The notes beneath the pieces are model-generated. The model had not been told where the DNA came from and made no database searches. It saw only the letters and a list, made by a program, of their open reading frames with translations. A stretch of DNA of 64,000 bases from Octopus sinensis (taxonomy: Eukaryota): the NCBI RefSeq assembly GCF_006345805.1, contig NC_043003.1, positions 93,496,001 to 93,560,000 on the forward strand, written 5' to 3'. The position numbers and the translations under genes were made by a program. The stretch's first letter is position 1. Every line of letters begins with the position of its first letter. This document shows, piece after piece, positions 1-64,000 of this stretch.

Positions 1-660
1 CAAAATAATATGTTCAACTGAGCTGCAATGTGCGATGCACAAAACCTCTGTATCTGGTACAAAAGATTCCCACTTGACTCCTAAGATACGTCTGAGCCAC
101 TTTTGATGAAATCTCCCCAGCATTTTTATGTGACGCTTGTAAGTGGTCCATATCTCACTTGAATAAAGAAGTGCAGACAATACACACGCTTTAGAGACAC
201 TGATTTTTGTCTGCAGGTAAATACCTCTATTCACCTATACTTGCTTTTCGAGCTTTCCAAATGCAACCCTTCCCTTCTCTATTCGATAGTATATATCTGC
301 ATCAAGACTACCATCTCTTGACAGTGTGCTTCCTAGGTAAACAAAGGTGTCAACGACTTCTAACCTTGTTCCATTCACAAAAATGTTTGGTTCAGAATAT
401 GTTTGTCCTGGCACGGGAGTAAAAATTACTTTGGTTTTCCCCAAACTAATTGTGAGTTCGAAATGTACACATGCAGTGGAAAATATGTCCATTAAATGTT
501 GCACATCCCCCTCTGCGTGTGCCAACAAATCAGCATCATCAGCATAAAGTAATTCTCTTACAAGTATTTTGAAAGTCTTTGCTTTGCAGTTAAACCGGGT
601 CAAATTAAAAATACGACTAGATGTCCACAGTGCCTCCCTGTTTAACGTGTCAAATGTCTT
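1..660 (-). mobile_element. RTE-clade LINE fragment (RT C-terminal half and thumb), degraded, runs off the window start
   Basis: ORF 235..603 has LLYADD, ELTISLGKTKV and FVYLGSTLSRDGSLD..I..RI.K...AFGKL. A downstream frame gives LLYSSEIWT and RRILGVKW. All are RTE/BovB-like motifs. Confidence 0.9.
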
Positions 661-705
661 AGTTAAATCTATGAAGACCTGCTATAGTGGCATTTGTATA
701 CATGT

Positions 706-818
706 ATACATACATACATACATGCATACATACATACATACATACATACATACATACATACATACATACATACATACATACATACATACATACATACATA
801 CATACATACATACATACA
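706..818. repeat. (TACA)n microsatellite, representative of dozens of TACA, TA, CA, TCTA, AAT and GAT tracts in the window
   Basis: Direct inspection. Confidence 0.97.
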
Positions 819-1312
819 TGGTGGCTGCTCCCTCGTTATCGAGTATGGCCATTGCACGAAGCTTTATCAATGTTATCGTGCAATGTCTGTGCAAGAAGAT
901 TTTTTTAAAGTGAGGAAAGGCTGTGCACTGAGTCAATCCCACTCACTAAGCAACATCAGCCATAGTCCGAAAAGAAGAACAAGTCAACATCATCGGTAAC
1001 CACTGAGCCGCAGGTTTTATGTCGGAGTTATCCCACTTACCTGAGTTACCTTCTCCTAGAAGGATGCTAGGAGTTCTTCACTCCCAATGGTTTAACCGCG
1101 CGATCGGATATTCAGTCCGCGCATGATACAGCCTTAAGCCTTAAGAAAAAAAAATACACATTTATTGGATGGGCGTTGTTTTTCATCCCGCAGAGTGTCC
1201 AATAAATACTCTCCTCACCAAGCAAGGTTGCCGGTTTAGTCGCCGACGACCCGACCATGCAACAGGTTGTACTGGGTTACATGTTACCAGTAGCACTCGA
1301 AAGTGACCTGAC
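819..1312 (-). mobile_element. Non-coding, non-autonomous RTE-like retroelement, copy 1
   Basis: Near-identical to 52395-52942. It has 3' stem-loops (TTGCACGA..TCGTGCAA; CTCG-ATAA-CGAG), a microsatellite tail, and GGAGAAGGTAACTC resembling RTE 5' UTRs. The RTE link is inferred. Confidence 0.7.
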
Positions 1313-1537
1313 ATAACATAACATACATACATACATACATACATACATACATGCATACATGCATACATACATACATACATACATACATACATACATACAT
1401 ACATACATACATACATACATACATACGTAAGAATGTGTATAACTACGGACAACTGCTACGAAAAATTCAGCTTCTGTATCCAAATTATAAACTCACATTT
1501 ATATCAATAATTTTTGGTGTACTCAGTTTTTGTTTAG

Positions 1538-1619
1538 TAAATGCCAAGATGACAATCTAGAAAAGCCAGTTTTCGAAAAAGAAATCAACCTGCTCTCACG
1601 CATATTGCAAATGTGCTCT
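1538..1619 (+). CDS. Candidate host exon (KCQDDNLEKPVFEKEINLLSRILQMCS), protein unidentified
   Basis: ttttgtttAG acceptor, GTACGT donor, open frame, non-repetitive sequence. No homology recognised. Confidence 0.3.
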
Positions 1620-2039
1620 GTACGTGGAATAGTAAAAACATGCAATACTTTTCCTCAAGTTCAAAATGTGACATTGGTTTTCTTATCTAAATTCTAATGA
1701 TGGAGCTTTGTATTTTCGCTAGAAATCGATCCCTTTCCTTAAAGAAAGACTTCGAATAATTAAAGATAGAAAAAAAAAAACAAATCTACACACATATATG
1801 CATGCACATATATGTATATGTGTATGCATGTGTGTGCGTGTGCGTGTGCATATGTGTGTATGGGGGGTGAGATAAATAGACAAAGATGAGATTAGGTAAA
1901 GGTAGAGCGAGAATGAGGAAGAAAGAAAGAAAAAAAGAAAAAAAGAAAGAAAGATCAGGAAAGAAAGGGATCAGTAAAAATGTAGCTTGAAGTTATGTTT
2001 CTTCTCAAAGAACAAAGAACAAAAATATATATAAAAAAA

Positions 2040-2450
2040 AGGAGCTTAATTGTAAAGAATTTTGGACCTGGGTTTGCATCCCCTAAGCAAATTTCGTCGC
2101 TGAGCCAGTGTGTGAATGTGGAGAAGCAGACCATACTGTGAAACATTGACTGTCAAGCCCTGCAACAGCAAGACTTTGCAGAGTTCAATGAAAATTTTAA
2201 AAAAGGCGTAGAACTGTATAAAGAATTGGGAAAATGTTATACATAACTATTGCCCTTCGAAGAATTGAAAGAAGGAGCAGTGTCGTCGTGTAGCTCCAAG
2301 CCAGCTCAGATCAAGCAAACTTATAAGGTTAGTAGCAGAGAAAAATTATTTTTCAGACACCCGGAAGAAGAAAGAATACGGGGATATCGTCTTTGCATTA
2401 AGAATACTGAATGTAAAAGTTTATGGTTTAAGGTGGAGAATTTGCTGTGA
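2040..2450 (+). mobile_element. Degraded LINE C-terminal zinc-knuckle remnant
   Basis: PVCECGEADHTVKH at about 2099-2146 resembles the CxCG..T.xH knuckle of I-group LINEs, with surrounding stops. Boundaries approximate. Confidence 0.35.
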
Positions 2451-2807
2451 ATTTGATGGTTTAACTGAACATTTTCGCTAGTACGATATTCTATTTTACT
2501 TTTATTATTTTATTTGTTTCAGTCATTGGAATTCGATCATGCTGAAGATACTGCCTTGAACAAATCGACTCGAGAATTTATTTTAAGACAATTTTTTATT
2601 CTATCGATCTCTTATCTCCGACGTTACGGTGGTTTAAAAAAACACAACACTAGTTGTCAAGGAACGTTGCGCAAAGACGCACTAAAACACACTCACACAC
2701 ACACACACACACACACACACAGATGGATAGATAGAGAGATAATACGTGTGCGCGTTACTTATACAAGTTACTTATACACACGTCTTGTCTCAGAGTCATT
2801 CATAAGA

Positions 2808-3202
2808 CTAGCAGTATCGCCCGGCGTTGCTCGGGTTTGTAAGGGAAATAACTATATAAGCATTTTTAGAGAGTTATACCCCAAAAATAGCAAAACAATG
2901 CATTAAAAATGGAAAAAAAATTATGGTAAATTTTTTAAAATCGTTGACTCGTCGTAAACATTTTTAAAGAGTTACTTCCCTTATATAATAGCGAAAAAAT
3001 GCATCAAAATGGAAAGAAATGATGGTAAATTTTTTTTAAATCGTAGACTCATCGTAGACGCGCGCTAATACCCAGAAGGGCTCGATATGAATCACGACTA
3101 TAAGATACCCGGTTTTGGTTAAACTGCACCGCAAAATGTGGAAGTAGTTAGGAATCTAAATCGTAGGAGACAGACACACAACTTGACTTTTATATATAAA
3201 GA
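2808..3202 (-). mobile_element. Non-autonomous Helitron, family A
   Basis: On the minus strand: A|TC start, 3' hairpin CCCGAGCAACGCCGGG, CTAG|T end. Related copies at 7291, 9483 and 53299. Confidence 0.85.
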
Positions 3203-3513
3203 TATCATTTTTGTTTGTTTATTTACATTTACACCTGTGTCCTATTCGTAATTTTTTTCGTCACTGTCATCAACGTTCGCTCAATGTTCCCAGCAACTAT
3301 TCGCTGTTGATGCCGCCAGAAAAGAACAATATTATAGTTAAAGGTGTGAAATAGCAATGTTTTTCTTTCTTTCTTTTTCTGACAATAACTGATGAGAAAA
3401 GAGTATTTCCATGTGACTGACATTTTCCGTTCGTTCCTTGCCATACTTCTGTTTAATTACTTATATATATATTGAAGCAGCCAGTATTTTGATAAACATT
3501 ATTCAACAAACAA

Positions 3514-3810
3514 GTGGAGGCGCAATGGCCCAGTGGTTAGGGCAGCGGACTCGCGGTCGTAGGATCGCGGTTTCGATTCCCAGGCCGGGCGTTGTGAGTA
3601 TTTATTGAGCGAAAACACATGAAAAAGCTCCACGAGGCTCCGGCGGGGGTGGTGATCCCTGCTGTACTCTTTCACCACTCTTTCTTCTGTTGGCCTGCTC
3701 GCTTAGCCAGCGGGGTGGCGTCATTCGAAGGCTAAAACAATGCGAAGCGCATTGTGACCAGCGATGTGTAACAACATCTGATGGTCTGGTCGGTCATGTG
3801 ATCACGTGAT
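3514..3810 (+). mobile_element. tRNA(Arg)-like SINE with RTE-derived 3' tail
   Basis: A box (TGGCCCAGTGG) and B box (GGTTTCGATTCC). The tail aligns to the RTE 3' end at 15964-16034. Confidence 0.85.
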
Positions 3811-3894
3811 ATATATATATAGTTGTAGTTATATTTCAGGACGGTCGTTTCTTTTTTCCTGCCAAATAAACACACGCACTATATATGCGCTCTT

Positions 3895-4635
3895 GGATCT
3901 AGTCGATTTGGCTGCCAGCATTTCAATAATTTGAAGTTTACCAAAAATCTTAAAATTTGGCTCAATAATACACTTGCCCAAACTGAATTGCTAGGGTTAT
4001 TTCACTTTTTCCAGAAAAAATGTTTTTAAAAGTTATGGAGGTTTAAAGTTTCATCATTTTTACCCAGTCAGGAAACAGGATTTGAAAGATGTCATTTTGT
4101 GCGTGACTGTTCATTTTGTCGTCAATATCCTGAAAATAGCACGTGTTGTCAATATTCGTAAACAACACGTGTTATGCAAATGCGACGAACAACTCATTAC
4201 ATGCGATAAGCACAATACAATTTTTAACAGAAAGATTTGGAAGAATTAAATGAAAGTTCTCCGGTAATTTTCTTTCACGTAAATTAAATACTACAAATTA
4301 AATATTATTAAAAACATTTTGCTGACCAATTCAAAAATTCACATGCTCAATTGTCAACAGATAGGTAAAAACGAGTGTTTTCAATATATTTGTCAACACA
4401 GGCTTTCTTGGAGATAAAAGAGTTCTCATGTTCCGCTTCTTACTATCGAAATAAGTATGAATGTGACTAAAATTACCAAAATTTTCAAACTTTAATTACT
4501 AATAATTCTTTATTTATTAATTTATAGTGAAAATGATTTTCACGTCATTAATTAAACTATAAAAGTGTATCATTACACAGAATATGAAATCAATTCGGTC
4601 AGAATTGATGTTGGCAGCCAAACCGACTAGATTCC
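3895..4635. mobile_element. Non-autonomous DNA transposon (MITE) with ~28-bp TIRs, superfamily unresolved
   Basis: Left end GGATCTAGTCGATTTGGCTGCCAGCAT vs right-end reverse complement GGAATCTAGTCGGTTTGGCTGCCAACAT. Flanks GCTCTT/GTTCTT may be a TSD. Confidence 0.8.
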
Positions 4636-4681
4636 GTTCTTCACTCGTTTATTATTCGTCTTATTTCATCTTATGTCCATT

Positions 4682-4724
4682 GTCTGGAAATTTTTCGTCA
4701 AACACCTGTAACTTCTTCAGCGAC
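4682..4724 (-). ncRNA. Minimal type-I hammerhead ribozyme (PLE type)
   Basis: Minus strand reads gtcg CTGAAGA a gtta-caggtgtt-tgac GAAA aatt TC cagac. Core intact, palindromic AATT in stem III, stem I imperfect. Confidence 0.6.
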
Positions 4725-4922
4725 CCTTCCAACCCACGTATCTCCTGTTTTGTTTAGTCCACAATTTCACATCAGGAATCAAGCAAAACAAATTCATAAA
4801 CGTGTATGTATATATATATATATAAGATAAACTTACTTGGAAATGAATGCATGGCGTTCTATCATATCATGTCATATATATATATTTCAATATTATATAT
4901 ATATATTATCTATATATATTAG

Positions 4923-5197
4923 AAGAAATAAGGTACTCAGAAATCTGGATGGTTTTATATTTAGAGATATTTATTATATGTCACATGTTTTTATAAATCA
5001 TTTATTAGCACTTGCGTCCACGCTAGTGGAGTCTTCAGGTTGAACTTTTTCAGGAAATTTGTCTCTTCTGAAAAAGTTCAATCTGAAGACTCACTAGAGT
5101 GGACGCAAGCACTAATATATCATTTATAAAAACATGTGTCATATTAATAAATATCTGTAATATAAAACCATCCAGATTTCTGAGTATCTTATTTCTT
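4923..5197. repeat. ~275-bp near-perfect palindrome in a (TA)n tract, probably inverted PLE pseudo-LTR halves
   Basis: Arms AAGAAATAAGGTACTCAGAAATCTGGATGG... and ...CCATCCAGATTTCTGAGTATCTTATTTCTT. Each arm has CTGAAGA-stem-GCAA. Confidence 0.85.
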
Positions 5198-5231
5198 GTA
5201 ATATATAATACCTGTACATCATCTTCAAACC

Positions 5232-5279
<48 letters not shown>

Positions 5280-5286
5280 ATATATA

Positions 5287-5444
5287 GGCGTAGGAGTGGC
5301 TGTGTGGTTAGTAGCTTGCTTACGAGCCACATGGTTTCGGGTTCAGTCCCACTGCGTGGCACCTTGGGCAAGTGTCTTCAACTATAGCCTCGAGCCGACC
5401 AAAGTGGATTTGGTAGACGGAAATTGAAAGAAGCCCGTCGTGTT

Positions 5445-5520
<76 letters not shown>

Positions 5521-5924
5521 GTGTGTGTGACAGATTTACATACACACCGATGCATTCATATGCAGTTTCTGTCTACCAAATTCACTCACAAAGTATTGTT
5601 CAGCTCTTAATTATTGTAGAAGGCGCTTACTCAAGGTGCAGCGGCGCAGTAGGATTGAACCCGAAGCCACGTGGTTGTGAAGCGAGCTTCTTAACCACAA
5701 AGTCATGCTTGCGTTTACTGTTAGGACATTGAAATTTAAAAAAAAAATTTTGTCAGATATAGGCGTAGGAGTGGCTATGTGGTAAGTAGCTTGTTTACAA
5801 CCACATGGTTCTGGGTTCAGTCCCACTGCGTGGCACCTTGGGCAAATGTCTTCTACTATAGCCTCGGGCCGACCAATGCCTTGTGAGTGGATTTGGTAGA
5901 CGGAAACTGAAAAGAAGCCCGTCG
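5287..5924. mobile_element. Cluster of three 5' halves of SINE family B (5287-5441 +, ~5545-5715 -, 5762-5924 +)
   Basis: Head GGCGTAGGAGTGGCTGTGTGG...GGTTCAGTCCCACTGCGTGGCACCTTGGGCAAG recurs throughout the window. Confidence 0.85.
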
Positions 5925-5950
5925 TATATATGTATATATATATATATATA

Positions 5951-6385
5951 TCTCTTATTATAAAAGGCAGGTTTTATCTGCCTCCCTTTGGGAGTTATAC
6001 AAATCTACAATATAGGATTTCTTCAATTACAATTTACCTAGCATTTTTAAGAGTACAATGCATCGCGTCATGCCAGGTCCAGTTTTTAAAATTTAAACTC
6101 CAATTAAGCAAAATTTACAGAAAACTCACATTCTGGTGTGTGTGTCAAATGCTTTTCTTAGTCTGGTTTACACCACACGCAAACGCACACACACAGTGGG
6201 CAACGAATAAAGTGAAACTAGATGTAATATTTGTTTCTCTCTATCACGCTGATAGATACATGAGTAAAAGTATGGGAAGCTAACACATAAGTGTGAGTGA
6301 AAATGTTCTTGGAAGAGAGTAAATAGCCAGAGATAGTGATTTGAGGAAGACTTTACATTAAATAACCGTAGTGGCTTGTGTTAGT
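5951..6385 (+). mobile_element. Probable Helitron 5' portion, family B
   Basis: A|TCTCTTATTATAAAAGG start. The first ~260 bp are almost identical to 7920-8180. 3' end not seen. Confidence 0.6.
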
Positions 6386-6505
6386 AATAAAGTAAACATA
6401 CACTCATACATACATACATACATACATACATACATACATACATACATACACACACACACATACATACATCAGACATACATACATACATACAATACATACA
6501 TACAT

Positions 6506-6536
<31 letters not shown>

Positions 6537-7014
6537 TACACCACACACAGTATTGAAGCTTGAGAACAATCAGATACATTTGCAACACATCTGTTGAAAT
6601 ATTATTGTTCACACACATACATATACATATATACATACAGACAGACAGACAGATAGACACACACACACACCACACACACATGATCCAGCATGGCCACAAC
6701 CTCAAGGCTGAACATATAAAAGAAACAGAATATAAATGTGTGCATGTGTGTGAGAGAGAGAGTGTGTGTGTATATGTATGTATGTGTATGTATGTATTAT
6801 GTATGTATGTATGTATGTATGTATGTATGTTATATATATATAATAATGCGGTTTTTCAACAGCTTGAACTAAAAGTCAGAGGGGAATGGGATAAACTACT
6901 TATATTAACTTGCTATAAAAGCAGGTAGTAATTTTATCTTGTCCTTATTCATAGTGCAAGTTTTGAAGAGTGCATTTCGATTTTAACAGCTATTTTTTTC
7001 AAAGCTATATTGGA

Positions 7015-7265
7015 ACAGCCTAGAAGACGAGCCTCATCTGAAAGATCTGTAGAACTCGACAAGGACATCCTGAAAACCCTGGTGGGACAAAATCTCATCG
7101 TAACTGTTGAGGAACTAGCAGAGAAGCTTGGATTTGGTCATTCAACCATTCATTGAGACCTGTGTGCTATCGGAAAAGTCAGCAAATTGGGTCAATGGGT
7201 TCCTCACGAACTTTCCGAGTCTAATTGCATGCAGAGAGTGAATGTATGCTTTTCTTGCTGTCACA
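7015..7265 (+). pseudogene. mariner transposase fragment (HTH region and linker)
   Basis: LEDEP..(frameshift)..TVEELAEKLGFGHSTIH*DLCAIGKVSKLGQWVPHELS contains the mariner WVPHEL motif. Confidence 0.9.
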
Positions 7266-7290
7266 TCTCACCACTACTGCGCTATGTATA

Positions 7291-7919
7291 TCTATATATA
7301 TAAAACTGTAGTTGTGTAAGTGTCTGTCCCCTTCGATTTAGATTCCTAACTACTCCCACATTTTGCGGTGCAGTTTAACCAAATTCGGGTAGCTTATAGT
7401 CGTGATTCATATCGAGCCCGTCTGAGTATTAGCGCGCGTCTACGATGAGTCTACGATTTTAAAAATAATTTAACATCATTTTTTATTCCATTTTAATGCA
7501 TAATTTTTCGTGTGTCGATGGCGGCGGAGTTGGCGTCCACGCTCACACATGCACCTGTGGGGAAGGGAGTGTAAGAATCAACGTCGTAATGCGTTGTCAA
7601 GGAGACCAGCGTTCTTTTAGAACAACGACTTCATGGCTTGAAGACACCAAAACAGAAATGGCTAAGAAAGCGTCTACATGAGTCTACGATTAAAAAAATT
7701 TACCATCGTTTTTTTTCCATTTTAATGCATTTTTTCGCTATTATATAAGGGAAGTAACTCTCTAAAAATGTCTACGATGAGTCAACGATTTTTCAAAAAA
7801 TTTACCATCATATTTTTTTCCATTTTTATGCATTTTTTGCTATTTTTGGCTATAACTCTCTGAAAATGCTTATATAGTTATTTCCCTTACAAACCCGAGC
7901 AACGCCGGGATACTGCTAG
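7291..7919 (+). mobile_element. Non-autonomous Helitron, family A, long variant
   Basis: A|TC start, CCCGAGCAACGCCGGG hairpin, CTAG end at 7916-7919. Confidence 0.85.
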
Positions 7920-8400
7920 TCTCTTATTATAAAAGGCAGATTTTATCTGCCTCCCTTTGGGAGTTATACAAATCTACAATATAGGATTTCTTCAATTACA
8001 ATTTACCTAGCATTTTTAAGAGTACAATGCATCGCGTCATGCCAGGTCCAGTTTTTAAAATTTAAACTCCAATTAAGCAAAATTTACAGAAAACTCACAT
8101 TCTGGTGTGTGTGTCAAATGCTTTTCTTAGTCTGGTTTACACCACACGCAAACGCACACACACAGTGGGCAACGAATAAAATGAAAGTAATTCACTTACT
8201 GTAGTGAGTGATTCTTTCACTCTGCCTCCCACTTCCTCTTTCCACACATAGACACGCAAATATATAAATAAAATTGTAAGCTAACGTGCGTGTGTGTGAG
8301 TGTGTGTGTGTGTGTGTGTGCGCGTGTGTGTGTGTGAGGGTGCGTATGTGTGTGTGTGTGTGTGAGTGTGCGTGAGTGTGTGACAGGAAAGTTTTTACGA
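7920..8400 (+). mobile_element. Probable Helitron family B 5' portion, abutting family A
   Basis: Begins TCTCTTATTATAAAAGG immediately after CTAG and duplicates 5951-6210. Confidence 0.6.
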
Positions 8401-8429
8401 CGAATATAAGACCTATATCCAAGTAGCAG

Positions 8430-8700
8430 AAAGATAAGACAGTAAGGTGTGATTTGAGGGAGATTTGGCTGCTATTTCTACCATGTCTAGCTGCCATGTA
8501 GGGGTCTCCCTCATAGGCTCATACATACATATATACATAGATAAGACAGTAAGGTGTGATTTGGGGGAAATTTGGCTGCTATTTCTACCAGGTCTAGCTA
8601 CCATGTAGAGGTCCCCCTCATTGGCTCATATATATATATACATACATAAGACAGTAAGGTGTGATTTGAGGGAGATTTGGCTGCTGTTTCTACCAGGTCT
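8430..8700 (+). repeat. Three tandem ~105-bp units of a dispersed repeat end (GTAAGGTGTGATTTGAGGGAGATTTGGCTGCTATTTCTA)
   Basis: Units start near 8433, 8540 and 8646. Dispersed relatives near 11980, 16700, 45350 and 60470. Confidence 0.8.
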
Positions 8701-9059
8701 GTTAGGCCTTCTCATGTAAACTCAAGCTTTCTCATGCCTTGAACATAAGACCAAAGCAGAGAATGTATTCTTTTATTCTTCTGCTTTTTCCAGCCATTGG
8801 TCTGTGGCCATGCTGGGGCAATGCCTTGAAGAATTGTAGTTTAATGAATCAACTCCGTTTTATTTTTGTAAGCATTGTACTTATCTATCTGTTTCCTTGT
8901 CAAACCACTAGGTGACAGGGATGTAACAAACCAACATTCGTTGTCAAGCATGGGTGGAGGACAATCACAAGCACAGACACGCACACACACACACATACAT
9001 GCATACACATACACACACTACATACATACATACATATATATTATGTGTGTATATATATA

Positions 9060-9319
9060 TTGCAGCGTGAAGGTGTTTGTAAGCCATTTAAGTAAGAAAC
9101 ACACAAAAACCGTTACATTCACTTCAACATTTAAATTTAATTGGCCAAAATATTTTCGTCGCTTTGAGACCGCAACCTGTTCACTGACAAAAATATCGTG
9201 CTAACAGGTCGCGGTCTCAAAGCGACGAAAATATTTTGACAAATTAAATTTAAATGTTGAAGTGAATCTACGGTTTTTCTGTGTTTCTTAAAGGCTTATA
9301 AACACCTTCAACGCTGCAA
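9060..9319. repeat. ~260-bp palindrome next to (TA)n with degenerate hammerhead-like arms
   Basis: TTGCAGCGTGAAGGTGTTT...AAACACCTTCAACGCTGCAA, with inner arms TTTTCGTCGCTTTGAGACCGC / GCGGTCTCAAAGCGACGAAAA. Confidence 0.85.
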
Positions 9320-9482
9320 CTGTTTTCGTTCCCGCACACGATCTCAGATCAAGTCACTTGCTATGCAAGTACATCTCTGTAACTATATATATATTATATA
9401 TATATATATATGTATATTGGTAAAAACAGTAAGATAACAAAAGAAAGAAAGAGACCTCAATATTATGTAAATAGAGGAAATA

Positions 9483-9872
9483 TTTATATATAAAAGTGAG
9501 GTTGTGTGTCTGTCTCCTACGATTTAGATTCCTAACTACTCCCACATTTTGCGGTGCAGTTTAAAACAACCGGGTATCTTATAGTCGTGATTCATATCGA
9601 GACCGTCTGGGTATTAGCGCGCGTCTACGATGAGTCTACAATTTAAAAAAAAATTACCATCAATTTTTCCCATTTTTAATCCATTTTTGACATATATAAG
9701 GAAGTAACTCTCTAAAATTTATTATTAAATCTCAGAACGTAAAAACCTACAGTAACACCCCTCCCCCTTTGTGGTTAGCCATATTGAGATGGCTATTATA
9801 CTTTACATCTCTAAAAATGCTTATATAATTATTTCCCTTACAAACCCGAGCAACGCCGGGCGATACTGCTAG
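9483..9872 (+). mobile_element. Non-autonomous Helitron, family A
   Basis: Same body as 2808-3202, with hairpin and CTAG|T end. Confidence 0.85.
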
Positions 9873-9894
9873 TATATATATATGTGCATGTGTG

Positions 9895-10116
9895 TGTTTG
9901 TTTGTCTGTGTTTGTCCCCCTAGCATTGCTTGACAACCGATGTTGGTGTGTTTATGTCCCCGTTAACTAGCGGTTCGGCAAAAAGAGACCGATAGAATAA
10001 GTACTGGGCTTACAAAAGAATAAGTCGCGGGGTCGAGTTGCTCGATTAAAGGCGGTGCTCCAGCATGGCCGCAGTCAAATGACTGAAACAAGTAAAAGAG
10101 TAAAAGAGTAAAGAGT
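9895..10116 (+). mobile_element. SINE family B 3' half with CR1-group LINE tail
   Basis: Ends GGCGGTGCTCCAGCATGGCCGCAGTCAAATGACTGAAAC followed by (AGTAAAAG)n. Confidence 0.85.
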
Positions 10117-10378
10117 ATGTAGGAGTGTGAACCGCTTAGTTACCAATGTGAAAAAAATAATAATAACAAGCAAACAAAAAACAAAAAAAACAAGAGAGAA
10201 AGAGTAAGAGAGTCGGAGAGAGATAATAATTGTTTAATAATGTGTACTGACAAGTTAGAGTCAAATTCAGGGAAATATTTCAGATATTTGCCTTGTATTA
10301 TAAAGTTTATTTGAAGCAAACTTACGAGAAGGATACATATGTTTTATATCACTCAACTGGTCAACGTACTCACTGTAG

Positions 10379-10464
10379 AAGTTCCCCAAGTCGCAATGAA
10401 GCCAACGTTTGCCGATTACCATAAACACGTGCGGCCAATAATGTTTTGGATCGTTGCCTCTACA
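10379..10464 (+). CDS. Candidate host exon (VPQVAMKPTFADYHKHVRPIMFWIVAST); the 5' boundary may lie further upstream (~10317)
   Basis: ctcactgtAG acceptor, strong GTGAGT donor, ends in phase 0 compatible with 12076. Confidence 0.35.
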
Positions 10465-10659
10465 GTGAGTGAGTGAGATTAAGCGTGACCAGCACTCCGG
10501 GTGTCCTGTAGAAAGAACTCTGACACTAGAAATAAGGGTTCGGTAATGGGATGGTTTTGTTATTTGTTTGTCCTGCTTTTGTTTTTTTTATGTTTCACTT
10601 TTTTTTTCTATTTCTATTTTTTTTACCGTCCCCGCGAAAGTGATATATGTAGCAGGAAG

Positions 10660-10709
<50 letters not shown>

Positions 10710-11261
10710 TGTGTGTGTGTACGTACGTACGTATGTTTGTATACATTCATACACACGTACATATACACACAGATATACACACACATGAAAACGTATACCC
10801 ATATATATAAATGTATATACATATATACACACATATATATACACGTTGAGAGTGAAAGAGAAAGTGAGAGAGAGAAAGAGAGAGAGAGAAAGAGAGAGAG
10901 AGAGTGATAGAAACTGAGAGAGAAACAGGGAGAGGGGAGAGAGAGAGAAAGATGTCTGAATGTATGTAAATGTTCTGTCTATATATTTCTGGGCAGATAC
11001 GTGTGTATATTTGTACGTCAAGTGTGTGTATGTGTGTGTGTGGGGTGTTTGGGTGGTCGGGTGGATGTGTACCTGTGTGTGTGTGTGTGTGTGTATCTGT
11101 CTTCTGAATGAATAGATTTTTTCGACAAAGTGTGACAGCCCATGCTGAAGATAATAAATACGTTTCACATGGCTCTTCCTAATCCTTCCTTCCAAAATAA
11201 CAATGTAGTCAACTACGCTATTTGACATAACAGAACAATTAACTCAGCTTTCCAAGGCACC

Positions 11262-11440
11262 TAGCTGGCAGAATCGTTAGCACGTCCGTCTTTACGTTCT
11301 GAGTTCAAATTCCACCGTAGTCGACTTTGCTTTTCATCCCTTCAGGATCGAGTAAATAAATACCAGTTGAATACTGGAGTCGATGTAATCGACTGATCCC
11401 CTTCCTGAAATTACTGGTCTTGTGCCAGAATTTGAACACG
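11262..11440 (+). mobile_element. SINE family M (Meta/MESC-like core), representative copy
   Basis: GCTGGCAGAATCGTTAGCACG...GAGTTCAAATTCC...GCTTTTCATCCCTTCAGGATCGA...TACCAGTT. Many copies in the window. Confidence 0.85.
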
Positions 11441-11489
11441 ATATATCATTGTTGTTGTTATTCACGTGGCGGACTTCTTGTTGCTGCTG

Positions 11490-11865
11490 CTTGTTTGTTT
11501 GTTTGTTTGTTTGTTGAGCGAAGCGGTCTTCGTGGGAGAAGTCCGAAACGTGGTCCTTTGCTATTCGTAAGACCCGCAGAAGAGAAAGCAAGTCAACCCC
11601 CGACACCAAGAGCATCGAAGGATGGATGAATGCGCATCCAGGCTCAGCAGTTGCGTAGGAAGCCGAGGATAAGAAACAGGAAGAAAGAGTGAGAGAAAGT
11701 TGGAGCGAAAGAGTACAACAGGGGTCGCCCCAACCCCCTGCCGGAGCCTCTTGGAATTTTAGGTGCTTTCGCTCAGTAAACACATACAACGCCCGGTCTG
11801 GGAATCGAAACCGCGATCCTCCGACCGCTAGTCCGCTGCCCTAACCACTAGGCCATTGCGCCTCC
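11490..11865 (-). mobile_element. tRNA(Arg)-like SINE, same head as 3514, different tail ending (CAAA)n
   Basis: Minus-strand head GGAGGCGCAATGGCCTAGTGGTTAGGGCAGCGGACT...GGTTTCGATTCCCAGACCGGGCG. Confidence 0.85.
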
Positions 11866-12075
11866 TGTTGACCCGAGGTTAACCCAATGACCAAAAGCAT
11901 TCAAGCCATAATCATTCGCTTTTCTTTTAGGGGTATCTAAAGACTACATTATCCAATGTGTATCCTTCCCTTATTTAAGATAGTAAGGTGTATTGTGAGA
12001 GTGATTTGGCTACCATTTCTTGTAGATCTAGCGTAAAGATTTTCTCTGGTATTGATGTTGGTGTTGTTGTTACAG

Positions 12076-12195
12076 CCAGTGTATAACGACATCATTCAAC
12101 TCTTTCTAAGCAGCTTTGCCTCTCCTGAACTGATCTTCACGGAATATGCTGATCAAACTTTGGCGAGTCCTCCATTAACATCATTAAAGTATTCA
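12076..12195 (+). CDS. Candidate 120-nt phase 0-0 host exon (PVYNDIIQLFLSSFASPELIFTEYADQTLASPPLTSLKYS)
   Basis: ttacAG acceptor, GTGAGT donor, only one open frame, non-repetitive sequence. Confidence 0.45.
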
Positions 12196-12448
12196 GTGAG
12201 TCAGTTTTCGGTGTCTTTGTCGTTATTGAGCTGGAGTTTGGAACATGAATTAACATGAAATGGCGATGGAAGGTTTTAATTTAGATCACTTTAAAGCAGG
12301 AAGTTTGTATTGTAGAACTAGGAGCAACCCCAGTACGCAACTGGTACTTAATTTAGTGACCTGAAGAACAGACGAAACACCGCTAAGCATTTCGCCCGGC
12401 GTGCTAACGATTTTGCCAGTTCGCCGCCTTAATAATAATAATAATAAT

Positions 12449-12481
<33 letters not shown>

Positions 12482-12535
12482 AATAATAATAATAATAATA
12501 TAATAATAATAATATAATAATAATAATAATAATAA

Positions 12536-13070
12536 TGGAATAACAACAGAAAAAAGATGGTATAGGCACACACCAGAAAAGGTCACAGAAAACGAAAAAG
12601 CAACCATACTTTGGGATATACCGATACACTCAGATAGAGAAATTAAGGCCAACAGACCAGATATAGTTGTCAGAGATCATGAAGAAAAAAAATGCTTTCT
12701 AATTGATGTATCAATACCGGCAGATGACAACGTGTCTCTAAAAGAAATGGAGAAACTTTCAAAATACAAAGACCTAGAAATAGAGGTAACCAGAATGTGG
12801 AATCTAAAAACAGAAACAATTCCTATCATAGTAGGTGCATTAGGCATGATAAAAAAATATTCAGACAAATACATAACAAAAACACCAGGACTTACAAACA
12901 CATATAACATACAGAAAATTGCACTACTAGGCACTGCACACATCCTACGCAGAACACTTTCCATACAATAACCATCAGATCATCACAACAAATCACAGCA
13001 CATACCCAAGGCACACAGAGCTGCGCTCGGTAGTGAAGTAAAATCACGCTATAAAAATAAAGCTATTGAA
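12536..13070 (+). mobile_element. R4/Dong-clade non-LTR retrotransposon 3' end (restriction-like endonuclease and 3' UTR) inserted in (AAT)n
   Basis: WYRHTPEKVTENEKATILWD...ANRPDIVV...LIDVSIP...EKLSKYKDL...PIIVGALG...ALLGTAHILRRTL*. (AAT)n on both sides matches the known TAA-repeat targeting of Dong. Confidence 0.92.
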
Positions 13071-13093
13071 TAATAATAATAATAATAATAATA

Positions 13094-13136
<43 letters not shown>

Positions 13137-13227
13137 TAATAATAATAATATTTTCTACTGAAGACACAAAGCCTAAAATTTTGAGTGAGGGGACTAGTCG
13201 ATTACATCGACTCCAGTGCTCTAGTGT

Positions 13228-13484
13228 TTAAAACTTTCACAGCGGAAAGCAGATATAGCCATTCAAAAATTTCATTACTTTTAACTGAGGAATGCAGTTT
13301 ATAAACCAATCCATCTTTTGTTGAGAAATGTCATGTTTGAAACCATATTCTGCTGCGATATGTTAAAGTCATTGAAGCAACGTAACTTGCAGAAAATATC
13401 AATAATCTTTTTTTTGTTTTTGGTAGAGATTAAACATCGTTACTAAAATAACTATGAAACTTAATTTCGCAACGAAAGGGTTAA
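13228..13484. mobile_element. Possible piggyBac-type MITE
   Basis: Right end CGCAACGAAAGGG-TTAA. Left end TTAAAACTTTCACAGCG is a degenerate inverted match. Confidence 0.4.
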
Positions 13485-13562
13485 ATTTATTTATTTTGAC
13501 AAGATACATGAATTTTTATTTGCTGGCAAAGGGAAATAAAGTGTTGTTCGTGTATTTCCCAG

Positions 13563-13675
13563 GGGCATCTTCTGTACAAGGGAATCGGATTAGCTTCAAT
13601 CAAGAAACGAAATCGGATCGTGGTCCCGAATCGCGGGAGCTTACCGAGTTCTACGACATTCGCCACAAGTGTTGA
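13563..13675 (+). CDS. Candidate host exon, frame and 3' end uncertain
   Basis: tatttcccAG acceptor followed by GC-richer unique sequence. Two frames are open (GHLLYKGIGLASIKK... or GASSVQGNR...HKC*). Confidence 0.3.
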
Positions 13676-13942
13676 AAATGATACTGCCAGAAGCAACTCC
13701 CGCTTGTTTTATTTGTATATAGGACATGAGTATACATTTAGCGTATATACAACGAAAAAAAAAAGAAACCAAAAAACGCTATATTGTTCGTGTACACCAA
13801 ATGTAAATATTAAACGTTTGTAGAATGAGTATATATTACATGCTTATATAAGACGTATACATTTCTATACACGCGTATACAAAGTTTATAAGCTAAACTT
13901 ATGTTAAAACTGATACTACAAGTTCGTAAGAACCTCTCTCTT

Positions 13943-13980
<38 letters not shown>

Positions 13981-14169
13981 CACTCTCTTTTTCTCCCTTT
14001 CTCTGTCTCTGTCCATCTCTCTCATTATATATATATATATATATATGCACACACACGCACATTTATATATATATATATGTATATGTATGTATGTATGCAT
14101 GTATGTATGTATGTATGTATGTATCTATCTATCTATCTATCTATAAATGTATGTATGTATGTATGTATG

Positions 14170-14251
<82 letters not shown>

Positions 14252-14261
14252 TGTATGTATG

Positions 14262-14296
<35 letters not shown>

Positions 14297-14304
14297 TATA
14301 TATG

Positions 14305-14346
<42 letters not shown>

Positions 14347-15040
14347 TATATATGTATATATATATATTTGTATATATGTATATATATATTTGTATGTGTG
14401 TGTGTGTGTGGTGTGTGTGTGTGTGTGTGTGAATGTGTGTGTGTATTTCTTTCAATATGTAACTTGCAATTGGGAGGAGGCGCAATGTAATGGCGAACAT
14501 GCTGGATGATTTAAACCACTCATGGGTAAACTGCGGTCTGACTGCTGATTAATAATATCTCATGCGTCCCGCTTCTTCAATAAAACAACAACAACAACAA
14601 AAAAAAGGTTGTTCGTGCATGATCTAAAGCCCAATCCAAAACCAACAAGACCTCTTCGCTCGTTTCTGGCCCTTTTGCCCAGACGGTCTTTGTCAACTTC
14701 TTAGAATTTTCCATTCCCTGACTTTGCCTCCTGTTTTACTTCTCAGTCAACATTGCACACACTCAACAAATCTTCTCTCACTCTCTTAACCTTTCTCCAC
14801 CCCACTTGTCTCACAATCATCGACTAACAATTACGAAAATAGTTGTCACTATTACATTGCAACAAGGGTATTTTGTTTTCCTGGCGTTCTTTTCATTAAA
14901 CCTTAAGTAAAACGTGGCTGTGTGGTAAGAAGTTTGCTTCCCAACCACATAGTTCCGGGTTCAGTCCCACTGCAAGGCACCTTGGGCGAGTGTCTTCTAT
15001 TATAGCCTCGGGCCGACCAAAGCCTTGTATATATATATAT

Positions 15041-15407
15041 AGTCAATCCAAACATGAACAAGCAAGAAAAAACAACAACGTGAGGATGTGGTATAAGTAT
15101 AGTGTTATTGGACGCTCAGGAAAGGAAAGAAAGAAGGGGAATTTCACGTTTCGAGGAGAGCTCTTCGTCAGAAATATAGGAAAAAAAAAAAAGTGCAAAG
15201 AAAGGAAGACGGAGAAAGAAAATTGCCAACGATACACACGCGGTCACATATTGAAAAAGAAGCACATAAATCGAAACAGAGTGGAAAAAATTGTACTCGA
15301 ATACCGGTAACATGCTTTATTAAAGAGCAGCAAAACTGTCCGGTGAACGGGAATGTGAAAGTCTGAGTAACAGTTTTAGTGATATTCTTGCTGCTTTTTA
15401 ATAAACT
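15041..15407. mobile_element. Short PLE-derived non-coding elements with two variant hammerheads (15141-15175 -, 15332-15377 +)
   Basis: attt CTGACGA a gag-ctctc-ctc GAAA cg TG aaat on the minus strand; aaaactgt CCGGTGA ac-gggaat-gt GAAA gtctgag TA acagtttt on the plus strand. Confidence 0.55.
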
Positions 15408-15459
15408 ATGTGTGTGTGTGTGTGTGTGTGTTTGTCCTCCCACCACCGCTCGATAAGTG

Positions 15460-15945
15460 GAGTTATACCTAAAATGCCACTAATACTAACAAATGACCCC
15501 ATTCGTTTCAAACTATTACAATTCCCAGTTGGAGTCAGTTACGCAATGGCCATTAACAAGTCCCATGTTCAAACACTGCAGGTTGTCGGTCTCCATCGAG
15601 AAGAGGGCTGTTTCTCCACAGTCAATTGTATGTAGGTTGTTCTAGAGTGGGAAACCCCCAGATACTTTTCCTATGCTCCAAAGAAATGAATTGAAAACAT
15701 TGTATGTACTGAAGTTCCGTCAATGTTTTATAGCTTTCGTACAATATATTTTTCTATTATCATTTATATTACTTTCTATATTCAGATATTCTGAATAAAT
15801 TTTAAAAATTATGTTATGCAATATTCAAATACTTTTCAAGAACTTTTATTGTAAGGAAAATAGGCAATACGATAAATGCCAAGATATGCCTTATGAATAC
15901 ATTTCAAACCCGTACAGACCGGGCCGAAGGCCGGGAGGTCCGCGG
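15460..15945 (+). pseudogene. Helitron RepHel PIF1-like helicase C-terminal fragment with 3' hairpin
   Basis: IPKMPL...FKLLQFPVGVSYAMAINKSHVQTL..VGL...CFS then a frameshift to QLYVGCSRV (motifs V/VI). GC-rich hairpin near 15918-15945. Confidence 0.88.
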
Positions 15946-15962
15946 GTATATATATATATATA

Positions 15963-16499
15963 TCACCTTCACCTTGATCACCTTGACCGACCAGTCCGTC
16001 AGGCGTCCATTTGACACCGCTGGTCACAACACGCTGTCCACTCCTCTCTGGATCGCGCCTTTCTCATCCACGTGATCCCAATCGTCCTCCTGAAATCGTA
16101 ACTCCACCGTCGTGGAGGCCTTCCGGGTGGTCGTTTCCGCTCGCGCCGGTACCACTCGACAACTGCGCGGGTCCACCGATTATCGGGCGACGTGTCCAGT
16201 CCATCTAAACTTGCTGCGTGTATACTCTGCGACGGCATCCCTCACGCCGGACTTCTTTCTGATGATCTCACTACTGATGTGCTCTCTCAACGAGATACCA
16301 AGCATTGACCTTTCCATGGCTCTTTGATGGAAGGCGTTTAATGGCATAAGGGATGTGCTCAAGGGAAGGTTGGACAGGACCACCCGCGCCAACCTCATCA
16401 ACAGTACAGTTCTACCTGCAATGTTATATGGCTGTGAAACATGGGCTACAACAAAGAGAGAAGAGCAGAGACTGGTAACGGCTCAAAGAGCCATGGAAA
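15963..16499 (-). mobile_element. 5'-truncated RTE LINE with inverted 5' segment (16328-16499 on +), inserted in (TA)n
   Basis: Minus: QRAMERSMLGISLREHI...KFRWTGHVAR...KRPPGRPPRRW. Plus: VLPAMLYGCETW...AQRAME. Confidence 0.92.
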
Positions 16500-17075
16500 T
16501 ATATATATATATATATATATATACATACATACACACACGCGCGCGCGCGCATATATATATATATATATTAGAGAAAATAGGTACAGAAAGTTCAGGCAGT
16601 AGTTAAGATATGTAAGTTCAAAGAGTAGGAGGTTAAAGCAGAATAAAACTGGGGTGACCACGTAAGCGTCCTTTTGTCCAATGTATGTTCAATTTTAAGA
16701 CGGTAGGGTGCAGCGTGAGGCAAATTTCGCTGCTATTTCTAGCAAATCTAATGACTGAGCAGGGACCTTGCTAAAGAGAAACACTGACCAGCGCTGGTTG
16801 TTGTTGTAACAAATCTCAGCGATGGTTATAATAAAACTGTGTTTGTGGTTTAGATCTGCTAGCATTTATTTTCCTTTTCCTTCAATATCGAGCAATGCAT
16901 AACAATTCTTTTCCTCTTCTCGCCATGCTGTACCACTTAACCATTCTTTCTGATTATGAATTTACCTACAGAAGACCCGATCTAATTGTATTTAACTGAA
17001 CTTTCCTACCCTCCTAGACATAATGAACCGCAACAAATATCATTGATGAGGGATATTCTTCTGCTGTCTAATCTA

Positions 17076-17169
17076 TATTTCTCCGATGACGGAATACCAA
17101 ACCTATAGAATCTTCGCTCGATACAATCCTTCAATAGCTGGGATATTCCAGAAACATCTGTCAGAAATA
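17076..17169 (+). ncRNA. Type-I hammerhead-like motif with CCGAUGA core variant
   Basis: tatttct CCGATGA c-ggaata...tattcc-a GAAA catctg TC agaaata: 7-bp stem I and 6-bp stem II base. Confidence 0.6.
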
Positions 17170-17260
17170 ATTTCTACCATTTTGTACTATCTTTACCATA
17201 TTAAATGAAATTAAATGTCCTTGTCCTGCATTATTTGATTATTTGCCTTTCCTCACTATT

Positions 17261-17572
17261 TAGTGGTTAGGGTAAACGGTTCCTGATCGCAAGGTCGTGA
17301 GTTCAATTCTCGGCGTCTCATTGTGTCGTTGAGCAAGACACTCACTTTATTTCACGTTGTTCCAGTCCACTCAGCTGGCGAAAATGAGTAGTACCTGTAT
17401 TTCAAAGGGCCAACCTTGTCACATTCTGTGTCACGCTGAAACCTCCTGAGATCTAAGTGAAGGGTACATGTGTCTGTGGAGTGGTCAGCCACTTGCACGT
17501 TGATTTCATGAGCAGGCTGTTCCGTTGATCGGATCAACTGGAACCCTCGTCGTCGTAACCGATGGAGTGCCA
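17261..17572 (+). mobile_element. tRNA-derived SINE family C (OR2-like); other copies at 27590-27900 (-) and a tail piece at ~19020-19080 (-)
   Basis: TAGTGGTTAG...GAGTTCAATTC...TTGAGCAAGACACT...CCACTCAGCTG, with tail GATCAACTGGAACCCTCGTCGTCGTAACCGA. Confidence 0.8.
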
Positions 17573-17731
17573 TATATATATATATATGTTGTACAATGCA
17601 AGTAAGAAAAAAATATCATCTTCTTATTTGTATTGTACAATACCCATTTCGGCGCCTCTAATAAAAAAACAAATTATATATATATATATATATATATAAT
17701 ACATACATGCATATATATATGCATATATATA

Positions 17732-17788
<57 letters not shown>

Positions 17789-18261
17789 CATACATGCATA
17801 TATATATGGATGGATGTATTATGCATGTATGTATATATTTGTTGTGTGTGTGTGTGTGTGTATGTGTGTGTGTGTAAGCACGTAGTCTTTGTTGTAATGA
17901 AACACCTCTATGAAAGCTGTGCAGTTAAAAATGGATGGCTGGTATAAAAAAATAACTTGGTTTCTTGAATTAGAAAAATTAATAATCTTGCATTTTCCTT
18001 TTTTTTTGTATTTTGTGAGTATATGTGTGCACGCGCATGCGCGCTCGTGTGCATTATGATGAAATGAAACGATAGCGAGACGACAGCGAAATGTCATTTT
18101 AATTGAAACAAGTTATACTTTATGTCAGTTTGTAACATATTTGGCTGCTTGATCTTGTTTGCCATGGAAGTAACATAAATTTCCATTTATAAACTTCTCT
18201 TTCGAAAATTTTCAAATAAATATTCAAATTTCTCTTTGCTTTTTCTAATGAGTTTATTTTA

Positions 18262-18735
18262 CAGATATGCCATAATATACATCTGGAAGATCCTAGAAGG
18301 ACTTGTTCCAAACTTTGGCATCGAGAGTTACACAAATGCCAGAACTGGGCGCCACTGCGTGGTGCCAAGGACTCCAAATTTACCATCAAGATGTAGGACA
18401 AGATACTGTGATAGCCTGGGTTTCAGAGGCCCACAGCTCTTCAATATCCTCCCGAAGAACCTGAGAGACCTGCATGGGGTGGATGTAGATGTCTTTAAAA
18501 TAAAACTGGATCTCTTCCTGTCAGGTGTTCCAGATGAACCAACTTCACGGCAGGAGGTGCAGATGAGGGCAGCTGCATCGAACTCTCTCATCCACCAAAT
18601 GGCAATTGCTAAAAAGCATTCGTGAAGTAAAATCATGTAGCAACACCAAATGGCGGTGCCCCAGCATGGCCACAGCTCGTGAGCTGAAACTAGATAAAAT
18701 AGAATAAAAAAATAAAATAAAAATAAAATAAATAA
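18262..18735 (+). mobile_element. CR1-group LINE 3' end
   Basis: RYAIIYIWKILEGLVPN...FRGPQLFNILP..LRD...FKIKLDLFLSGVPDEP...SNSL*, then a 3' UTR stem-loop and (ATAAA)n tail. Confidence 0.88.
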
Positions 18736-19383
18736 ATTAATTAAATTAAAATTTACTGTTTCATTTTCAACAATGTTCGCTCAGTAATTTGACTCTTTCC
18801 CAGTCGAAGTCATTTTCATAAGTTTATCCTAAAGGTCCTTGCCTGTTTTCAGATTTTTAGTTTCGTACGTTCTGACTGTTATAAAGCTTTCCCTTCGTAA
18901 GTCCTAATATACCCTGGTGGTTGAAAGCTATTTGGAATGTGAATTTCATATGATGCATGGATGCCAGAGAAATATGTCCTGGGTATCATTATAAAAAAAA
19001 ATAAAATAAGAAATAAAACCGACACTCCGTCGGTTACAACAAGGAGGATTCCAGTTGATCCGATGAACGGAACAACCGGATAGGTGGTGCTGCGAGCTGA
19101 TTGGGGTGTATTTACACCATATGTTTACAGCGAAAGATTTTCTGCATGACAAAACACAGGGAAAGGCTTGTTTACAAGTCCGAATGCGCTTTTAGCATAT
19201 TCGAGCTGGTAATAACATGTCATTTTTACTTATCACTGCTTAGCACTCTCACCCCACTATTATACATGACTTATTGGTTTCGTCTATGATCTTTCACGTC
19301 CGTTTTCAATAGCATGCAAAGTTATTAAATGCTATCATCACTGTCGTTGCCATCATTATTGACAATGATGGATGTGTTGTTGT

Positions 19384-19417
<34 letters not shown>

Positions 19418-19434
19418 GGTGGTGGTGGTGGTGG

Positions 19435-19475
<41 letters not shown>

Positions 19476-20246
19476 ATGGTAGTGGTAGTAGTGATGAGGA
19501 TGATGATGGTGGCGGTAGTGATGATAATAATTATGGCGGTGTTGGTGATGATGTTGTATATGATGATAATTGTTATGCTATGATGTTATTTCTTTTTGGA
19601 TTCTATAGAATTGAATTATTTTTCACAGAGACCTTGATGTTTATTGTTTCTTATGTTTAAATACTATATATCATGTTATTATGTTGTTTGTCTGCTATGA
19701 AATAGAATGCTAAGCAGATTTCTTTTTTTCGTTTTATCGAAGATCTCTTTCACTATACTTTGTAATTACCCATAAAAATTATTTTAAAATATTAACAAAA
19801 ATTTTAGTGAAAATTAGCGCCCGATAGGCTCTATGGTAAGAGCTTGCTTTCCAAATACACAATTTTGGGTTCAGTTTTGTTACATGATACTTTGGGCAAG
19901 TGTCTTCACCTAAAACCCCGGGCCGACTAAAGATTTGTGAGTGGATTTGGTGGATGGAAACTGGAAGAAGCTTGTCGGTGTATATACATGTATGTGTGTG
20001 TGTGTGTGTTTGTCCCCCCACCCCCACACGCCACAACAAACAAGATGTATTAGTTTGCCGCTCTGGAAGAATGGAAAGGTCTTTGACGTTTCGAGCCTAC
20101 TCTCGTCAACAGAAATGAATGAGGAAAGAAAGCGGAGTGAGAAAGTAAACGTGTCTGGATTAACGTTACTGGACTGACGTAAATATATATATATATATTA
20201 TATATATATATATATATATATCTATATATATATATATATATATATA

Positions 20247-21433
20247 CAGGGGTTCGACAAACTAATGGAAATGCCTTAAAATTTCAAACAAATTTATTTT
20301 AATATAGAGTAATTTGGCAATAATTACAGCTTGAATTCTACGAGGTATGGTCTCGTACAAAGTTTGGATTGTTTCCAAAGGAATTTTTGTCCATTCTTCA
20401 GCTAAAACAGTCTCCAGTTATTGTAGTGATGATGGTGGAGGATATTGACTCCTTACTAGTTTTTCTAAAATGCACCACAAATGTTCAATGATATTGAGAA
20501 CTGGGGGCTGTGATTGTCAGATAAAATGTTCAACTTCACTAGAATGTTCCTTGTACCATTAACAACTTTAGCTGTGTGAATTGGTCCATTATTATCCTGA
20601 AAGATTACGTTTCCCGCCGGAAACAGTTCCGCAACCTTAGGATGAATTTGATCAGACAAAATGCTTATATGGTTCCAAGATATAGCCACCCTACCCCCAT
20701 ATCATCACAGATCCTCCACCATGTTTAACAGTTGGAAGAAGGCAGTCTGGGTCAACGTATACTCGGCTGGTGGTCGGAAATAAGGTAAAGGATGACTCGT
20801 CCGAGAAAATAACATTCTTCCACTGCTCTAGGGGCCAATTCTGTAGGTTTTTACTCCACTGTAAACGCTTTGCAACGTTTGTTTTTAAAAGTAGTGTTTT
20901 TCTGATTGCAGCCCTCCCGTGAAATCCGGCTTTGTGCAGCTCCAGGTGAACATTTTTTTGTGGAATCTGGGTTCCCGAGGTGGTCATTAAGCTCTGCAGT
21001 AATTTTGGGAGCTGTACTTTTGTGATCCTTTCTAACAATTCGCGTAAGAGTCCGACGGTACCTATCTGAAAGTTTTGGTTTACTTCCGGTGTTTTGTTTC
21101 GACGAGGAGGTTTTTCCCTATTTCTCAAAGGCTGTCATTACTTTTGAGACAGTACTTCTTGATACATCAAACATTTCAGCTGTTTTCGTTACGCTAGTAC
21201 CTGCCATACAAGCACCAACGATTTGAACTCTTTGAAAGTCCGATAGATCTGTCATTTTAATGAATTTTAATTACCTTTTTCTTGGGAAAACATATTAGCA
21301 AAAATTTAGCAAAACATATTAAGCAATACTAATAATAAATTGAAAAGCATAAAAATAATCAGGTTTTTGACGGTTTTATACATATTTCAAAATTATGATG
21401 CTATGATGCTAAATGTTTCCATTATTTTGTCCA

Positions 21434-21434
<1 letters not shown>
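20247..21434 (-). mobile_element. Nearly full-length defective Tc1-family transposon (transposase pseudogene ~20310-21255)
   Basis: TA|CAGGGGTTCGACAAACTAATGGAAA and inverted TTTCCATTATTTTGTCCAA TIRs. Motifs VIFSDESSF, TVKHGGGSVMIWG, FQDNNGPIH and LNIIEHLW, with frameshifts and stops. Confidence 0.93.
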
Positions 21435-21482
<48 letters not shown>

Positions 21483-21519
21483 TGTATACGTTTATCAATT
21501 TGTGCTGCAAATATATATT

Positions 21520-21944
21520 CTTTTATTCTTTTATTTGTTTCAGTCATCTGAATGCGGCCATGCTGGAGCACTGTCTTTAGTCGAACAAATCGACTTATTC
21601 TTTGTAAGCCTAGTACTTATTTTATCGGTCTCTTTTGAGGAACCGGCAAGTTACAGGGACGTAAACATCGATTGTCAAGCGATGGTAGGGGGACAAACAC
21701 AGACACAGAAACATACACACACATACACACATATATGTATGTATGTATATATATGTATACATACATATATATATTTATACACGGAGGGGCTTCTTTCAGT
21801 TTCCGTCTACCAAATCTACTTACAAGGCTTTGGTTGGCCCGAGGCTATAGTAGAAGACACTTGCCCCAGGTGTCACACAGTGAGACTGATCCCGGAAGCG
21901 TGTGGCTGGTAAGCAAACTACTTACCACACAGCCACTCCTACGC
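21520..21944 (-). mobile_element. Full-length SINE family B with internal microsatellite; another copy at ~54965-55322 (-)
   Basis: Head, internal TA/TG tract and CR1-type tail are all present. Confidence 0.85.
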
Positions 21945-21953
21945 TTATCAATA

Positions 21954-22608
21954 TCTATAAATCTGAAATGCAAAATGTTTGTTTGTCTGGTTTTGGCATT
22001 GGAACGGGTTAATGGCCACTATAACCCGTCGGATTGACTCCAAAATTTACAGGGACATGTAAAATGAGGTGAGGATGTGAGTGGACTAGGTTAGAAATCC
22101 CTATCTTAAAAGGGGTGGTTACTAGGGCGAAAAACGCGGACTTAGACAAGTCTCCTCTCATTCTCTTATCTGCATGTCTTCCTCCGTCTCTCTCTGTTTC
22201 CTCCCTTCCCATCACTTTCTCTCTATAAGGACGTTTGACAGATACTACTATCTTTCCCCACCGCCTTCGCCAGCGCTGTCACTCTTTCAACCACCGCCTC
22301 CGTCTCTCTCTCTCTCTCTCTGTACGTCTGTCTGCATTCATAGAGATCTTTATTATCGCCACAACCACCACACAATCACGAGAACAAATATTATGAATCA
22401 GATATTTATTGGGTTAATTTATATGTGTGAGTGTGTGTCTGTGTCTGTGTCTGTATCTGTATATAAATATGTATATATAATGTATATATACAATGTATAT
22501 ATCTTGTATATATATATATATATATATTTGTATACATTTGTATATATAATGCGTACACACACATGCACACACATATATATAATGCGTATATATGCACACA
22601 TATATATA

Positions 22609-22700
<92 letters not shown>

Positions 22701-23212
22701 TTATAATGTGTGCATTATGTGGTCGGTTGAGCTGAAAATATGCACACCTATGTTAAAAATGCTGGCGAGTTTGCATGGCAACTATTTTTTTCCTCAAATG
22801 AAAGGACAAAATTCCTCATCTTTTAAAATGTGGCCGATTACACCCGAACGAAATCGGCTTAGATTAACCAAACAAGTAAAACAATGAAAAACTATGCCAT
22901 TTTAATCCAAGTAAGGTCGGGTATCTCTGCAGGTCTACGACATATTTGTGAAAAGGGCAGACGTTTTCTCACAAGCAGTTATACAGGCAAAGTGTTAGTA
23001 AATATGGTTGGATTCAGTTGAAAATTTGCACACCTATGTTAAAAGTCCTGGCGAGTTTGCATGCTCAATTGAAAGGTATGGTCTCTAGGGAAAAATTCCT
23101 CATCTTTAAAGTGTGGCCCGCGTAGACCCGAATGAAATCGAGTTATAATACCGAAACAAATAAAACAATGATAAACTATTTTAATCCCGAGCAATACCGG
23201 GTTTCTCTGCTA
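21954..23212 (+). mobile_element. Non-autonomous Helitron with duplicated 3' end
   Basis: A|TC start. The ~200-bp terminal block occurs twice (~22720-22932 and ~23005-23212), the last with a CCCGAGCAATACCGGG hairpin. Confidence 0.65.
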
Positions 23213-23954
23213 TCTATATATATATATATAAAAGAGGCTTTGGGTCAAAATTGTGTGCACATTTTGCTACGTCAGAGGTTGGCGGCCACACCAGTGGTCA
23301 GATCGAGCTGAAAATTGACACAGGCATAGAAGGCGTGATGAGGCAGAGTTGACTAGGTTAAAACTCACCATCTGGAGAGATGCGGTTGCTATGGTGAGAA
23401 GATTCAAGGGGGCTCTAAGCCCCTCCAGATTGGCGCGATTGGCATCTAATCCTATCTATAAAATGAAGAAGGCGAACGTAGACACAGATTGGATTTTTAT
23501 GTAAAAAGGGGTCTAAATAGGACTGGAAGGGGATTCATATTTATAGGAGGGGTAACTTGAGGGGGAAAATTGATTGGGAAACGTTTTGTGGCGCTACAGT
23601 GGTTGCTTTGGTGTGAAACTGGGATTTTATTGATTTTGGGGGACACTTGGTGGTCTAGATCGGACACTTTTTGCCCGATTGCAATCAAATTTTTAACATG
23701 GTAAAGTGAAAGCGGATTTGTAATTTAAACGCGGAAATCTAATTTTTTTATAAATGGCAGAGAGATAGATAGAGAAAGATAAAGAGTAAGAGAAAGCGAG
23801 GGAAAGTCCGAGAGAAAGGAAGAGTAAGAGAGTGGGAAAATGAGAAAGGATAGAGAAACAAAGAGGGAGAATGTGGCGGTAAGAAACAGAAAGGAAGCAA
23901 CAGAAAGTAACAACCACAACCTCACCCGCGCGTAGAGCGGGTCACCTTAAGCTA

Positions 23955-23955
<1 letters not shown>
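23213..23955 (+). mobile_element. Non-autonomous Helitron
   Basis: TCTATATA...AAAAG start, CCCGC-GCGTAGA-GCGGG hairpin, CTAG|T end. Confidence 0.8.
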
Positions 23956-24023
<68 letters not shown>

Positions 24024-24548
24024 TAAATAAAAGGTGTTTCGCTTATTAATAATTGAACAATTAAACCAGTTACTGTTTGGGGCTGGAGGAGTCGGAATAA
24101 TAAAAGAATAGAATGTATAAAAAGCATTGTAAACGCTCCTCTACGCCTTCACATCTGATGATGACGGCGCCATGTATTTATGTACATGTGTGTTTGTGTT
24201 TGTGTTTCTCCTCCATCTCTTGACAGCAAATGTTGGTTTCTCTAAATCCCCGTAACTTAGCGGTTCGGCGAAAGAAAAATAAAGGAATAAGGAAGTAAGA
24301 ATTTCTGGTGTCGATTTGTTCTACTAAAACACCAATATGGTCGCAGTCAAAGGACTAAAACAAGTAAAAAATATACGAATTGACCAGCATAATCGTAAAA
24401 AATAATTTCTCGCGTTGACTCGAGAAATCAAAACTACTTAAATGGTATATGCAGTAACTTCTGAGAGCCAATAGTTCTCTTGGCTTTTCTCTGGAGTAAT
24501 TTGTAATTAACACCTTGCATAATATTGGTTGAACAATTCTTTTTTATA

Positions 24549-25075
24549 TACAACCGATATCCGGCAGGCTTGGAGACGTAAGTGTCCTGGATTTCTGAAT
24601 TTTCCGGTTTCTGAAGAAATGGTAAATATATATTTGAAATATAAAATAAACCATGTAAAGTAAATAGCTAAATTGTATTTAACAGATTCAAACTTATACG
24701 CTCCGAAAGCAGGATCTGTTTGATGTCTATTAATCCCCTTAAAATTATGTTATACTGTATGTTATACAATGTAATCAGCATAAGATTTATAGAACAAAAA
24801 ATTTAAAGGAAGAAACGTAAAGATCATTATTTTATTTAACAGATATAGTTAGAAACTAGTATAATTCTCAAGGAGAATATGTTGAACCTTAATCAGTCCA
24901 CTAAAGGAAGTAAAGTACATAACTACTTTTAACACACCGTATGCAATTAAACAAAGGAAGTGGTCTATTTACTCAATACAGGGTACAATATATTACACAG
25001 TACTGCACAATATTCTCGGGTTTCTGGAAATTCCGGATTTCTGGAAGTCGGATGAGAGGTCCGGTACAGCAGTTA
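24549..25075. mobile_element. Possible old pogo/Tigger-like MITE
   Basis: Subterminal CCGGATTTCTG(G)AA repeats at both ends; TIRs degenerate. Confidence 0.4.
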
Positions 25076-25501
25076 ATCATTTATTTAGTTATCATAACAT
25101 CATTTTATGGCAAATAGCATCGTCGTTCACAGGTTTCTAGAAGGTTCGAACTCTGGCTCGCTGGTTCACTGTGTTTTTTACGACAAGAGTAACAAGGGAT
25201 TGCTCGAGCAACTCAGGCGAAGCAAATATTATAAAAGGGAACTTTCTTTCGAAAGTTTATAGTTTTTTTCACCGATTTACATCACAGATACGTTTACATG
25301 TATACGTATGTATATATTTATGTGATTGTGTGTATTCGTGTGTGTGTTTCTGTGTAAGTGTTTGTGTGTGTGTATGTATTTGTGTGTAGGTATGTTTGTG
25401 TGTATAGCTATACATGTATATATATGCATGTATATGAGTATATATGTACATACATATATAGCATTATTTGTTTATTCCAAAATGTTATTTGTTTATATCA
25501 A

Positions 25502-25599
<98 letters not shown>

Positions 25600-27924
25600 G
25601 TATCTAATGTAAACAACACTCATATCTATCTGTATACAAGCATACATATTCACGTAATATCAAAATACAATTCGCACATGCATTACCGATAGCAATGAGA
25701 AGGCCACGGAACAGAATATTTTTGAGAAGGCTGCTGTATTTTTTCCCCCTCTTTAAATGAGTTTTCCATATTGTTTTTAAAGAAATTTGATAGTTTCTTT
25801 TGTGTGTGCTTGTTGGTATCAAGTGTACGATTAAGACAGAAACAAAGATGATATTTCTGATGTCTCCAGTGAATGTATTTCAGTTTGAAAAGGATTTTAC
25901 TAAAGCTAATTCTATGTATGTATGTATGTATGTATGTATGTATGTATGTATGTATGTATGTATGTATGTATGTATGTATGTATGTATTGTTTATGGCACT
26001 TGATTCTGTTTGGATAAGGTTATTATGTAACCTCATTGTTATTGCTTTCAACCCAGTTGTTTGTTTAATACGGTGTCTTGTTCTGCTGACGCGCGAACGT
26101 ACAGTAAGAGATATGCTTTCAATAAGCCCTGCCATAGACGCGGTTTCGATTCTCAATTGAATCCATTTTATTTAATTTTTGTTGCTGACGCCCTTATTAA
26201 AAGAATGAACGCTACAATATTGCATTCCTTTCATTTCTAAATAAGAATCAGTGAATTTAATAAGTTATCTGATCTTGTAAAGGAATGGCGGAGCAACCGA
26301 CGAGTTGTGGCTATATCGCAGTTTCATTTTCGTTTGAACGCCATTTATACTTTGGTTCTGTCGCTGATTGCTTTGGATAAAGTACAATTGTTACAACTAC
26401 CCCTTAACTTTTAACTGAACTGGGGTTCCTTAAATAATTCCAGAACAAAAAATATAACTGATAATTGAATTCAAAACTTTCTCTTCCCTGAGACAAAAAG
26501 ACTGTCATGTAATATGAGATGCCTTTTCTCCTCGCGGCATACAAACTTGTTCAAATTAACCAATTTTGTTGCATAACATTTGCTGATATACACCTACACC
26601 GTTTATTTTTCCCCGAGTTCTGCTTGTTTATACGTGTTATAACTGATGACGAGCATGATATTGTAAAATGAACTTAATGGTGGCCCTTACCTTAGATAAT
26701 GAGAAAGGTATGGACGTCACGCAATTTTCTCTCAAAATTTTCTCCTATAAATATCTAGTTTCGTGCTTTAAAAACATAATTGTTCTGTGATGCCCTTAAG
26801 TACATTTTCTCCCAATTTCCTGAAACTTTTCAACGAATATTGAGAAATAACATTTCAGAAAGAACAGTAGAAGGAAGTTGGTACTCTCTCAAGGTCATTT
26901 TAATAATAGATATGACAATAAATTGGTTTCAGCTAAAGATACAAATCAGGTCACGGATTTAGTTCACCGAGAAAATATCACCCACTGTGCAAACGCACCC
27001 AGTTCTGATGGAGAAGACTAAATGATCAATGGTGTTCAAGCTGCAGTCATTCGGTCTTACTTTTCATAAGATGAAAGGACTATGGGGTGTATCATGAAAG
27101 ACACCGTGACAGATCCAGTGAGAGGAGACGGATGAATCAAGCCGTCTTGGTTGTGAAGTTGTATGTGTTTAGTAGTGAATCTAGAAGATTAAATATTTAA
27201 TTTCAGATAAATACTGATTAACAAATTCAATAAATGTGAAAATGAAAGTAAAAACTTCCAGCAACTTCCAGTCCAGTCACGTGCAAAGACTTTAGGTAAC
27301 TCAAATCAAGCCTCTTAATGCTGATACCAGAAATCGTAGATATGTTGAGACATTATAAGTAGGATGGCTCAAATATAAATTGTAATTGGTCACAAACTCG
27401 ACTTGGTTAGGACATAACAGCCCTCAGTGGTACACTTAAATTTCTTTGACATATGTAAATGCGAAGATGTGAACATATATAAACAAGAAATACATTTCCA
27501 AATAACTGAAGCAGAAAAATGGTTTTGATTGTTGGCTAATCAACTTTCTTTCACTCTTATAAGAAAACGCATACATTTAAACTGGCCCGCTGTCGATTTT
27601 GACGACGAGGATTCCAGTTGATCTGAACAACAGAACACTGCTTGTAAAATTAACGCGTAAGTGTCTGATCACTGCACTAACACGTATACCCTTCACGTAG
27701 TTCTCCGGGAGATTCAGAGTGACACAAAGGGTGACAAAGCTGGCCCTTTAAAATAGAGATACTACTCATTTTTTTTCGTTAACTGGACGGGAGCAACATG
27801 AAATAAATTGTCTTGTTCAAGGACACAATGAGCCGCCAGGTATTGAACTCACGACCTTACGATTGTGAGTCTAATAACCTAACCACTAAGCCACGCGCCT
27901 TCACATATATGCATACAAACATAC

Positions 27925-28560
27925 ATGTATCTAGGGGTGGATGAAAACATACCTTACAATGGCACCTGTAACAAAACACGTGTCACTAAAGAATATTACA
28001 GCCGAATAAGGAATATTTGGATCTCAGAACTCTCTGCATTCAATGAAACAGTGGATTACTATTTGTTTGAAGTGCCAGTACGCATACCAACATTTAGGCT
28101 GCTTGATTGGACGCTTGGTTAAATTCGAGCCATTGATGTGAAAACCCGGAAGATACTAACAAGCACACATAATTTCCGCATAAACAGTGACGTAGACCGC
28201 CTCTACCTAAACGAAAACAAGGCGGCAGAGGATTAACATCAATCGAAACTGCCTTTGAATGTCGAATCATATCACTTTGGCAACATCTTTTAACCACCAA
28301 GTATCGAAGTGCATCCCTTGACCAAATTTGCATACATAAAACTGATAACATCATAAGACTAGGAAGGTAGCTCCTTGAGCAGCATTCCTTCTCTGATAAC
28401 CTTAAATACATGCTCAAAGAAGTCGCACGACTCTACTGCAACGCATCATCAGATGAAAGGATGAGCGTATATGAACAGAAGACCATGCATGGATATGTTA
28501 GTAGAAAGCTCTGAAATGATAGTAACAATGATCATCAAAACAGTCTTTCATGGACCAACA
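27925..28560 (+). pseudogene. R4/Dong RT and thumb fragment
   Basis: YLGVDEN...EYYSRIRNIW.SELSA.N...LLDWT...IDVKTRKILT...SDVDRLYL.RKQGGRGL, with stops and frameshifts. Confidence 0.85.
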
Positions 28561-30400
28561 ATGGGCGTGTTCGACAGTGCTGACGTGTATGAACTTGATG
28601 GTTTCTTCGTCAAAGATTTACTAAAAATTAAGCCCCATTCCACTAACTTTGGCCTCTACAGGGGTGACTTGCTGGCAATATCAAGATGGGCAAATGGCCA
28701 TCACTAGATAATCTTAGAAAGGACTTCACCAGCACCATGAATTCACTCAGACTGAAGGCCACGATAGAAACCAACCAGAAAACGGTGGATTTCCTTGATG
28801 TGACCATGGACTTGGAGTACGGTGCCTATAGATCCTTTAGGAAACCAGATGCAAAGCTAGCATATATTAACACAGGTTCGTCATCCAGCCATAGTTTCAA
28901 GAACCTAGTAAAGGGCGTCAATAGAAGAATCTCCAACTTATCCTCAAACAAAGAGATTTTTTATGTTTCCACCCCGTAGTAGAATGAGGCTCTGGCTGCC
29001 AGCGGTTTCAAGGATAGCATTAGTTACACGCTAGATCCTAAACCATCCAAGAGAAAGTGCCACCGAAGAGTGTTGTGGTTCACACCGCCCTTCTCTTTAA
29101 GTATCAAAATCTGGGTAGGTAATATTTTCCTTAACTTAGTAGACAAGCACTTCCTCCGTACAAATAGGTTCAGCAAAATATTTAATAGATACACCCTGAG
29201 AGTTTCTTTTAGTTGTGCATCCATGCAAACAATGTAAAAAAGATTTAAGTGGTTAGACCCACACCTGAGACAGAGGTAGGATTCTTATGTAGGGGTAACA
29301 CATCATGTCCACTGAATGCCCACTGTAATACAGAGACCATCGTATACGAGGCGGAGGTAGCAGTAATAGGGCCAAGTGGGCAACCAAACAAGCGAAAGCA
29401 CATGGCAGCAACAGAAGGCCCCCTTCAGGCCCCACTATAACAGCTGCAAGTCCTCCTTCAGCATCTCGGAGAGACATAACACCACAACCCTGGCCAAACA
29501 CGTGTGGCATAAAGTGGATGATCCTAGAGAAATGTAAAATGTACTTCAATAGCAGCAGGAAGTACAGATTAGGCCTGGCTGAGAAAAGAGCGATTCTAAA
29601 GATATCCCAACACACAGGCATCTACTTGAAGAGCCAAAGTGAAATTTTTAATCCTTGCTCACATGAAAGGAAGTACATCCTATCATACCTGCATACCCCA
29701 TCAAGACTATAATCATCAGCCCCCCCCCCACAACTTCGGCCCTCCATCAACACCTGGGATTGTGGCAAAGAGTTTGACCAGAACATACACAAACGCACCC
29801 ACAAACACACACGCCCTAGCACGGCGAATATCCACCCAATAGATTTTTTCCACCGTCCCCTATATAAGCCCCTACACACATTGTACCTCTACACACACCA
29901 TATGCATACATAAATACCCTAAGAGTTTAACCAAAGCATAAAAGAAAGAAAACACACTAGCAAACACAGACATGTTACCCCTACCCGCATAGGCTATACA
30001 TACGGTACCACTTTACACATTCCGTTTTCACAAGAACATCAATCTTAAAGATGTACACTTTTCCCATAAACTCTTTTCCAGAAATCTCTTGCCAACTTGC
30101 AACAAAACCATCACCAGGGATGATGTTTTTGATACCAAGCGACATAACACTTAGCCTAACTCCTGCTCGATTTGTTTCCTCATCTTTTTCACAGCACACA
30201 AACCGAATGTGTCTATTCACCTCCAAAACTAGCGTAGTCACCATATTTCATTCCATAACGGCTACTTCTGAGGAGCGCAGGGTTATATAATTGGACTGTT
30301 ACTTAACACACCGTTGAACCCCTAGTGCGAAACCGATAGGTAAGATCAGCCGTAATGGATATAGAATATTGCATAATCCGATTAATATTTACATACTTGT
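28561..30400 (+). mobile_element. 5'-truncated Penelope-like element, Naiad type (RT, C-terminal GIY-YIG, 3' UTR/pseudo-LTR)
   Basis: MGVFDSADVYEL, GLYRGD, VDFLDVTMDL, RRISNLSSNKEIF, WFTPPFS, DKHF, KIFNRYTLRVSFSC, C....SCPL..HC...IVYEA.V, L.LAEK..IL and C.H. Hammerhead downstream. Confidence 0.88.
30253..30358 (+). ncRNA. Type-I hammerhead ribozyme in PLE pseudo-LTR
   Basis: CTGAGGA at 30268; stem II gcgc-aggg / ccct-a-gtgc; GAAA cc-gata-gg TA; distal stem I acggct/agccgt and ccat/atgg. Confidence 0.8.
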
Positions 30401-31564
30401 TTTCAGACTTTAAGGCAGCTTTGTTTCATACGTTCTGAATTATATTAAGCTTAGCTTTCATAAGTCTCAAGTTACTCTGTTGGTTGAGAAAAGATGGATA
30501 TCTGTTTCATATATGATACATGAATGACAGGGAAATATGTCGAGGGTTAATTGTTTAACAAGATCCTTTTGGTAGCCAGTCTGGAGCTGAGGAAAGTAGG
30601 TACTATCGTTGATTCAGTGAACAGAGCTCCTCTCTAGCTATAAGAGAAGTGATAGCTTTCTTCTTAGGGTCATATCTACTGAACTGAATTACTGATAACA
30701 TCCTTCAGTGACCGCCTTAAGTTTTTGGTTATTAGGCCAACAGTAGCTGCCGTCAGCTAGGGTTCAAGAGCAGATACTGCAGAGATGTTTAAAGGGCTTT
30801 TTCTTTCAACAAGGGCCGGGAAAGTGCTTCACTGTGGAAAATTGACGGACTTGGTGATATGTCATACACATCCTGGATCTGAAATCTGATGGGTTTGATC
30901 CCAGCCCTCTAGAGATCCAATCAAGTGACGTTCCTCTGCTGTATGTTGACCCATCTTGTACAAGATCCTTATTGCTGAGCGTCACCATCCTGCTTACCCG
31001 AACTTCCTCCACAACAGCATAAACTCTTTGAAGGAAATGTTATCACTCCTTTTTGTCTGACGTTGTATTTGCTTATGCATGCTGCCCATATGAGGTGCAT
31101 CTTCAGAACTGCACCTATAGTGTCTACCATAAGACGATTAACCATGATTTCATAATGATGTTAATTACCAGTTAAAGGGGCAAGACGCTAATAAATGTTA
31201 GGATGTTAATACAGAGGAAATTTTATCTTGGGGTATATGGGTGATTGTTTATAAACAATATTGTTATGTTGTATAAAAATAAAATTTAAGATTATAAAAA
31301 ATGGTATCATAACGAAAATAGGTAATATGTGTGTATATATCAATTATCAACATTAACAAAGAAAGATTACATAAAATCAGTTTAATATTCATTCATGTAC
31401 TTAATTAATTACTTATTAGGTGCTTTCTATAAAGGCTGCTCAGTGCACTTACTTATGGAATACCCGAAAGATAAACATACAATCTATATATTAATTATAA
31501 GCCAAGAATCAGAAAAAATAAAGATGTGTACAGAGACACACACATATTTATATATATATGCGCA

Positions 31565-31850
31565 CATGCACACATACACATACACAAATATTTATATCTT
31601 TACATGGATATGGTATAACCATCTCGCATAGACTTAAGTAACTGAAAAGTATCTATTTACGAACAAGAAAAATAACAATTTATAAGAGATAAGACATTAA
31701 TAGGTTATGCACATATATGCATATATACACATATACAAATATTTTTACGTTTATATGGATATAGTATAACCCTCTCGCATAGACCTAAGTAGCTGAAAAA
31801 TCTCTATTTAAGAACAGTAACAATTTTAAGGGATAAGAGGTTAATAGGTA
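31565..31850. repeat. Diverged ~150-bp tandem duplication
   Basis: ATGGATATRGTATAACC.TCTCGCATAGAC.TAAGTA.CTGAAAA occurs near 31604 and near 31756. Confidence 0.8.
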
Positions 31851-32425
31851 AGGATATCAAAATAAGAAAACATGATAATAAGAATTTATAGAAAATAAGA
31901 AATATATATAACCTATATTTAAAGAGACAGGGTATTAAAATTTGAGGTAGGGAAGATATAAAGGTAACCCGAAAAGCGGAGGCAGTAGGTATGGGTATAG
32001 TAAGGGCAGTTAGAGGTATTCAGACCGAAGAGATCTTATAAATTTTTATGCTACAGGTGTTATTAAATATATGATTTTATAGTTTCTAGGGGGTATATAA
32101 TTAGAATACTTACTTACATAAAAGCCATTACAAATATACATATGATCAGACATCATAGAAAGGAAATAAAAGAAAAAATAGTTTAATCACCAAAAATATG
32201 ATGAAGTCAGACTAACTAGGGAGGAGTTATCATGGGATAGTAATTACATATAGCACACCACATACCATAACATATAGCTTATAACATATGCAATGCAACT
32301 TAATTCACCATATAACATAATATCCCATGATTTTATTATATTAAATACTAGAGGGTAAGTTTAAAAAAGATGCGACACCAAAATTGATTTCAACCACCAA
32401 AGTTCAAGTATGGCACCTATAATCG

Positions 32426-32859
32426 CTAATTTCGAAAGTACTTAAATATACGGGTGACGCTATGCACGCATGATACCCTTAGGTGTAATCTATTATTAAT
32501 CAGGTTGTTATTGTCCCTATACTTAAAAATCTCATAAGTTTCCATAGAGTACGGCTCACACCCGTATCGACTATTTCTATAAGGCCACGTTTTCCGTATT
32601 ATATCCCATTTAAGGCTAATTTCGATCCCGCTTTCCTTCATTTCCCAAATCTTGCTAGATAAGGACGTAAAATTGGCTTTATGTTTGAGTCTAAAAGATG
32701 GAAAATGGTTATTGATACGTTTTTTCATATTTATCGAACATCCTATATATATAAAGTTACCAATCTCTACGTTTTGGATTAGACATCGGCCTAATAACGG
32801 ACAGTGGGATTTAACTCTACAATTGTAACCAGGAGCATTACTACTATTAATATCACTGA

Positions 32860-32920
<61 letters not shown>

Positions 32921-33188
32921 CCTACTACTACTATCGTATGTGTTATTTTTATCTCTGTTATTATTTATACTTCCTTCAACTGTAGTATCATTCAAATTCA
33001 TCTCAGCATCAACGGGCATTGTATCAGTAATCCCTGTGCTAGTATAAACCGCGGAGTTACAGTCTATATTGTACATATTAGATATGTTAGTACTGTTGTT
33101 TCTAATTCCTACATCACCATTAATATTATTTTCCTTGTAGGGGCTTAAACTAGTGTTGACAATATTATTATTATCATTATTATTATTA

Positions 33189-33220
<32 letters not shown>

Positions 33221-33239
33221 TATTATTATTATTATTATA

Positions 33240-33287
<48 letters not shown>

Positions 33288-33291
33288 GTTG

Positions 33292-33353
<62 letters not shown>

Positions 33354-33720
33354 CCCTCTGCCAATTTTATATTCTTTATATTTAATCTGGCTATGATGGT
33401 ACCCATATTGGGAAGGTTAGAATACGAGATTCTAACTGTCTTACGGGAAAATATTCCGTTATATCTATGGGAGGCAGGGAAATTTTTTCCAAATTGCCAT
33501 AAATGCCTTATATATGCTTGTGGATATGGCACAGTTGAAGGGACCGTTACACCAGACCAAATCATTATTTTCAGACCTCTTACGTATGTAAAGACGGATT
33601 CTACCTGCTCTTTCAACGCCTTCCAAAATCGCGACTTGATTATTAAATATGGCTATATATTAGTATTTTTCTTATCAACAGCGACAACATGAATTTCTTC
33701 CATCTTCATGCTCTGTTAAA
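32426..33720 (-). mobile_element. Second Naiad-type PLE fragment (thumb, (AAT)n-expanded linker, GIY-YIG endonuclease)
   Basis: KNFPASHRYNGIFSRKTVRISYS.LPNM, YNCRVKSHCPLLGRCL, YIG.S...KKRINNH..SF, TSLSSKIW.MK and KWDII. Confidence 0.85.
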
Positions 33721-33774
33721 GTATTTGAGAAAAATTATATTAATGTGTCCAACTGGTTAAAATTCTATTTATTT

Positions 33775-33862
33775 GTGCAGCTGATGATAGCACTGCATTT
33801 AAATTGATTTAATGATTGTATTGTTCAATTAAATGGAGCCGCTTGAAACGGTCGTACTGCAT
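33775..33862 (+). ncRNA. Type-I hammerhead ribozyme in an inverted pseudo-LTR segment
   Basis: gtgcag CTGATGA [agc..catttaaattga...tcaattaaatg..gct] GAAA c-ggtc-g TA ctgcat. Core intact, 6-bp stem I. Confidence 0.82.
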
Positions 33863-33966
33863 TACTTCATGATATCCTGTTGCTTATATTGATTTTACAT
33901 GTATATATGTATACATTCATACACACACACACACGCACAAGCACACACACACATTACACACACACA

Positions 33967-34030
<64 letters not shown>

Positions 34031-35464
34031 GTTGTAATGTGTGTAGTTGTGAATGAAAAAATGTATAGAGTTCTTTTTTATGATCTATATGTTCATCATG
34101 TGGATTAATATGATTTCCATTAAATGAAATGAAGCGTTTTGTAGAACAGAGATTATCACTTCTGGCTGTATCATCTTGGTATAAAAGAAAATGGTGGGTG
34201 GGATTCAGTTAGAATGTTATCGGTCAATTGATCACGGTTGATTCAGGGGGAAAAAATCCCAGCAAAATGAATAACTACCGCGGCCTACATCGCTCTTTAG
34301 TTACATTATATCACCAAAGCTTGATTTCGTATTTACTTCTATCACATTCGTGACTATGATCCCTAATATTTTCTCTTTGGACTAACTTCAGTTATAGCTC
34401 AAGTCGCAAGTTTTATTCTTCCAGAAATGAATAAAAACTAAAGCAAATGAGAAATATTAAGTGCTTCAGTTTACGAATTTATAGGATTCTAAAAGGTTGT
34501 TCGGGTAATTATCTATCCACAACATCAGTAGAGGTATCTATTTTGTCTTCAACAGTTCAAATTCTGCCGAGGTCGACTTTGCCTTTCATACCTTTTGAGA
34601 TCGATAAAATAAGCACCAGTTTTGAACAGGAGTCGATGTTATCGCCCACCCACCCGAAATTGTTGGCCTTGTACCAAAATTTGAAATCAATATATTGTAT
34701 TACAGAGCATATCTATAGATTTTAGCTCACTCTTTATGTAATAGATAGATGTAGACATCCCGGCTTTATACACAATATCTTCGTCGACACACAAAAAAAG
34801 GTTGGTAGAACTACAAATGATGTTTCTAAGACATAATAGTCAAATAGTAATTTTTTTAAAAAAGCAACTCTGAAGAATAACATGCTGTAACCATTGTTTT
34901 TCGAAATTATCAGTAACTTAATTTAATATGAACCTATAAGAATGATACTGTAGTTGAAAAGTCTGGATTAGCTTCCTTATTTTTCTAAGAGATGTTCGTT
35001 AATGTTTGACAGTAGGTTTCCACAATAGTAAGTCTTTTAAAGAATCCCAAGTGACTAAATGAAAACTGCTTTTAAATTTGTATTTGACGAAATTTTAGAA
35101 CCTTTGCCGTTTAAGAATTTATTGGAAATTTCTGTACAGATGTAAAAGATTAAAGACCCTCTTCGGTCTTGAATGACCATGGGAGTGCACCTTGAAAGTT
35201 TCCCTCCGAGGCACAAGTCCAAGCCAGGTTGTTTATTGAAGACCAACAGTCACCTATGCATATCAGCCTCCCCTCTCCATGCCACCAATGTTATCCATAG
35301 TACTAAGTTTAAAAAATGTTCTAGGGTCGATTCGTTCGACTAAAACCCTTCAAGGCGGTGCTCCTGCATGGCCGCAATCATAATGACTGAAATAGCTAAA
35401 AGAAAAGAAAGAAAAACAAATGAAATTTTGCGGAGCGCTGAAAGCCCTAACCCGAACCCCATAG

Positions 35465-35776
35465 TAGCGGTTCTCAACCGGGAGTCATATGACCCCTAGA
35501 GATCTATATAAGATTTTTAGGGATCCATGCTAGTAAAATAGTAAATCGGGAATCTACAGCAGTATTTTAAGGGCCCATAAAAAATTTTGATTTAAAAGTA
35601 CGTACTTCAAGAAACATCTAGGTTTCTTCCTCCAGCATTGTACATAGTTTAACCTCTACAAGTGAATAAGTTAATAACCAGGCAAGAATTTTGAAAGTAT
35701 CTATAAAATTAGTTCTTAACCACTGTAAGGGGTCCATTGACAAAAAAAAAAAAGAAAGAATGGTTGAGAACCTATA
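35465..35776. mobile_element. hAT (Charlie-like) MITE
   Basis: TIRs TAGCGGTTCTCAACC / GGTTGAGAACC; 8-bp flanks CCCCATAG / CCCTAAAG. Confidence 0.75.
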
Positions 35777-35784
35777 CCCTAAAG

Positions 35785-35969
35785 CAATGCTCCGCAACCT
35801 TTTTTCACTTGCGGTACACTTATATTCTTTTCGAAATTCGGCGGCACACCTGAACTGAAAATATAACTAAAAGTATAGGGAAAAAGTTATATTCAGGTTA
35901 GACTGCGGCACACCTAGCACCGTCTTGTGGCCCACCAGTGTGCCGCAGCATACCGGTTGTAGAGCAGTA
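35785..35969. mobile_element. Second hAT MITE
   Basis: TIRs CAATGCTCCGCAACC / GGTTGTAGAGCAGTA; TSD CCCTAAAG / CCCTAACG. Confidence 0.75.
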
Positions 35970-36752
35970 CCCTAACGCATAATCTTAAACCTAAGCCCTA
36001 ACCTGCCTCTACACTCGATCTCTAGCCCTAAACCCTATATCATAACCTTAAATCACGACTCCAGCCCTAGCCCCATTAGCTGCTGTGGGAACACATATAA
36101 GGAACAAACTTTGGTTTCTTGTACTGTTCAGAATATACGGATCTGGATAGCTAAACTCTCAAAGGGAAAAAAGAAAATCTCAGTTTTATAGAGATGTAAC
36201 CTTTTAATTAATAATCTCTCTTAAATAATTATAGCATTTTCGTAACTAGTTTGCAAGTCTGTATCTGTATAAAAATTTCCAATAACATCGGACTGCGTGC
36301 GTTTAGTGGTAAAGATTCGAATTTTTTATTGGAATTTTCCATTAATATTTATTAAGTCGAAAGGTGTGTACGGATTCTTTGCTGATATTTCTCTACGACT
36401 GTACCACAACGATAGTATTGTATATTGTTTTATGATTCGTTAAAGATGTTTGGTGACACCTTAGGGAAGTTGCCGGTGATGTTTAACGTATGTTTATTTT
36501 ATGTTTCTCTATAGTCAGCTATCTCCAGTAAAGAAGGAAACAGTCTCTAACAAATAAAAAGGATTTCATCATTGGAATTCAGACAACAATAATCTTGTAA
36601 AGTCACATGTAGAACGTTTGCGAAGTAATATGTGCATTTATAATTAGTCGCACCTACCACATACATGCATTTATCTCCCTACCTACCTGTTTATCAATCT
36701 AGCTATCAACACATAGACACATGCACACATAGACGTGTATGTATGTATGTGC

Positions 36753-36783
<31 letters not shown>

Positions 36784-38189
36784 TGTATGTATGTATGTAT
36801 GTATGTATGTATGCATGTATGTATTTCTACACACACGCGCGCAACACGTATACATAAGAGAAGAGGAAGAGAAGAGGAGAGGGGAATGAGGGAGAGTGGA
36901 GAGGTGGTTTAACAACTGTTCGTTAGATATTGTTCTCATGACTATCATTTCGATCACTCCCTTTTCCTGTTTCCGACTATATCACATACCAGGAAGACAT
37001 TGCCGAGTTACTCCCTTATATTGCTTTCGTTCCTCCAACAAATATATGCTTATTGTCCTTCACTTTCGTCATTAGCATTGGTAATCGCCACAACCTAAGT
37101 ATAATTTAATACTTATCTCGAAGGTATTTTAACAAAAACAGGTGTCACCTGAAAAATTATGTACTGTAAACTATCTTTACAATTTAAGGTTTTGTTAATA
37201 TGATATTTACCATGGTAGTTTTTTCAATCATTTTCGTTTCAATCTTCTTATAGTAAAAGAAAAAATAAATCGAAAGGGAAACTCAAAAGGTGAATCTGTT
37301 TAATACAACCATAATTCATACCCACATACACAGAAAATAGATAGGGACACTCGTGAAGGCATAAATATGTGTATTTATGTTAATATATTATAATGTATTG
37401 AGATCACGAATCACAGCTGGTCGAGTAGATTCGGTGTTGGATCATCAACCGAAAGGTCCACGTTTCGTATATCGTCACCGGATCTACGCGATGATCGTGA
37501 GAAAGAAATATAACTAACAGCCCAATGCATCTATCTGAATATAGAAAACAAAGGAATGCATTATATCAGCACGAGCAGTTAATGAATGCCGTATCAACGA
37601 TGGGTTTTGCATTAGTTTGCAGTGTAAGATACTTTAGATATAAAAAACCGAAGACGAAGTTTTTTTAAAGGTTGTGACGTAAAAGTTCAAAGTATTATGT
37701 GATACCTTCTCAGCATAGATCATAGATCTCAAGTTTCATTGTAATAAAATGCATGTGTCTGCAAATTTTCTCTCTATTTCTCTGTCACTCTCTCTTTCTC
37801 TCGCCTTCCCTCTCTCTCTTGTTATTTATATATGGCCACAGCTCATAAGCTGAAACTGGAATCAATCAATCAATCAATCAATATATATATATATAAAGTA
37901 AAATGCCCCCCCCCCCGCCGCCTTTCCCATCTCATCCTATTGATGAGAGCTCTGTTCTGTACCAATAAATCCAAGTATTGATTTTTGATCGGGGTAGGTA
38001 TATCCCTACCAAAAATATCCAGATATTGTTTTCCCATGTTGCCGTACGGAGTGGTATACCTATGAGTGGATGCGTTCAGCGCGCGATAACTATTTCATTC
38101 AGGTTACGGCTCTTATGGTTAATCGTCTTATGGTAGACATCTATTGCCGAATATTTATGCAGGGCATAAACACATACTGCATCAGGGCA

Positions 38190-38254
<65 letters not shown>

Positions 38255-38785
38255 TCATTACTACTACTACTACTAAAGCGGCGAGCTGGCAGAATCGTTA
38301 GCACGCCGAGCAAAATGTTAAACGGCATTTCGTCCGTCTTGCTATTCTGAGATCAAATTCCGCCGAAGTCGGCTTTGTCTTTCATCGTTTCAGGCTTTAT
38401 AAAATAAGAACCAGTTGCGTATTGGCGGGTGGGAGGGGTGGTGGTGATGTAATCGATTTATCCCCTCCCCCAAATTTTAGGTCTTGTGTTTATAATACAA
38501 AACATTATTATTACTATTTTAGTCAACCAGATCAATCCAGTCACGCCGTCATGCTGATGCAATGCGAAGCATTGTAAATTGAAATGATTGTAGGCAATGT
38601 TAATTGATTAAAAATTGATTTATATCCATTATATCTCTCCATTTTCTTGCTTAATAATCAATATTTGATATTTGTATAATATATTTATTGAAGAATTAAA
38701 ATCTTCATAATATGATATATTAAACCAATGTATCTTGATTAAAACTAGCCCTGTAAGAGGTTTATATATCCTCATAATGACAGAC

Positions 38786-39040
38786 GGTGGAGGCGCAATG
38801 GTTGGAGGATCGCGGTTTCGGTTCCCAGACCGGGCGTTGTGTGTGTTTATTGAGCGAAAACACCTGGGGGTGGTGGCGACCCCTGTTGTACTCTTTCGCC
38901 CCAACTTTCTCTCACTCTCTCTTCCTGTTTCTTGAGTAACGCTGCGATGGACTGGCGTCCTGTCCAGCTTGGGGTAACACATACGCCACGGGAAACCGGA
39001 CCCATGAGCCTGGCCAGGCTTAAAAAGGGCGCATTAAAAA
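38786..39040 (+). mobile_element. tRNA(Arg)-like SINE, head shared with 3514 and 11865, third tail type
   Basis: Tail GCGATGGACTGGCGTCCTGTCC...CATACGCCA..GAAACC is also seen in the SINE at 44620-44850 (-). Confidence 0.8.
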
Positions 39041-39188
39041 TGTGACAGATGACAGTGTGTGTATATATACATTTATTTTAAGCACTCATTATGGGGCTTT
39101 TACCCAAATTAAACTAAACGGATTTGTATGTATGTATGTATGTATGTATGTATGTATGTATGTATGTATGTGTGTGTGTGTGTGTGTG

Positions 39189-39254
<66 letters not shown>

Positions 39255-41037
39255 ATGCATGCATGCATGTATGCATGTATCTATGTTCATAATCTCAATA
39301 CGTTTCGGTAGATATTTTTTCTTACAAAGTATCTGTAGTCAAATTTAAAAAATAGATACATTTTTTGAGACTAGATTTTTTTTTCCTTATGATTTAAATA
39401 ATTTCAAGATGCCAATAGTTTGCTTGCCGCAGAGCAGATTAGCCTGCTTCTTTTGACACCTGAACCCAGTAATTTTACTAACCAAGTGTCATGTGTGTAA
39501 AGAAAGAAGGGTAATTAGTAAAAGTTTGATGAATCTCAAGCTACTGTTCACAGAAGTGTTAAATGTTTAATAGTTGACAAACATGAAATGGGTGTCAACC
39601 ATGAACGTTTTCTGACGAGGAAGATGTTTTTTTTTAATTTATTTTTTGGAAGTGTCTCGTAATGTCTCTCACTAGGATCGTCACTAAATCATGGAGTTTT
39701 TATTTTATTTTATTTTATTTTGCTCGAGGTTACTTCCTGAGTTTAAACTCTTTCCTTCATTCAAAATTTTCGAATACAATTTGAACCCGAGACAGAGATA
39801 AGAAATGGATTATGTGCGAGGTGAGTTGTTAAAAAGGCTTATAATTTTCAGGCTAATAGTTTCATATCAATGGAATGTACTCACATATGCACATACGTGA
39901 ATGCAAAACTAATATTTATAAGTGAGTGTATGCGAGTGTTTGCGTGCATTTGTGTGCGTGTGTGTGTTTGTGTATATGTGTGTGTGCGCGTGTTCGTATG
40001 CGTGTATGTGTGAGAGAGGGATGAGAGAGAGAGAAAGAAAGTGTGTGTGTGTTTACGCGCGTGTAATAATTTCAACGCTCTATAACGCTTTCTATCACAA
40101 TATATGAAAAAAATATCTGTCAATTGATCAAATAAGCTTGTTTAGTCTGTACTGTGCTTATGAGATCTAATAGATAGGAACATGTTCAAAGTTCTCCCTT
40201 CCCGAAAACTAACTCTGAGAAATTTATTCCAAATTTCATAAGAGACCGTAATTTCAACAAATTATTTTTAGTCCTTCTTTAACTCTGACAGAGTAATTAA
40301 GTTTTATGGTCATTCACGTAATGATGTTAATTATCCATAAAAAAATAAAATTGATATTTTCTGCTCCTGTAATACTTTTTTCAGTATTTCCTGTGGGTAC
40401 GGTTTTCATATTCAGCACTAAAAGTATTTGATTCTTGTTCTGTAAAAAGACATGTAATGAAATATGTGGAAAAAAATTAAGAAAATCTGAAAAATTACCT
40501 CTTATTAAATGTGTCACTGGGGATTTTCTCCACTTGTCTCAGCCTGAGGAGAGGTTTTTCAAAACCGAGGAGGTAAAGCCACTTTCCGTTGTTAACGATA
40601 ATAAAATTTTGAGCAGATATATCCGCTTTCAACGCTCATAAGTTTAACTTAGTTATCCAATTTCATAGCGTTGAGCTACCTACCTTGGTTCATAATACTT
40701 TTTTTTTAAAGTTATATTACATTTACAATTACATCATATTTTGATCGATTCAATTGAAATCTAGATCAGAATCCAGTACACAACGCACACATAAGCGCAG
40801 CTGATTGATGGAATCATTAACGTGTCGGACAGATTGATTTTTGGTAATCGCTCCGGCTCTCTCCGTTCCGCTTTCAAATTCCATTGAGGGCGACTTTGCT
40901 TTTTATCTTTAAGGAGTAGAAAGTTATCTTTAAGGGGTCAATAAATAAAGTACTAGACCTGTTCTAGAATAGTTTATTCTCTTTCCTTTACTCTTTCTTT
41001 CTCGTTGACTTTCTCTGATCAAGAAGAAATAGGCTGT

Positions 41038-41313
41038 TGTCAGGCCTAGAGTGGAGTAGGCTCCGCCACATCAAAAAGGAATCCGAGACACGTCGCATGT
41101 CACAATGACGCTCCTGCGACTCTAGAAGAGAGTCGAGGGGCCAAATCAAGTCAAGACAGAATATGACAAAGTACACATCCAGGGATAAGACGACCGATGA
41201 CGATTGGAAATCAACTATATGATACGCAGTGCTGACATGTGTGTGTGTGTTGTGTAAAACGTTCCTTTAGTCATTGCCTGCCACCAAGCCTGGTGTGTAG
41301 TTTCATCCTGAAC
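41038..41313 (+). mobile_element. Possible solo LTR
   Basis: TGTCAGG...CCTGAAC near-inverted termini, ~275 bp, GC-richer than the flanks. No TSD confirmed. Confidence 0.3.
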
Positions 41314-41762
41314 TTTTTATATATCTCACACTATTTCTCCTTTATTCTCTCTCTCTTTTAAGCGCAACTGAAAAAGATCAATTAGCCAACCAACCAACCA
41401 ACCAAACAACAAACCAACCAACCAACCAACCAACCAACCAACCAACCAACCAACCAACCAACCACCAACCAACCAGCCAACACAAATGTTGGTTCATTTT
41501 CCCATTCGGCTATTATAATGATATTTAGAGATTCAAAGGTGGTGACCTGACAGAATCGTTAGTGCGTCGGACAAAATGCTGATTGACATTTCATCAAGTT
41601 CTTTAGGCTCCAAATTTAAATCCCACCAAGGTCCACTTTGTTCTTCATCAATAAAATAAGTACTAGTTGAATATTGGCGTCGATATAACCAACTAGCCTC
41701 CTCTCCCAAAATTCTAGGCCTTATGCCATTGTAGAAACATTTATAAAGATATTTAGTATTTA

Positions 41763-42432
41763 CTAGACTACTCGTAACCCGTTGGGTCATCGGGAAAGTC
41801 TGAGTTTCCCAGCAACGGAGTTTTTGTTTTCGTGGGATTTTTTCTTTTCCAGGTTATTTCGCATGCTTTCAACGAATGTGATATCGAAATCACGCGTAAA
41901 CGGCTTCTTTCCCCAGAAAAGGAAAGTTTAGCTGCTGTTTCTTGCACGCCCTGATACCACCGTAACAGCTATTTCGGGTCCTTTATCGCTCATAGCTGTT
42001 ATGTGGTAGCAGGGCGTGCTGGAAATAGCAGCCAAATCTTTGGAGGTGAGATACGATAAATGCACTCGAAAGAAACGTATGGACAAAAATTATTTCACAC
42101 CGAGGTTATTTACTGTATTTTTAAAGTAATTTGCACTTTAAAATATTTTGCCCATCATAATGTGTCTAATGGAAAGGTTAGAGTTTCTTCCTTTCAGGGC
42201 TAAATTATTTTCGGAGTATTTTCCCATTATACACCATTCTGGATATTTGTACCCTAAAACCCCGAATATCTCAATAACTACTGGTCCGATTTACGCGAAA
42301 TCTGTTTTATTCCGTTTGTATTCACATTTCAGGGAAACTTTGCTTTCAAAGTATTTTCCCATTATGCGCCAGTTTGGCTGTGTAACATTGCAAATAAGCA
42401 AGCAAGATTGAACTTCATTTTTATGTATTATA
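41763..42432 (-). mobile_element. Non-autonomous Helitron
   Basis: Minus-strand 3' end CCCG-ATGACCCAA-CGGG...CTAG|T. Confidence 0.6.
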
Positions 42433-42644
42433 ACCATGTCTTCATTTTCATCCAGTCAACAGATAATGAGTTTTTTTATTGACTTGATCCTTTAATATTT
42501 GTATCTCTGGTTTTTGCTTTTTAAACTAAACTTTCCTTTTTAAGTAAGCTTTCTTAACCGAAAAACAAAATGAAACTGAAACTATATCAAATCATTTACA
42601 ATTCCTATTCTCGTTTGGATCTCTTATAAATCTCTTTCATCTAT

Positions 42645-44445
42645 TGGCACAAGGCCAGCAATTTTGGGGAAGAAGGTAAGTCAATTACATCAATTCCAGT
42701 AAACAACTGGTACTTATTTCATCGACCCCGAAAGGATGATAAGTAAAGTCTACCTTGGCGGAATTTGAACTCAGAATGTCGCGACGGACGAAATACTGTT
42801 AAGCATCTCATCCGGCGTGCTAACAATTCTTATTTCTTTATTGCCCACAAGGGGCTAAACATAGAGGGGACAAACAAGGGGATTAAGTCGATTACATCGA
42901 CCCCAGTGCGTAATTGGTACTTAATTTATCGACCCCGAAAGGATGAAAGGCAAAGTCGACCTCGGCGGAATTTGAGCTCAGAACGTAGCGGCAGACGAAA
43001 TACCTATTTCTTTATTACCCACAAGGGGCTAAACACAGAGGGGACAAACAAGGACAGACATAGGTATTAAGTCGATTACATCGACTCCAGTGCGTAACTG
43101 GTACTTAATTTATCGACCCCGAAAGGATGAAAGGCAAAGTCGATCTCGGCGGAATTTGAACTCAGAACGTAGCGGCAGACGAAATACCGCAAAGCATTTC
43201 GCCCGACGTGCTAACAATTCTGCCAGCTCGCCGCCCTCTTCTTCCATATATTGAATATCTTGTCAAGTTACTAGTCTATAGGGGGTTAGAGATGCAGTAT
43301 ATACTGCGAACTTGGGAACAGTGTTAAAGAGAAGCATATACGATGATTGGAATGCTGAGTTTATGAATAAGTTCTCGATTGAAGCGAATAGATTCCCCTT
43401 GTGGTGTAGCGGATTCTCTGTTTGGTCTCGGCAATGAGTAGTCAGTTGTTTCTACTCGAGAAATTAATATGCAGACGGCTGAGTATCCCACGAACACGTG
43501 CACCCTTATTGCAAACACTTAACAAGCTGATTCAGCATGACAGAATGAAACAAAGATCATTCTGTTCCACAGCGATTCAAAGGGCCTTTGAATTGCAAGT
43601 ATAATTCAGAGAGGAGGTGAAAGAAGAAGAAGAAGAAGAAGAAGAAGAAGAAGAAGAAGAAGAAGAAGAAGAAGAAGAAGAAGAAGAAGAAGAAGAAGAA
43701 GAAGAAGAAGAAGCGACACCAGTACTTGGCTGGTACTTTAACGAAAGGCAAATTTGTCTATGGCCAGATTTGAACACTGCGCGCAGAGAGCAGAACTGCA
43801 TACTGCAAGACATTGTATAAGAATCATTAACGATTCAGCTAAGTCACTACTTTGATAATGAGAGGGATATCAATATTAATTTCACATTTTGTCACAAGTC
43901 CAGCAATTTCCAGGGAGGGGCTAAATCGATTATATCCACCTAAGTGCTCGACCCCGACAGCCAAAGTTGACCTCGGGGTAATTTGAACTCAGAACGTAGA
44001 GACAGACGAAATGCTGCTTAGTATTTTTCCCAGTGTGATTCTGCCATAGTTCGCTGCCCTGGGGGACATTAATACTGGTTTCGCATTTTGGCACAAAACT
44101 AGAAATTTTTGTAGGGGTGGGTGGGTAAGTCCATTATATCGACCTCAGTGCTCGACTGGCACTTATTTTTTATCGACCCACAAAGGACTAAAGGCAAAGT
44201 GGACCTCGGCGGAATTAAAGGGCATTAACATTGATTTCAAATTTCGACACAAGGCCAGCAATTTCGTGGAAATCTGTAAGTCCATTACATCAGCCCCAGT
44301 ACTCAACTGGTGCTTATTTTATCAACCCCGAAAGAGATGAAATGTACGACCCCGGTGGCATTTGAACTCTGAACGTATAAGCAGAAAAAATGTCGCTAAG
44401 CATTTTGTCCGACGCGGTATCGATTCCGCTAACTCGCCGTATTGA
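42645..44445 (-). mobile_element. Arrays of SINE family M copies (42645-43235 and 43880-44445)
   Basis: Repeated GACCCCGAAAGGATGAAAGGCAAAGTCGACCTCGGCGGAATTTGAACTCAGAAC units. Confidence 0.9.
43621..43713. repeat. Pure (GAA)n tract, about 30 units
   Basis: Direct inspection. Confidence 0.97.
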
Positions 44446-44619
44446 GGGACCTTAATATTGAGAGCAAGATAGACTAAATATGATGTGGAGAAACTAAAGG
44501 TATTGATAATGCTAATATGTTGTTTAATTTTAAACCAAGCTATATATGAACAAAATCATAACTAGACTGTTCAGCCATAATAATACCGATTTAATCAGAT
44601 ATTAACAAAAAAAATGAAA

Positions 44620-44850
44620 TAAAATAAAGTTTCCTTCTCGAGTCATAAGAACTAATTTCCTGGTTTCTATGGCGTATGTATTCCCCACCGGGACGGGACG
44701 CCAGTCCATTGCAGGATTATTCATTTTTGTCAGCTGAGTGGACTGGAGCAACGTGAAATCAAGAGCACACCGCATCGCCTGGCCCAGGAATCGAAACCAC
44801 GATCTTATGATTATGAGTCCAACACCCTAACCACTAAGTCACGGATCTCC
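44620..44850 (-). mobile_element. tRNA-derived SINE with family C body and the 38950-type tail
   Basis: TAGTGGTTAGGG...GGTTTCGATTCC...TTTCACGTTGCTCCAGTCCACTCAGCTG...GCAATGGACTGGCGTCCCGTCC. Confidence 0.75.
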
Positions 44851-45505
44851 TCTTTAATCAGACACAGTCTATCAAAGAATACATTATCTAATGTCTCTCT
44901 AATTTTTTTTTAAACGATAGGGTATTATTTAAGCGAGATTTAAGGCGGTGAGCTGGCAGAATTGTCAGCTTGCCGGACAAAATACTTAACGGTGTTTCTT
45001 CCGGCTTTATTTTATGAATTCAAATTTTTTTGAGGTCGACTTTGCCTTTCATCCTTTCAGGGTCGATAAAATAAGTACTAGTCGAGCACTGGATTCAGTG
45101 TAATTGTTAACCCCTTTCCTCAAAATTTCAGACCTTGTGTCTATAAGGAGAAACAAGAAGATCGAACGTCCATGCAGAGGCCTTCATCAAGTTGCGCTAT
45201 GATACTTATGTCCTAGTTGTGACCATACCAGCTTCGATTTAGAGAAACTGTATCTGACTATATTACAGAACGTGTTTTTCGGGCCTTGTGCCTGGAGTAG
45301 AAACGATTATAGAACGTATCCTTTTATTTGAAAGACGATATGTTTCAATTTTGAGGGAAATTTCGCTGCTATTTCTAGCAGATATAGCGACTACGTGCAT
45401 CCTTAGCCCTCTACTGCCGCTTCATTGTATCGTGATCATGTTGGTATTGTTGAAAGAAACGTAATTGTCGGTGGAGGTTACGAATTCAGGTAACATTAGT
45501 GACGC

Positions 45506-45539
<34 letters not shown>

Positions 45540-45915
45540 AATCATCATCATCATCATCATCATCATGATTATCATTATCATCATCATGATTATCATCATC
45601 ATCATCATCATGATTGAGACGACGACCACGACGATGATGGTGGTGGTGGTTCGGTGATTCTGTGGTTGTCGCAGATGGTGGTGTTGATCGTGCTGGTGGC
45701 GGCGGCGTCGATTATGCAGTTCTTGCTGCTGTTGCGCTACATCTACAGCTGATGATGATGATGATGATGGTGATGGTGATGATGAAGATGAGGATTACGC
45801 TCGTGGTGGTAGCGGCGGCGGCAGTGGCGGCGGCGGCAGTGGAGGTGGTGATGGTGATGGTGGCGGTGGTGTTGTTGTTGTTGGTGATGATGGTAATAAT
45901 GACGACGACGACGAC

Positions 45916-45949
<34 letters not shown>

Positions 45950-46499
45950 GATGATGATGATGATGTTGATGATGATGATGATGATGATGCAAGAAGATAA
46001 CGAGAGCAACTAGTTTGTGGGAGGTATGTTCGAGTGGTGACATTCGCCTGATCACTCTGTGTGAGGTCTGCCACCCAGCCAGCCGATCATCAAAACCCCA
46101 CCTACAAATCTACCTCCTTACCAACCCCACGTGCACAAATACTCCACCCCTCACACACCCTACACCACTTTCTCTGTCTGTCTGTCTGTCTGCCTGTCTG
46201 TCTGTCTGTCTGGCGGTCTGTCTGTCTGTCTGATTGACTTTCTGTCTTTTCTCATTCTATCAGGCAGATTCTGTTTCTCTCTACCCCTTCCCTACTCTCT
46301 GTTCCTCTCTCGAACTCTCCTCTTTCTCCTTATATATATATACATACATATATATATATATTATATATATATATATATATATAATATATATATATATACA
46401 TACATATATATATATATCCATACACACATATATGTATGTATATATATATATGTGTGTATGTGTGCGCGCGCTTGTGTGTATGTTTGCGTATTTATGTTT

Positions 46500-46565
<66 letters not shown>

Positions 46566-46680
46566 GCATACATATATCACATAACATAACACACAGATGT
46601 ATATATGAATCTACAGAGAGGGAGCAGAAGAGAGATTGATAAATAGATATTATACATATTCATATCATACACAGATATTC

Positions 46681-46752
<72 letters not shown>

Positions 46753-47016
46753 GATATATTTGTAAACATGCACGTATAGAAATGGAAAGACTAAGAGACG
46801 AAATGACAGATGTGCTTCTCGTACAGGATGCTTGTGAGGAGGTGATGGTTTCTCTCTATTATCTATAGAATAAGGGAGAGAGAGAGAGAGAGAGAGAAAA
46901 AAAAGGTATTTTAGCTCTCTCCCTCTCCCTAAACACCCACCCCCATATACATACATACATACATATGCATACATATACATACATATACATATATATATAT
47001 ATATATACACACACAC

Positions 47017-47060
<44 letters not shown>

Positions 47061-47145
47061 GTATATATATATATGTGTGTGTATATATATATATTATATA
47101 TATATATATATATGTATAATATATGTGTGTATATATATATGTATA

Positions 47146-47191
<46 letters not shown>

Positions 47192-47297
47192 GTATATATA
47201 TATGTATATATATATATGTGTGTAATATATATATATAATATATATATGTATATATAGTATATATATATGTATATATATATGTGTATATATATATATA

Positions 47298-47350
<53 letters not shown>

Positions 47351-48239
47351 ACAGAGAGAAAGAAGAAGGTAGGGAGAGTAATGGGGTGAGTGAGAGAACG
47401 TGATAAATGAAACATAGTTAGAAGCATTGGCGTTGGTGGAGATGATGCGTGGCCGTAAAGGTAGCGGCGACCGCGGTGACTGTGACGAATATATGGCAGA
47501 AACGTTAGCGCGCCGGACGAAATACTGAGCGGTATTTCGTCTGCCGCTACGTTCTGAGTTCAAATTCCGCCGAGGTTGACTTTCATCCTTTCGGAGTCGA
47601 TAAATTAAGTACCAGTTACTCACTGGAGTCGATTACATCGACTTAATACCTATATCTGTCCTTGTTTGTCCCCTCTATGTTTAGCCCCTTGTGGGCAATA
47701 AAGAAATAGGTAAAGATAATCTTGGCGATGATGGTAGGGTGGGTAGGGGTATTGATATGTAGCGCGTTGATTCGATGGTGGTGGTGGTGGTGGTGGTGGT
47801 GATGGTATTGTCTGTCCTTGTTTGTCCCCTCTGTGTTTAGCCCCTTGTGGGTAATAAAGAAATAGGTATCGTTTGTAATTACGTTGTTGATGTTGCAGTT
47901 GCTGCTGTTCTTTTTTATAGTGAAGAAGGAGGCAGCGGGGGAAGCTTTGGTGGCGGCAGAGACAGCAGTGGTGTTAGAAGTGGTGGTGGTGATGGTGGTG
48001 GTGATGGTGGTGTGATGGTGGTGGTGTTGGTGGTAGCTGTTGCGATTAATTTTGTGATTGTGGTGATAGTGCTGGTTTGTAGAGAAAGGTATATTGACAA
48101 CAAAAGGTGCAGATGAATGCCAGTTTGCCGATATTAGAGTGGCGACGAAAATGTGCCATTTCTGAAATAGTGGAATCTAATATAATTTCGACAGTATTGG
48201 CGGTGGCTGCAGCAGTATAACACAACGGTAGTGTAATAA

Positions 48240-48325
48240 CAAAGATATCAGCTCCGTAGTGTCGGTGGTGCTTATATAGCTGATCGCTGATCGCAGGGCG
48301 CTGGGCGCTGTGCAATTTCGTGCTG
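48240..48325 (-). promoter_or_regulatory. Possible TATA-box promoter in a CpG-rich patch
   Basis: Minus strand CAGCGCCCAGCGCCCTGCGATCAGCGATCAGC-TATATAA-GCACC; non-repetitive and CpG-rich. Confidence 0.3.
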
Positions 48326-48654
48326 TATACGTATACTGTGATGTGATGCAGAGTATATGAGAGAGAGATAGATATGGTATGATATATTATATGCTGTGGT
48401 GCAGTGTTCTAAGTGAAAAAAGACATTGATTTTTGGTCCTTAGGAAATTTGGGATCTGTAGAGTTGGTTTCCTAGGTTTGGATCTTAGATAGCTGTTGCT
48501 ACACTTTCAATGAACATAAGTTTACATTTCATTTCATTTATAATTTCTCAATTCGTCATCGTATCATATCTCATTCAACGACCCCGGGGCACTAAAGAAA
48601 CACTACTACTACTGCAACTAATAGCATCTAATACAACTAATAAGAATGGCTTCA

Positions 48655-50300
48655 AGCAAGGCGGCGAGCTGGCAGAAACGTTAGCACGCCGGGCAAAATG
48701 CTTGAGAGTTTTTCGCCTGTTTCAACGTTCTAGGTTCAAATTCCGCCGAGGTCGACTTTGCCTTTCATACTTTCGGGATCGATAAATTAAGTACCAGTTA
48801 CGCACTGGGGTCGGTGTAATCGACTTAACCCTTTGTCTGTCCTTGTTTGTCCCCTCTGTTAAGCCCCTTGTGAGCAATAAAGAAATAAGAAACGTTAGCA
48901 TGCCGGGCGAAACGCTTAGCGTTATTTCGTCTTTCTTTACGTTCTGAGTTCAAATTACGCCGAGATGGACTTTGCCTTTCAACCTTTCGGGGTCGATAAA
49001 TTAAGTACCAGCTGCGTACTGCGGTCGATCTAATTTCGAGTGTTGTTCCTAGAGTAGAAAAGAATAATGGCAAAAGGCCAGTAATTTTAGGAGAGGGCTT
49101 AATTCAATTACATCGTCTTCTGTGTTCAACTGGTACTTATTTTACCCCGAAAAGATAAAAAACAAAGTTGACCTCGGTGGGATTTGAACTCAGAACATAA
49201 AGAGCCGTACTCGGTATTTTGTCCGACTCTCTAACTATTCTGCCAATCCTCCGTTCTGTGATTGTACCTCATGTAGGCACAATGCTAGCATATTTGCGGG
49301 AAAGGTAATACTCAATGCCATCGACCTCAATACTTATCTGGTACATTATTTTATCGACGGAGAAAGGCAAAGTTGTCTTTGGTAGGATTTGAACTATGAA
49401 CGAAATAAGTCGGAAGAAATACTGCCCAGATTTCAGTCCGATGCTCTGATGATTCTGCCTTAACAATTCATCCAATTACTTTTTATTGATCACAAGGGAC
49501 CGACATTGGCAATGCTACAAAGGGGAATACAAATATAAGCAACATACAAAAGACAGTGGGGGGGAGATTACGTCAAGTATAAAGGATTGTTCAACAAAGC
49601 AATGAAACCTTTAATAACTAAATGATAATAAAGACAAAAACCAGTATAGAACAGCAAAAGAAGGAACAAGAAGGGGAAGGGGTATCCTTCATAGGGGAGC
49701 GCGTAACTACAAGAGTGATCCGTGGAATCTGACATACCTAAAGCCGCAGGTATGGCTGTATGGTAAAAAGTTTGTTGCCCAACAACATGGTTCCGGGTTC
49801 AGTTCCTCTACGTAGCACCTGGGGCAAATGTTTTCTACCATAACCTCAGGCCGACCAAAGCCTTGTGAGTGGATTTGGTCGACAGAAACTGGAAAGGCGG
49901 CGAGCTGGCAGAAACGTTAGCACGCCGAAATGCTTAGTGGTATTTCGTCTGCCGCTACGTTCTGAGTTCAAATTCCGCCGAGGTCGACTTTGCTTTTCAT
50001 CCTTTCGGGGTCGATTAAGTAAGTACCAGTTACGCACTGGGGTCGATATAATCGACTTAATCCCTTTGTCTGTCCTTGTTTGTCTCCTCTGTGTTTAGCC
50101 CCTTGTGGGTAGTAAAGAAATAGGTATTTCATCTGCCGTTACGTTCTGAGTTCAAATTCCGCCGAGGTCGACTTTACCTTTCATCCTTTCGGGAGTCGAT
50201 AAATTAAGTAGCACTTACGCACTGGGGTCGATGTAATCGACTTAATCCCTTTGTATGTCCTTGTTTTTCCCCTCTATTGCCCTTTGTGGGTAATAAATAA
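48655..50300. mobile_element. Nested SINE family M and B arrays with a LINE-like 3' UTR (49480-49740, -)
   Basis: M dimers at 48660-49035 and 49895-50300, the latter inside a family B SINE. Confidence 0.85.
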
Positions 50301-50482
50301 GAAACTGAAAGAAGCCCGTCGTGACTTCTGGTAACTTGATTGAGAAAAGAAGACCATGAACGACTCGTATGTTTTTGCCTGTCCTTCTAATTGTTGTTTC
50401 TCTTGTCTGCTTTTGTATCGTCTATCTGTCCGAATGTTTTATTGTCCCCTATTGCGTTTTTGTTCAATATATATATATATGT

Positions 50483-50563
<81 letters not shown>

Positions 50564-51914
50564 GACGACCTGTGTTGATGTGTTTGCGTCCCCGTAACTT
50601 AGCGGTTCGGCAAGAGGGTCCGATAGAATAAGTACTAGGCTTTAAAAAGAAGTATTGTGGTCGATTTCTTCAGCATGGCCACAGTCAAACGACAGAAACA
50701 AATAAACGGATAAAAGAATAAAGAATAAAGAATAGTCTTTCAGCTGTTGCAGTTTGACGCCATTTGCATAATGTAGCTCCATCTGCCCACACCAATTTCA
50801 TCATCTTTATCTGCCTTTCATAAACATTTAAGGATAACAGTTCATGTTTTACCCTTATCTTTCAAGTGTAGCTTTAACAAAAAGAAAAGGGTTTGGCCTG
50901 AGAATTATATTTTTGTTCTTAGATCTTTCAACCTCAAACTTTTCATATTCCTTCTCCATAGCCATCGGACAGAGCAAGACTATCCATTCGTCCTTGCCGA
51001 AGAGAGATATCAGGTTCGAGTAACAGCCACATCGCCATACCTACGCGTAAACTCACAACTGTTTTTCAAGTGAACCCACAAAGTAGCAATAGGCGGACGG
51101 TTTCGTCACATTGCGCGCATCTCGAACATGTTCGGTTCACCTGTAGAGTTTACCTCGAACAGCTAAAGCCCTCCATGCAGAATTGCCAAATATTTCTAAA
51201 AGCGTTCAAAATGCATACCTGAGAATATTCTAGACTATTGAGACCGTCCTCATCGACAGCCAGAATCTCTGCCAGACCATCATCACTCATATCCTTTTCT
51301 AATTCTCTATTAGGATCAGTTTTCGACTAATCACGTGATCCAGCTGGCAGTACTAAAATCCAAAATTATTGAAGCTCATTAAAATCCTCATGAACATTCA
51401 ACGAAATAAGCATCAACAGCGAAGATTTATCCTCAATGGTCAATTCTCACAAGAAACAGAATAATAATACAAATACATAAGCGAAGGTATTGCTGTGTGG
51501 CTAAAAAATCCGTTTCACGAAAACGTAGTTCTGGGTTCAGTCCCACTACGCAAATCGTCTACTGTACATTTAGGTCGACCAAAGCGTTGTGAGTGAATGT
51601 CTTTATGTTTGTGCTCCCACAGCTTTACAACCGGTGTTGTTTTGTTTACGTCCTCGTAAATTATCGGTTCGACAAAAGAGTCCAAGATTTGTTCAAGATT
51701 TGTTCGACTCTTCAGGGCGTGCCCCAGTATGGTCGCAGTTCAAAGACCGATACGCATAAAAGAATAAAAGAATATGATAAATCAACCACAGTTAACATTG
51801 AGCAGCATCAGAAACAATAAAGAAAAAAGAAGGGTGTTCACGCCTGCCTCATGCCTACCTCACGCCTGCCTCACAAAAAAATTCTAAAGAAGACTAAATA
51901 AATAAATAAATATA

Positions 51915-52360
51915 GCTGGACCTTGCAAAGCAAATTCTAACCACAGAACCAAACTACGAAGGTATCAACAATGATCTTATCTATTCAATGCTGTACCATT
52001 TTATCAATTCAGCAACGAAGCTGATAACGAGGAAAACGAGGAGATTGATCCCAATAGAGTCATTTGGAAAAATATATACAACAATACGAAAAAAATATAT
52101 ACAACATGAAACAAATATATATATATATATATACAACAGGAAAACAGGAAAAAGTCAATGCTTAATGAAAATTTCTCAGTGCTTCTTCCTGGTTAACACG
52201 CTTTTTGAATCAAATACGAAAAGATTTTACATTAACAAAACCTCATAACTCTGGAGAGTACACCATTATCAACGAGAATGAGAATGTAAGTACTTGCAAG
52301 GGAATATAAGACGAACAAAAAATATTTAGCACAATAAAAAGCAAAATCGATCAGACCAGG
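51915..52360 (+). pseudogene. Possible highly degraded R4/Dong pre-RT region
   Basis: NTLFESNTKRFY resembles the N.LF....K.FY motif. Weak. Confidence 0.3.
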
Positions 52361-52362
52361 TG

Positions 52363-52394
<32 letters not shown>

Positions 52395-52396
<2 letters not shown>

Positions 52397-52939
52397 GTGG
52401 CTGCCCGCTCGTTATCGAGTATGGCCATTGCACGAAGCTTAATTAATGTTGTTATCGTGCAATGACTGTGCAAGAAGATTTTTTTAAAGGGAGGAAAGGC
52501 TGTGCACCGAGTCAATCTCACTCACTAAGCAACAGCAGCCATAATCCGAGAAGAACAAGTCAACATCATCAGTAACCACTGAGCCGCAGGTTTTATGTCG
52601 GAGTTATCCCACTTACCTGAGTTACCTTCTCCTAGAAGGATGCCCTAACAAAGGCTAGGAGTCCTTCACTCCCAATGGTTTAACCGCGCGATCGGGTATT
52701 CAGTCCGATTATTTCTGTCCTCACGCATGATCCAGCCTTAAGACATTTATTGGATGGCCGTTGACTCTCAAGAGTTCCTCCGCCCTTTGACAGGTTTTGT
52801 TTTTCATCCCTCAGGGTGTCCAATAAACACCCTCCTCACCAAGCAAGCTTGGTGGAGTTGCCGGTTTAGTCGCCGACGACCCGACCATGCAACAGGTTGT
52901 ACTGGATTACATGTTACCAGTAGCACTCGAAAGTGACCT

Positions 52940-52942
<3 letters not shown>
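52395..52942 (-). mobile_element. Non-coding, non-autonomous RTE-like retroelement, copy 2 (more complete)
   Basis: Colinear with 819-1312 and shares both termini. Flanked by (TG)n and (TA)n. Confidence 0.7.
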
Positions 52943-52981
<39 letters not shown>

Positions 52982-52990
52982 CATACACAC

Positions 52991-53026
<36 letters not shown>

Positions 53027-53033
53027 ACTCCTG

Positions 53034-53067
<34 letters not shown>

Positions 53068-53298
53068 TTATATATATATATACACACATATATATATATA
53101 TAGGGAGAATTCACAAAAAAAAAACAAAAAACAAAAGACGAAGACAGGTGGTGTAGACAACAAGCAGATGTATTAGCTTAACACCCGGGAAGTGAAAAAG
53201 TCTTTAAAGTTTCGCGCCTCCACAGAAAGGAACACAGAAAGAAACAAGGCGAGAAAATAAAGAATGTGTAGTGGCTAGCGATCTATCATGGCGAATCA

Positions 53299-53683
53299 TC
53301 TCTCTATATATAAACGGCAGTTTGTCTGTGTGTGTTTCTGTGTGTCTGTTTGCTTGTACCCTCACCCTGACCACGGCTTTCAACCGATTCTGATGAAACT
53401 TGACACACACATAGCCCAATGTCATAATTCAAAACTAACGCAGCGAAAATTTTGAAAAGTTCCCCCGGTTCTGAAAAAAATCGATAAATTCGACATGGGG
53501 TCGAGAATCAAAACACAAACCACAGACTGTCTAGGGGACGCAACTCGACCTTTTTTAACCCTCAAAAAAAAATTTACCATCATTTTTTTTCCGTTTTTTT
53601 GCTATTTTTTGGCTATAACTCTCTAAAAATGCTTTATAGTTATTTACCTTACAAACCTGAGCAACGCCGGGCGATACTGCTAG
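53299..53683 (+). mobile_element. Non-autonomous Helitron: family A 3' end with a different 5' end
   Basis: A|TCTCTATATATAAAC start; CCTGAGCAACGCCGGG...CTAG|T end. Confidence 0.8.
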
Positions 53684-55452
53684 TATATGTATATAACGTA
53701 GATTATAGATTTTCAGATTTCGTGTGGTTTCATTAAAAAACAATTTCTCACCCACCTTCTAGTTTCTTAATTATTTCAAGCTTGTCGGTCAATTTCAACG
53801 TGATATTCCTTTTCCTACGACGAAGTTTATCTATTTTAGGAGCCAATATGACGAGCTTCTAAATATGTATGCTATATGGGGTAAATGTGAAGAGTAAACC
53901 TCAAATTTACATAAGTTGTCGTAGTTTGCTAACTCGTTTAACAAAGACGACCACGTTGTCGCTTGTTATCATGCTGTGGTTGAGGCGCTCAAGAATGCGT
54001 ACGCATGTACAAAAGACCGCTAAAGTAAATTTAAACGAAAGAAAAGCTTGAGTTTTCGCCAAGGCCGGGATCTCGGATGATCTGGATAGCTGGCACTGGT
54101 ATAATACAAATTCGGTGTTTTAAACTGATTCAAATCAAAATGTCATTTTATGTTCTAATCAGCAGTTAGATATTGAAGAAATAGTTCTGAATCTCAGACA
54201 TGCCTTAAGCATTTTGTTAATTAATAAATAACTCCAAATAGACACAATTTCTCATTGCATTCATCACACCCTACGACAGAGTTTTCTCAGTTTTCTCTGC
54301 TATATTTTCATTTTTAGGGATCTTTTGAGGGTTGGTTAGTAAACTACTATATAATCTACTACAGTAAAAATCAAATTAATTCAATGTACGTTCTGGGGTC
54401 ATCTTAAAAAATTGACTCTTGCGTTTTGAAAATATTTATTTGGTCCAGTTGATAGTTTTTCTATCTTGAGCCAATACTGCTGCGGCTTCAAGATGCATTC
54501 GATATCTTGAATTTCTTCACCTTATTCACTAGCGTATTAACTAGCCTATCCGGCCCATTTAGTCTTCACACCTCATTTCTTTCTCACAGTCGTTTATTTT
54601 CCCTCATGCTACTTTGAGAAACGTAAGTGCTTGCTGTATCTTTTTTTTTCTTTTTACCCAGTCGTTCCCTGCGAATATTTTACACCCATGCAAAGAAAAA
54701 TGAGGTTCTAGTTTCGACATCATTCAGACCCACCCATCTGTATGCTACCCTTCCCATCTCTTTTAACTTCATCCACGCTCAACTTACTAATATTTGTTCC
54801 TATATGTAAGTGATGAAACCCTTTTTCTTTCCTGCTTGTTTCTTTTTCTGATAAGCACGTTACAGCTACAACAAGGTTCGTTATATTATTTAATAAATAA
54901 ATAAATGATAATTTCTTTTCACGGATGGTGATGAGGCAGAATCGGTAAAGCGTAGGCTAGACTACTCTCTCTTTTACTCTTTTACTTTTTTACTTGTTTC
55001 AGTCATTTGACTGCGGCCAAAAGTACTGTAAGCCCAGTACTTATTCTATCGGTCTCTTTTGCTAAGTGACGGGGACGTAAACACACCAGCATTAGTTGTC
55101 AAGCGATGTTGGGGGGACAAACTCAGACACACAAACATATACACACATACATATATATATATACATATATACGACAGGCTTCTTTCAGTTTCCGTCTACC
55201 AAATCCACTCACAAGGCATTGGTCGGCCCGAGGCTATAGCAGAAGATGCCACGCAGTGGGACTGAACCCGGAAACATGTGGTTGGTAAGCAAGCTACTTA
55301 CCACGCAGCCACTCCTGCGCCTGTACATTGTAGGTTTTTAATCTTCATTATATATTTTTAATCTTCATTATATGTAAACACCCACACTTTATGCCTGTCT
55401 TTATATTGCCATTCTTCACCTTGGTGGCAAATAAATGAAATCATCGTTTTTG

Positions 55453-55502
<50 letters not shown>

Positions 55503-55574
55503 GAGTGACACTGGGGTACAAATATACGAAGCCCAATACACCCATCATGATTTCTCCTCTGATAAGGGTGCACC

Positions 55575-56480
<906 letters not shown>

Positions 56481-58533
56481 TGTGTGTGTGAATGTGCGTG
56501 CGCGTGCACGTAGGTATCAGAATAAAATAATGAAAAAAAAATGTTATCATCATGTGCAGGTTTTATAATCAACTGAATGAGATAACAGGAAAACATCATT
56601 TGTCTGTCCAGTCCTTATGATATCAGAATAAACACGCAAACAGAATTGGGTAGGCATTAAACAATATACTGATACGTTTACATGAAAGCCGAGAAAAGCA
56701 GTTAAAACGCCTTTGGCCTTAACTCTATTCGGTCAAAGTTGACTTAAAGAACAGCAACAACAACAAAAACAGCAGCAGCAGCAGTGGCTTTATCACGTCA
56801 CTCGCTTTATTACATCCGTTGTTTTGTCACATGCAACGTTATTTCGTTTTGTTTCTATAACTGTCCTTCGTCATGCAAAGGGCCTTTTAGTATTTTCACC
56901 AGCTCTTTACGCTATGAGTTCAAAACCCGCCGAGGTTCAAGTTTTCTTTTTCATTTTTTTTTTCCGGAATCAGTGAAATGAGGTACTAGGCAGCAACTGC
57001 GGCCTGTTCAATTAACTTATCTCCAAGTTTCAGGTTTTATACTTATATTAGAAACATTTATTATAGCCATCGATTTCACATCACTGCTTTTATCGAGCCG
57101 CTGTCCACCATATTCCTCTGTACTAATGTCAGTATAATATTTTATTCTTTTTTGCTATATATATGTCATTATTACGTTAGTTATGAACCAACGATGAAAC
57201 CTACATGCGGTCGTTCGAACTGTAACAAATAGTCAGAGCAGCATATTTAAAAACGATATACACCGGATATATTGGAAGAGTTTTCATTATACAACTTCTC
57301 GAGGATCTTTATGGTTTTCGTCATTGTTTACAATTTTGTTTTGCTTTCAAATTTGGTATATAGATTAAGTTTTGTATACTAATTATAAAAATGAAATTCA
57401 TTTTTTCTATAAATCCATAATTAATATGTTATTAGCCTTTAAAGCTTGCAAAATTTGGGTATTTTAGCCAATCAGAAGCGAGTATTTTACACACACCTGC
57501 AGCGAAAAACTATGTAACCAAATGCGCCCATGGAGGATAAGGAGATACGAGAAAGATAATCTACTATAATTATACTCTTGTGTTTCTCTCCGTCACGATA
57601 TATGAATGAGAAAGGAAGGGGTGATAGATGAATAGGGAAGGAAGGGGTGATGGCAAACTGGTGGTGGGAGCGTTTGAATTGTGTGAGTATATGTGTGTAT
57701 TTAAAAGGGAGGTATAGGAATGTGTGTGTGTGTGTGTGTGAATGTGTGTGTGTGTGCAATGGAAGTGGGGTGGTGAATTCTTTATTTACTAACAAATTCT
57801 GTTTTAAACAATATTTTGACTGTTATTTCTAGCAACTCCTATTGGTTTGTTTGTTCGTAGCTTTTAAATATATTAAATTTGCTTGCGAATGTTTTAATAT
57901 TAACTTCATTCGTGTATATTTTAATGTTTTGACTGTTATTTCTTGCAATGTTTTGACATGCCGATGTGTTTTAACACATCATTGAAATATTTCATTATAT
58001 TTTTGATTAAAACAATTCCTATGACATGGCTTTGTCACATTCCTCGTTATTCAGACAGAAGTCATAATTCAGCCAGAGTTATTCTCTCGTGACGTATGTA
58101 ATAATGACACAAATTAAGACAATATATATCAGCAGTAAATCCTGAATATTTACAAGAATTGTATTGATTCATTTCCACAGTAAAGTTTGACTAACCAGAC
58201 AAGTATTAAACAAACAAAAAATTTTTTTTTACCTGGAATATATGTCGAAATCTTTTGGGAAGGATTCCAAAAGTGTGACGTACGTGACATGATTATTCTT
58301 TTTTCACCTGAAAATATTAGCTGCTAATTCCTCTGGATTTCTCCTGAGCAGTATAAAAAGCCTCATGTTGTTTTATGCTTATTTACAATGACCATGAAAT
58401 TTCGAAAAATGTTAATGAGTTTGCCAAACAATAATGAATGTGGTGGCAATTCTCATTTACCCGCTGTGATGTGCGTGACAGAAATGGATGTAAAGTTCGT
58501 GGCAAAAATGGATGAGATTTATGTTCGTAACAA

Positions 58534-58601
<68 letters not shown>

Positions 58602-58603
<2 letters not shown>

Positions 58604-59173
58604 GCCCTGATGCAGTACCAGGCAGTGGCTCTCATGGCTTCTGATCTTAACTCATTGGAAGTGTTATCATGTACATTGTTTTGTCTTGGTATAAAAGATG
58701 GGCTACAGCAAATATTCTGCTCAATACCACAGATTTGCTTGTCAGCTGTTTGACCTTAACCAGTTGAGCATGTCCCTTAGTGGCTGACGATATGTGCATC
58801 TCTGATCACGAGCAGAAGTAGTGGGGGAGCATCATAGCCATGTGTTGAGAGGGATTCTTTGAGGTTTGAATAATTCACCTCTGGAAACATAGGTGGTTCT
58901 TTCAACATCCTTAAACAACCCTTATTCAGGGACCTTTTGAGCGGGATGGGCTACTCAACCTGAAGAAAATTCTAACTGGGCCCCACCTGCAAGGTCATGT
59001 GCTGTTTATCTTGATATGAGATCACCATGTCGCGCACATATGGTTGTGATGCATGTGCCTGGTGTACCCTTATTAGACGGGTAGTCATGATGGGTATATT
59101 GGGCTTCGTATATTTTACCCCAGTGTCACTTTGATGGCATGAACTGCTCTCTCACTCAATAATAATAATAATA

Positions 59174-59223
<50 letters not shown>

Positions 59224-59245
59224 GATGATAATAATAATAATAATA

Positions 59246-59294
<49 letters not shown>

Positions 59295-59298
59295 GATA

Positions 59299-59333
<35 letters not shown>

Positions 59334-59371
59334 AATAATAAAGATGATGATGATGATAATAATAATAAAGA

Positions 59372-59402
<31 letters not shown>

Positions 59403-59930
59403 TAATAATAATAATAATAATGCCCTGATGCAGTACCAGGCATTGGCTCTCATGGCTTCTCATCTTAACTCACTGGAAGTGTTATCTTGTATATTGTTTT
59501 GTCTTGGTATAAAAGATGGGCTACAGCAAATATTCTGCTCAATACTGCAGATCTGCTTGTCACTTGTTTGACTTTAACCAGTTGAGCATATCCCTTAGTG
59601 GCTGGGGGGAGCATCATAGCCATGTGTTGAGAGGGATTCTTTGAGGTTTGAATAATTCACCTTTGGAAACATGGGTGTTTTGTTCAACATCCTTAAATAA
59701 CCCTTATTCAGGGATGGGCTACTCAACCTGAAGAAAATTCTAACTGGGCCCCACTTGCAAGGTCATGTGCTGTTTATCTTGATATGAGATCACCATGTTG
59801 CACATATGTAGTTGTGATGCATGTGCCTGATGTGCCCTTATTAGACAGGTAGTCACGATGGGTATACTGGGCTTTGTATATTTTACCCCAGTGTCACTTT
59901 GATGGCAAGCACTGCTCTCTCACTCAATAA
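58602..59930. mobile_element. Two tandem copies (58602-59160, 59420-59930) of a ~550-bp non-coding element embedded in (AAT)n
   Basis: Both start ATGCCCTGATGCAGTACCAGGC and end CTCTCTCACTCAATAATAAT. A fragment lies at ~55500-55575 (-), also beside (ATT)n. Confidence 0.85.
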
Positions 59931-60931
59931 TAATAATGATGATGATGATGATGATGATGATAATAATAATAATAATAATGATAAAGACAAGGCTGTTTAG
60001 ATCTGGAAGAAATAGTCCTAATATCGATATCAAATCGAAAATGAACTATTTCAATATACATTTACAAATATATGGTGAGTTTTCTGGACATTCTATCATT
60101 TCAGTTAAGATTTATCATAACCATCATAGTTAATTTAGTTGCTTATATCAGGTAATACGTGATCGAACAGGCCTATGATGAAATACATTCCATTTCTGAC
60201 CATCGCACCTTTTATTTAAATTTGTCGATCAAACCTGTCACCAGACATTGCGGGGTGCTACAGAATATTTCGGGTGGGCATTAATTTGTTATAATGCTAA
60301 AGTGGAGTCACTAAAATGGAGTAAATCTGAGGATGAACTATTGAATATTGGGGGGGGGGCAGTGCAATCCAGTACACTTCCACCATAGCGACGAGTATGT
60401 TGTCAGTATAAGACTACATTAGTCGATGAATCCTTTTCTTTTCACAGACAATGGGGAATAAATTGAGATTTTGTTGCTATTTCTAACTCATCGAGTAACT
60501 GCATAGAAGCGGCCCGTTTGGTCATATTGTGGCTTCAGATTCTCCTTGATGTCCATTTTGTAATGGTCTCTGGCAAAGAAGTCATAAGTTTATCACGAAT
60601 CGATATGCGATAGCAACTATCCATCATCAGTGGATATATATATATGAGTGTGTGTGTGTGTGTGTGTATAAATGTATGTATGTATGTATATATACATAGG
60701 TTTCAAATTTTGTCACAAAGCCAGCAATTTCGGGGACGAGGACAAGTCGATTAGATCGACCTCAGTATGCAACTGGTACTTATTTTATCGACCCTGAAAG
60801 AATGAAAGGTAAAGTCAACCTCACCGGAATTTGAGTTCAAAACACAACGACGGACGAAATACGGCAAAGTATTTCCCCCGGCTTGCTAAAGATTCTGCCA
60901 GCTTGCCGCCTAATCACTGGATATATATATA

Positions 60932-60978
<47 letters not shown>

Positions 60979-61241
60979 CTCTTGCTATTACATCAAAGTA
61001 TAATTCATGCGAGCCTTGCTTCAAACGTACATGATTTCTTTTTCTGTTCTTTACACAAATGTTACACTACAGGCGCAAGTGTGATTGTGTGGCTGCGGTT
61101 GTAAGGTGTTTGCTTCCCACCCACACAACTCCAGGTTCAATCCCACTGTGTGCCAACTAAGGCAAGTGTTTTTGCTATAGCCTTCAACTGGTCAAAGCGT
61201 TGTGAGTGGAACTGCTTAACGGAAACTGTAAGAAGCCTGCC

Positions 61242-61306
<65 letters not shown>

Positions 61307-62114
61307 GCTGAGCATATAAGTGTAAAACAAAGTGGGAAAATAGTACTTGAATACCAAAGGTAGAGTAATATACTTTTTTATAAACGTTGCAAAATTATCA
61401 CAGAACTGTAACTCAGAGTTTCATGTTCCCGTTCGTCGGACAGATATGATACATATATATTCTCAGAGCGCCGCACAGTGGGACTAAGCCAGAAACATCG
61501 CCTATGAATAATATGCGTGTGTCTGTTTGTGCGTGTGTGTGCTTCACTTTCCACTGCTTGACAACCGGTGTTCGTGTGTTTGAGTCCCCTTAGCAGACTT
61601 AAAAAAAGTCCTGGGGCCGATTTCTTGGACTAAAATTCTTTAAGGCGGTACCCCTGCATGGCCACGATCTGATGACTGAAACAAGTAAACGATAAAAGAT
61701 AATGAGCACTTACTCGCAAGCACACATGCGCACAAACACACATATCTTTCTATTTATCTGTCTGTGTGTCTGCATGCTTTTCTTTGAAATTTAGGTTTTT
61801 TCCTTTTGCAGAGTTCAAGCCAGCCACTACGTCTGTAGAATGGATGGATGGATGGATGAATCGAAGCTGAGATTTAAAATAAACAATTAAAATTAAATCA
61901 TTTCAGTTTTCTGTGGCAGGGATTGATTGGGAAATGCTTATCGAGTCCATTTGATATTTGATTTAACGTTAGATTTAATTGTTAGGTACAAAAAGTACAG
62001 CCTTGTCAAATACTGTGTCATTCTGATTTTGTATGAGAATTACTTTCAAGATATATGTGTATGTAGAATGCTCAAACATACAAGTTAATTCTGGAGCTGG
62101 CTATTCACTTGGTG

Positions 62115-62482
62115 AGAATTCTCTTTTCGGTGTATCGATGGAGGCATACGACGGGGCTGAGATATGTGTGCTCATAAGAGCTTATATTTTGCACAATCTA
62201 AAGCTAGAATTCCCATTTATATATATTTCTTTACTGCCCACAAGGGGCTAAACAAAGAGGGGACAAACAAGGACAGACAAAGGGATTAAGTAGATTACAT
62301 CAATCCCAGTGCATAACTGGTACTTAATTTATCGACCCCGAAAGGATGAAAGACAAAGTCGACCTCGGCGTAATTTGAACTCAGAACGTAACGACAGAGG
62401 CAGGATTATATAGGGATGACGTCCTTATAGTCACCCATAATTTAAACAGTCATTAATTAGATAAGCTTCGGAAGGATTTACT
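62115..62482 (+). pseudogene. Naiad-type PLE RT fragment split by a family M SINE (62224-62398)
   Basis: LFGVSMEAYDGAEICVLIRAYIL, then the SINE, then GLYRDDVLIV...LDKLRKDL. Confidence 0.85.
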
Positions 62483-62754
62483 TCCAGTTTCAGAAGCAGA
62501 TGTTCCCTTCCTTACTTATTTTGAAATATTTATATAGACAAGGAAGCTGACCGCCACAACAGTACATGAATTTTGTTCTCTGAACCAAGCAAATATATCA
62601 GCAGCAATATTGTTCGGTGCAATTCAATATCTCTGATCAAGCATGCCTATGCATTGTAGTTGTGACTGTCTTATAATTTCAGGAGCATCTAGTACTCTAT
62701 TATCCAATGTATCTTTCTTTTATACGATAAGAATATAATTTTTGAGTGAGTTAG

Positions 62755-62882
62755 TTGTTATTGGACAAAGTTTTTGAGGCACATGACTGGGAGCATGTCA
62801 TTGGCGTGTACACCAACGGCGCTCCGGCGATGCTTGGTTGCCGCTCCGGTTTTCAGATTTTGGTGAAAGAAAAGTCCTCAGT
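62755..62882 (+). pseudogene. hAT (Charlie/ZBED5-like) transposase fragment
   Basis: DWEHVIGVYTNGAPAMLGCRSGFQILVKEK matches the (C)TDGAPAMLG..SGF...VK motif. Confidence 0.8.
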
Positions 62883-64000
62883 TTCTTTCTGCCAAATGGT
62901 TGTAAATGGGTTTTACGCAGTTGTTAATACAGAATGCTCGGGATATTTTCGGACTGCTTTCGTTTCTTATTTGTTTTATAACCAATTGATCAATTGATTC
63001 CCCATATTTTCATGTGTATTTATTGTACGCTAATGGACTATTGCGTGGATTAAGTTTGGATTTTCGGGGTTGCAGGTTTATGGGCAGTGCAGTTCATAGT
63101 CCGGGAAATATGGTACAGGAATGTATGTAATTTTTTCCATATTAATTATCCTGCATTTTATAGGGGACCGTGAATAATCGAAGAAAAAAAACTATAAGGA
63201 AACCGGCACATTAAAATTTTTGTAAAGTTTGAGAACCACTGATAGAGGTATTTTGTCGTTGGTTCATCAAGCTTTTTGTCATTACATTTGATATTTGTTT
63301 GGAATTCTCCACCAATATTCGATATTTTGAAATGCATGGATATTGTCAACGTTACAATTTATTATCTCCTGAACTGGCATAATATGCTATTATATTTTAA
63401 TACGCATTTTGTCATGTCATATAATAGAAAAATTCATTGTTGACATTTGGAAGTACTCTGCAGATCACATTTATGATGTTATCCACATGTATGACTTAGT
63501 CAACCTTTCGTTCAACGACACTTTTCTCATTGTTTTGTCCAACAGAAATTTTGTAACTATCTCTTGCTCTTCCATTACAAAAGCATAACTTCTCAATTGT
63601 CAACTGATGTAACGGTATTGTATTCACCGGAGGCATATTCTCCGAGAATTTATCTTCTAATTCATCTGTTAACGCAAATTTATCCATCTGGGAACGCTTA
63701 TTTTGACTCGGAAAAAAATGCTATTGTCTTTCCTCTTGAACTCTTGGTTGGTGGAGATATCGTACAACGTCTAACTTACTGTTTCTACCGATCTATAATT
63801 TCTTTCTCTGTCTTTTCTTTTGAGATAAAAGCTGTTAATATTATTATTTATATGTAAGGCGGTAAGCTGGCTGAATTGTTGTCACACCGGGCTGAATGCT
63901 TAGCGGCATTTCGTCCGTCCCTAATTCTGAGTTCAAATTCTGCCAAAGTCGACTTTGCCTTCGGAGTATCGATAAAATAAGTACCAGTTGTGCACTGGGG

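Follow-up and report, generated by a model that had tools for sequence, protein, structure and literature searches.

An xrRNA-like fold at the 5' end of RTE retrotransposons of Octopus sinensis, a candidate roadblock for host exonucleases

The 5' end of a non-autonomous RTE element present in two copies in the window (the whole stretch of 64,000 nt analyzed here, from contig NC_043003.1 of Octopus sinensis) carries a fold which, judged from its letters, matches the subclass-1a xrRNAs of flaviviruses, a known non-catalytic class overlooked in the preliminary description of this DNA. The xrRNA-like core lies on the minus strand, as do all the coordinates of the element given below, at 52886..52942 in copy 2 and at 1256..1312 in copy 1. 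The fact that many copies of the element start 4 nt before the knot, at the predicted stall point of the nuclease, makes it likely that the start is set by the knot and not by a self-cutting ribozyme. Host Xrn nucleases probably trim read-through transcripts up to this knot, which would thus set and protect the 5' end of the element.

The three-way junction proposed earlier was recovered in the minimum-free-energy fold of both copies and consists of P1 (52940-36/52897-93), P2 (52935-24) and P3 (52922-17/52905-00, with loop L3 at 52916-06); the folding z-scores of the 86-mer are weak (-1.4 and -0.8 in the two copies). A single C (C52923) makes up J2/3, and C-A at 52899-98 makes up J3/1. The predicted tertiary contacts are the PK1 pair between G52942 and C52899, and a triple formed by U52941 with A52921-U52901. 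The 7-bp loop pseudoknot that had been noticed by eye, PK2 (52913-07 with 52892-86), is indeed present, with one U.G wobble. The path from A52907 to U52892 counts 16 nt, which we take to correspond to the ring of 15-16 nt of subclass 1a, the ring itself being predicted.

What defines subclass-1a xrRNAs is a junction of the stems P1-P3 with a conserved C separating P2 from P3, together with a U-A-U triple, a PK1 of 1-2 bp at the 5' G and a PK2 of 2-7 bp (PMC8374639, PMC8571300, PMC7527734, PMC12081666). Every sequence-level feature of this subclass named in the available text of PMC8374639, PMC8571300 and PMC12081666 has a counterpart in the window core. The junction with its 5-bp P1 is paired at 100% in P1, 95% in P2 and 98.5% in P3 in 22 aligned sequences, with double changes in each stem, and the J2/3 C is the majority letter in 39 of the 41 copies where it was free to vary. 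The letters of the triple are present (T in 88 of 90 unselected copies of the O. sinensis genome), the triple itself being predicted; those of PK1 are also present (G in 83/90) and their invariance gives no covariation, so that this pair is likewise predicted. The 7 bp of PK2 fall within the range of 2-7 bp.

The likeness to the flavivirus elements (RF01415, RF03547; PMC8374639, PMC8571300, PMC12081666) includes the 5' G-U, the variable P2, the single C between P2 and P3, the 5-bp P1 with identical letters at 4/5 pairs, the A-U as second P3 pair, the junction C, the L3 pseudoknot of 2-7 bp, and, as a putative counterpart of the viral RNA end 4 nt upstream of PK1, the edge of the genomic copies at this distance. 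Unlike the viral elements, which occur in 3' UTRs, the present fold precedes the coding region of a genomic retrotransposon, at the 5' end of the element; the last pair of P1 and the first pair of P3 are mostly U-A, an H-type pseudoknot stands in place of P4, the scores are below the Rfam cut-offs, and resistance is here a prediction. In the xrRNAs of mosquito-borne flaviviruses the junction is closed by C-G pairs alone (PMC13161572), a consensus from which the window core departs, since two of its three junction-closing pairs are U-A; in the AT-rich metagenome motifs described below, among the matches listed, U-A was found as the last P1 pair in 31/37 and as the first P3 pair in 37/37. The candidate is thus predicted to work like a subclass-1a xrRNA but outside the Rfam families, whose thresholds it misses and from which it differs at two junction pairs.

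A descriptor composed of the subclass-1a features with free stem letters matched only the two copies in 128 kb, and gave 3 matches in 33.9 Mb and 1 in 32.2 Mb of shuffled sequences, or 0 when the pseudoknot was set at 4 bp or more; since it was composed after the sequence had been seen, these figures are an upper bound on the surprise. At the gathering level, Rfam gave no hits over the window. At E <= 10, when microsatellite-driven miRNA matches were set aside, the best match was RF01415 (Flavivirus_SLIV) at 52876-52947 (23.8 bits, E 0.1, for a cut-off of 54.5), which covers the whole junction, and RF03547 (Flavi_xrRNA) had no match in the window. None of the xrRNA families of Rfam matched in 15 other loci, and RF01415 gave 0 matches in the O. 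sinensis genome among the 64 scored out of ~88,671 candidates, a sample too small to be informative. A C-G variant of the pattern gave 35 matches in this genome (control 8), one of which is a member of the family.

Based on sequence comparison, the window element is a bipartite internal-deletion derivative of a young RTE LINE, which is a known kind of element, and the fold therefore sits at a true 5' end. Copy 2 (52400..52945), delimited by its sequence and by blastn to the full-length LINE loci L064, L066 and L076, comprises the LINE 5' UTR (52945-52445) and the 43 nt with which the LINE ends (52442-52400), followed by an ACCA/(CA)n tail. Copy 1 (823..1316) starts with TTAT-GU after (TATG)n and has internal deletions within the third structured domain; the flanks of both copies are (TA)n or (TATG)n. 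In the 546-nt element, positions 1-501 and 504-546 align at 87-98% with the 5' and the 3' end of an APE+RT LINE, so that it consists of the initial 501 nt and the final 43 nt of the LINE, without the ORF. The earlier assignment to a non-autonomous RTE derivative is therefore upheld, as is the orientation, the LINE ORF running the same way as the element. Both head copies reported on the minus strand (52857..52942 and 1227-1312) were confirmed in the sequence, as was their difference at 1 position in 86. The remainder does carry more substitutions (19/381), as had been stated, but the excess of conservation in the head is not significant (Fisher P=0.14).

A 31-nt core sequence gave 1,113 exact matches in the 2.72-Gb O. 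sinensis genome (control 0). Among 20 LINE loci picked in this genome for their long RTE frames, 17 terminate with the last 43 nt of the element, and the 3 that reach the 5' end (L064, L066 and L076) all begin with its first 501 nt. This young LINE is ~4.2 kb long and encodes an endonuclease, an RT and C2H2 fingers. L064:231-310 and L076:251-330, which belong to different contigs, have an identical 80-nt upstream flank and an identical change at the triple U, and probably derive from one ancestral insertion. The core is also present, with an altered P2, in an older subfamily. In a separate older RTE family the head differs in P2, P3 and PK2; the descriptor matched in 5 of the 9 heads tested, and an endonuclease frame is located ~300-700 nt downstream in sense in 8/19 loci (L424-L442). 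The fold occupies the 5' end of both these RTE LINE families and of the bipartite derivative. In Logan contigs, which show neither RNA ends nor strand, DNA runs under five organism labels contained the element, as did one RNA library; in one of these organisms (E) the possible PK2 register is displaced by two majority changes, which do not form a clean compensatory pair.

The bipartite non-autonomous RTE LINEs RTE-N2_Lch and Bov-A (PMC5786205), which are mobilized in trans, have the same architecture (here, the 5' UTR and the last 43 nt); no architectural difference was found from the published account as available, and the new point is the structure of the head. RTE-2_OV of Octopus vulgaris (PMC9115989) is, by its description, like L062/L064 (an RTE LINE with a ~600-nt 5' UTR, endonuclease, RT, C2H2 finger and microsatellite tail); the available text of that paper gives no 5' structure and contains 0 occurrences of 'ribozyme'.

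Scanning of metagenome contigs with a degenerate pattern yielded at least 121 stretches, and 120 loci were analyzed. Among the matches listed, the descriptor fitted 49 of these 120 loci, including 36 with a GC content below 0.5. The fact that exons of eukaryotic genes (mL44, UCH, fn3) neighbor metagenome loci suggests that the AT-rich ones are host DNA, likely of animal origin. Among the 36 AT-rich loci listed, an endonuclease/RT ORF was found downstream in sense in five (L213, L236, L256, L261 and L272) and upstream of the fold in none. The five LINE proteins are 25-56% identical to that of O. sinensis and 2/5 are near full length; the RTE sub-lineage of L261 was judged from blastp. Many other AT-rich loci are copies of a ~230-nt SINE-like family, or end too early. 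In L222, L248, L268, L279 and L282 the fold is located inside a longer shared repeat and not at a LINE start. At the start of the elements of L229, L292, L305, L323, L237 and L288, the 5 nt that open the head are repeated in additional head-to-tail copies, which possibly arose from jumps of the reverse transcriptase at the 5' end. The 13 GC-rich passes, among the matches listed, include 2 virus-like ones and 4 confirmed as antisense to bacterial oxidoreductase genes. The latter (L212, L242, L259 and L270, antisense to pyridine-nucleotide oxidoreductase genes) are likely to be coding-sequence coincidences, that is to say false positives of the descriptor.

The search pattern did not constrain PK2, two Y/R pairs or the greater part of P2 and P3. 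At the free P1 pair, the 62 hits from loci with GC below 0.5 among the matches listed have U-A in 51 cases, C-G in 7 and an unpaired CA in 4 (58/62 paired), and the 68 GC-rich hits, which are largely due to chance, show a Watson-Crick pair in 35. P3 is extended by at least three unconstrained pairs in 44/62 AT-rich versus 17/68 GC-rich hits, again among the matches listed. The PK2 score over 12 of the families listed is 11.1, as compared with 7.9+/-0.6 for swapped partners (0/5000) and 8.0+/-0.7 in a shuffled control (1/2000); a 13th family without the 3' strand was dropped, and 3 of the 12 have a weak PK2. In the 22 aligned non-viral sequences, 12/22 pairs change on both sides (0/500 shuffles), and pairing amounts to 90% for the true alignment versus 27-45% for slid controls; double changes occur in 6/6 pairs of PK2, though its columns are just 67% paired. 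Since these 22 sequences were drawn from descriptor passes, the pairing of P1-P3 is partly circular, and the invariant core letters, largely fixed by the search pattern, carry no weight as evidence of covariation. Covariation, which had been put forward as a check of the fold, is thus found for the stems and the pseudoknot across distant elements; among the young O. sinensis copies none was detected, the changes being scattered and CpG-biased.

The head region of the O. sinensis LINE (element 21-195) is 73-78% identical to the heads of L213 and L261, while the proteins are just 25-29% identical; the L256 protein is 39% identical, yet this locus has the core alone in common with the O. sinensis head. 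This mismatch between head and protein identity suggests that the 5' module seems to have been swapped between RTE lineages. A short 5' module common to unrelated LINEs and short elements is likewise known in the ~70-bp domain of LP-SINE, Nimb-17_LMi, I-3_DR and RTE-9_CPB (PMC4758252); the sequence of this domain, as given in supplementary Fig. S2 of that paper, differs from the window head, and a promoter is proposed there.

At class-1 xrRNAs the main stop of Xrn1 lies 4 nt upstream of PK1 (PMC12081666). In copy 1, the 4 nt which precede the PK1 G and are common to the family, UUAU (1313..1316), are the predicted Xrn halt site (PMC12081666), and in copy 2 the leader (52943-52946) merges with the (TA)n flank. 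Such microsatellite flanks blur the edge of the element. Among 90 O. sinensis copies picked regardless of flank, 22 have a TT step breaking the microsatellite register at -4/-3 from the G and 9 have it at -5/-4, as against 0-3 copies for each of 23 positions further out. Among 56 copies from a set enriched for non-repeat flanks, positions -1 to -4 are T50, A41, T42 and T34, position -5 is mixed (T20, A17, G13, C6), and the complete TTAT leader is present in 24. A usable TSD was found in just 8 of the 76 copies with a 3' end, with spacers of 0, 1, 3, 4, 4, 5, 7 and 12 nt; the cleanest (L350, 11 nt) adjoins TTAT. In the SINE-like family nothing is in common upstream of the G among 23 copies, and TSDs were found in 4/15 copies (null rate 2%), with spacers of 4, 4, 0 and 11 nt, the two 4-nt spacers (TTGT and GGTA) differing mutually and from TTAT. 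In the older subfamily the search for TSDs gave nothing reliable. Variable leaders, on these small counts, are what would be expected from the trimming of read-through transcripts from many source copies.

In the mechanism proposed here, a copy of the element would be transcribed by read-through within a host RNA, and entry at a 5'-monophosphate would be provided by decapping, by a debranched intron or by cleavage downstream of a poly(A) site. Xrn1 or Xrn2 would then degrade the RNA up to the knot, and the protected RNA would be translated and then reverse-transcribed from its 3' side. xrRNAs are passable from the 3' side, as is established for viral copying. The knot would therefore do the job of the HDV-like and twister ribozymes of other RTEs by a non-catalytic route, and the idea of a 5'-processing role voiced in the preliminary description was, in our judgment, right, its enzymatic steps being conjectural. 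As with the self-cleaving ribozymes located at the 5' ends of non-LTR elements (twister in Perere-3, PMC8501958; HDV-like in RTE, R2 and Ingi, PMC5786205), the position is the extreme 5' end of an RTE LINE, and the element would be freed from its co-transcript; unlike those cases, no catalytic core was found here, and a host exonuclease would leave a 5'-monophosphate and not a 5'-OH. If true, this would constitute a new route of retrotransposon 5'-end formation and would explain the sharp 5' ends of promoter-less copies.

It is unlikely, in our opinion, that an internal RNA polymerase II promoter starts at the UUAU leader and that the fold serves as a stabilizer, a protein-binding or a translation element without making the 5' end: although promoters of this kind yield sharp LINE 5' ends, and although two more conserved pseudoknots downstream mean that the head may serve translation, U is not a typical first base for Pol II. 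Transcription by Pol II is assumed for bipartite LINEs (PMC5786205), and a sharp edge is compatible with either model, but the edge coincides with the published halt distance, and the TTGT and GGTA spacers of the SINE-like family vary as if the leader were inherited from flanking DNA and not a fixed start.

A similar pattern applied to a viral collection retrieves flavivirus 3' UTRs, and 18 of the 20 flavivirus loci retrieved have Rfam flavivirus elements above cut-off. A model (R1) built solely from the 22 non-viral sequences matches 7 and misses 6 of the 13 places called SLIV/xrRNA by Rfam in the flavivirus loci. Outside the pattern picks it gave five 3'-UTR matches, two of them Rfam-called (L159:4658, E 6.5e-5; L167:4339, E 3.3e-4) and three further ones, and it had no match in the upstream 4.3 kb of these loci. 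Most of the flavivirus matches score 25-37 bits, bacterial false positives 18-21 bits, and the core of copy 1 scores 73 bits with R1, a model in which the window copy is included. The natural stem letters are dispensable in a designed xrRNA (PMC13161572), so that the P1 letters common to the retroelement and flavivirus sequences favor common ancestry over convergence, whatever the direction of transfer.

The same fold was also observed in small RNA-virus-like contigs, with U-A as the first P3 pair as in the retroelements. In a noda-like genome (L166:4078) it follows the coat ORF at a distance of 44 nt, in L206:3872, L199 and L203 it comes just after RdRP-like ORFs (with weak model scores for L206 and L203), and in L169/L216/L269 two tandem copies separate a coat-like ORF from a zinc-finger ORF. 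In L205:4501, a 9.9-kb contig of the viral collection encoding a helicase polyprotein, the fold occurs ~400 nt after the ORF and has both U-A junction pairs, as in the retroelements. A literature search for xrRNA in nodaviruses listed one unrelated review.

We lean, with slightly better than even confidence, towards the view that animal genomes harbor a lineage of subclass-1a xrRNAs which RTE LINEs and SINE-like elements carry as an exchangeable 5' module, that its ancestry is shared with the xrRNAs of flaviviruses and of small noda-like viruses, and that trimming by host exonucleases provides a third route to a 5' end, depending neither on a promoter nor on a ribozyme. In the available text of a 2021 review, xrRNAs are characterized in viruses only and cellular xrRNAs are named as an open question (PMC8374639), and they are still described as viral in the accessible part of a 2025 paper (PMC12397905). 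Our search of the openly accessible literature for xrRNAs in retrotransposons, transposons, retroelements or eukaryotic genomes gave no report of a natural one in a retrotransposon; of the papers listed, the two closest mention an xrRNA in a reference or for a plant virus. If this view holds, xrRNAs with a native role would be known for the first time from cellular genomes; they would bear on the origin of the flavivirus xrRNA and would provide natural sequence diversity for RNA-stabilizing tools. The candidates, which come from at least a dozen sequence families, are short and directly testable, and their halt base is predicted.

There is little chance that the likeness to xrRNAs is a relic or a coincidence, the fold being a structured UTR, perhaps captured from a virus, which is kept for another purpose and is no longer resistant. 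The sub-threshold Rfam score, the U-A junction pairs, the existence of descriptor false positives and the scattered, CpG-biased changes of the young copies would all fit such a reading, but the unpaired G and U, the J2/3 C and the J3/1 C-A are kept while the letters of P2, P3 and PK2 turn over between LINEs that are 25-43% identical in protein, and although this invariance is partly imposed by the search pattern, PK2 and the 4-nt leader are not.

Behind the core, the letters previously read as a nested GUCGG/GUCG stem form an H-type pseudoknot adjoining PK2 (52860..52885), with S1 (GUCG 52885-82/CGAC 52872-69), S2 (GUCGG 52877-73/CCGGC 52864-60) and a UAAA loop. Across 10 homologues the nested stem found no support (78.9% paired, no double change), and in the pseudoknot 9/9 pairs are 100% paired, 3 of them with double changes. 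The next segment (52834..52856), where an echo of twister had been seen, is a plain variable hairpin, the stem of which varies freely in homologues; it is not twister, and the AACUCC involved is a minority variant, the family majority being C at 52856. The third conserved domain (52746..52832) has a GGGUG/CACCC hairpin, and a strand ~60 nt downstream is available for pairing with its loop (9 bp in O. sinensis, other letters in homologues). Parsing of 5 sequences by a script recovered this hairpin-plus-pseudoknot, with 5-9 bp of differing letters, in 4 and mis-parsed the remaining one, and RNAalifold on 5 sequences proposes a long-range alternative for the downstream domain. Two further conserved pseudoknots with covarying letters are thus located behind the core in the window (52746-52885) and in L213, L261, L278 and L328, and they are candidates for cap-independent translation or for a second roadblock. 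The third domain ends in a G-G-C-C-A junction, which we take to be reminiscent of HDV J4/2 and which we counted in favor of a ribozyme.

That the fold is an undescribed self-cleaving ribozyme cutting 4 nt upstream of the G is very improbable, since, despite the use of HDV-like or twister ribozymes by other RTEs (PMC5786205, PMC8501958), no Rfam ribozyme family was found at E <= 10 in the window or at E <= 1 in 15 homologous loci, the letters kept are those that xrRNAs need, and the sequence of the would-be cut site is not conserved; the undescribed self-cleaving RNA and the twister kinship suggested earlier are accordingly not supported. Several known ribozymes were rejected, all of them without an Rfam match: twister, the L4 motif and P4 of which are absent (blocks from PMC8501958), HDV-like ribozymes, for which a loose descriptor gave 0 matches in the LINE 5' UTR, and pistol and hammerhead, the core motifs of which are absent there, the descriptors of all four kinds having been used without a positive control.

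Other mobile elements were noticed in the window. Positions 1-690 on the minus strand, directly beside the tail of copy 1, are a 5'-truncated fragment of an older RTE family, with a protein 52-56% identical to that of the young LINE. Three open frames presumably belong to further elements: 12513-12968 on the plus strand resembles, as far as we can judge, the C-terminus of a restriction-like-endonuclease LINE, 18179-18622 on the plus strand the end of a CR1/L2-type LINE, and 20694-21134 on the minus strand a fragment of a Tc1/mariner transposase.
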